DNA from: Bacteroidales bacterium
Lineage (GTDB): Bacteria; Bacteroidota; Bacteroidia; Bacteroidales; SKPS01
Assembly (NCBI GenBank): GCA_046496455.1
Contig: JAWOGX010000204.1
Coordinates: 1 to 31,873, forward strand
Direction: 5' to 3'
Length of the DNA stretch: 31,873 bases
Below, piece after piece: positions 1 to 31,873 of this stretch (the stretch's first letter is position 1; each line of letters opens with the position of its first letter). The notes beneath the pieces were generated by a model. It had not been told where the DNA came from. It was given only the letters and a program-made list of their open reading frames with translations, and did no database searches. The position numbers and the translations under genes were made by a program.

Positions 1-236
1 CTCACGGTAACGCTGGCTGCTTCCAGGGAAGTGATCAATATGCGACATGTAGGCGAGGCGGTTATATTCTTCATAAATCCAAGCCAGAAATATGTTCCCT
101 GTGATGAAATCTGACCGGATAGGGGGGAAGTCAGAAGAATAAGCATCACGGCCAGAACAACCCAGATCCTGTGCAAAGACCATAAAGGCAAGACTGCTCC
201 TGGGATATTTCTCTGCATCTGATGGATTAAGCACAT
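1..236 (-). CDS. N-terminal part (runs off window) of a secreted protein with an IgGFc-binding-like N-terminal domain
   Basis: Not in the ORF track. Hand translation of the minus strand from ATG 236 (alternative ATG 218) is open to the window edge: MCLIHQMQRNIPGAVLPLWSLHRIWVVLAVMLILLTSPLSGQISSQGTYFWLGFMKNITASPTCRILITSLEAASVTV. It has a signal peptide, then S-x-G-T-x-F-W-L-G-F-M-x-N, which I recognise from Bacteroidota IgGFc_binding-domain proteins. Confidence 0.6.
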   Translation of the reverse strand, partial: MCLIHQMQRNIPGAVLPLWSLHRIWVVLAVMLILLTSPLSGQISSQGTYFWLGFMKNITASPTCRILITSLEAASVTV

Positions 237-355
237 AAGCGAATTGCTTTATGTTGATTGCTTCCTGAGCCATTAGCCGATCTAATTGCCCTGATCTTCA
301 GTAAATTTATTATTTCTTTGACTCAATTTCTGACAATTGGTTTAAAAATTAAATT

Positions 356-363
356 TATATTTG
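356..363 (+). promoter_or_regulatory. Bacteroidota sigma70 -7 element (TATATTTG)
   Basis: Exact TAnnTTTG match ~40 nt upstream of ATG 403, in an AT-rich divergent intergenic region. Confidence 0.6.
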
Positions 364-402
364 ATGTCTTACCTTTGTGTATCCACCCAAAACCTTTTCG
401 TT

Positions 403-930
403 ATGAAAAAGCTGCTGTTTCTTTTTTCGATGGTTCTGATGGCACTTATGTTTACCGAATGTACCAAAGAGGGGCCCAGGGGGCGTCCGGGTGCCGATGG
501 AAAGGATGGCACAGACGGCAACGCCAATGTGCAATCTTATCTCTTTACAAATCCCACCACAATAGAATGGGATGCTTCCAACAGCATTTATCTCTATTAC
601 GATACTGTTTTTGCTGTCCCCGACAGTATCAGGAATGAAGGGATAATTCTGATCTATATGCAATATCAGGAGACAGGAACAGCCTGGTATTTTGTGCCCG
701 GGCTCGGGCCGAATGGTTTATGGAACACCAGGATCTGGATCACAGAAAATTATATCAGGATTTATGCCCTCAATCCTGATGGAACTTCCTACTCCGGCAC
801 CCCCCTTTTCACCCCTGTCACCATCAGGGTTGTGCTCATCCCGCCAACTGCGGCTACGGTCATCGCCCGTAAAGGCAATCCACCCAATTATGAAGACTAT
901 TTTGCGGTGGAGGAATATTTCGGCTTGTAG
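403..930 (+). CDS. Putative lipoprotein with a short collagen-like segment
   Basis: MKKLLFLFSMVLMALMFTEC signal ending in Cys, then GPRGRPGADGKDGTDG-NANV and a C-terminal DYFAVEEYFGL. This is a common Bacteroidota architecture. Start moved from 361 to ATG 403 because 356-363 is a promoter element. Confidence 0.8.
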   Translation: MKKLLFLFSMVLMALMFTECTKEGPRGRPGADGKDGTDGNANVQSYLFTNPTTIEWDASNSIYLYYDTVFAVPDSIRNEGIILIYMQYQETGTAWYFVPGLGPNGLWNTRIWITENYIRIYALNPDGTSYSGTPLFTPVTIRVVLIPPTAATVIARKGNPPNYEDYFAVEEYFGL

Positions 931-1032
931 TATCCGGTGTGTCTGTTTTTTTTCAGGGTTAGTGTTCGGAAAGCCCCACATTTCCTTACTTTTAACCTCT
1001 GAACCTGTATAGTTACCTTACACACCAATGCG

Positions 1033-2619
1033 ATGAAAATGCTCCAATGCCTTTTGCCGGTGCAGTTATTCGGCTTTCTGCTCCTTTTGTTGCCGGCCAG
1101 CCTCACTGCAGGCTCCGGTACGATTAATTTTGTGGAGACTGAAGTTGTGCTGGGCGCTGACGGCAGTGCAGTAGTTACTTATACCGTGCAATATGAGGTG
1201 ATGATAGCTCCCTTGCACGGCTTTTATTTCAGGAATGAAGACCGCCTCACCATTTCCCGTTTTCTTGACAGTGCATTTGCTGTGGATGACTTTGGCATCC
1301 GCTATCCTCTCGAGATAAAGAAGCTCTCTCACAACTATTTCGATATACTGCTGGCCAATGGAAGGGGCGTGGACCAGGGAAAGGTCACCTACTTCTTTGC
1401 CTTTGAAACCAACTTCGCCGGTGCAGAATACCTGGCTCGTACCGTAAAGGATGACAGCACCGCCCTGATGGTGTTCAGCTGGGCTCCGATGGTCTGGGAT
1501 GAAGGATTCCGGCAATCGCATTATACCCTCCGCCTGGTGCTGCCCGTCACAGTCCCCGATGGTGTGGAGGCCCGGACCTGGGTGGAGGAAAACAGCCTGA
1601 TCCTCACCGAAATGTTCATGAATAGTGAATACAGGCTTGATTATCAGAAGAATAATAAAGGAAACCTGGTGTTTCTGGTGCACAGCGAGAATCCTCCCAA
1701 CAACTACCATATGAGGGTGCAGTTTTATATGCCTGAACGCTGGTTTGGGGAGGTCCCCACCAGGGAGGACATCCGGTCGGAGCAACGGAAGAAAGACTCG
1801 GGATATTACATCGGGGGGTTCAGCATCCTTGCCCTGATCCTGGCCGGGCTGATGCGCAGCAAGCAGAAATCGATGATCAGGGCGCACAAAGGGCTGAAGG
1901 ATGTGAGCTGGGACTCCCTGAACTGGGCACCACCAAAGCTGGTGCTGGCCAACTACCAGATTCCCGGAAAAATCTGCACCGACCTCACCATCCTCGAGGC
2001 CGCCTTTTACCTGTCACTGCCCGTCAACCGGATCCTGAGCGCCATGATTGTGATGCTCGAAGGGGAGGGATATATCGAAGTGACTCAACGAGACCCCCTG
2101 CGTGGAAAGGCGGTGCCCGGCGCAAACCTGAACAACCTTGATGAGTACGAATCAAAACTCTGTTCCTCCATAGCCAATGATGGCATCTTCGCACAGGATG
2201 AGCTCGAAGCACTCATGAACCTGGTGGTAACCAATATCCAGAAAAAAGCGTGGGATTGCGATGTGGAGGAGACCAAAAAACACTATGCACAGAAGCTGAT
2301 CGACTGGGGAAAACAAAACCTGGAAGGTGATCGGGAAAAGATGACAAGTCAGGATGATCTGTGGACAGCATGGTATTACGGCTATCACCCCAACGCATGG
2401 CGTTATGTCCATAAGGATCCATGGCAATACCAGGCTGATGTCCCCGTTGAAACCGATCACCTGGTCCAGGGAAGTTTACTTCATTCCGATCTGGTACTCG
2501 ACATGAATGTCTGCCACGACGCATGCCACTCCGCCTGTCACTCTGCCTGCCATTCCGCCTGCCATTCCGCCTGCCACTCTGCCTGTCACTCTGCCTGTGT
2601 CAGCGGCGGATCACATTAG
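1033..2619 (+). CDS. DUF2207-like membrane protein with a C-terminal (CHxA)n Cys/His repeat tail; putative radical SAM substrate
   Basis: Signal peptide (~aa 1-27). N-domain VETEVVLGADGSAVVTYTVQY...HGFY resembles the DUF2207 start. One TM (YYIGGFSILALILAGLM) is followed by RSKQK (positive-inside). WAPPK...DLTILEAAFYL resembles the DUF2207 cytoplasmic part. Ends CHDACHSACHSACHSACHSACHSACHSACVSGGSH. Confidence 0.8.
   Translation: MKMLQCLLPVQLFGFLLLLLPASLTAGSGTINFVETEVVLGADGSAVVTYTVQYEVMIAPLHGFYFRNEDRLTISRFLDSAFAVDDFGIRYPLEIKKLSHNYFDILLANGRGVDQGKVTYFFAFETNFAGAEYLARTVKDDSTALMVFSWAPMVWDEGFRQSHYTLRLVLPVTVPDGVEARTWVEENSLILTEMFMNSEYRLDYQKNNKGNLVFLVHSENPPNNYHMRVQFYMPERWFGEVPTREDIRSEQRKKDSGYYIGGFSILALILAGLMRSKQKSMIRAHKGLKDVSWDSLNWAPPKLVLANYQIPGKICTDLTILEAAFYLSLPVNRILSAMIVMLEGEGYIEVTQRDPLRGKAVPGANLNNLDEYESKLCSSIANDGIFAQDELEALMNLVVTNIQKKAWDCDVEETKKHYAQKLIDWGKQNLEGDREKMTSQDDLWTAWYYGYHPNAWRYVHKDPWQYQADVPVETDHLVQGSLLHSDLVLDMNVCHDACHSACHSACHSACHSACHSACHSACVSGGSH
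2512..2598 (+). repeat. 12-bp coding tandem repeat encoding CHDA-(CHSA)6-C
   Basis: tgc cac gac gca | tgc cac tcc gcc | tgt cac tct gcc | tgc cat tcc gcc | tgc cat tcc gcc | tgc cac tct gcc | tgt cac tct gcc | tgt. Differences among the six CHSA units are all synonymous. Confidence 0.97.
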
Positions 2620-2631
2620 AAGGATCAGCAA

Positions 2632-3966
2632 ATGAAGAAACACGACAGCGATATTGCGTGGATTGACGGGTATATCCGCCGTATCAGGCCGTATGTATGG
2701 GTGAGGACGGAAGACAATCTGCTGATCAAGCGTCCGAACGTGGCTACCCGCCTGAACCATACCGGTGCTGTCCTGCTGAAAGCACTGCTCGATGGGGTAC
2801 CTTTCAGGAAGGTGCTGAAACGCGCCGGCAGCCACAGGAAAGCAGAACTGCTCTCCTTCATGCTGGCTGTAAAGGGGTACCTGGAAGGGAACCTAGACCA
2901 GTTCACCCTGAATCCGGCCGTGGAACATGCCCCGTTTGAGATGAATTTCTCCGTTTTTCCTGTTCTGTCGGAGCTGGCCATCACCTACCGCTGCAATCTG
3001 AAATGCCGGTTCTGCTACGCCGGGTGCAATGGTATTGATGAGATGACAGGGAAGTACCCGGAACTCAGCACCCTGGAGCTGAAAAGGCTGATCCGGGTGA
3101 TCTTTGAAGAGGCCAGGGTTCCTTCCATCAGTTTCACGGGTGGCGAACCGATGCTGCGCAGTGACCTATGCGAGCTGGTTGCCTGTGCCAGCCGGCTGGG
3201 AATGCGTGTCAACCTGATCACCAACGGCACCCTGGTCACCAGCGAAAAGGCAATCAAACTCAGAGAGGCCGGCCTCGACTCTGCCCAGGTCTCGATCGAA
3301 GGCACCCACCAGGCATTGCACGAGGCGCTTACCGGGGTCCCCGGCAGTTTCGGGAGGACCTTGCGTGGCATCGATGCATTGCAGGATACAGGTATCCATG
3401 TGCATACCAATACCACCCTCAATGCAATCAACGCCGAAGATGCGCTCAACCTTCCTGACTTTGTGAAAACCAGGTTCGGATTCAACAAATTCAGCATGAA
3501 CCTGGTCATACCGGTTGGAAACACCACGCTCAACAGGGAAACGGTGATCCCTTACCACCAGGCAGGGGAATGGATTGAAAAGATCCGGGATGCTGCGGCA
3601 ACAGCCGGTGTTGAGTTTATGTGGTATTCACCGGTGCCGATGTGTATGTACAACACCATCACAGCAGGACTTGGCAACAAAGGATGCAGTGCCTGCGATG
3701 GCCTTCTCTCCGTGGCCCCCGACGGATCGGTGCTCCCCTGTGCCTCTTTCGATGAGGCGGTAGGAAACCTGCTCCGTGATCTTTTCCGTGAAATCTGGGA
3801 GTCAGCACGTTGCACCTTCCTGCGGGAGAAAGGACTCGCCCATCCCCATTGCACCAACTGCAAGGACTTCAGGATTTGCAACGGGGCTTGCCCGCTTTAC
3901 TGGGAGGCCATGGGCTGCGAAGAACTCGAAAGGTTGATTGAACAAACCAATACCGTAACGATATGA
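2632..3966 (+). CDS. Radical SAM/SPASM peptide-maturase-like enzyme with putative N-terminal PqqD/RRE-like domain
   Basis: CNLKCRFC (CX3CX2C), FTGGEP, LITNG and VSIEG core motifs. SPASM region: C...GCSAC...VAPDGSVLPC...CTNCKDFRICNGAC (CX2CX5CX3C). A ~95-aa N-terminal extension contains RLNHTGAVLLKALLDG. Confidence 0.92.
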   Translation: MKKHDSDIAWIDGYIRRIRPYVWVRTEDNLLIKRPNVATRLNHTGAVLLKALLDGVPFRKVLKRAGSHRKAELLSFMLAVKGYLEGNLDQFTLNPAVEHAPFEMNFSVFPVLSELAITYRCNLKCRFCYAGCNGIDEMTGKYPELSTLELKRLIRVIFEEARVPSISFTGGEPMLRSDLCELVACASRLGMRVNLITNGTLVTSEKAIKLREAGLDSAQVSIEGTHQALHEALTGVPGSFGRTLRGIDALQDTGIHVHTNTTLNAINAEDALNLPDFVKTRFGFNKFSMNLVIPVGNTTLNRETVIPYHQAGEWIEKIRDAAATAGVEFMWYSPVPMCMYNTITAGLGNKGCSACDGLLSVAPDGSVLPCASFDEAVGNLLRDLFREIWESARCTFLREKGLAHPHCTNCKDFRICNGACPLYWEAMGCEELERLIEQTNTVTI

Positions 3967-4913
3967 CCCAACAAAATTCCGCTCAGGACGATAATATCGT
4001 GGTTTACCATCTCTTCCGGAAAATGCCCCCTGCAAAACGGCTCTTGATAGCATTCTTCCTGATTGCAGCCGGCTTCGCCTTACAGTTTTATCTGGTGCAC
4101 TTCCTGCCGGGACTGCCCATTGCCATCTTCGGAATGGTGCTCCTCCTCGTTAAGGGGTACAGCAACAAAGTGAATTTCAAAGGGTATGATCCGTCAGCAA
4201 AGTGGGAGGTGGTTGATCGCTCTGCCCTCGAACAGGTCGTGGAACTGAATGTGAAGATGAAACGGTGGGCCAGGAGCGTTACAAGCATCTCCAGTGGCAT
4301 CGGTGCATTTGTTTTCTTCATCCTCCTGATCGGGTTCTTTATTCTGGCAATGGCTGCTTATGCGAATGGCAACCAACCGCTGTTGATCGTTGGAGTGAAT
4401 GCCGCTTTGCTGATCCTCCCGTTCTGGTTTTCCGGCAACAAGAAAGTGTTGACCACGCCACGGCTGGTGGTGAAAATCAAAGGGTTTCTTTATGTGCTTG
4501 ATCAATTGAAGGACAGGCTTACAGACCATAAAGTTGATTATTATCTTTTAAAAATTGGTGGGGAAAAGAAGATTCCGGATGATGTCAAAATCAGGGTGAT
4601 GTTTAAAGACCAGCTTGAAAATTTCCTGGGGATGTATGTCCAGATTTCGGTCAATAGTGTCAGCGGATCAGACTACCCATACTTATATGTGGTCTTTATC
4701 GCAAAGAAGGGATTTGGGCTGAAGCAGCGCTTCAACCGGGTCAGTGTGCCCCGGGGGGTCGTTAAGGAGTATGAGTTGAAGAATGATGTGGAGGTCATCG
4801 TAATCAGGCAACTCACGACCAAAACCAGCGGTTACCATACCAGGCCGGCTGCGATGATGATGCTTTTCGCTTTGGGCATTGATGAGGGGATGAAGGTTGC
4901 CGGCAGGCATTAA
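3963..4913 (+). CDS. Uncharacterised membrane protein (4 predicted TM helices plus soluble C-terminal domain)
   Basis: ATGA start/stop overlap with the rSAM gene. Hydrophobic segments LLIAFFLIAAGFALQF, LPIAIFGMVLLLV, IGAFVFFILLIGFFILAMAAY and LLIVGVNAALLILPFWF. Confidence 0.8.
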   Translation: MTQQNSAQDDNIVVYHLFRKMPPAKRLLIAFFLIAAGFALQFYLVHFLPGLPIAIFGMVLLLVKGYSNKVNFKGYDPSAKWEVVDRSALEQVVELNVKMKRWARSVTSISSGIGAFVFFILLIGFFILAMAAYANGNQPLLIVGVNAALLILPFWFSGNKKVLTTPRLVVKIKGFLYVLDQLKDRLTDHKVDYYLLKIGGEKKIPDDVKIRVMFKDQLENFLGMYVQISVNSVSGSDYPYLYVVFIAKKGFGLKQRFNRVSVPRGVVKEYELKNDVEVIVIRQLTTKTSGYHTRPAAMMMLFALGIDEGMKVAGRH

Positions 4914-5021
4914 TATGCTCCCCGTATTGATGAAACTGACGGTGGGTGTGCACAACTGGGTTGATTGCCTGAGTTCTGAACCCCGCTGACCCATACGATG
5001 ATGCCAGGATCCTGAGGGCAC

Positions 5022-7910
5022 TTATTCTTTTGTGCTCCTTGCCTGCTTTACAGTAACTGTTTCCGGTTCCCTGTCCCTGTCGGGGCGCACCTCTTCCTTC
5101 AGCTTTTCCTGCTCTTCGGGGGTGAGGTAGTTCATCCATGCCGGATCGCGTTCGTCGGGGTTCACCAGTCTCACCCATTCGGCGCGGTGTTCTTTAGGCA
5201 CCTCGCTGATGTCGGGATAGAGGAGGCGGTCGGTGTAGGCCATCGGGCTTTCGCGCAGCCTCATATCCTCGTAGCCCTGCCGTTTGGCCACGATCCGGAA
5301 GTCGAACGCGGAACCGTCACTGGCGCCAGGGGCGTGTACGATGAAAGAGGTCTCACCTTTTTCAACCCACCAGTTGCCAAGATTGGCATTGGGGGTAATG
5401 AAAACCTTCATGGGATGCTTGCTGCTGATGGTTACGGTTTGAAGAAAATCGGCAGGAACCTGAACCACAGCCATACCATTCTGGATGGTAGCATTTCCGA
5501 AGTCCTCGAACCAGTTTTCCGGCGACTCCTGGCAGTAAACCTCCCTGGGACCGTCAGGGGTTCTGACCACAGCACTTTTGGTCCCTGATCCAGCCAGCCC
5601 TCCAGTGTAATACACTCCATAACTGGGTGTTGCATTTGAAGAACTTAAACTGGCATAAACACCACGGGCGTAAGCGAAACCGCTTGAGGATGCCACACTG
5701 GTACTTGCATACAATCCATAAATATATCTGCCTGCAGTCCCTGTCTGATCGTCATCAGCTATTGCCCGGAAGGCATAAACTGAAGCATCGGAAGCTCCTG
5801 TCTTCTGAACGTCGGAGTATACGCCATAAGTAGTGTATGTGCCTGGTGTGGAATTATCGATGACGAACTGTGCGCCATAAAGAGTACCTCCGGCTGTCCT
5901 GTTGAAATTCAAAAAGACACCATAGTTGTAGTCATTTCCCGGATATAGCCCAAGCATGTCACTGGCATAGGTTGAACTTGTATTGATACCGATGGAGCTG
6001 CTCAGATCATCGATCATGAAGGTGTTGTCGGAGGACCCACCGTAGCCCCAGTTTTTGATCTGGAAGTCATTGCCTGATCCCCAGGTCCCTACAACCCATT
6101 TTTCAATGCCGCTGGAACGATAAGAGATAAAATGGTTGTGGGAGTCTGATCCTTTATCTAAAATTATATATGCGTCCCCTATCCCTTTGGCACGCACCCC
6201 TCCCGAAACATCCGTGTTGATATCCAGGTTGTACGAAGGGTTGGTATTGCCAAGCCCCAGCCTTCCTTGTGAGCTTTTCAGGTAGGCCTGGTCGTTGAAG
6301 TTGATGTCTACGGTACCACCATCGCCAATTTTTACCACGTCCGTGGTCCCTTCATAAAGGTCCAGCATGGTGGCATTTCCGGCCGTAAACTTTATCCGGT
6401 CGGGTTCAAAGTAGATGTAGGTGTCTCCATCCCCGTTGTGGAAAATGTAATCATTCACGCCAACATCGCCGTTCACCGTGAGCTGGCGGTCAGGGGTATA
6501 AGTGTTTATCCCTACCTTGCCTGTATTTGCCACCACCAGATCGGGGTAGCCGGTGCCGGAATTTTGCCCGGAAATATAGATGGCATCATTCGTAGCATTA
6601 TGATAGACCCATCCATCATATACACCCTGGTCATAGAAGGCGATACCTGCGTTGGCAAGTGTGGAATTCAGGTAGACAAAGGGGGTCTGGTCATCAATAA
6701 CAAGGTCTCCGACATTAAAAAGGTGGAGGGCATTGCCTGGTGTGGATGTACCGATCCCCAGTCTTTTGGTAGTATTGTCCCATACCAGGTCATTGGAGCC
6801 GTTGAACAAGCCGTTATCGTTGAATTGGATGTTTTTGTTGGATCCGCCTATGGGGGGCATTGGCCCCTGTGGCCCCTGGGGTCCCTGAGGTCCGGTGGGT
6901 CCGGCAGCACCGTCGTTGCCCGGAAGGCCCTGAGGCCCCTGAGGGCCGGTTAATCCGACAGGGCCCTGGGGACCTTGTGGACCGATAGGGCCCGTTGCAC
7001 CGTCGTTGCCCGGAAGACCCTGCGGCCCCTGAGGTCCGGTATTACCTGTCAATCCCTGCGGCCCCTGTGGTCCGATTGGTCCGGTAGCACCGTCATTGCC
7101 CGGAGGGCCCTGAGGTCCGGTTAATCCAATGGGGCCCTGGGGACCTTGCGGACCCATAGGGCCCGTTGCACCGTCATTGCCCGGAAGGCCTTGTGGTCCT
7201 GCCGGCCCGACCGGACCAGTGGCACCCGGAGGCCCTACTGCTCCTGTATCACCAGGGACTCCTTGTGGTCCCTGCGGCCCTGCTGGCCCTTGTGGTCCAG
7301 TGGCGCCGGTTAATCCCTGCGGTCCCTGTGCCCCAGTGGCGCCGGTTAATCCCTGCGGCCCCTGTGGTCCTGTGGCGCCGGTTAACCCCTGTGGCCCTGT
7401 GGCTCCCTGTGGTCCCTGCGGCCCTGTGGCCCCCTGCGGTCCTGTGGCCCCCTGTGGACCTTGTGGCCCCTGAGGCCCTGCAGGTCCCTGAGGCCCCGGT
7501 GTCTCTGAATTTTTTGAATAAAGGGCATAGGGCACACTGAGAAGTTCAGCCTCTCCCATATTTACATAGGATGTGCCTCCTGAAGGATCAATCTCTATCC
7601 GCAAATAGCGGCTGCCAGCACCCCAGTCTATTGTGGAGAATGTACCGGAAAGAACGGTCCCCCCCCCGATACCCAACGAAAAAAGACCGTAATCATTCGT
7701 GGTCTCCATATGGGATTCAGTATAAAGAATGTTCCCTGTGGGGGAGCCGTCCAGGATTGAAATCCTCAGGGACACACCCTGGTTTGCCAGTAGAAGGCCC
7801 GATCCGTCACGGGCTACTGCCTGATAGTTGAATTTTTCCGGAACCTGCCCTTCCAGGGAAAGTGTTGCGAGTACCAGGAAAACAAGAATGAGTCTTCTGC
7901 AATTTTCCAT
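5022..7910 (-). CDS. Secreted collagen-triple-helix / tail-fibre-like protein
   Basis: Signal peptide from ATG 7910 ([21 protein letters not shown]). Conserved Bacteroidota N-domain FNYQAVARD...SVPYALY. 71 Gly-X-Y triplets. Four (L/V/I)G(I/L)(G/N)T-type fibre motifs. C-terminal [11 protein letters not shown]...[13 protein letters not shown] domain. Confidence 0.85.
6858..7496 (-). repeat. Collagen Gly-X-Y repeat, 71 uninterrupted triplets
   Basis: Counted from the translation (GPQ...GPM). Includes four higher-order G(L/P)PGNDGA(T/A)GPxGPQGPQG units. Confidence 0.95.
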
Positions 7911-8088
7911 GATAATAAATTTAGTTTGAGTAGATTGATAATGAATAACTACACGACTAAAATACAACTGAAAAGAGGAAAAAGCAAATGAATGCTGAAA
8001 TTTTTGGGAATGTTCATCCCTGGCGAATGATCAAAAGTAACGACGAAACATCAAAATATAGCTATGACCAGATGTTAACTATTTTTGA

Positions 8089-11037
8089 CTAATTCCCAAG
8101 CAATTTCAATGAGAACATCCACTCCCCCTCCGGTGAACCCGATTGCTGAAACTTTCCGGCATATCCGACAGACCAGGTTGTTTTTAAATAGGAGAACAAA
8201 ACAACTTCCATATCTACTTGAATACCTGCATTAAATACGACACCCCTGTCGTTCCCTGAAAAGGGATCAAGAAGGAGTTGCGTTGCAAAGAGGGACGATT
8301 TGATGAACGATGGATAAAGCCAGGTGAAGCCGGCATCCCGTATCCTCAGCGGTTTCAGGTTCAATTCTTCCATGATTTTCAAAAAACTTCCGGCGTAAAC
8401 AGCATCGATATCAGCACCCGGAAAGGCAAGGACATCTCTGTATTGGTCCACGGGCTGACAATCCACAATGTTATTTCTGAATCCTCCGAAGTAAAACCTG
8501 GAAAATGGGGATTCCTTTGCACCGAAAGCATGTCCGGCACTGCTCCTGATCCAGAAGCTGGTATTCCGGACACCGGGAACCAGCCATCCGAAATGTTGTT
8601 CAGAAATCAGTGATGCATAGAGGCTTTTCCCGGCCAGGTAGCTGTGTCCGGTTACAGCCCAGCGATACCCCTTTTCGTCTTCCACAGCGCCCAGCGTACG
8701 CCGAAGTTTTGAGATACCTGCCTCAATGGATGCATCCTGTAAGTCCTGTATCGGAGAAGCCACATCCTGAAATTGCGGGAGCACTTCCAAATCGCCATAA
8801 TGGTTGATGGAAAAACCGTAATACCATTTTAAAGGGGACTGAAGGAGATGGTTCTTACGGTAACTGACCCCGAGGGAGTACCCGGCACGGCTGCGACGGA
8901 TTGGCCCGAACAGGTCATAAAAATCGGTTTGATTCCAGTTCGCATGAAAAGTCCAGAACCAATAGTTCCACTTGAACTGCCCGTGAAACTTCTGCCTATC
9001 CGGGTAAGGACTCCATGGAGATCCGCCAAGAAACAGGGACATATTTGAGATGCCTGTCCGGTCACTCCAATTGATGCGGTATCCCAGTGCAATGGTTTGC
9101 TTATACCCGGAAATATCAGGAAAGGCATTGATCAGTGACATGTTCTTCAATGGAATGTATGGCGCCTCGGTAATCTTCAGGGAATCTGTATTGACATGTG
9201 AAGCGGGGGCAAGGGAATAATCTTTCAGACCGGGATTCTTTCTGATAGCCAGATTTCCCAGGAATTCAATCGGATTGGCATCTTCGAACACCTGTACCGG
9301 TATCAGGCCCGGTTGCATTCCGTTACGATGAAACTTCAGCACAAATAGTGAGTCGCTGCTGACATAAAGTGGGGCAAACAGGCCGTTATCATCGTTGGAC
9401 AGCAACTCGAAGGATTGATCTGCCAGTCCAATGCGCCAGATATTGGAAACGCCCGTATAGTATGAAGTACCAACCAAATATTGGCCATCCGGTGAAAACC
9501 GGAACTGAGACAGGGTATTGTCATCAAGCTGATGCACAGTTGTAAAGGATTTTGAGCCCATCTCAAGCGCTCCGAGATCAAACATGATCAGCGACTGTTC
9601 CCCCCGGATACCGGTGAGGGTGGCACTAAGCTTTTTGCCATCCCCTGAGATGTCCAGATCCAGCATCGACTTCCCGAAATCTGCCGTGTACATTGGAATG
9701 ATCTTGTCATAAGGTTCCGGTATTTTTACAAGTTTGGCATAACCGTTATCGTGCTGCACACCCCATAAGGAGCGGTCCGTGGGGTTAAATGCCAGATTGC
9801 CGGTCCTGGAGTATCTGATCAGGGTCTTGCGCTTCCCTGTTAACCCGTCAATCTGCACAAGGCTCCTGTATTTGTTGTTTTGTTCCGAAATAAAGATCTG
9901 TTTTCGCTCCGCATCGAATGCAAGAAATGTAACAGAATAGAGCATTGGGGAATTCACCTCGGCAACCTTTCTGATCCGGCCTGACTCTATCTCTATGGCA
10001 ACAATCTGCGCGACGGAACCCGGGTGGTTGATTGCTGCATACACGGTGTTCTCTGAGGCATCAAAACCTACCGTGGATACGCTCCCAATGGGTGCATCAG
10101 TGATGGGCCGGAAAGCATTCTGCGGATATGCCCTGATCAATGCAAGATTACTCTGCTGAAACTGGCGCTCAAACCCGATCCACTCCATCCATGCTTCCTG
10201 CACAGGTTTTCCGTAGACCCTCCTGAACTGCGTCCCATAAAAGGCACTGCTCTCATCAGTACGGGAGTAAAATGCTTTAAGCTTCTCTTCCCCATACTGT
10301 TGCGACAGGTAGGTGATAAAACGTGTTCCGTAGAGGTAAGCATTTGCCCCCACCTGAAAATCGATGGTTGTACCTTCTGTTTCAAGGCCAACAGGAGAAT
10401 AGATCCTGTCCCCTTCATTCACAATACTTCGGAAGTACATCTCGTCGTATGGGCCCAAAGCACGTCCTAAACCACCTGATGTCCAGGTTTCCAGGTAACA
10501 GGCAATCCCTTCATGATACCACCTTGGCGCATACCATCGTGGTGTGGTGAGGTAGCTCCATAAAGCGGATACCGGTGCTTTCTGATCCCTGACTACCTTC
10601 CCCAGCATCATCTTTCTCCAGAACTGATCTCGTTTGTTGGCCTTATCAGCCAGGGTGATATGGGTCAGCTCATGGTTAGACAACCACTGAAACCGCTCAC
10701 TGGAAGGTGTGATATTGAAAGCATAATTAAACGGAGATATTCCCAGCACTACCATATTAAAAGGCATCACAATGGCTCCCCCGTGCCCGTCATCCTCAAA
10801 ATCGGAGAGCATTACATACGTCATACGATGTTGATAATCCCAGTGCTCCTTGTGAAAGTCCAGGGCATTGTAGAACGTCCCTGCTACATGAGGCATCAGG
10901 TACGAATACCGCTTCCCGAAATAGATCAGTTCCATTTCAGAAGTTCCGAATCGATGAATCCTTTGCCCTGAAAGGGGATAAAAGCATCCGACCAGCAGCA
11001 GCATCAACAGGGCACAACCCCAATTGAAGCACTTCAT
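8089..11037 (-). CDS. Large outer-membrane-type protein: HExxH metallopeptidase-like domain + beta-propeller + probable C-terminal beta-barrel
   Basis: Signal peptide. HELTH plus downstream WYHEGIA (gluzincin-like). TolB/PD40-like repeats (LAFNPTDRSL, LDISGDGKKL, FRFSPDGQYL). Alternating amphipathic strands in the C-terminal ~350 aa. Confidence 0.75.
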   Translation of the reverse strand: MKCFNWGCALLMLLLVGCFYPLSGQRIHRFGTSEMELIYFGKRYSYLMPHVAGTFYNALDFHKEHWDYQHRMTYVMLSDFEDDGHGGAIVMPFNMVVLGISPFNYAFNITPSSERFQWLSNHELTHITLADKANKRDQFWRKMMLGKVVRDQKAPVSALWSYLTTPRWYAPRWYHEGIACYLETWTSGGLGRALGPYDEMYFRSIVNEGDRIYSPVGLETEGTTIDFQVGANAYLYGTRFITYLSQQYGEEKLKAFYSRTDESSAFYGTQFRRVYGKPVQEAWMEWIGFERQFQQSNLALIRAYPQNAFRPITDAPIGSVSTVGFDASENTVYAAINHPGSVAQIVAIEIESGRIRKVAEVNSPMLYSVTFLAFDAERKQIFISEQNNKYRSLVQIDGLTGKRKTLIRYSRTGNLAFNPTDRSLWGVQHDNGYAKLVKIPEPYDKIIPMYTADFGKSMLDLDISGDGKKLSATLTGIRGEQSLIMFDLGALEMGSKSFTTVHQLDDNTLSQFRFSPDGQYLVGTSYYTGVSNIWRIGLADQSFELLSNDDNGLFAPLYVSSDSLFVLKFHRNGMQPGLIPVQVFEDANPIEFLGNLAIRKNPGLKDYSLAPASHVNTDSLKITEAPYIPLKNMSLINAFPDISGYKQTIALGYRINWSDRTGISNMSLFLGGSPWSPYPDRQKFHGQFKWNYWFWTFHANWNQTDFYDLFGPIRRSRAGYSLGVSYRKNHLLQSPLKWYYGFSINHYGDLEVLPQFQDVASPIQDLQDASIEAGISKLRRTLGAVEDEKGYRWAVTGHSYLAGKSLYASLISEQHFGWLVPGVRNTSFWIRSSAGHAFGAKESPFSRFYFGGFRNNIVDCQPVDQYRDVLAFPGADIDAVYAGSFLKIMEELNLKPLRIRDAGFTWLYPSFIKSSLFATQLLLDPFSGNDRGVVFNAGIQVDMEVVLFSYLKTTWSVGYAGKFQQSGSPEGEWMFSLKLLGN

Positions 11038-11047
11038 ATCAGAAGTG

Positions 11048-12040
11048 TCATATTATAAAACCAAGAAACTGATTGTCAAACAGTCTTAATAATCCAATTT
11101 GCTCCTGACTAGCAATGCCAAGGCTTATGGTCTCCTGATTTCCTATGCGCGATGCATCCAGAAGGGTGGTAAGTCCCGCCACAATCTGATCAGCGATGAC
11201 GGGTAAGCCATCATTCAGAAACAGACCCAGCTCATCCATGTTCAGCAATTGCTGATCTCCTGAAATATTCCGGAGGTCAGAGGCAATCACCCCTTGAAGC
11301 GTTGCTTTGAACGTTTCGGCCGCAACCAGTTCCCGTACACCTTCCTCATTGTTCATTAACTTTTTCTTGTCCAGGTAACGAAGGGTGGGTTTGTCCTGCG
11401 CGACGACAGCTGCCGTGGTCATATTCAATACAAGGATATCATGTGCATCCTGTAGTTCAGGGGTCGAAAGTAATGGATTGGCAGATAAGTAACTTGATAT
11501 AGCATTGATATAACCCAGTATGGCTCCGTCAAAACTACGGATCCTGGCAATGGCATCCTGTGCATTGTTGAGGTAGAAAATCACAGGTATCTGTAAAGTG
11601 GTATCAAGGGATGAAACCGCGTCAATCGCTGTCAGAATCTCAACTCTTGACGTGCCCAGATAAGTTTCCATTTTCTTCAGCACTGCCTGATATTGCAGGA
11701 GTTCCTGAACATTTGATGCCTGCTTCTGATCGGATGTGATGCGATCGGTTGCGTTCAACACCTGCTGCAGATCGGATGCAGTGCGTACGGCATAATAGTA
11801 ATAATAGGTAAGATACCGCTCATACTGCGCCCTCTTTGCCGTGTCGTCCAACAGCTCATTTCTCAGTTTAATGTCATCTTCTGTTACCTGCACGTTCCGG
11901 TAACGGTCAACCTTGCCGATGGTGCCAGCGAGATCCTTTTTGTCTGTTTTTGGATAATCTACATAAAGGCCAATAAAAAACCCAATGACCAATGTGAGCG
12001 CAGCAATGAGGATTGCATGAATTCGTTTGATTTTTTTCAT
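11048..12040 (-). CDS. Hypothetical bitopic membrane protein
   Basis: MKKIKRIH + hydrophobic AILIAALTLVIGFFIGLYV anchor, then a helical soluble domain. Start placed at ATG 12040 rather than 12094. Confidence 0.75.
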   Translation of the reverse strand: MKKIKRIHAILIAALTLVIGFFIGLYVDYPKTDKKDLAGTIGKVDRYRNVQVTEDDIKLRNELLDDTAKRAQYERYLTYYYYYAVRTASDLQQVLNATDRITSDQKQASNVQELLQYQAVLKKMETYLGTSRVEILTAIDAVSSLDTTLQIPVIFYLNNAQDAIARIRSFDGAILGYINAISSYLSANPLLSTPELQDAHDILVLNMTTAAVVAQDKPTLRYLDKKKLMNNEEGVRELVAAETFKATLQGVIASDLRNISGDQQLLNMDELGLFLNDGLPVIADQIVAGLTTLLDASRIGNQETISLGIASQEQIGLLRLFDNQFLGFII

Positions 12041-12070
12041 GGTGTAGTTGGCGTTAATGGATGAACCTTG

Positions 12071-12078
12071 CGAAGTTA
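12071..12078 (-). promoter_or_regulatory. Possible -7 element variant (TAACTTCG)
   Basis: One mismatch to TAnnTTTG, ~30 nt upstream of ATG 12040. Confidence 0.35.
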
Positions 12079-12118
12079 GAAAGTATGGATGCATATTCCA
12101 AATATTCCACAGTGTAAT

Positions 12119-13117
12119 TCAGGATTCAAGTTGAGTTATCTTCCAAAGTTCACGATATTTCATCTTCAGCAGCGGTTGCAGAGCGAGCATACCTGTAACG
12201 CCGATTCTTCTTCTTAAGGCAGAAAACTCTTTCAGTTTATCAGAAACATCCTGTGTTTCCATCCATTGAATGCCCGCTTCCTTCAGCAGGATATTTCTTT
12301 TAACCAGCAGCGACAGTTCAAGATGCAGTGTCAGATAACAGTAAATATCAAGGATCATTTCCGGAGAGCATTGGTGCTTTAGGGATAGGAGGTATTTACC
12401 CGCTTTGTCATCAGCAAGCTCACCCCTCTTGATCATACCCAGCAATCTGACTTCAGTAGCAAGTTCAATCTCCATCCAGGCACGCAGAAGTTGCCCGGCC
12501 CGGTAAAAAGTGATCCCGAAGATCAGGGGGAATAAGATAAAAATCAACATGGTTTGCAGATAGAGATCAAGCAGGAAATGGTTGAATGCGCTGTGAAGCA
12601 TTATGGCGATAACCAGGCCCGGTATTACAGCAACTGCCGGGTGGATATCCCGCTGGATGCCCGCTATCATGACTATCGCAAACAAGGCGCATCCACCTCC
12701 ATGCATCATGGAGGTTCCAAAACCTCGTAAAACCCAAACCATCAAACCCTGATCAGTCCCTGCACCGAAGATCAGATGCAGGTTCTCGGCGAGGGCAAAG
12801 CCTGCACCAACGGCAAAGCCATAGATGGCAGCATCAATGGTAAATCCGATATGTCGCTTTCTGATCAGAAAGATGATAAATAATGCTTTAATCAGTTCTT
12901 CGGTAACCGGCGACACATATCTTATAAATTGCTGGTAATCAAATGCTGTTGCCTGATTAACGGTAGTATTGACGATCCATGCCACCTGTGCACCCACTAT
13001 TCCCCAGGCAAAGGAGTATATCAACCACTTTCGTGCAACCAGCTTAAAACTGTCGAGGAGATACAACCCGGCGAGAAACAGGACTGCGGGGAGAAAACTA
13101 ACCAGCGCTGCAACCAT
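12119..13117 (-). CDS. prsW: PrsW-family glutamic-type intramembrane protease with C-terminal extension
   Basis: VTEELIKA (EExxK), GFALAENL (FxxxEN), SMMHG and LHSAFN motifs, multiple TMs. The 13118-13261 extension in the ORF track runs through the heptamer repeat and is probably non-coding. Confidence 0.85.
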   Translation of the reverse strand: MVAALVSFLPAVLFLAGLYLLDSFKLVARKWLIYSFAWGIVGAQVAWIVNTTVNQATAFDYQQFIRYVSPVTEELIKALFIIFLIRKRHIGFTIDAAIYGFAVGAGFALAENLHLIFGAGTDQGLMVWVLRGFGTSMMHGGGCALFAIVMIAGIQRDIHPAVAVIPGLVIAIMLHSAFNHFLLDLYLQTMLIFILFPLIFGITFYRAGQLLRAWMEIELATEVRLLGMIKRGELADDKAGKYLLSLKHQCSPEMILDIYCYLTLHLELSLLVKRNILLKEAGIQWMETQDVSDKLKEFSALRRRIGVTGMLALQPLLKMKYRELWKITQLES

Positions 13118-13147
13118 AGGATCAATAAAGTATTGATGTGCAATGTT

Positions 13148-13223
13148 AAAGTAAAAAGGCAAAAGGCAAAAGGCAAAAGTAAAAAGGCAAAAGTAAAAAG
13201 GCAAAAGTAAAAAGGCAAAAGTA
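13148..13223. repeat. Heptamer tandem repeat (AAAAGGC / AAAAGTA)
   Basis: 13154-13223 holds 10 full heptamers (6 AAAAGGC, 4 AAAAGTA), preceded by a partial unit. Confidence 0.95.
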
Positions 13224-13267
13224 TCAAAGTAAGTCAAATCGCGAATCCGGTTACATAGCACCCGGTG

Positions 13268-13387
13268 CTACCCTTTTTCAACCACTTCGTGGTTGTCTGG
13301 GATGCCATCCCCCAACCCCAAAGGGATTAACTATGGGTAGAGAGATGCAGCCCAAAGAAAATCCCGAAGGGATTGAATCGGGGTAAG
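13268..13387. repeat. Three REP-like hairpin units (stem-GAA-stem + GGGTA(A)G tail), one inverted
   Basis: CAACCAC-TTC-GTGGTTG (13279-13295) preceded by CTACCC; AACCCC-AAA-GGGATT...GGGTAG; AATCCC-GAA-GGGATT (13360-13374)...GGGTAAG. Confidence 0.65.
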
Positions 13388-13440
13388 ATGAGCCTCCTGA
13401 TCTTTAACCTTCACAGATAAAGCTGCTGCTGTTAATACGC

Positions 13441-13504
13441 CTAAACAGCCAAACCTTCAAACACATAACCAGCTAAAGCATTTCAACATCTAAACGGTCA
13501 ACGC
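13441..13504. repeat. Degenerate 8-nt periodic tract
   Basis: CTAAACAG CCAAACCT TCAAACAC ATAACCAG CTAAAGCA TTTCAACA TCTAAACG GTCAACGC. Confidence 0.4.
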
Positions 13505-13520
13505 TACTTAAGCATTGACA

Positions 13521-13572
13521 TACTTTTGGCTTTTCATGCCTTTAGCCTTTAGCCTTTTGCCTTTAGCCTTTA
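13521..13572. repeat. Heptamer tract (GCCTTTA/GCCTTTT), inverted relative to 13148-13223
   Basis: TACTTTT GGCTTTT, then GCCTTTA GCCTTTA GCCTTTT GCCTTTA GCCTTTA (13538-13572). GCCTTTT and TACTTTT are the reverse complements of AAAAGGC and AAAAGTA. Confidence 0.9.
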
Positions 13573-13617
13573 TGAAATTTGCGTCATTATGTTGGGTGGC
13601 GCATTGTCGCAGGCAGG

Positions 13618-13653
13618 AAAATAAAAAAGAGGCCCGTCTCCACAGGCCTCTTT
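13618..13653 (-). terminator. Rho-independent terminator downstream of tRNA-Phe
   Basis: 9-bp stem AAAGAGGCC/GGCCTCTTT with a 10-nt loop, followed on the minus strand by a U-rich run. Confidence 0.8.
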
Positions 13654-13773
13654 CAATCTCTTAGCAGTTAACCGTCAACTTATCACCCCGCCTCCGGCAG
13701 GGTGGCAGCTGCTAATAATTTGACTTCGCTCCGCTCGTCAAATCCTTGCATCTGCTCACTTTTAACTTTTTCG

Positions 13774-13846
<73 letters not shown>

Positions 13847-13978
13847 CTCATCATTGGGACTGCAAATTAACAACCTTTTCAACAAATCACCAAATTTTTT
13901 TTAATGACGGCAAAAGGTAAGGCGGCTGTTACTTTTTACCCCGGTGGTCCGTCATAACCTCATCTCGATGCAGAGTGC

Positions 13979-13986
13979 TATCTTTG
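13979..13986 (+). promoter_or_regulatory. -7 element TATCTTTG for the coaX operon
   Basis: Exact TAnnTTTG match 20 nt upstream of ATG 14007. Confidence 0.7.
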
Positions 13987-14006
13987 CACAGATTTTTACC
14001 GATGGT

Positions 14007-14741
14007 ATGAAACTCATTATCGATATCGGGAACACCACCCGGAAGTATTATTTCTTTGAAGGGAAGGAGCTCACTGGTGAAGTGCATTCAGAAGAGCACC
14101 CTTCAGTTGGTTTCATTGAGGCGTTGCAGCGGGAACACGGACCATTCAGCAGTGCGGTCCTGAGTACGGTGGTGAGCCTTGGCGTGGATTTCGTTAAAGG
14201 GTTGCAACAGATGATGCCCTTGCTGATTTTTGATCAAAAAACCCGGCTTCCGCTTACCAACCTGTATAGCACCCCCGCAACCCTTGGTCCCGACAGGCTT
14301 GCTGCGGCGGTAGCCGGCCACGCCATGTTCCCCGGTAGCCCTGTACTGGTGATTGATGCCGGAACCTGTATCAAGTATGACCTGGTGAAGGATGACGCTT
14401 ATCACGGAGGAATCATTGCTCCGGGGATACGGATGCAGGCGAAGGCGTTGCATACTTTTACCGACAGGCTGCCGTTAGTGAATCCGGATCCCGGGATGGA
14501 GTGTCCCCTGACAGGAGCTTCCACCACGGGGTCGATCCTCAGCGGAATCATCAATGCCACCGTGGCATCCATGGAGGGAATCATAGCCAGGTACATGGAT
14601 GAGAACCCGGGTCTAATGATAATTTTAAGCGGGGGAGACCTCAATTATTTTGATAAAAGGCTAAAATATAGCATCTTTGCACTCCCAAATCTGGTAGCTG
14701 CAGGTTTGAACGAAATACTTGACTTTAATGAAAGTACATAA
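14007..14741 (+). CDS. coaX: Type III pantothenate kinase
   Basis: IIDIGNT, LGPDRL, VIDAGTC and GGIIAPG motifs. Confidence 0.95.
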   Translation: MKLIIDIGNTTRKYYFFEGKELTGEVHSEEHPSVGFIEALQREHGPFSSAVLSTVVSLGVDFVKGLQQMMPLLIFDQKTRLPLTNLYSTPATLGPDRLAAAVAGHAMFPGSPVLVIDAGTCIKYDLVKDDAYHGGIIAPGIRMQAKALHTFTDRLPLVNPDPGMECPLTGASTTGSILSGIINATVASMEGIIARYMDENPGLMIILSGGDLNYFDKRLKYSIFALPNLVAAGLNEILDFNEST

Positions 14742-15996
14742 AAAGTGTTTGTTTTTTCTGGTTCTGTCCTTTCTGAGCCTTCATGTCGCACAGGGGCAAT
14801 CCACGTATCAATCGCCCTATTCCCGATTCGGGCTTGGTGATCTGTACCTGCCTTCGAATGCGATGAATGGTGCCATGGGAGGGCTGAAGTACGGTTTCAG
14901 GTCACCTTTTCTGGTCAATCCCTCAAACCCGGCATCCTATACAGCGTTCAACAAAAACTACTTTGTGTTTGATGCCGGTCTGCAGGGGAGTCTGGTCAGG
15001 ATGTCAGCAGAGGAGAAAACACGCGATGACGGGCAATTCGGGCTTGGCAGCATGACTTTTGGTGTTCCGCTGAATGACAGGTGGAGCGGTGCTTTGGGTT
15101 TGGTTCCGTGGTCATCGGTGGGTTACCGGATTTCAGACCCTGAGGTACATCCCGATTTTGGTGGATACAATACCATATTTGAAGGGAATGGCGGGCTGAA
15201 CCGTGTTTTTATCGGCACTGCCCGCAAATTCGGGAAGAGCCTGTCGGCCGGGATTAATTTAAACTACATGTTTGGTTCCCTGAACTATATGCAGACAGTC
15301 ACATTCGATTCCACCAACTTCCTGAATCTCCGTTCAGAGAAGTCGAGAATTGCCAGTGACATCTCCTGGGATGCCGGTGTGCAGTATATGTCCATGCTCA
15401 ATGAGGAACGTGGGCTGATGCTCGTCGCAGGAGCCGCTGTTGCCTTACCGGCTTCCATCACAATGCGCGAAGATGTGCTTACAGAGACCTTCCGGTACAG
15501 TGGTTCAGGGGTGGTGATGGTGAGGGATACCGTAGATTTTGTGAAAGGGGAAAAAGGGGAAGTGAAAATACCGATGAACCTTGCCGGTGGTGTAAGCCTT
15601 CGCAGGGGCGACCGCTGGATGCTCGGTGCCGACTTTGCCATGCAGGACTGGACCCGTTATGAGGCGTTCGGGCAGACCGACTCGCTCTCTTCCAGTTACC
15701 AGGTTGCCCTGGGGGGTGAATACAAAGTGAACAATATTTTCCTGCGGGGTGGTGCCCGGTTCAATCAGACGTACCTTCAGCTTAAAGGGAACCAGCTCAA
15801 CGAGTATGGCATCAGTTTTGGACTTGGAGTCCCCGTTTACAATAAATCCTACAGCGTTTCCATGTTGAGTGCAGGCGTAGAAATCGGGCAGAGGGGAACG
15901 AAAGAGAACGGACTTATCAAAGAGAATTTCGGACGAATCTGGGTCAGTTTTACCATGAACCAGGAGCGTTGGTTTAAAAGAAGAGAGTACTTATAG
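14728..15996 (+). CDS. Outer-membrane beta-barrel protein (FadL-like, conserved next to coaX in Bacteroidota)
   Basis: Signal peptide, SPYSRFGLGD, MGG...NPSNPAS, amphipathic strands, C-terminal WFKRREYL. Overlaps the coaX stop. Confidence 0.75.
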   Translation: MKVHKKCLFFLVLSFLSLHVAQGQSTYQSPYSRFGLGDLYLPSNAMNGAMGGLKYGFRSPFLVNPSNPASYTAFNKNYFVFDAGLQGSLVRMSAEEKTRDDGQFGLGSMTFGVPLNDRWSGALGLVPWSSVGYRISDPEVHPDFGGYNTIFEGNGGLNRVFIGTARKFGKSLSAGINLNYMFGSLNYMQTVTFDSTNFLNLRSEKSRIASDISWDAGVQYMSMLNEERGLMLVAGAAVALPASITMREDVLTETFRYSGSGVVMVRDTVDFVKGEKGEVKIPMNLAGGVSLRRGDRWMLGADFAMQDWTRYEAFGQTDSLSSSYQVALGGEYKVNNIFLRGGARFNQTYLQLKGNQLNEYGISFGLGVPVYNKSYSVSMLSAGVEIGQRGTKENGLIKENFGRIWVSFTMNQERWFKRREYL

Positions 15997-16042
15997 CATT
16001 TTGAATTATCACGCAAATCAATCAATAAACCCTAAAAGACCG

Positions 16043-17509
16043 ATGAAAACGAGCATTCTGACAATTGTATTAACAGTGGTCATCAGCACTACCATTCTGG
16101 CAGCGTGCAAGACTACCACTTCTCTTGGTGAGCCTGCTGTGACAGCCACGGCTCCAGCAAGCCTGTCAGGACAGACGGAAAGCACTGTACCTGTCGCAGC
16201 AGGAAAAATGGAAGTCAACCTGAAAACGCCGGACAAAAAACCAACCTATGGCGACGATAGTGCCCAGTGTGTTTTGAATTATTACCTCTACAGGCAATCA
16301 TTCAGGGATTGGGAAAATACCGGTGATATGTTTTATTTTGAAGACCTTATGCCGGCCTGGACCTATGTGTTTGTCCACTGCCCCGGGTACAGGGTTAATA
16401 CCTTTATCAACGGTGTAAAGATCATGGAACACCGCATCTCTGTTGTACCTGAAAATCAGAAGAGGGGAGCAATCGACACACTGATGATGATCTTTGATGA
16501 GAGGATTCTCTATTTTGGTGAGGAGGAGTTTGTGTTGGGGGAGAAGGCAACCATGATGGTGAAACACTGCCCGGAAAAGACGGAAGAGATCTATGCGTTG
16601 CTCACGAAGGTTGTGAAGATGAATAAGTTGAACACACCCAACCACCTGCTGGTGTACTATATGCAATATGCTGTTTTTATGCATGAAGCCGGGAAAATGA
16701 CACTCGAAGAGCTTATTGATATCTATCTTGAAGTGGATGAGATTGCCCATCACAATGTATCGCTGAATAACCCTGCAAGCGCCGAATACAGTGAAGGGAT
16801 AAGCAGGATTGAGCAGCTGATGCTGAATTACCTGGAGTGTGATGTGATGCAGAGCGTATTCGGCCCTAAATACCAGGCTGATTCAACCAATGTGGATTTA
16901 TTGAAGAAAGTCATCGGGCTGATGGCATACAAAAAGTGTTATGACCAGGTGGTGTTTCGCGATGCCCTTCGCCAGCTCAACATGCTGGAACCCACACCAA
17001 AGCTCCTGATGATCCAGGGGAATTTCTACTATAATGATGGTGATTATACAGAAGCGGTAAACTCTTATCGGAAGGCAGCCGATAGCTTTACCGACAAAGA
17101 GGCGAAAGAGAAGTACGAAGCATGGATGAAGATTGCGGAGGTTCAGTTAATCCAGAAATCGTATCAGAATGCCAAATCTTCGGTGCAGCGCGCCCTTGAT
17201 CTGAAATCCGACGATCCGGATGCACTGATTCTGCTTGGGGATATTTACCTCTATGGAGCGGGCACCTGTGGTACCACCATCATTGCCAAGCATGCCGGTT
17301 TCTGGGCTGCATTCGACAAATACAGCAGGGCAAGGAACCTTTCCAATGATCCGGTGATCCAGAGCAAGGCAAATAATGGCATTGCCAATGCCAGAAGGGG
17401 TTTTCCGCTTACGTCAGATCTGTTCTTCAACAACCTTAAACCCGGCCAGACGGTGACAGCCCCCTGCTGGATCGGGGAGACCGTTACCATAAGGGCATCA
17501 GATTCATAG
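16043..17509 (+). CDS. TPR-repeat protein, here with a lipobox
   Basis: ILAAC lipobox, Thr/Ala/Pro linker, YGDDSAQC...SLY-type start of the conserved domain, TPR helices, C-terminal C...WIGETVTIR. Confidence 0.8.
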   Translation: MKTSILTIVLTVVISTTILAACKTTTSLGEPAVTATAPASLSGQTESTVPVAAGKMEVNLKTPDKKPTYGDDSAQCVLNYYLYRQSFRDWENTGDMFYFEDLMPAWTYVFVHCPGYRVNTFINGVKIMEHRISVVPENQKRGAIDTLMMIFDERILYFGEEEFVLGEKATMMVKHCPEKTEEIYALLTKVVKMNKLNTPNHLLVYYMQYAVFMHEAGKMTLEELIDIYLEVDEIAHHNVSLNNPASAEYSEGISRIEQLMLNYLECDVMQSVFGPKYQADSTNVDLLKKVIGLMAYKKCYDQVVFRDALRQLNMLEPTPKLLMIQGNFYYNDGDYTEAVNSYRKAADSFTDKEAKEKYEAWMKIAEVQLIQKSYQNAKSSVQRALDLKSDDPDALILLGDIYLYGAGTCGTTIIAKHAGFWAAFDKYSRARNLSNDPVIQSKANNGIANARRGFPLTSDLFFNNLKPGQTVTAPCWIGETVTIRASDS

Positions 17510-17513
17510 CAGC

Positions 17514-18110
17514 GTGGTTCGTTCAGCGATCTTACCGGCAGCATTCAGAGGCATCATCGTCATAGCAATGACGGTGATGCTTTTTTCATGCGTCAATGAC
17601 CCTGAGGATGTGAAAGCGGTGAAGCAGAACCAGGAGCTTCCTGTGGAGTGGGCCGAAGATGTTGAAATGATCTATAGCGAATCGGGCAACCAGAAGGTGC
17701 TGATGATGACACCCAGGCTTGAGAAGTATGCCGGGGGGCGGGAGCGTTACACCCTTATGCCGGAGGGGATTCACGCTATCTTTTACGATTCCCTGATGAC
17801 AGAGCGCTCGAGCATCAGAGCGGGATACGCCGTTGAATACCCGGACCGGAGAACCGTTGAGGCGCGTTATGCCGTCCAGGTGGTGAATGAAACCGGCGAT
17901 ACCCTTAACACCGAATCGCTTACCTGGGACCGGAATCAGCAGAAAATTTACACCAATGCTGCGGTGCGCATCATTACCCATGAAAAGGAAGTGATCTATG
18001 GCACCAACGGGATGGAGGCCGATGAAAGGTTTACCCGCTGGAGAATCAAAAACATCAGGGAATCGAGCCTCATTATCAGGGAATCGGAAGATCAACCAAA
18101 AAATGATTAG
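17514..18110 (+). CDS. lptC: LPS export ABC transporter periplasmic protein LptC (Bacteroidota type)
   Basis: LFSC lipobox; YSESG, GDTLNTESLTWD and IYTNAAVRI motifs; conserved position before the HlyC/CorC gene. Start may be GTG 17514 or ATG 17568. Confidence 0.85.
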   Translation: MVRSAILPAAFRGIIVIAMTVMLFSCVNDPEDVKAVKQNQELPVEWAEDVEMIYSESGNQKVLMMTPRLEKYAGGRERYTLMPEGIHAIFYDSLMTERSSIRAGYAVEYPDRRTVEARYAVQVVNETGDTLNTESLTWDRNQQKIYTNAAVRIITHEKEVIYGTNGMEADERFTRWRIKNIRESSLIIRESEDQPKND

Positions 18111-18134
18111 CTTTGCATTGATGGCACTTCACCT

Positions 18135-19400
18135 ATGGAAAACTGGATCATTCTTACTGTAACCATCCTGCTCTCTGCATTCTTTTCAGGAATGGAGATC
18201 GCTTTTTTCAGCAGCAACAAGCTGAGGATTGAAATCGAGAGGCAGAAGGGGGCGATCAGCGGAAATATCTTCGGCAGGTTCCTCAACCGCCCTTCTGAGC
18301 TGATAGCAACCCTTCTGATCGGAAACAATTTTGCCCTGGTTATCTATGGTATTGCCATTGCCGTAATTCTGGAACCACTGATCTTTCAGTTTTTCCCTGC
18401 TGCCATCGATTCGGAAGGGCTCCTGCTTGTCCTGCAAACCCTCTTTGCTACGCTGATCATCCTTGTGCTGGCCGAATTTATTCCGAAGGTGATCTTCCGG
18501 ATCAACCCCAATGGCGTACTTGATGTCTTTGCCATCCCCACCATAATCTTCCATTACCTCTTCTGGCCGGTTGCCAGGCTCTTCATCCATATCTCCAAAT
18601 TTATGATGAAAATCCTTTTCGGGGTAAAGATGCAGGATGAGAAATACGCTTTCAGTACACTTGACCTCGACAATTACCTGATTGAATTCTCGCAGGATAA
18701 TGAAGAGTCAACTGCCTATGAGGATGAGATACAGATGATCCAGAATGCAATGGATTTTCGTACGGTGAAGCTGCGTGAATGCATGGTGCCCCGTACTGAG
18801 ATAGTGGCTGTTGACATTCAGGATCCGGTAAACGGGCTCAACAATGTTTTCCTCGAATCCGGGCATTCCAAAGTGCTGGTGTTTGAAGAGAGCATCGACA
18901 ATATCATTGGTTATACGCACGCATTTGACCTTTTCCGGGAACCCAAATCGATCAGGAATATTTTGCGCCCCGTGATCATTGCGCCCGAATCGATGCTGGC
19001 AAACAGGCTTATGGAAAAGTTCATCAAGGAGAGAAAAAGTGTCGGGGTTGTGGTGGACGAGTTCGGAGGAACTGCCGGCATGATCACGCTCGAAGATGTT
19101 ATTGAAGAGATCTTTGGCGAGATCAAGGATGAGTTTGACACTGAAGAGCTGTTCGAGAAGAAGATATCTGATACCGAATTTGTTTTTGAAGCCAGGATTG
19201 AGATTCACCACCTGAATGAAACTTACGGCTTCGACCTGGAATATTCTGATGAATACAGCACCCTTGCCGGATATATCCTCCATCACCACGAGAATATCCC
19301 TGTAACAGGCGAAGTCATCACGGTTGAACCTTATCAGTTCACCGTTACTGAGGCCACTGAGACCCGACTCATTAAGGTGAGGATGAAGATCCTCCCTTAA
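18135..19400 (+). CDS. Hemolysin-family HlyC/CorC (CNNM + CBS + CorC) protein
   Basis: SAFFSGMEIAF, CBS pair, VVDEFGGTAGMITLEDVIEEIFGEIKDE, C-terminal CorC domain. Confidence 0.93.
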   Translation: MENWIILTVTILLSAFFSGMEIAFFSSNKLRIEIERQKGAISGNIFGRFLNRPSELIATLLIGNNFALVIYGIAIAVILEPLIFQFFPAAIDSEGLLLVLQTLFATLIILVLAEFIPKVIFRINPNGVLDVFAIPTIIFHYLFWPVARLFIHISKFMMKILFGVKMQDEKYAFSTLDLDNYLIEFSQDNEESTAYEDEIQMIQNAMDFRTVKLRECMVPRTEIVAVDIQDPVNGLNNVFLESGHSKVLVFEESIDNIIGYTHAFDLFREPKSIRNILRPVIIAPESMLANRLMEKFIKERKSVGVVVDEFGGTAGMITLEDVIEEIFGEIKDEFDTEELFEKKISDTEFVFEARIEIHHLNETYGFDLEYSDEYSTLAGYILHHHENIPVTGEVITVEPYQFTVTEATETRLIKVRMKILP

Positions 19401-19435
19401 TCGCATTCCTGTGTTTTTTATTTCATAATCTTCTG

Positions 19436-19443
19436 TACATTTG
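19436..19443 (+). promoter_or_regulatory. -7 element TACATTTG for ppiD
   Basis: Exact TAnnTTTG match 26 nt upstream of ATG 19470. Confidence 0.65.
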
Positions 19444-19469
19444 CACCTCGTTTTAAAACTAAGGATACA

Positions 19470-21629
19470 ATGGCAGTAATTGGTGCAATTAGAAAGCGTT
19501 CCACCCTGTTGCTTATCATCATCGGTGGTGCATTGGTGTTGTTTGTGTTGAGTGATTTTCTGTCGAACCAGGGCGGTGGCAGGCGCAATAAGATTGAGCC
19601 TGTAGCAGAAGTGTATGGTGACGAGATCAACTTCAGGGAATTTGATTTTGAAATTCAGCGGCAGATTGAGCTCACGAAAGAGCGTAATCCGGACTATGCG
19701 CCGTCGGGGATGGATCTGTTCCAGCTCAGGCAGCAGCAATTCCAGACCAAAGTAAAAGACTATATCTACCTGAAACATTGCAAGGACCTCGGAATCGCGT
19801 TGGACAACGAGTACTCCACTGTGCCCGCCATCAGTGCAGCCGAGTTCCGCGACATGCTGATGGGCAATGATCCCCACCCTGAAATCCGGAGGGTGTTTAC
19901 CAACCAGGAGACCGGACAGTTTGATGCAGCCCAGGTAAGAAGCGTACTGGATAACCAGGATCAGATGGATGCCGTGCAGCGACTGCAATGGCACCTCTTT
20001 ATCGAGGAGATCAAGAAAGAACGCCTGGCGACAAAATACAAGAACCTTGTGGCCAAATCTTTCTACTATCCCACAGCCCTTGCCAAGATGGCTTATCATG
20101 ACAGCCGCGATGAAGCTACTTTCCGTTTTGTGGCTAAACGGTATGAAACGATCAACGACTCTCTGGTCACCCTTACCGATGCCGATTATGAGAAATACTA
20201 TAATGAGCATAAGAAAGAGTATGACCGTGATGCACAGGCTACCCTGAATTATGCTGTGTTTGAAGCCAGGCCCACACCTTCCGATGTGGCAGCAATCGAA
20301 GCACGATTCATGGCTTTATTCGGCAATTTCCAGGAAGCTGAAGCACCCGAATTGTTTGTTATGGCGAATTCACACGACGGATACGACAGTACCTGGTTCA
20401 AGAAAGGGATGCTCCCGCTGATGCTTGATTCCCTATTGTTCAATACCCCCAAGGGAACTGTTTATGGTCCTTATGTTGAGACGAACAAATACAAGGCAGC
20501 TATGGTCATTGATGCCATTGAGCGTCCAGACTCGCTAAGGGCAAGCCATATCCTGATTGCTTACAGCGGAGCTGAAAGAGCCGGGGAGAATGTAGTCCGT
20601 TCACAGACAGAAGCTGAACTTTTCGCAGACAGTCTGTTGAATGAGGTGAAAGCCAATGGTGCTCTCTTCGAAACCCTGGCATCCACCATTTCGGATGATG
20701 CTTTTGCAAGAACCAAAGCCGGTGATCTCGATTGGTTCAATGAAAGCACCATGGCCCCTGAATTCTCAGCAGCGGTTTTACAAAATGATGTCGGGGAGTT
20801 TGTCCTTGCCCAAACCATCTTCGGATACCATATTATCCGCGTCACAGGAAAGAAAGATTTCGCTCGTCAGGTGCGTGTAGCAGTGCTTACACAGGACATT
20901 GAACCCTCCAAAGAGACCATTGCCGCGGAATTTGCAAGGGCAAGTCGTTTTGCCAACAGTGTATCATCAATTGAGACTTTTGAAGAGGGTCTTGAGAAGG
21001 AGGGTGTGGCCGGAGCCGAAGCCGTTGTCAACAAAGACATGTATTCCGTCCAATCCCTTGTTGATGGCCGGGAAATTGTGCGCTGGGCATTCAACAAAGA
21101 AACAAAACCGGGAGAAACTTCCAGGATGTTTGAGTTCCCGGATAAATACCAGTACGTCATCGCTATTGTCAAATCCAGGAAGGATAAAGGGTTATGGCCT
21201 CTGGATGAAGAGCTGAAGAAGAACATGGAGCCGCTGGTGAAGCGGGAAAAGAAATACGAGATGATCGCCGGGGAGATGAAAAAGGCAGGTACAACCGATT
21301 TGTATCAGCTTGCTGCCAAAATGGATCTGCAGGTTGATACTGCAACCATCTCTTTCAATATGAGCAACCTGATGAACTATGGCCCGGAAGGGAGAATCAT
21401 CGGTGCAGCCTTCGGCATTCCGGAAGGTAAGGTGAGCGAACCCCTCAAGGGGATAATCTCCGCGTTTATGCTGGTTGTTGACGAGAAAGTTGTGGCCACT
21501 GAACCCGAAAATCTTCTTGACCAGCGGATGAACGAAGAGCGTTTATACAATCAGCTCATCCAGCAGAATTTCGACAGGGCTCTTGAAAAGGCGGCCAACA
21601 TCACAAACAATACGATACTCTGGTTCTGA
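19470..21629 (+). CDS. ppiD: PpiD-like membrane-anchored peptidyl-prolyl isomerase (SurA N-domain + parvulin)
   Basis: MAVIGAIRKRS...FVLSD N-anchor; RASHILI, GDLDWF and FGYHII parvulin motifs. Confidence 0.9.
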   Translation: MAVIGAIRKRSTLLLIIIGGALVLFVLSDFLSNQGGGRRNKIEPVAEVYGDEINFREFDFEIQRQIELTKERNPDYAPSGMDLFQLRQQQFQTKVKDYIYLKHCKDLGIALDNEYSTVPAISAAEFRDMLMGNDPHPEIRRVFTNQETGQFDAAQVRSVLDNQDQMDAVQRLQWHLFIEEIKKERLATKYKNLVAKSFYYPTALAKMAYHDSRDEATFRFVAKRYETINDSLVTLTDADYEKYYNEHKKEYDRDAQATLNYAVFEARPTPSDVAAIEARFMALFGNFQEAEAPELFVMANSHDGYDSTWFKKGMLPLMLDSLLFNTPKGTVYGPYVETNKYKAAMVIDAIERPDSLRASHILIAYSGAERAGENVVRSQTEAELFADSLLNEVKANGALFETLASTISDDAFARTKAGDLDWFNESTMAPEFSAAVLQNDVGEFVLAQTIFGYHIIRVTGKKDFARQVRVAVLTQDIEPSKETIAAEFARASRFANSVSSIETFEEGLEKEGVAGAEAVVNKDMYSVQSLVDGREIVRWAFNKETKPGETSRMFEFPDKYQYVIAIVKSRKDKGLWPLDEELKKNMEPLVKREKKYEMIAGEMKKAGTTDLYQLAAKMDLQVDTATISFNMSNLMNYGPEGRIIGAAFGIPEGKVSEPLKGIISAFMLVVDEKVVATEPENLLDQRMNEERLYNQLIQQNFDRALEKAANITNNTILWF

Positions 21630-21679
21630 TACCGGTTTCCCCGGTCTTTGCAGAACATATCCAATCTCAGGGAGCTGCC

Positions 21680-22006
21680 GTGTGCAGCTCCTTTGTTCAT
21701 ATGGAGAAACCGCGGTTGATCACAAGGGCCGGCGCCCTGATCAAAGAGCGCGACTTCAGGCTCACGGACCATGGGATTGCAGCAACCCATTTTTGCCTTG
21801 CGGCTGCTGAACAGGGTCTGGGCACCTGTATGATCGGTTGGTTCAATGAGAGAAAGGTAAAGAAACTGCTGCATATCCCGCGCAGCAAAAGGCTCAGCAT
21901 GCTTATTTCAGTCGGTTATCCTGAGGATGGATATCTTACAAGACAAAAGATCAGGAAACCGTTTCATGATATTGTACACTATAACAGGTATAAATCACTA
22001 TCTTAG
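21680..22006 (+). pseudogene. 5'-truncated nitroreductase (C-terminal half only)
   Basis: MEKP...DHGIAATHFCLAAAEQGLGTCMIGWF...ISVGYP...RKP matches the nitroreductase C-half. The N-terminal RxSxR/APS part is absent, and only ~50 nt separate it from the ppiD stop. Confidence 0.7.
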
Positions 22007-22023
22007 CCGAAAATGGCCCGATC

Positions 22024-22521
22024 ATGAGGACAACCACACTCCTGCTGGCACTGGCAATACTATTATGCAGCACCGCGTTTTCCCAAACCGATTCCGTAAA
22101 GATTGCAGGGGCAGAATTCCCTGGTGGTCTGGATTCCCTTTACCGTTGCCTGGAGGCTGATTTCAGGATATCCAGGACAGATCTTCAGTTTGATCAGCAT
22201 CAGGACCTGTATGCCGATGTCAGGATGACGATCAACAAAAAGGGTGAGGTTATCATGGTGAATACGGGGCAAAGCAGGATCGAATACGAACTTGAGCGGG
22301 CGTTGATGTCGTTGCCACCGTTTGTCCCGGCCACCCGCGATGGGAAGCCGGTCACATCGTATGTAGAGCTTAAGTTCATGTTTTTTATCGCCGGCAACAG
22401 GATGCAGGTCACAGATCATATGCAGTTTTACACCTATACCCGGGAAAAGGACAATGCCTGGATGAAAGCAGCCCTTGTGGCCGGAGCTGTTGTGATATTC
22501 CTGATCCTTTGGGGGGGTTGA
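22024..22521 (+). CDS. TonB C-terminal-like domain protein with signal peptide and C-terminal TM
   Basis: AEFPGG...L, INKKGEV and FVPATRDGKPV motifs; C-terminal AALVAGAVVIFLILWGG. Confidence 0.65.
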   Translation: MRTTTLLLALAILLCSTAFSQTDSVKIAGAEFPGGLDSLYRCLEADFRISRTDLQFDQHQDLYADVRMTINKKGEVIMVNTGQSRIEYELERALMSLPPFVPATRDGKPVTSYVELKFMFFIAGNRMQVTDHMQFYTYTREKDNAWMKAALVAGAVVIFLILWGG

Positions 22522-22534
22522 TGCACGGGTCGCC

Positions 22535-23110
22535 CTACAATCTGCCTGGAAAGATGTAACTTTCTATCACCTTCGGGAAGTGGCGGTATTCAAGTTCATG
22601 CACTCTCCTGGAAAGCGTTTCTGTTGTGTCATCCGGCAATACAGGGCATTCGGCCATGAAAATGATTTTCCCTTCATCGTAATGCTCATTGACAAGGTGG
22701 ATGGTGATGCCCGTGGTTTTCTCCCCGGCATCGATTACCGCCTGATGGACATAATCCCCATACATCCCTTTGCCTCCATATCGGGGTAATAGTGCCGGAT
22801 GGATATTGAGGATTTTATTCGGAAAGGCAGAGACTATTTCAGGGTGTAGCTTCAGCAGGAAACCGGCCAGAATCAGGTAATCGATCTGTTGTGCACTGAG
22901 CATTTCCAGGATCTCAGCCGGGTTTTTCCAATGTTGACCTGGAAAGCCCATTGCAGGGACATGATGCCTGCCAGCTTTTTGCACCAATTTGGCATCCGGC
23001 TTATTGGAAATGACAAGGGCAGCAGAAATGAGGGCATGCCCGGTGAAATAGCGAATGATATTCTCAGCATTTGTCCCGGTGCCGGAAGCAAGGATCGCCA
23101 GACGGATCAT
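22535..23110 (-). CDS. purN: Phosphoribosylglycinamide formyltransferase
   Basis: LASGTGTN, LAGFL, NIHPALLP and TGITIHLVNEHYDEG motifs. Confidence 0.96.
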   Translation of the reverse strand: MIRLAILASGTGTNAENIIRYFTGHALISAALVISNKPDAKLVQKAGRHHVPAMGFPGQHWKNPAEILEMLSAQQIDYLILAGFLLKLHPEIVSAFPNKILNIHPALLPRYGGKGMYGDYVHQAVIDAGEKTTGITIHLVNEHYDEGKIIFMAECPVLPDDTTETLSRRVHELEYRHFPKVIESYIFPGRL

Positions 23111-23129
23111 AAATATCAGAATTGAGATG

Positions 23130-23137
23130 CAAAGGTA
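23130..23137 (-). promoter_or_regulatory. -7 element TACCTTTG for purN
   Basis: Exact TAnnTTTG match 19 nt upstream of ATG 23110. Confidence 0.65.
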
Positions 23138-23206
23138 GCAAAAGGATTGGGTTTGTTGTTCCGTCAAGGCACGAAATCAGTGCATCCGGTTCGTGAACAA
23201 CCGGGA

Positions 23207-23782
23207 TTAATCTTTCAGGTACCCGAAAACCTGCACCACCACGATTCTTTTTGTTTTCGGATGGAGTGTGACAGCGACACCGGTGTAACCATAAAGGGGG
23301 TTGATTATATTGGTATAGTGTCCTGAAGAGTTTACCCATAGCCGGATGAAATCATCGGCCATTTGCCTGTAGGTAAAATTACGGTAAGGCTTTCCCCCTT
23401 TTTCGGTAATGAGTTGTTCAATCCAGGAGGCCGCGATGTTTTCTCCGCACAGATACCCTTTGCCTCCGTAGTACTCAGCTCTTTTTTGCACCGTGGACTT
23501 GCTCTCGACAGGTTGCCGGTGGGTAATGGTTCGCTGGTATTGCAGATAGGCTGCCTGATCAGCTGCTGCGAAATAAAGCGATGAATCATTGCTGAGGAGT
23601 TCCAGCCCTTTGGCTTTCCTCACCGAATCAATCCCATCCCGGATCAACCGTTCAAGCAGTGTGGCACTGAATGTCGTTAATTTCATGGTATCTGCGGGGA
23701 ACTGTGCTGACAAACCCTTTGCCAGCAGCAACCAGCACAAGGCAACAGTCAGAATCTTCGTTCCGGGGATGTTTTGAGTCAT
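23207..23782 (-). CDS. CAP (SCP) domain protein
   Basis: Signal peptide; R...GL..L..D..L..AA..QA, ITHRQ, GENIA and WVNSSGHYTNI motifs. Start may be 23782 or 23818. Confidence 0.85.
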   Translation of the reverse strand: MTQNIPGTKILTVALCWLLLAKGLSAQFPADTMKLTTFSATLLERLIRDGIDSVRKAKGLELLSNDSSLYFAAADQAAYLQYQRTITHRQPVESKSTVQKRAEYYGGKGYLCGENIAASWIEQLITEKGGKPYRNFTYRQMADDFIRLWVNSSGHYTNIINPLYGYTGVAVTLHPKTKRIVVVQVFGYLKD

Positions 23783-23944
23783 ACCAGGGCGTTTTCTAAC
23801 AAGGGGAAATAGGTTCATGTTGGGAGGATGCAATTGTTAAACATTTGATAATAAGGAATGTTGAATTCCGTAAGTAATTTTTTTCTTGCATCGTGTAGTA
23901 TTAATTAGTTACTTTGCACCCTGTTTAACCAAAACTTGAAAATC

Positions 23945-24181
23945 ATGTCTGATATTGCAACAAGAGTAAAAACGATTATCGTTGACAAACTTGGCGTAGA
24001 TGAAAACGAAGTAACCCCGGAAGCCAGCTTTACAAACGATCTGGGTGCTGATTCACTTGACACAGTTGAGTTGATTATGGAATTCGAAAAGGAATTCAAT
24101 ATTGCCATTCCCGATGATCAGGCAGAAAAGATTGGGACAGTAGGAGAGGCTATCTCTTACATCGAAAACAACCTGAAATAA
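23945..24181 (+). CDS. acpP: Acyl carrier protein
   Basis: [14 protein letters not shown] phosphopantetheine site. Confidence 0.98.
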
Positions 24182-24197
24182 CCAAACTTCTTACTTC

Positions 24198-25454
24198 ATG
24201 AACTTGAAGCGGGTAGTAGTAACCGGTTTAGGTTCATTAACACCGTTGGGCAACACCACCCAGGCTTACTGGGAGGGGTTGCTTAACGGGGTTAGTGGCG
24301 CCGGGATGATTACGCATTTTGATGCGGAAAAATTCAAGACCAGATTTGCCTGTGAGCTCAAAAATTTCAATCCGACCGATTATTTCGACCGGAAGGAGGT
24401 GAGGAAGATTGATCTCTATTCCCAGTATGCCATTATTGCCAGTGACGAAGCGCTTGCGGACTCAGGGCTGACTGAGCATGGGTTTAACCCTGACAGGGTG
24501 GGTGTGATCTGGGCTTCAGGGATTGGGGGATTGCTCACCTTCTATGAGGAGGTGCGTGATTTTGCGGTTGGAGACGGTACGCCCCGTTTCAGCCCGTTCT
24601 TCATCCCTAAGATGATTGCCGACATAGCAGCAGGACACATATCCATCAAGCACGGGTTCCGTGGCCCCAATTTTACCACAACTTCAGCCTGTGCCTCTTC
24701 TGCCAACTCCATCATCGACGCATACAATTATATCAGGCTTGGGAAGGCGGATGTATTTGTTACCGGAGGTTCTGAAGCCCCGGTTAATCAGCCGGGTGTG
24801 GGTGGCTTCAATGCACTCCATGCCATTTCTACACGCAACGATGACCCTGCTACGGCTTCGAGGCCCTTCGACAAAGACCGCGACGGGTTTGTCCTTGGTG
24901 AAGGTGCTGGTGCCCTCATTCTGGAAGAGCTTGAGCACGCCCTTGCCCGTGGTGCCAATATCATCTGTGAACTCGCAGGCGCTGGCCTCTCGGCTGATGC
25001 CCACCATATTACAGCCCCACATCCCGATGGTCTGGGTGCCATAAAGTGTATGCAGAATGCTTTGGATGATGCCGGTTTGAAAATTACCGACATCGACCAT
25101 ATCAATACGCATGGTACCTCAACACCGGTTGGGGATATCGCTGAGCCAAAAGCCATTGTCGGCCTTTTCGGCGAGCATGCATATTCCATCAACATCAATT
25201 CAACCAAGTCGATGACAGGCCACCTCCTGGGTGCCGCCGGTGCCGTTGAGTCTATTGCTGCCGCCCTGGCAGTCAAGAATGACCTCATCCCACCAACCAT
25301 CAATCACTTTACGGATGATCCTGAAATCGACAACAGGCTGAACTTCACCTTTGGCAATAAAGCCGTTCCCCGGGTGGTCAATGCTGCCCTCAGCAACACC
25401 TTCGGCTTTGGTGGCCATAACGCTGCGATCATATTCAAAAAATTTGTCAGGTAA
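24198..25454 (+). CDS. fabF: 3-oxoacyl-ACP synthase II
   Basis: SACAS catalytic Cys, HGTST, SMTGHLLGAAG and NTFGFGG motifs. Confidence 0.97.
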   Translation: MNLKRVVVTGLGSLTPLGNTTQAYWEGLLNGVSGAGMITHFDAEKFKTRFACELKNFNPTDYFDRKEVRKIDLYSQYAIIASDEALADSGLTEHGFNPDRVGVIWASGIGGLLTFYEEVRDFAVGDGTPRFSPFFIPKMIADIAAGHISIKHGFRGPNFTTTSACASSANSIIDAYNYIRLGKADVFVTGGSEAPVNQPGVGGFNALHAISTRNDDPATASRPFDKDRDGFVLGEGAGALILEELEHALARGANIICELAGAGLSADAHHITAPHPDGLGAIKCMQNALDDAGLKITDIDHINTHGTSTPVGDIAEPKAIVGLFGEHAYSININSTKSMTGHLLGAAGAVESIAAALAVKNDLIPPTINHFTDDPEIDNRLNFTFGNKAVPRVVNAALSNTFGFGGHNAAIIFKKFVR

Positions 25455-25457
25455 CGA

Positions 25458-26195
25458 TTGAGCCGCCCGGTTTTTAAACGGTCCGATAAACTTTCTGCAG
25501 AGGATAAATCCATTATCCTTTTCATCAAAAATATTTTCGGGTTTCGACCCGGAAATATTTTTTTGTATCGCCAGGCCCTGAGGCATAAATCGGCAGCTTC
25601 CACGGTCAAGGAGGGTGTTAAGGATTCCAATGAACGTCTCGAGTTTCTGGGGGATGCGGTACTGAGTACCATCATTGCCGATTATCTGTTTCAGAAATTC
25701 CCATTCAAAGAGGAGGGATTCCTCACCGAAACCAGGTCAAAAATTGTGAGCAGGGTTTCGCTGAACCGCCTGGCACAAAGGCTTGGTATTGGCAGCTACC
25801 TCTCCACGAGCCCTGAGTTGCTGAAGAACCCCTCCAACACCATCCTTGGAGATGCCATGGAAGCATTGATCGGCGCAATATACCTGGATAAGGGTTTCAA
25901 TTTTACAAAACAGACGATCATCAGGTATTTGCTTGATATTTATATGAACATCAATGAGGTGATCGATAAGGAGGTGAATTTCAAAAGCCGGATCATCGAG
26001 TGGGGGCAGCATCACCGCCAGGAGGTTGAATTCCGTGTAGCTGAAGAGATACAGTCAAGGCACCATCCAAAGCAGTACCGTGTTGAGGTATATGTCGATA
26101 AGAAGGTTGTAGGGTCTTCACTGGATTTCTCGATCAAAGGGGCCGAACAGCTGGCTGCCGAGAAAGGGCTTGCTTTCCTTGAAGGGGAGCAGTAA
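25458..26195 (+). CDS. rnc: Ribonuclease III
   Basis: NERLEFLGDAVL signature, DAMEALIGAIYLD, C-terminal dsRBD; TTG start. Confidence 0.96.
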   Translation: MSRPVFKRSDKLSAEDKSIILFIKNIFGFRPGNIFLYRQALRHKSAASTVKEGVKDSNERLEFLGDAVLSTIIADYLFQKFPFKEEGFLTETRSKIVSRVSLNRLAQRLGIGSYLSTSPELLKNPSNTILGDAMEALIGAIYLDKGFNFTKQTIIRYLLDIYMNINEVIDKEVNFKSRIIEWGQHHRQEVEFRVAEEIQSRHHPKQYRVEVYVDKKVVGSSLDFSIKGAEQLAAEKGLAFLEGEQ

Positions 26196-26248
26196 CCATC
26201 CTGCATCCCCGTTGTTAACCTTGTTGCTGCCGGTGCGTTTATTATCCT

Positions 26249-26256
26249 TAACTTTG
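26249..26256 (+). promoter_or_regulatory. -7 element TAACTTTG for lgt
   Basis: Exact TAnnTTTG match 19 nt upstream of ATG 26276. Confidence 0.65.
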
Positions 26257-26275
26257 CAGTCCAATTCTTAATCGT

Positions 26276-27142
26276 ATGACATTGCTTTATATATATTGGG
26301 ATTTTGACCCCCAGGTGATACCCGGATCTTCCATCCCTGTAAGGTGGTATGGGATCATGTTCGCGATGGCTTTTGTAGTAGCTTACCTGATTATGAAACG
26401 CATCTTCAGCAAGGAGGGGATTCCGTTAAAGACGCTGGATGACCTTACACTTTGGGTTGGTGTCGGTACGGTTGTGGGAGCCAGGTTGGGTCATTGCCTC
26501 TTTTATGAACCCGAGATTTATCTCAGGGAGCCGCTCAGAATCCTGAAAATATGGGAAGGGGGCCTTGCCTCCCACGGAGCTGCCATCGGCATTTTGCTTG
26601 CCCTCTGGCTGTTCACCCGAAAGTACAAATATTCATTCGTAGGATTCCTCGACAGGCTGGCCATTGTAATTCCCTTATCGGGGGCGTTCATCAGGCTGGG
26701 AAACTTGGCGAATTCAGAAATTTACGGAAAAGTGACCAGCCTGCCGTGGGGATTCTATTTCCAGCGGTCTCTCGATTTTCCACACCGCTTTGAGCCTCAC
26801 CATCCGACCCAGATCTATGAAGCGCTCGCTTACATACTGATCACCTTACTGCTCTGGCAACTTTACCGGCGCAACCATGACGCGAAAAAGGGATTCCTCT
26901 TTGGCCTGTTTCTGACCCTCCTCTTCGTGGTACGCTTCCTGATCGAATTTGTGAAAGAGCCGCAGGTAGCCTTTGAACAGGAGATGGTGTTGAACATGGG
27001 GCAGTGGTTGAGCATCCCGTTCATCGTTGCCGGGTTGGTCATCCTGGTCCTGAGCTTTCGAAGCAATGCCGGAACAGACCAGGCAAAAGTAGAAGCCGGA
27101 GAACACAATAAGTCTGAAGAGGAGGGGAGTTCCGGGGTATGA
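26276..27142 (+). CDS. lgt: Prolipoprotein diacylglyceryl transferase
   Basis: RWYG, ARLGHCLFY, GGLASHG, RLGNLANSE and HPTQIYE motifs. Confidence 0.97.
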   Translation: MTLLYIYWDFDPQVIPGSSIPVRWYGIMFAMAFVVAYLIMKRIFSKEGIPLKTLDDLTLWVGVGTVVGARLGHCLFYEPEIYLREPLRILKIWEGGLASHGAAIGILLALWLFTRKYKYSFVGFLDRLAIVIPLSGAFIRLGNLANSEIYGKVTSLPWGFYFQRSLDFPHRFEPHHPTQIYEALAYILITLLLWQLYRRNHDAKKGFLFGLFLTLLFVVRFLIEFVKEPQVAFEQEMVLNMGQWLSIPFIVAGLVILVLSFRSNAGTDQAKVEAGEHNKSEEEGSSGV

Positions 27143-27927
27143 GAAAATTTATCCGTTTTCTGGTGCGCAATGTGCCCCGTCCATGGCTGATCAGGTTCAG
27201 CGGGATGTTCAGCCGCCTGGTGTTGCCCTTTTACCGGGGCAGCAGGTATGAATGCCCGGTGTGCCATACAAAACTCAGGAGATTCCTGCCCTATGGCAAC
27301 AAAGGTGGTGCGAACAGACTCTGCCCTTCCTGCCTTTCGCTGGAGCGGCACAGGTTGCTGTGGCTCTGGCTCCAAAAGCGTTCAAACCTGTTCACCGCTC
27401 CACTCAAAGTACTCCACGTTGCCCCTGAACAATCCTTCATCCATCGCTTCAGGGCGTTGAAAAATCTGGATTACACCACGGCCGACCTCTTCTCCCCCCT
27501 GGCAGATGTAAAGATGGATATTCAGTCAATGCCCGTCAAAGACAACACCTTTGATGTGGTCATCTGCAATCATGTGCTGGAACATGTGGATGATGACATC
27601 ACCGCGATGCGTGAGATTTTCAGGGTACTGAAGCCTGGCGGGTGGGCCATTATGCAGGTTCCCATCGATTGGAACAGGGATTTTACTTATGAAGATGCGT
27701 CCATCACGACCCCTGCAGAACGTGAAAAGCATTTCGGGCAATATGACCATGTACGCTTCCACGGCACCGATTACCCTAATCGTTTAAAAAGCGTTGGGTT
27801 TGAGGTTGATGATGAGGATTTCCTGGCAGAATTTTCCGAAGAGCAGCGGGAATATTACCGGTTACCTTTCAAAGAGATGGTATGGAAATCCGTGAAGCCT
27901 GATCCTCAATACAAAACATCAAAATAA
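27139..27927 (+). CDS. Class I SAM-dependent methyltransferase with N-terminal CxxC/CxxC zinc ribbon
   Basis: CPVC...CPSC, LHVAPE, FDVVICNHVLEHV and RVLKPGG motifs. ATGA overlap with lgt. Confidence 0.88.
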   Translation: MRKFIRFLVRNVPRPWLIRFSGMFSRLVLPFYRGSRYECPVCHTKLRRFLPYGNKGGANRLCPSCLSLERHRLLWLWLQKRSNLFTAPLKVLHVAPEQSFIHRFRALKNLDYTTADLFSPLADVKMDIQSMPVKDNTFDVVICNHVLEHVDDDITAMREIFRVLKPGGWAIMQVPIDWNRDFTYEDASITTPAEREKHFGQYDHVRFHGTDYPNRLKSVGFEVDDEDFLAEFSEEQREYYRLPFKEMVWKSVKPDPQYKTSK

Positions 27928-27967
27928 ATATTAAATAACCAGAGATATGTTAAAAGAGACTTCAACT

Positions 27968-29374
27968 ATGACAGACTACCGAATTGCAGACATTAACCTG
28001 GCCGACTGGGGCCGCAAGGAGATTGAGATTGCCGAGAAGGAGATGCCCGGTCTCATGTCAATACGGCAGAAACACAGGGATGGAAAGCCCTTGGCCGGTG
28101 TAAGGATCACGGGTTCATTGCACATGACAGTCCAGACTGCGGTGCTGATTGAGACCCTTGTGGACCTGGGTGCCAATGTGCGTTGGGCCAGTTGTAATAT
28201 TTTTTCCACGCAGGATCATGCTGCAGCAGCGGTTGTGCGTGATAGCGGGATCCCGGTATTTGCCTGGAAAGGGGAAACCCTGGACGAATATTGGTGGTGT
28301 ACGAAGATGGCATTGAGCTTCCCGGGGGGATTGGGACCACAACTCGTGGTGGATGATGGGGGCGATGCCACACTGATGATCCACCTGGGACATGCCGCGG
28401 AAAAGAACCCTGAACTGCTAAGGCAACAGCCCGGAACCGCCGATGAGATTGCCCTGCTGAAGCAGCTCCAGGAAGTGTATGTAGAGGATTCCACGAAGTG
28501 GGAACGCGCCGCCGGGGAATGGAGAGGTGTATCCGAAGAAACCACGACCGGCGTCCACAGGCTCTACCAGATGCACGAGAAAGGTGAACTGCTTGTGCCT
28601 GCCATCAATGTAAACGACTCTGTCACCAAATCGAAATTTGATAACCTCTACGGATGTCGCGAGTCACTTGCCGACGGGATCAAACGGGCAACCGATGTGA
28701 TGATTGCCGGTAAAGTAGTGGTGGTCCTGGGATACGGAGATGTTGGCAAGGGTTGTGCCCGCTCGATGCGCTCCTATGGCGCCCGTGTTATCATAACCGA
28801 AATAGACCCGATCTGTGCTTTGCAGGCTGCCATGGAAGGCTTCCAGGTGACAACCATTGAGGAAGCACTGGAAGAGGGAAATATCTTTGTGACCACCACC
28901 GGCAACAAGGATGTGATCGTCGCAGAACATATGGCATCGATGAAAGATGAAGCGATTGTCTGCAACATCGGCCATTTTGACAATGAGATCCAGGTGAGCA
29001 GGCTCGAAAACTGGCCTGGAATCAAAAAGACCAACATCAAACCTCAGGTCGATAAGTACACCTACCCCGACGGTCACTCCATCTACCTCCTTGCCGAAGG
29101 ACGCCTCGTGAATCTCGGCTGTGCAAACGGCCACCCCTCTTTTGTGATGAGTAACTCGTTTACCAACCAGGTGCTTGCACAACTCGACCTCTGGAATAAT
29201 CGTGAAGTGTATGAACCCGGCGTGTACAGACTGTCGAAAAGTCTTGACGAAGAGGTTGCACGCCTGCACCTTGAGCAACTTGGGGTAAAACTCACCAAAC
29301 TGACCCCCGAGCAGGCGAAGTATCTCGGCGTTCCGGCTGAAGGACCTTACAAGCCTGAGCACTACAGGTATTAG
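27968..29374 (+). CDS. ahcY: Adenosylhomocysteinase
   Basis: [40 protein letters not shown] and GHPSFVMS motifs. Start 27968 or 27947. Confidence 0.98.
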
Positions 29375-29677
29375 GTAAACTTTTTAACGGCTTGTTTCCC
29401 CTGCCCTTTATCTCCTCCTGAATTACAACTCAGGGGGCGGGCATATCTCAAATATCGAAATAACTTAAAAACAGCTGCCGGGACACTAAAATACCATAAG
29501 GGTAAAACCATTGAACCTTTTTTTACAGAAAGGAATGTTTAGTGATTGATTGTTTTTGCGGCCTTGTTCATCGACTTTCGAGACAGCCTCTGTTTTCAGA
29601 TCAATATTGAGGATTGCGTTTTTTTTACCGGACGCGAATGATTCTTTTTGTTAAATTGTGCCAAATTGGACACTACT

Positions 29678-30316
29678 ATGGCGCTACACATTAAAACATT
29701 GGTTTTTAATGCTTTTCAGGTAAATACCTATGTGATTTATGATCAGGAGGGTAACTGTATATTGGTTGACCCTGCCTGTTATACCTCCAGGGAGCAGGAG
29801 CAACTGGCTACATTCATCACTGACAATAACCTGCAAGTGCAAGCGGCCATAAACACCCACAGCCATATTGACCATGTGCTCGGCAACAGTTTTGTGTACC
29901 GCCGGTTTGGCCTTAAGCCACTGATCCATCGCGATGGACTTGTCTTTTATGATCATATGATGTCGCATGCCAACACCTTTGGTTTTGAGATTGATGAGCT
30001 GATCTATCCTGAGGAGTTCCTTGAAGAGGGGCAGGTGGTTAAGCTGGGTGATGAGGCACTTCGGGTTCGTTACACGCCTGGGCATGCAGATGGGAGCATT
30101 TGCCTGGTTCATGAAGCCGGCAGATGGATTGTGACCGGAGACCTGCTCTTTTACCTCAGTATAGGGCGTACCGATCTCCCGACAGGCAATCTTGAGAAAT
30201 TGCTCCATTCGGTGAGGGATAAGGTTTTTGTCTATGATGATGATTATACGTTGTATCCGGGGCACGGGAATGCCACAACCATCGGGTATGAGCGCCGCAA
30301 CAACCCTTATCTATAG
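29678..30316 (+). CDS. MBL-fold metallo-hydrolase (glyoxalase II-like)
   Basis: THSHIDH (HxHxDH), TPGH, TGDLLF and PGHG motifs. Confidence 0.93.
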   Translation: MALHIKTLVFNAFQVNTYVIYDQEGNCILVDPACYTSREQEQLATFITDNNLQVQAAINTHSHIDHVLGNSFVYRRFGLKPLIHRDGLVFYDHMMSHANTFGFEIDELIYPEEFLEEGQVVKLGDEALRVRYTPGHADGSICLVHEAGRWIVTGDLLFYLSIGRTDLPTGNLEKLLHSVRDKVFVYDDDYTLYPGHGNATTIGYERRNNPYL

Positions 30317-31312
30317 CGGGGGAAGGGCGAGCAGGTCATTTGCCGCATTCACTACATTTTCGGGGGATATCATCAGCATGCAGTTGAAATGTTTGCGGGG
30401 GCATTTTGCATAACCGAGTTTGCTGCAGGGTCTGCAGGTGACCCCTTCCATCTCAAGGATGGTGCTGTAATGCAGCAAGTGGTCCGGCAGGTAAGGTCCC
30501 ATACCGAGGGCGGGGACGGTATTTCCCCAGATGCTCAGGATTTTGCGCCCGAAGGCGGCTGCAATATGCATCAGGCCTGTATCGTTGGCTATCACCAGTG
30601 AAGCTCCGGCCACAACTGCTGCCGATTCCCCCAGTGAATAGCTCCCGCAACCGTTCAGCACAATGTTGTGTTGCATCGCGCGGCATATCAATTCTCCCCG
30701 TTCCCGGTCTTCGGGTCCACCCATCAGCACCACCGGCAAAGGAAGCTGATCCGCGGCTTCAGCCACCATCGGTGCAGGATAAATCTTGGTGAGATACCTC
30801 CCTCCGATCACAAAGGCAATATAACCCGGATGAAATCCGGCCGGGAGCAATTGTTCCGGACCTCCCTGTCCGGGATTCAGAAAATAGTCGAGACCTTGCC
30901 CGTCATTGATCACTCCAAACCTCCTTACCGTTGCCATGTACCTGTCCACGATGTGGTTTTCGGGCATCAGGTTCAGCTTCAGGTTCACAAGCAGATACTT
31001 CCTGAAGTTGAGCTTCCGGAATGATACCGATGGCCGGCGGAGTTTCAGCTTCAGGCTGAGGGTGCGGATATTGCGGTGTAAATCAACGATAAGATCGTAC
31101 CTGTTTTGCCTGAGCTGAGGCAATACCTCACTGATGCTGTGATCGACAGTGATGAGCCGGTCGATGTAGGGGTTGTGTTCCAGTACTGCACTGAACCGGC
31201 CGAAGGTGAGCATATGCAGCTCCACACCGGCTTGCTTCTTCATGCACCGGATCACAGGGGTGGTGAGTACGATATCGCCGATGGAACTAAACCTGACGAG
31301 AAGAACTTTCAC
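30311..31312 (-). CDS. Glycosyltransferase family 9 (heptosyltransferase-like)
   Basis: RFSSIGDIVL and NDTGLMHIAAA motifs; GTG start. Confidence 0.92.
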   Translation of the reverse strand: MKVLLVRFSSIGDIVLTTPVIRCMKKQAGVELHMLTFGRFSAVLEHNPYIDRLITVDHSISEVLPQLRQNRYDLIVDLHRNIRTLSLKLKLRRPSVSFRKLNFRKYLLVNLKLNLMPENHIVDRYMATVRRFGVINDGQGLDYFLNPGQGGPEQLLPAGFHPGYIAFVIGGRYLTKIYPAPMVAEAADQLPLPVVLMGGPEDRERGELICRAMQHNIVLNGCGSYSLGESAAVVAGASLVIANDTGLMHIAAAFGRKILSIWGNTVPALGMGPYLPDHLLHYSTILEMEGVTCRPCSKLGYAKCPRKHFNCMLMISPENVVNAANDLLALPPL

Positions 31313-31315
31313 GGT

Positions 31316-31747
31316 TTATTTCTTCACTTCGTAGTGCTCCTCTATCGTATCGGGCAATTCGTTCGGATCGGGTTTCGGAACTGTCCTCTTCAGCCAGAGG
31401 TGATTGTTGGTGAGGCGAAGGATCTCCCATACGTAGGGGGTTGGGGAAGTGGCCAGCGTGATCCTGAGCTCCTTTTTATCCTCATTGAACTCCCAGGTCC
31501 CGGGCGTTTCAACAAGGTTGTAGATTTTTACCAGCCCACCGTTCTTGTCGATACGGTATCCATTATCTTCAGGATAATTTTGGGTAACATCTACCCCGTT
31601 GTTGTATATTACAACCATACTCCAGTTGCCGTCAAGCCTGGCTTTTTTCGTCCTCAGGCTCACAAGCGGGCCCTCAGAATACTTCTGGCATCCGAAGAGG
31701 GATAGCAGTAATCCTGTTACAATCAGTAAATAAACATGCTTTTTCAT
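31316..31747 (-). CDS. Lipoprotein with lipocalin-like domain
   Basis: MKKH...LFGC lipobox; KKARLDGNW, GTWEF and WEILRLTNNHLWL motifs. Start moved to ATG 31747 because the track's first codons overlap a promoter element. Confidence 0.8.
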   Translation of the reverse strand: MKKHVYLLIVTGLLLSLFGCQKYSEGPLVSLRTKKARLDGNWSMVVIYNNGVDVTQNYPEDNGYRIDKNGGLVKIYNLVETPGTWEFNEDKKELRITLATSPTPYVWEILRLTNNHLWLKRTVPKPDPNELPDTIEEHYEVKK

Positions 31748-31775
31748 AAGTGAGGGTTTAGGTTTCGACATTGCA

Positions 31776-31783
31776 CAAATATA
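31776..31783 (-). promoter_or_regulatory. -7 element TATATTTG
   Basis: Exact TAnnTTTG match upstream of the lipoprotein gene. Confidence 0.6.
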
Positions 31784-31873
31784 CACTAATCATCAACCAA
31801 AAAAGATAATTTTGCACCATGATTTTGGTGGATACGCATACACACCTTTACCTGGATGAATTTGAAGGTGACA

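Follow-up and report, generated by a model that had tools for sequence, protein, structure and literature searches.

A conserved three-gene cassette joins a Cys/His-tailed membrane protein to a putative radical SAM/SPASM maturase

Gene organization

The window analysed here, a 31,873-nt stretch of a Bacteroidales contig, carries three adjacent genes on its forward strand (Table 1). They encode a membrane protein with a Cys/His-rich C-terminal tail (gene 1), an RRE-radical SAM-SPASM enzyme (gene 2) and a protein with four transmembrane (TM) helices (gene 3). Both junctions are as tight as the original prediction had it. Between the stop codon of gene 1 (2617-2619) and the gene 2 start codon (ATG, 2632) lie 12 nt, while the stop of gene 2 and the start of gene 3 share an ATGA overlap. 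A variable region adjoining tRNA-Phe harbours the cassette, which was not found in the six same-genus genomes examined. The only open reading frames in two intergenic stretches of about 100 nt encode 21 and 30 aa and have no Cys/His content, in agreement with the original reading that no separate short precursor is encoded nearby.

Across loci, the conserved neighbourhood consists of the triad alone. No peptidase, protease, exporter/transporter or further tailoring gene is kept with it, and no other candidate substrate gene was found to be conserved near it. That genes 1-3 form one functional cassette is the best explanation of this organization.

Table 1. Features of the cassette (positions in the window)
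Feature	Position	Strand	Basis
Gene 1, DUF2207-like single-pass membrane protein with Cys/His tail, 528 aa	1033..2619	+	ORF, homologues
Gene 1 signal-peptide-like N-terminus, residues 1-29	1033..1119	+	hydrophobic core 6-24, hydropathy 2.13
Gene 1 extracytoplasmic domain, residues 30-255, DUF2207-N-like	1120..1797	+	conserved residues; PF09972 matches of orthologues
Gene 1 single TM helix, residues 256-274	1798..1854	+	hydropathy scan
Gene 1 conserved cytoplasmic domain, residues ~290-420, KAWDCDxEATK motif	1900..2292	+	alignment conservation profile
Gene 1 linker, residues 421-493, length-variable, poorly conserved	2293..2511	+	per-column conservation mostly <0.5
Gene 1 tail CHDA-(CHSA)6-CVSGGSH, residues 494-528, proposed substrate	2512..2616	+	sequence, conservation
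Gene 1/gene 2 intergenic gap, 12 nt	2620..2631	+	sequence; holds AAGGA, ribosome-binding-like motif
Gene 2, RRE-radical SAM-SPASM enzyme, 444 aa	2632..3966	+	Pfam, AF2 model, structural relatives
Gene 2 N-terminal PqqD-like RiPP recognition element (RRE), residues 1-105	2632..2946	+	model, PF05402 in orthologues
Gene 2 radical SAM core, CX3CX2C at C121, C125, C128	2947..3621	+	Pfam, conservation
Gene 2 SPASM domain, 7-8 conserved Cys	3622..3963	+	Pfam, conservation
Gene 3, 316-aa protein with 4 TM helices and an alpha/beta C-terminal domain in the cytoplasm	3963..4913	+	ORF, model
Gene 3 membrane part, TM residues 24-42, 45-63, 113-131, 140-158	4032..4436	+	hydropathy, flanking charges, model helices
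Gene 3 cytoplasmic domain, residues 161-316, IRQxTTKxSGYHT motif	4443..4910	+	conserved columns

The membrane protein and its tail

Word search retrieved 32 homologues of gene 1, and 261 clusters at 50% identity are present among 1.84 billion representatives. The signal-peptide-like N-terminus is presumably cleaved. Residues kept in the extracytoplasmic domain include E35, F64, W150, P152, W155, E193, N197 and Y232. The linker includes a semi-conserved pre-tail element, and pre-tail motifs vary by subfamily. Assignment to DUF2207-type proteins holds at the level of the family, since the Pfam DUF2207 N-domain (PF09972) is matched by 20 of 60 orthologues; neighbours of gene 1 in the ESM Atlas are DUF2207-type clusters as well. 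It does not extend to the protein of the window itself, which fails to reach E 0.1 against PF09972, or to DUF2207_C, which the gene 1 family does not match.

The N-terminal signal-like segment, followed by a single TM helix, places the tail in the cytoplasm. The RSKQK sequence, to which this placement had also been ascribed, is indecisive: K/R counts on the two sides of the helix are 5 and 6, and RSKQK alone is therefore insufficient to fix topology. Gene 2 and the soluble portions of gene 3 are predicted to reside on the cytoplasmic side together with the tail.

The tail has the sequence originally read from the DNA and comprises eight cysteines at a spacing of four, with seven Cys-His pairs. 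No other part of gene 1 is as well conserved. The repeat's Ala, Cys and His show no variation in 92-98 of the 98 orthologues compared, versus a mean column identity of 29% in the gene 1 body. The only varying position is the residue between His and Ala (S/D/N/G/Q/T), and 92 of these orthologues have a run of 8-10 Cys. Codons are scrambled among orthologues, those for Ser being drawn from the TCN as well as the AGY set. When environmental strains were compared, all 15 listed differences in the tail were synonymous, against 7 non-synonymous of 21 elsewhere in gene 1. Such a pattern in aligned sequences indicates extreme purifying selection on the tail. With its invariant residues, bounded run length, scrambled codons and synonymous strain differences, the tail appears to behave like an enzyme substrate, presumably that of gene 2. 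It is fused to the gene 1 body in all 84 loci with enough upstream DNA, and no free-standing peptide version was found.

At the DNA level, the tail is a repeat of period 12 with 7.2 copies, only 84% self-identical. Chance or slippage was rejected as its origin on account of this low identity and of amino acids being kept while codons are scrambled.

The radical SAM enzyme

In Pfam, gene 2 matches two domains, Radical_SAM at E 2.6e-27 and SPASM at E 2.6e-8. Its AF2 model has a pLDDT of 93, and its closest solved folds are SkfB, SuiB, anSME and PqqE; the alignment with SuiB spans about 440 columns and includes the RRE of the latter. The proposed RRE of gene 2 is borne out by a predicted beta3-alpha3 fold, with a helix (9-21), three strands (22-25, 30-33, 37-40) and three helices (43-53, 58-65, 67-84), and by the PqqD model PF05402, which 17 of 60 orthologues match with E values down to 3.6e-9. 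R25, D28, I32, P35 and N42 are invariant in this domain. Both the CX3CX2C motif and the complete SPASM set (C338, C352, C355, C370, C407, C410, C416, C420) could be located as predicted; among 60 orthologues, seven SPASM cysteines are conserved in at least 59 and C355 in 55. These motifs, the PqqD-like domain and the structural relatives support an enzyme of probable peptide-maturase type.

The best NCBIfam scores of gene 2 are those of AhbD (150 bits) and NirJ (139 bits), with cut-offs of 500 bits. Among thioether synthase families, StsB scores 89 bits and PapB 72.9 bits.

The four-helix partner

The predicted 4-TM nature of gene 3 is supported by hydropathy and by helices of the AF2 model (pLDDT 91). 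A K/R-rich loop separates the two TM pairs. The best structural matches of its cytoplasmic domain (type III secretion chaperones, YbjN, frataxin) have Z of 5.8-7.8, which is within noise. Of 63 loci long enough to include gene 3, an HMM detected it in 59; it is a near-obligate bacterial partner in the cassette.

Co-occurrence and distribution

All 22 gene 2 orthologues (40-55% identity, many phyla) lie beside a tail-bearing gene 1. Past these 22, identity falls from about 40% to 27%, the level of generic radical SAM enzymes. For the reverse search, a DNA pattern for the tail was used and loci were counted only if at least 1.5 kb was available downstream. Gene 2 was present within the same 8-kb block in 85 of 96 such loci. 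Ten of the loci lacking gene 2 in that block were checked, and in nine the genome encodes an orthologue at another place (E 1e-83 to 1e-113). Because four of these nine, when re-fetched, have gene 2 head-to-head with gene 1, an arrangement seen in Asgard archaea, the pairing survives altered gene order. Co-occurrence of the two genes is tight and extends over two gene arrangements.

Searches of NCBIfam 20.0 and Pfam gave genes 1 and 3 no match above a family cut-off, and gave gene 2 such matches only to the generic models Radical_SAM and SPASM. Our literature search found no paper on this three-gene system. Since the triad occurs in more than 20 phyla and has neither name nor paper, as had been suspected, it is probably the sign of a so far undescribed modification that takes place on an entire membrane protein.

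Proposed function and alternatives

On balance, we favour the reading that the gene 2 enzyme modifies the cytoplasmic tail of gene 1 in place, and hold it to be fairly probable. The RRE of the cytoplasmic enzyme would dock the peptide and its SPASM domain would carry auxiliary Fe-S clusters. The enzyme would act on the (Ala-Cys-His-x)n-Ala-Cys-Val-Ser-Gly-Gly tail, predicted to be suspended on the cytoplasmic side of the single-pass protein by a flexible linker some 70 residues long. Our view of the bond formed, of whether the product is permanent and of what gene 3 does is inferential. Most likely, one small intramolecular crosslink is installed per four-residue unit, with a Cys-sulfur-to-carbon thioether of sactionine or ranthionine type as the favoured chemistry and a His-to-Ala cyclophane as its main alternative. 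The modified tail would be retained as a rigid, His/Cys-lined, membrane-tethered module, plausibly metal-binding or redox-active. Gene 3 probably serves as a membrane anchor for the enzyme or for the tail.

Several observations fit in-place thioether formation less readily. The C-x3-C and H-x3-H spacing is equally expected of a metal-binding helix. The acceptor residue is not obvious, and the sole variable position resembles known ranthionine acceptors; thioether formation alone does not account for the invariance of His. Most orthologues have eight SPASM cysteines, which would leave neither auxiliary cluster with an open site of the kind present in CteB. Gene 2 also scores higher against AhbD and NirJ than against StsB and PapB, all but the generic families staying below cut-off.

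We regard as unlikely that gene 2 instead forms three-residue cyclophanes of the triceptide kind, bonding His-C2 to Ala-Cbeta once in every H-x-A unit, with Cys left free as metal ligands or anchors to an auxiliary cluster. Eight SPASM cysteines would suit the fully ligated auxiliary cluster of SuiB and similar C-C-forming enzymes. Invariant His and Ala around a variable residue follow the aromatic-X2-X3 logic of triceptides, and exactly this bond is formed on H-A-A by the triceptide synthase HaaB (PMC11499958). The invariant Cys of each unit would however have no catalytic role, the gene 2 profile gives the solved triceptide synthase ChlB 32 bits as compared with 117 for the sactisynthase SkfB, and triceptide-type families are missing from the 25 best NCBIfam matches of gene 2.

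It is similarly doubtful that the tail stays unmodified as a Cys/His helix binding metal or Fe-S, with gene 2 docking on it, or receiving or delivering a cluster or electrons, while acting on some other substrate at the membrane. With a spacing of four, Cys-Cys and His-His pairs share the same face of a helix, i, i+4 being the classic chelating geometry; all three proteins are at the membrane, and no protease or exporter is conserved with them. On the other hand, RRE and SPASM together are the signature of peptide-modifying enzymes, the non-ligand Ala is invariant too, repeat number is tightly bounded and no alternative substrate candidate is kept in the neighbourhood.

Still less probable is a sacrificial multi-copy precursor, cut off by housekeeping proteases after modification to release either a secreted peptide or, by the logic of PQQ and mycofactocin, multiple copies of a small cofactor made from Cys and His. 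Identical units and their invariance across phyla resemble cofactor precursors more than antibiotics, and a flexible linker precedes the tail. The triad nevertheless lacks a conserved peptidase, transporter or further tailoring gene, and the tail is joined to a conserved membrane protein of ~490 aa in all 84 loci. Covalent haem attachment of the c-type-cytochrome kind is very improbable: C-H-S-A-C-H reads as CX3CH and the haem-pathway enzymes AhbD and NirJ give the best gene 2 family scores, but these are far below cut-off, c-type attachment is extracytoplasmic while the tail is predicted to be cytoplasmic, and the cytochrome c assembly family PF01578 was found in only 3 of 6 cassette-carrying genomes, those without it being incomplete MAGs.

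Comparison with known systems

The RRE-rSAM-SPASM enzyme CrpC of Methanococcus voltae (NCBIfam TIGR04463) installs thioethers on the whole Cys-repeat protein CrpA (PMC13692751) and may serve by analogy as a precedent for the favoured in-place modification. In both systems a three-gene cluster sets the enzyme gene beside that of a large protein with C-terminal Cys repeats; CrpC modifies the whole of this protein (ranthionine thioethers, -2 Da each; PMC13692751). CrpA repeats are of 17 residues with C-x-x-Q/D and CrpA is not described as a membrane protein ('membrane' does not appear in PMC13692751), whereas the repeat of gene 1 has four residues (A-C-H-x) and belongs to a membrane protein. The TIGR04463 score of gene 2 is 42 bits (cut-off 525).

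The CXXX-repeat system (targets TIGR04117, maturase TIGR04115), a bioinformatic definition on whose chemistry we found no paper, likewise has Cys at every fourth residue and an adjoining rSAM/SPASM enzyme, but its targets are short free peptides. The gene 1 tail alone matches TIGR04117 weakly (15 bits, cut-off 50) and full-length gene 1 does not; three gene 1 homologues carry a precomputed PF27846 match, and gene 2 reaches 13.8 bits against TIGR04115 (cut-off 350). The ACGX-repeat system (target TIGR04341, rSAM TIGR04340) combines an A-C-x-x tetrapeptide repeat with an rSAM/SPASM enzyme, yet Gly replaces His and targets are free peptides. The tail does not match TIGR04341, and gene 2 scores 84.7 bits in this comparison (cut-off 400).

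In PapB/freyrasin and NxxcB, a single rSAM/SPASM enzyme links each of several equally spaced cysteines to a residue at a distance of three or four, giving small in-register thioether rings. H-x-x-C of the tail parallels N-x-x-C; acceptors in those systems are however Asp or Asn, substrates are free, exported peptides, and the PapB cut-off of 340 is far above the gene 2 score. With HaaB substrates the tail shares H-x-A in each unit, the middle residue alone being variable. Triceptide precursors differ in being free peptides without Cys in each unit, and gene 2 has no specific sequence relation to triceptide synthases.

DUF2207 proteins (PF09972/PF20990) resemble gene 1 in signal peptide, beta-rich outer domain, TM helix and cytoplasmic domain, in line with the orthologues that reach the PF09972 threshold and with the Atlas neighbours. 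Gene 1 differs from them in having no DUF2207_C multi-TM region and in the addition of the Cys/His tail and its radical SAM partner.

Organization of the cassette

The region 1033-4913 is occupied by three ORFs in the same direction (see table). Between the gene-1 stop (2617-2619) and the gene-2 ATG lie 12 nt with the motif AAGGA, and the gene-2 stop and gene-3 start share ATGA at 3963-3966, so that both the spacing and the overlap given in the original prediction are correct. The same is true for the C-terminus of gene 1, a membrane protein ending in CHDA-(CHSA)6-CVSGGSH, a tail devoid of Lys and Arg. DNA underlying this tail is a repeat with period 12 and 7.2 copies. Since these copies are only 84% self-identical, recent slippage is not their origin, and the repeat is an old coding one maintained by selection.

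Two database homologues of gene 1 (P0001 and P0008) end in LPRCLSLGLPFGLPL…, which results from reading this repeat in frame +1; the counterpart in the window is ORF 2523-2666. These ends are frame-shifted calls, and the tail repeat is therefore error-prone in assemblies.

No separate precursor ORF with Cys/His content was found around the cassette, as had been noted before: in the intergenic DNA on either side, about 100 nt each, the only ORFs are of 21 and 30 aa. As such an ORF is neither present at this cassette nor conserved at other loci, a classical RiPP with separate short precursor is ruled out. Scanning of 850-5100 for promoters and terminators yielded fewer sites than shuffled sequences and is uninformative. 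The cassette is genuine, and what was originally observed of it is confirmed.

Features of the cassette, its surroundings and related loci
Feature	Position	Strand	Description or basis
Gene 1	1033-2619	+	ORF, 528 aa
Gene-1 signal-like hydrophobic N-terminus	residues 6-24		hydropathy
Gene-1 domain after N-terminus			about 225 residues
Gene-1 TM helix, single	residues 256-274		hydropathy scan
Gene-1 cytoplasmic part			predicted, no further TM segment; hydropathy scan
Gene-1 tail, CHDA-(CHSA)6-CVSGGSH	residues 494-528, nt 2512-2616	+	sequence
Gene 2	2632-3966	+	ORF
Gene 3	3963-4913	+	ORF
Lipoprotein-like ORF	361-930	+	189 aa, short GxxGxx stretch
Collagen-type protein	5022-7967	-	981 aa, long Gly-x-y repeats; Pfam Collagen E 3.4e-32
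tRNA-Phe gene	13773-13846	-	
Protein of about 129 aa, other loci	L004:2-730, L005:3749-4138, L008:1975-2364, L021:3721-4176, L022:326-715		

Association of the tail with the enzyme

Co-occurrence of the gene-1 tail with orthologues of genes 2 and 3 had been proposed as a check of the prediction, and it was examined in both directions. Searching from the enzyme, with one genome per species, gene-2 orthologues of 40-55% identity were found at 22 loci, the next matches dropping to 27%. All 22 loci contain a gene-1 homologue with the same tail, which lies directly upstream of gene 2 at 21 of them, while at L018 there is one copy either side of gene 2. Gene 3 was detected by BLAST at 19 of the 22 loci and at L018 by HMM; the two remaining contigs are cut off. 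Clustering of neighbouring ORFs over the 22 loci revealed that the triad alone is conserved. No pattern of Cys-rich tails was observed near the distant radical SAM genes (loci L023-L080, identity below 30%).

At the duplicated locus L018 (4229-11168, in a MAG of a proteobacterium), the triad in its usual order is followed by a second gene 1 and a second gene 3, so that a single enzyme is accompanied by two tail proteins.

Searching from the tail, a degenerate DNA pattern corresponding to the last two units and CVS-x-G matched at least 120 loci. Among the matches listed, gene 2 resides within the same 8-kb block in 85 of 96 loci with at least 1.5 kb downstream; the gene-1 body is present in 84/84 listed loci with enough upstream DNA, and no free-standing tail peptide was seen in these. 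Ten of the eleven exceptions were traced in their own genomes, where nine possess a gene-2 orthologue (E 1e-83 to 1e-113). In the four of these nine whose loci were inspected, as well as in other Asgard loci, gene 2 is placed head-to-head with gene 1 at a distance of about 0.5 kb, and the stretch examined did not reveal a gene 3. By HMM, gene 3 was identified in 59 of 63 loci with room for it, all four misses being Asgard loci; in bacteria, this third membrane protein with cytoplasmic domain accompanies genes 1 and 2. The pairing of gene 1 with gene 2 is kept in a second arrangement, and this speaks for a functional link more than for mere operon inheritance. In conclusion, a radical SAM enzyme of the peptide-maturase type is genetically locked to the tail-bearing membrane protein.

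The head-to-head instead of tandem order was seen at L084, L138, L133, L142, L148, L161, L203-L205 and L212 (Thorarchaeota and Promethearchaeota). The Asgard tail variant has internal ACV breaks (…ACHSACVSHDACHS…ACVCHSACHS…ACVSGGFR). At five other loci (see table), a conserved soluble protein of about 129 aa without Pfam family is encoded directly upstream of gene 1; all five belong to the subfamily with pre-tail sequence …ACHSACYVHTACHDA.

Conservation of the tail

Conservation of the tail among gene-1 orthologues was likewise anticipated, and it is pronounced. The C, H and A positions hold these residues in 92-98 of 98 non-identical orthologues, where positions -8 to +4 from the last Cys are set by the search pattern and earlier units are free of it; the 22 loci found via the enzyme constitute the unbiased sample. 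The six exceptions are Asgard variants offset by one residue. The run of Cys at spacing 4 has length 8, as in the window, in 42 orthologues, 9 in 37 and 10 in 13. The sole variable position is located between His and Ala and is mostly occupied by Ser, with Asp/Asn in first units and Gly, Gln or Thr now and then. Every codon family is used across the 98 tails, Ser being encoded by both TCN and AGY.

Outside the tail, mean column identity of gene 1 is 29%. The least conserved part, about 70 residues ahead of the tail, varies in length, pointing to a flexible tether. In environmental contigs of close strains, 15/15 listed differences in the tail are synonymous, while 7 of 21 elsewhere in gene 1 are non-synonymous. 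One of these runs, labelled as metatranscriptomic, extends over 1507-2583 of gene 1 and a portion of gene 3, the label being no proof of transcription. Judged from these alignments, selection on the tail is evidently extreme, and across bacteria and Asgard archaea hardly any other part of the locus reaches its degree of conservation.

Enzyme encoded by gene 2

Gene 2 matches Pfam Radical_SAM with E 2.6e-27 and SPASM with 34.4 bits (cut-off 21.5). In the alignment of 60 orthologues, the CX3CX2C motif (C121/C125/C128) is invariant (60/60), cysteines C338, C352, C370, C407, C410, C416 and C420 of SPASM are kept in at least 59, and the eighth one, C355, in 55. The alignment and Pfam thus bear out the complete Cys set noticed at first reading. 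The RRE (PqqD-like RiPP recognition element) is there as well. In the AlphaFold2 model (pLDDT 93, pTM 0.92), residues 9-84 (pLDDT >90) fold as one helix followed by three strands and three more helices, the beta3-alpha3 arrangement of RREs, and the PqqD family PF05402 matches 17 of 60 orthologues, the best of them at E 3.6e-9. Gene 2 of the window falls short of E 0.05, but aligns with the invariant residues. CX3CX2C, at least seven SPASM Cys and a PqqD-like RRE, all present in gene 2, mark it as a putative member of the RRE-dependent radical SAM/SPASM peptide maturases.

None of the NCBIfam models is near its cut-off with gene 2: the best scores belong to AhbD (150 bits, cut-off 500), NirJ2 (139) and GeoRSP (130), followed by PqqE (106), StsB (89), ACGX-rSAM (84.7) and PapB (73). 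Nearest solved folds to the model are RiPP maturases and their relatives, SkfB, SuiB, anSME, ChlB and PqqE, with about 440 columns aligned for SuiB (TM 0.65-0.67). Profile search of solved structures gave SkfB 117, PqqE 92, SuiB 84, TigE 74, anSME 64, CteB 62 and ChlB 32 bits. Catalytic-site proximity profiling for sacti- and ranthi-synthases (PMC10288494), covering only positions 1-4 as assigned by motif landmarks, would give Y129, T169, T197 and S221 for gene 2, compared with F, F, T, S for CteB and Y, T, I, S for StsB. Complex prediction of gene 2 with gene-1 residues 400-528 scored 0.00, which counts neither for nor against their pairing.

Relatives of genes 1 and 3

Gene 1 was originally assigned to the DUF2207 type, and this holds for the N-domain of a part of the family only. 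PF09972 (DUF2207 N-domain) matches 20 of 60 gene-1 orthologues (best E 1.4e-7, some above the 24.4-bit cut-off), and ESM Atlas neighbours of gene 1 are DUF2207-type clusters. On the contrary, the window's own protein has no Pfam or NCBIfam match, PF09972 giving nothing at E <=0.1, and PF20990 (DUF2207_C) was found in 0/60 orthologues and nowhere in the window's genome.

Gene 3 is predicted, from hydropathy and its model, to comprise two hairpins with four TM helices in all, a loop rich in K/R and a cytoplasmic alpha/beta domain of 155 residues, in agreement with the proposed 4-TM partner. It has no Pfam family, and its convincing structural relatives in AlphaFold DB and ESM Atlas are its own orthologues only. 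The best PDB matches (Z 5.8-7.8), type III secretion chaperones, YbjN and frataxin, are rated as noise level; a chaperone-like, peptide-holding role might be considered as a lead only. One gene-3 orthologue (AFDB A0A3D0VS16) has been named "Stimulator of interferon genes protein" automatically, which is not supported by fold searches, because no STING chain is among the best 50 matches. In the gene-3 alignment (A3), another orthologue matches DUF2207_C at E 0.0012, so that a DUF2207 protein split into genes 1 and 3 is conceivable.

Distribution and genomic setting

The gene-2 tree of 60 sequences bears 23 phylum-level labels (Bacillota, Spirochaetota, Planctomycetota, Thermodesulfobacteriota, Acidobacteriota, Nitrospirota, Armatimonadota and Thorarchaeota among them) and its clades are phylum-mixed. 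The clade of the window alone, with 15 rows, includes Thermodesulfobacteriota, Bacteroidota, Pseudomonadota, Verrucomicrobiota, Chloroflexota and Gemmatimonadota. Among 1.84 billion representatives at 50% identity, 261 relatives of gene 1 were retrieved at E <=1e-3 and 53 at <=1e-30. In two protein searches, 28 of 43 matches of at least 480 aa carry the repeat; the tail is short or cut in three others, two stop before it (at least one being a partial record) and one is frame-shifted. Carriers are patchy: none turned up in a sample of 400 genomes from the window's phylum, nor in 6 genomes of the same genus and 14 of the same order. The complete triad was noticed in two cultured organisms, Acetivibrio alkalicellulosi DSM 17461 (L015, VLTH01000002.1, record flagged UNVERIFIED_CONTAM by the submitter) and Desulfobulbus alkaliphilus DSM 24258 (L119, NZ_JAFFQC010000005.1).

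DNA synteny with three same-genus genomes (about 68% identity) is confined to the right side of the tRNA-Phe gene, and window 1-13760 was not found in these genomes. The region to the left encodes the cassette, the collagen-like protein, a 982-aa protein (absent from the same-genus genomes compared), a 348-aa protein and a PrsW-like protease; no integrase was seen in this variable region. Neither the collagen-type protein nor the lipoprotein-like ORF, which lie on the two sides of the cassette, is conserved with it. The cassette is situated at a contig end and its G+C content is 0.53-0.55, compared to about 0.45-0.49 nearby. The stretch of at least 13.7 kb next to the tRNA gene has the appearance of an island or variable region, and this setting, the contig end and the somewhat higher G+C point to horizontal acquisition of the cassette. 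Stretches of 50-80 nt at about 13147-13230 and 13517-13573 match dozens of sites in same-genus genomes with 80-97% identity; a small dispersed repeat family thus adjoins the tRNA-Phe gene.

Proposed mechanism and alternatives

As far as sequence goes, the original interpretation of the tail as a substrate of the neighbouring enzyme is supported, and gene 2 probably modifies it in place. The RRE would dock on the pre-tail segment, which is semi-conserved and specific to each subfamily, and the enzyme would move along the repeat, introducing one crosslink per unit. If modification occurs in place, thioethers are tentatively our favoured kind of crosslink, since Cys-repeat cores beside RRE-rSAM-SPASM enzymes have so far proved to be thioether substrates and in-register small thioether rings are known from PapB and NxxcB. 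Another reason is that CrpC acts in this way on a whole protein, installing thioethers on CrpA (PMC13692751).

The strongest alternative, although an unlikely one, is a His-C2 to Ala-Cbeta cyclophane in each H-x-A unit. Such a bond is made by HaaB on H-A-A (PMC11499958) and would neatly account for invariant His and Ala with variable middle residue only; it leaves the tail Cys unexplained. Thioethers and cyclophanes may both apply in part; crosslinks could, for example, pre-organise leftover Cys or His for metal binding. Just as unlikely as the cyclophane alone is a tail that stays unmodified and binds metal. Release of the tail product is improbable. Haem attachment of the c-type-cytochrome kind, to which the CXnCH motif of the tail (CX3CH) would correspond, is ruled out for practical purposes by predicted cytoplasmic location of the tail and by detection of the cytochrome c assembly family PF01578 in only 3 of 6 carrier genomes.

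Coming back to modification in place, the (Ala-Cys-His-x)8-10 tail might, though this is rather doubtful, carry a permanent protein-anchored ladder of crosslinks. It would represent a new protein-derived metal or redox module on the inner side of the membrane, with one TM helix as its link to the conserved outer domain, and would occur in Asgard archaea as well as in over 20 phyla of bacteria. Such a ladder would be the first radical SAM "RiPP-type" maturation with the tail of an integral membrane protein as natural substrate. The cassette itself ties an enzyme of peptide-maturase type to a membrane protein's cytoplasmic tail. Provided that the tail is modified, this would mean a new post-translational modification, perhaps with novel chemistry on repeated Cys-His dipeptides, and the first functional handle for one branch of DUF2207, a large family without assigned function; it would also extend the idea of RiPP-type enzymes maturing structural or catalytic proteins.

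Comparison with known systems

The tail contains H-x-A with variable x in every unit, a triceptide-type motif as defined by aromatic-X2-X3 (PMC11499958); among solved structures, the triceptide synthase ChlB scores 32 bits with gene 2, less than SkfB, PqqE, SuiB and CteB. In repeat geometry, the cassette resembles the CXXX-repeat and ACGX-repeat systems of Haft. Cys at every fourth residue is common to CXXX-repeat targets and the window tail, but the former are short peptides whereas the latter belongs to a 528-aa protein. Gene 2 is not a member of the CXXX-repeat maturases (TIGR04115, 13.8 bits, cut-off 350), and the isolated tail scores 15.1 bits with the CXXX-repeat target model TIGR04117 (cut-off 50), full-length gene 1 giving no match. 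Three gene-1 homologues have a precomputed match to PF27846, a newer Pfam model. Nor does gene 2 belong to ACGX rSAM (TIGR04340, 84.7 bits, cut-off 400) or to the CrpC family (TIGR04463, 42.4 bits, cut-off 525), and the ACGX target TIGR04341 has no match at E <=10 in the window's genome.

By these cut-offs the cassette fits no named family, in line with the original prediction, and searches of the literature directed at it found no description; mention of DUF2207 in a 5-thiohistidine paper concerns an unrelated neighbourhood. To our knowledge, nearly all substrates described for radical SAM/SPASM maturases are free peptides that are short and in most cases exported, and whole-protein substrates are reportedly rare exceptions, QhpC and CrpA (2026). 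It is to these pairs, QhpD/QhpC and CrpC/CrpA, in which a radical SAM enzyme crosslinks a protein, that the cassette may be likened in its mode of working.

Follow-up and report, generated by a model that had tools for sequence, protein, structure and literature searches.

What is a contiguous run of Cys-His repeats doing at the end of a membrane protein, and does the radical SAM enzyme encoded immediately downstream act upon it? The question is raised by a locus near one end of a 31,873-nucleotide stretch of Bacteroidales DNA (hereafter the window), where a 528-residue protein (gene 1) terminates in the sequence CHDA-(CHSA)6-CVSGGSH. The explanation that we find best, and regard as probable on the whole, is that this tail is an in-cis core that is converted into rings by the enzyme encoded by gene 2. 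The features of genes 1-3 described below lie on the plus strand, and all coordinates are those of the window.

A Cys-His tail on a predicted single-pass membrane protein

The tail (2512-2616, residues 494-528), which we presume to be a core substrate in cis, was delimited by direct reading and with Tandem Repeats Finder, which reports 7.2 copies of a 12-nucleotide period in its DNA; the stop codon follows at 2617-2619. Direct reading agrees with two statements of an earlier note on this sequence, namely that the tail contains eight Cys residues at an exact i,i+4 spacing, the first seven of them each followed by His, and that its six CHSA units differ from one another only synonymously (TGC/TGT, CAC/CAT, TCC/TCT). 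Eight Cys and eight His are thus packed within 35 residues, and the seven H-x-A motifs, with Cys on either side, correspond to the aromatic1-X2-X3 motif. The three sites at which the units differ in the window DNA are unit positions 3, 6 and 9, all third codon positions, an outcome that has a chance of ~0.04 and is a weak signal when taken from the window alone.

The carrier, gene 1 (1033-2619), was described as a single-pass DUF2207-like membrane protein on the basis of its open reading frame, 32 homologues and an AF2 model (pLDDT 85). A predicted hydrophobic signal or anchor occupies approximately residues 1-29 (1033-1119; AF2 helix 2-23), and a hydrophobic N-terminus is kept across 58 orthologues. 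It is followed by a predicted extracytoplasmic beta-sandwich of the DUF2207 N-domain type (residues 28-234, 1114-1734; AF2 strands 28-234, pLDDT >90). When the model was searched against the PDB with Foldseek, M1 aminopeptidases and OST subunits were the leading matches, with ~230 aligned columns; the aligned part of the model is not reported, and we assign the match to the beta-sandwich by inference. With PF09972 the window protein stays below the Pfam cut-off and gives no match; one orthologue (P0003) exceeds it at 27.7 against a cut-off of 24.4, and the other orthologues fall below. A PDB sequence search with gene 1 likewise returned no match.

A single predicted transmembrane helix (approximately residues 258-274, 1804-1854), part of a long AF2 helix spanning residues 244-288, is followed by the basic stretch RSKQKSMIRAHKGLK. 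In 58 orthologues the residues that follow the helix carry a net charge of +2.0 and those that precede it +0.5, a moderate positive-inside signal. Sequence and model together support a topology with the N-terminus outside and the C-terminus inside, in which tail and enzyme would share a compartment. The predicted cytoplasmic part is a helical, winged-helix-like domain resembling DUF2207_C or GPP34 (residues 296-476, 1918-2460; AF2 elements 320-458, pLDDT >90); feature and structure matches in the ESM Atlas are to DUF2207_C (PF20990) and GPP34 clusters, which we treat as leads only. Between this domain and the tail lies a leader-like linker (residues 470-493, 2440-2511) that is conserved in clade-A orthologues with the consensus P..(3)DH...G....D.....NV, and it is a candidate docking segment for the RRE. 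Model confidence drops to a pLDDT <50 from residue 478 and stays below 50 in the tail. Sediment metatranscriptome contigs span positions 1507-2583, part of the tail included, and may weakly indicate expression.

Conservation of the tail and of its gene cassette

Relatives of gene 1 are encoded in at least 271 species genomes from ~15 phyla. The 32-residue core CHDA(CHSA)6CVSG is identical in 52 loci, each in its own genome, across ~10 phyla, which include Bacteroidota, Acidobacteriota, Gemmatimonadota, Actinomycetota, Calditrichota, Verrucomicrobiota, Desulfobacterota and Cloacimonadota, together with Gammaproteobacteria. Outside the tail, gene 1 proteins with an identical tail share 45-50% identity. 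Within the core codons of the 52 loci, first and second positions are 98% identical and third positions 43%, and Ser codons swap between TCN and AGY. Among environmental contigs that are 90-99% alike, 15 of the 15 listed variant sites in the tail are third positions. By this comparison of sequences the tail is under purifying selection at the protein level, as the earlier note had proposed from the window, and is not maintained by slippage.

That the repeat might be a recent product of slippage, or low-complexity filler without a specific function, is suggested by the fact that the tail DNA is a 12-nucleotide tandem repeat, but its amino-acid sequence does not vary over 52 genomes while its silent sites are saturated. 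Silent-site likeness of units is 0.46 within a gene vs 0.41 between phyla; units of one gene thus resemble each other at silent sites no more closely than units taken from different phyla do, and there is no sign of recent slippage or concerted evolution. Adjacent units are even less alike than expected (0.412 vs 0.463), with 0 of 2000 permutations giving a value as low. Saturation, unit comparison and permutations refute this reading, to which we attach next to no credence.

The earlier note had also proposed comparing repeat number across orthologues and had named decayed or frameshifted repeats as evidence against selection. The tail has eight Cys in 58 of 81 loci and nine or ten in the remainder. 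Within the unit, Cys, His and Ala are invariant in orthologues and the third residue is variable (S 472, D 92, N 14, G 14, A 6, Q 1); judged from these alignments, Cys is the most invariant residue. The degree of constraint implies that the enzyme reads, or the product uses, every residue of the unit. Three orthologues with apparently frameshifted or truncated tails (P0001, P0008 and P0003) were examined as counter-examples; all of them keep the tail reading, and they look like assembly or reading-frame artefacts. In loci L001 and L086 a DNA-level or translation check finds the tail perfectly intact in another frame. One contig with an apparently broken tail has other broken genes as well.

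Of 84 loci, 80 have gene 2 directly downstream of gene 1, and in 72 of the 84 gene 3 comes next, so that the association with a radical SAM enzyme drawn in the earlier note is borne out as a conserved cassette with an RRE-radical SAM/SPASM enzyme. Loci without the full gene order are at contig ends, except for L019, in which the enzyme is not nearby; since this genome retains genes 2 and 3, together at another location, we do not regard it as a counter-example to linkage. Gene 3 (3963-4913), the third member of the cassette, overlaps gene 2 in an ATGA and encodes a 316-residue membrane protein with four predicted transmembrane helices; it has no match in Pfam or NCBIfam, and its Atlas matches are to hypothetical clusters only. 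Conserved motifs are present in this protein. No other conserved neighbor, including any protease or transporter/exporter, was found in the 84 loci. An upstream open reading frame (361-930) was considered as a cassette member and rejected, as it is conserved in no related locus.

The adjacent enzyme and its candidate substrate

Gene 2 (2632-3966) begins 12 nucleotides downstream of gene 1 and encodes a 444-residue protein with Pfam matches to Radical_SAM (96.5 bits) and SPASM (34.4 bits, residues 352-411), both above cut-offs; its AF2 model has a pLDDT of 90.6. The CX3CX2C motif for the radical SAM cluster (C121/C125/C128; 2992-3015) is invariant in 51 orthologues, and the Cys residues of the SPASM region (338, 352, 355, 370, 407, 410, 416 and 420; 3643-3891) are invariant or nearly so. 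Approximately residues 1-90 (2632-2901) form a predicted RRE-like domain of three strands followed by three helices (E22-25, E30-33, E37-40, H43-53, H58-65, H67-84). Pfam PqqD gives no match in gene 2, and the recognition element is identified by its beta3-alpha3 fold rather than by sequence; the alignment of the model with SuiB starts at residue 10 and takes in the SuiB N-terminal domain. The nearest PDB structures are SkfB (Z 27, 26% identity) and SuiB (Z 26). No equivalog or curated NCBIfam family is reached: the top scores are to radical SAM enzymes of heme pathways (AhbD 150 bits, NirJ2 140), and models of sacti- and ranthipeptide synthases score 89 (StsB, cut-off 625) and 73 (PapB, cut-off 340). 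Prediction of a complex between gene 2 and residues 455-528 of gene 1 gave a score of 0.00 with a partner pLDDT of ~25, which is evidence neither way.

We consider it quite likely that the tail is the substrate of this enzyme; like the topology, the kind of ring formed and the role of the product, this is our inference. On this reading the tail, held on the cytoplasmic end of an N-out/C-in DUF2207-like protein, would serve as a core peptide in cis. The enzyme would probably dock on the conserved segment just ahead of the tail and modify the four-residue units in succession, most likely with the formation of one small ring per unit. The preferred chemistry would be a thioether from the Cys sulfur, whose acceptor may lie three residues downstream, at the invariant Ala, comparable to the ranthionines that CrpA forms on C-x-x-acceptor sites, or three residues upstream, at the invariant His, in an NxxC-like manner; with either acceptor, about seven contiguous rings would display a ladder of imidazoles. 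As the cassette includes no protease or exporter, the modified product would remain attached to the membrane protein, and the four-helix protein of gene 3 may be its membrane partner. This suggests a kind of modification, on a protein's own tail, that is undescribed.

The invariance of Cys, His and Ala is equally compatible with a Cys thioether ladder, with His-x-Ala cyclophanes and with an NxxC-like link from Cys to His. The earlier note had set out the first two of these; both fit, and the third topology fits equally well. Provided that the tail is the substrate, we would, as a rough estimate, allow the thioether an even chance and divide the remainder equally between the cyclophane and some other chemistry. 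A series of seven cyclophanes, with His C2 joined to the beta-carbon of Ala in each H-x-A and the Cys ladder left free for a metal or cluster, has an exact precedent of which the earlier note made use and which is real: HaaB joins His1-C2 to Ala3-Cbeta on the motif HAA (PMC11499958). Invariant His and Ala around a variable middle residue conform to the aromatic1-X2-X3 logic, and the tail offers seven such motifs flanked by Cys on both sides. In related tails (CYVH, CFxH, C-[F/Y/H]-x-x) Tyr or Phe replaces His after Cys, so that aromaticity rather than metal ligation may be kept; this replacement would be odd for a pure metal ligand and, as far as sequences go, speaks for the aromatic ring as such having a role. 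The radical SAM enzymes whose genes adjoin the C-[F/Y/H]-x-x tail have their best scores with cyclophane synthases such as DarW, DynA and GrrM/OscB. Gene 2, however, shares just 23% identity with those enzymes, and no cyclophane-synthase family is found among its best 25 of 86 NCBIfam matches. As a structural match, the solved triceptide synthase ChlB (Z 23.4) comes after SkfB and SuiB (Z 26-27), and its alignment, which starts only at residue 106, covers the core alone; a phmmer search with gene 2 gave no ChlB match. Cyclophanes would also leave unexplained why Cys is the residue most strictly kept. For the locus as a whole we regard them as unlikely, though still worth serious consideration.

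Runs of Cys and His are classic ligands of metals and clusters and could function unmodified, and the numbers of both residues in the tail would suit a metal-binding, Fe-S or redox element resembling the His/Cys-rich tails of metallochaperones, with the radical SAM enzyme acting on another substrate or taking the tail as a donor of clusters or electrons. NifU and NifS genes occur downstream in Elusimicrobiota loci, in agreement with such a role, but this neighborhood is restricted to 6-7 loci of one clade. Metal-binding tails usually vary in length and sequence, whereas here every residue of the tail, Ser and Ala included, is fixed across phyla. The linkage to the radical SAM gene is essentially obligate, and gene 2 bears an N-terminal domain of the peptide-recognition type. 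An unmodified tail therefore seems improbable to us. Less probable by far is the stand-alone 38-residue peptide (MNVCHDA...GGSH) that the earlier note derived from an in-frame ATG at 2503-2505 (Met491), according to which this short precursor would be the true RiPP substrate. The ATG is indeed present, but the proposed internal start is not conserved, as only 16 of 81 orthologues have Met at the corresponding position, compared with 21 that have Leu and 20 that have Ile, and no purine-rich stretch resembling a ribosome-binding site precedes it. A phmmer search of 1.84 billion proteins with the 38-residue sequence found no free peptide of such size; its matches were orthologues of full length, fragments of genes, one different carrier of 229 residues and looser Cxxx-repeat proteins. 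The lack of a protease or exporter in the cassette further argues against this proposal, which we set aside.

If the tail is modified in cis as we prefer, the ~seven rings made by the enzyme might constitute a rigid ladder of imidazoles or thiols tethered to the protein, acting as a metal or redox cofactor or as a signalling element rather than as a secreted product, and kept unaltered in more than 10 phyla of mostly anaerobic bacteria; we put this forward tentatively, as a doubtful part of the reading. Once the chemistry is solved, a membrane protein would be shown to bear a new post-translational modification and one branch of the large DUF2207 family would have its first function; a compact, repeatable C-H-x-A unit that forms rings could also serve peptide engineering. 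The cassette is carried by a cultured bacterium, Desulfobulbus alkaliphilus DSM 24258, which makes the question directly testable.

Comparison with known systems

The tail protein is a real and widespread variant of the Cxxx-repeat class of radical SAM targets (TIGR04117, TIGR04114, PF27846), families that are annotated by prediction only. It shares with them a Cys at each fourth residue of a C-terminal repeat and a gene that adjoins a radical SAM/SPASM enzyme, here across a 12-nucleotide gap, and other Cxxx-repeat tails (C-Y-D-S, C-[F/Y/H]-x-x) likewise adjoin radical SAM/SPASM genes. TIGR04117 aligns to the tail at 15.5 bits, below its cut-off of 50; TIGR04114 gives no match on gene 1, and PF27846 gives none in a local Pfam copy, with weak precomputed matches to three orthologues only. 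Over 401 Desulfobacterota genomes TIGR04117 had one weak match (28 bits), to a pair of Tat-signal proteins with C-T-x-x repeats on a short contig from which the partner enzyme is not inferable. The difference lies in the carrier and in the unit: the weak relatives of the class that came to light elsewhere are either small and equipped with a Tat signal or made of long repeats of the C-E/Q-x-x and C-Y-D-S kinds, whereas here an A-C-H-x repeat is located on the cytoplasmic end of a ~530-residue membrane protein. A literature search on TIGR04117, on DUF2207 with radical SAM and on the CHSA repeat found nothing relevant.

In its architecture of signal, extracytoplasmic beta-sandwich, transmembrane helix and cytoplasmic helical domain, gene 1 resembles DUF2207 (PF09972 and PF20990). 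It differs in that the window protein scores under the Pfam cut-off and in that the Cys-His tail and the linkage to a radical SAM enzyme are particular to its subfamily. The H-x-A unit is shared with the substrates of the triceptide synthases HaaB, HtkB and ChlB as their aromatic1-X2-X3 motif, but gene 2, with its RRE, is no close match to these three enzymes, and the triceptide motifs we know of are without Cys.

Radical SAM/SPASM enzymes are known mostly as tailors of short secreted peptides. With the ranthi- and sactipeptide systems (SCIFF/CteB, freyrasin PapA/PapB, SkfA/SkfB) the locus has in common an RRE-radical SAM/SPASM enzyme and a Cys-rich core, and the closest solved structure to gene 2, SkfB, is itself a thioether synthase. 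In the SCIFF core, C-Q-S-A-C places two Cys at i,i+4, and PapB installs a repeated series of six local thioethers. The precursors in those systems are short and bear a leader, whereas here the core is fused to a 493-residue membrane protein, and neither a protease nor a transporter is conserved in the 84 loci.

To our knowledge, very few cases of enzymatic crosslinking of whole proteins are documented, QhpC being an example. One of these few is CrpA of Methanococcus voltae, a large Cys-rich protein on which the SPASM radical SAM enzyme CrpC forms ranthionines from Cys to the residue at i+3 (ring sites CAGM, CAVD and CPLV), and for which leader cleavage was not shown (PMC13692751, 2026). CrpA/CrpC and the locus described here share an RRE-radical SAM/SPASM enzyme paired with a large Cys-rich protein, presumed here to be its substrate, instead of a short peptide. 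They differ in that CrpC belongs to TIGR04463, a family outside the best 25 of 86 NCBIfam families for gene 2, and in that CrpA is soluble and built of 17-residue repeats, whereas the units here are contiguous, four residues long and contain His.

A C-terminal repeat under selection at the protein level

Gene 1 (1033-2619, + strand) is an ORF of 528 aa whose last 35 codons (2512-2616), followed by a stop codon at 2617-2619, encode the tail: CHDA, six CHSA units and CVSGGSH. Tandem Repeats Finder reports a 12-nt period with 7.2 copies in the tail DNA. The earlier note had described eight Cys at exact i,i+4 spacing, with His directly after the first seven, and six CHSA units that differ only synonymously. 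Direct reading agrees on both counts, with the units differing at 3 sites, all of them third codon positions. The chance of finding 3/3 sites at third positions is about 0.04 in the window alone, and this synonymous signal is statistically weak on its own.

A protein search recovered 32 homologues, and nearly all full-length ones end in (ACH-x)n-ACVS-G-x. A scan using one genome per species identified relatives encoded in 271 genomes, from which 80 loci were retained. The carriers belong to Bacteroidota, Acidobacteriota, Gemmatimonadota, Thermodesulfobacteriota, Calditrichota, Verrucomicrobiota, Actinomycetota, Cloacimonadota, Spirochaetota, Elusimicrobiota, Omnitrophota, Bacillota, Lentisphaerota, Hydrogenedentota, Bdellovibrionota and Gammaproteobacteria, and Desulfobulbus alkaliphilus DSM 24258 is the single cultured carrier. 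Every letter of the 32-aa core CHDA(CHSA)6CVSG is the same in 52 loci, in carrier proteins that share only 45-50% identity with the window protein. Within these 52 tails identity is 98% at the first and second codon positions and 43% at the third, which bears out the proposal that the tail is under selection at the protein level and is not a product of recent slippage. Ser codons in these tails alternate between the TCN and AGY families, and all 15 tail variant sites listed for environmental contigs that are 90-99% alike lie at third positions (15/15).

Similarity at silent sites is hardly higher between units of the same gene than between units from different genomes (0.46 vs 0.41), indicating that there has been no concerted evolution or recent slippage. 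At silent sites, neighbouring CHSA units (window 2524-2595 and 51 other loci) resemble each other less than units in shuffled order do (0.412 vs 0.463; 0 of 2000 permutations of unit order were as low as observed), which looks like selection against slippage-prone DNA, with codons scrambled while the protein repeat is kept perfect. The phylogeny of the gene 2 enzyme largely tracks phyla, with path lengths of more than one substitution per site to the nearest relatives of the window, so that the identity of the tails is old and does not reflect recent transfer. A freshwater-sediment contig of low depth (run X2; window 2521-2588) has about four extra 12-nt units, ends in CVSGGGH and represents a relative whose tail is longer.

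In three orthologues (P0001, P0008, P0003) the called gene has a tail that is frameshifted or truncated. Such decay was what the earlier note had expected to speak against selection on the protein; instead, a perfect CHDA(CHSA)6CVSGGSH is readable in another frame in contigs L001 (7350-7620) and L086 (6280-6684). Other genes on contig L001 are also broken, including a DNA polymerase gene in pieces, so that assembly indels are likely there, and we read the frameshifted and truncated tails as assembly errors rather than decay.

The suggestion that an internal start at the in-frame ATG at 2503 yields a stand-alone 38-aa peptide is not supported, and we reject it. The Met codon is poorly kept (ATG in 16/81 orthologues, against 21 with Leu and 20 with Ile), the bases upstream are not purine-rich, and no free peptide of about 38 aa was found among 1.84 billion representative proteins searched with the peptide. 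Besides full-length orthologues, the search matched C-terminal fragments of the gene, one different carrier of 229 aa and proteins with looser Cxxx repeats.

The three-gene cassette and its products

Gene 2 (2632-3966, + strand), encoding a radical SAM/SPASM (rSAM/SPASM) enzyme of 444 aa, begins 12 nt after the gene 1 stop and shares an ATGA overlap with gene 3 (3963-4913, + strand), which encodes a membrane protein of 316 aa. This order is kept for gene 2 in 80 of 84 loci and for gene 3 in 72 of 84, the exceptions being contig ends and one Cloacimonadota genome. In the latter the cassette is split, with the tail protein at L019:5001-6632 and the rSAM and third genes at L088:1423-3822, behind a 151-aa membrane protein; all parts are retained. 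The window's own genome (75% complete) has one copy of the gene 2 enzyme. All-against-all clustering of flanking ORFs revealed no further conserved neighbour, protease or exporter. In the Elusimicrobiota clade (L066, L078, L080-L082 and the P0010 contig) the cassette is followed directly by NifU- and NifS-like genes, an adjacency seen at only 6-7 loci that may reflect lineage synteny. Adjoining the cassette in the window is a gene (5022-7967, - strand) for a secreted protein of 981 aa that contains a long unbroken collagen-like G-x-x stretch; the gene is not kept beside the cassette in other loci.

The AF2 model of the gene 1 product (pLDDT 85 overall, below 50 in the tail) comprises an N-terminal hydrophobic segment, a beta-sandwich (28-234), one long helix holding a hydrophobic stretch (258-274), and a helical, winged-helix-like domain at about 320-458. 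The PDB entries ranked highest by Foldseek, M1 aminopeptidases and one OST subunit, align along some 230 columns, which we interpret as the N-terminal sandwich. Orthologues touch the DUF2207 N-domain model, and the likeness of the predicted cytoplasmic part to DUF2207_C and GPP34 clusters is a lead only. The transmembrane helix is followed by a net charge of +2.0 and preceded by one of +0.5 across 58 orthologues, suggesting an N-out, C-in topology in which the tail would be cytoplasmic.

In the gene 2 model (AF2, pLDDT 90.6), a segment of three strands and three helices at 22-84 precedes the rSAM barrel and the SPASM domain. Among solved structures the model lies closest to SkfB (Z 27) and SuiB (Z 26; the alignment starts at residue 10 and spans the SuiB recognition element), with CteB and the triceptide synthase ChlB next (Z 23). 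Orthologues keep the CX3CX2C motif and eight C-terminal Cys, and no NCBIfam equivalog is reached, the best being AhbD (150 bits) and NirJ2 (140), all far under cut-offs. The gene 3 product has the conserved motifs GNLLLLVKGYDNR, PHWFTG-R and IRQ-TTK-SGYHT, no conserved Cys or His and no match to a known fold.

Candidate ring topologies

The 81 tails contain 472 CHSA, 92 CHDA, 14 CHNA, 14 CHGA, 6 CHAA and 1 CHQA units, and all of them end in a C-V-S-[G/S] unit. The repeat unit thus holds Cys, His and Ala constant and leaves its third residue free to vary. In rare metagenomic sequences Pro or Gln stands in place of His, or Glu in place of Ala; in none is Cys replaced. Since Gly occurs at the variable position, the third residue is unlikely to be a beta-carbon acceptor.

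Three putative ring topologies would fit this pattern. A link from Cys-S to the His three residues upstream is one candidate, which presumably resembles the NxxC type. Cys-S could also be joined to the Ala three residues downstream, by analogy with CrpC, which installs C-x-x-acceptor ranthionines on the large protein CrpA (PMC13692751), or His-C2 to the Ala two residues downstream, as HaaB does on HAA (PMC11499958). An additional unit, for example C-Y-V-H-T-A or C-F-x-H-S-A, is found in some clades. At a marine metagenome locus (L089:366-4195), the gene for an unrelated 229-aa protein with C-[F/Y/H]-x-[A/N/Q/S] units at its end precedes two rSAM/SPASM genes; the families that these match best, though weakly, are the cyclophane synthases DarW, DynA and GrrM/OscB. 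The sequences suggest that the aromatic ring after Cys matters as such, which modestly favours the two topologies that involve His. However, the gene 2 enzyme is only 23% identical to the rSAM enzymes of that locus and has no cyclophane-synthase family among its 25 best NCBIfam matches, which speaks against the His-Ala link.

Relation to Cxxx-repeat radical SAM targets

Among curated families, those that come closest are NCBIfam TIGR04117 and TIGR04114 and Pfam PF27846, all describing Cxxx-repeat radical-SAM targets. The tail scores 15.5 bits against the TIGR04117 cut-off of 50 and is therefore not a member. A C-Y-D-S repeat protein encoded directly after an rSAM/SPASM gene (L091:1357-3900) reaches TIGR04114, and long repeats of the C-Y-D-S and C-E/Q-x-x types, hundreds of residues in length, occur there and in P0033-P0037 and P0053. 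Two paralogous small proteins with a Tat-like signal and G-G-C-T-x-x-C repeats (L087:561-1028 and 3-359) match TIGR04117 weakly (28 bits), on a contig too short to show a partner enzyme. We found no paper on TIGR04117, TIGR04114 or the cassette. Cassette sequence is present in a sediment metatranscriptome library, a weak sign of expression; modification of the tail is a prediction, and topology and function are inferred. We describe the system as a variant of the Cxxx-repeat rSAM-target kind, set apart from those families by its A-C-H-x unit, by the position of the repeat on a DUF2207-like membrane protein, to whose putatively cytoplasmic end it is fused, and by a dedicated third membrane protein.
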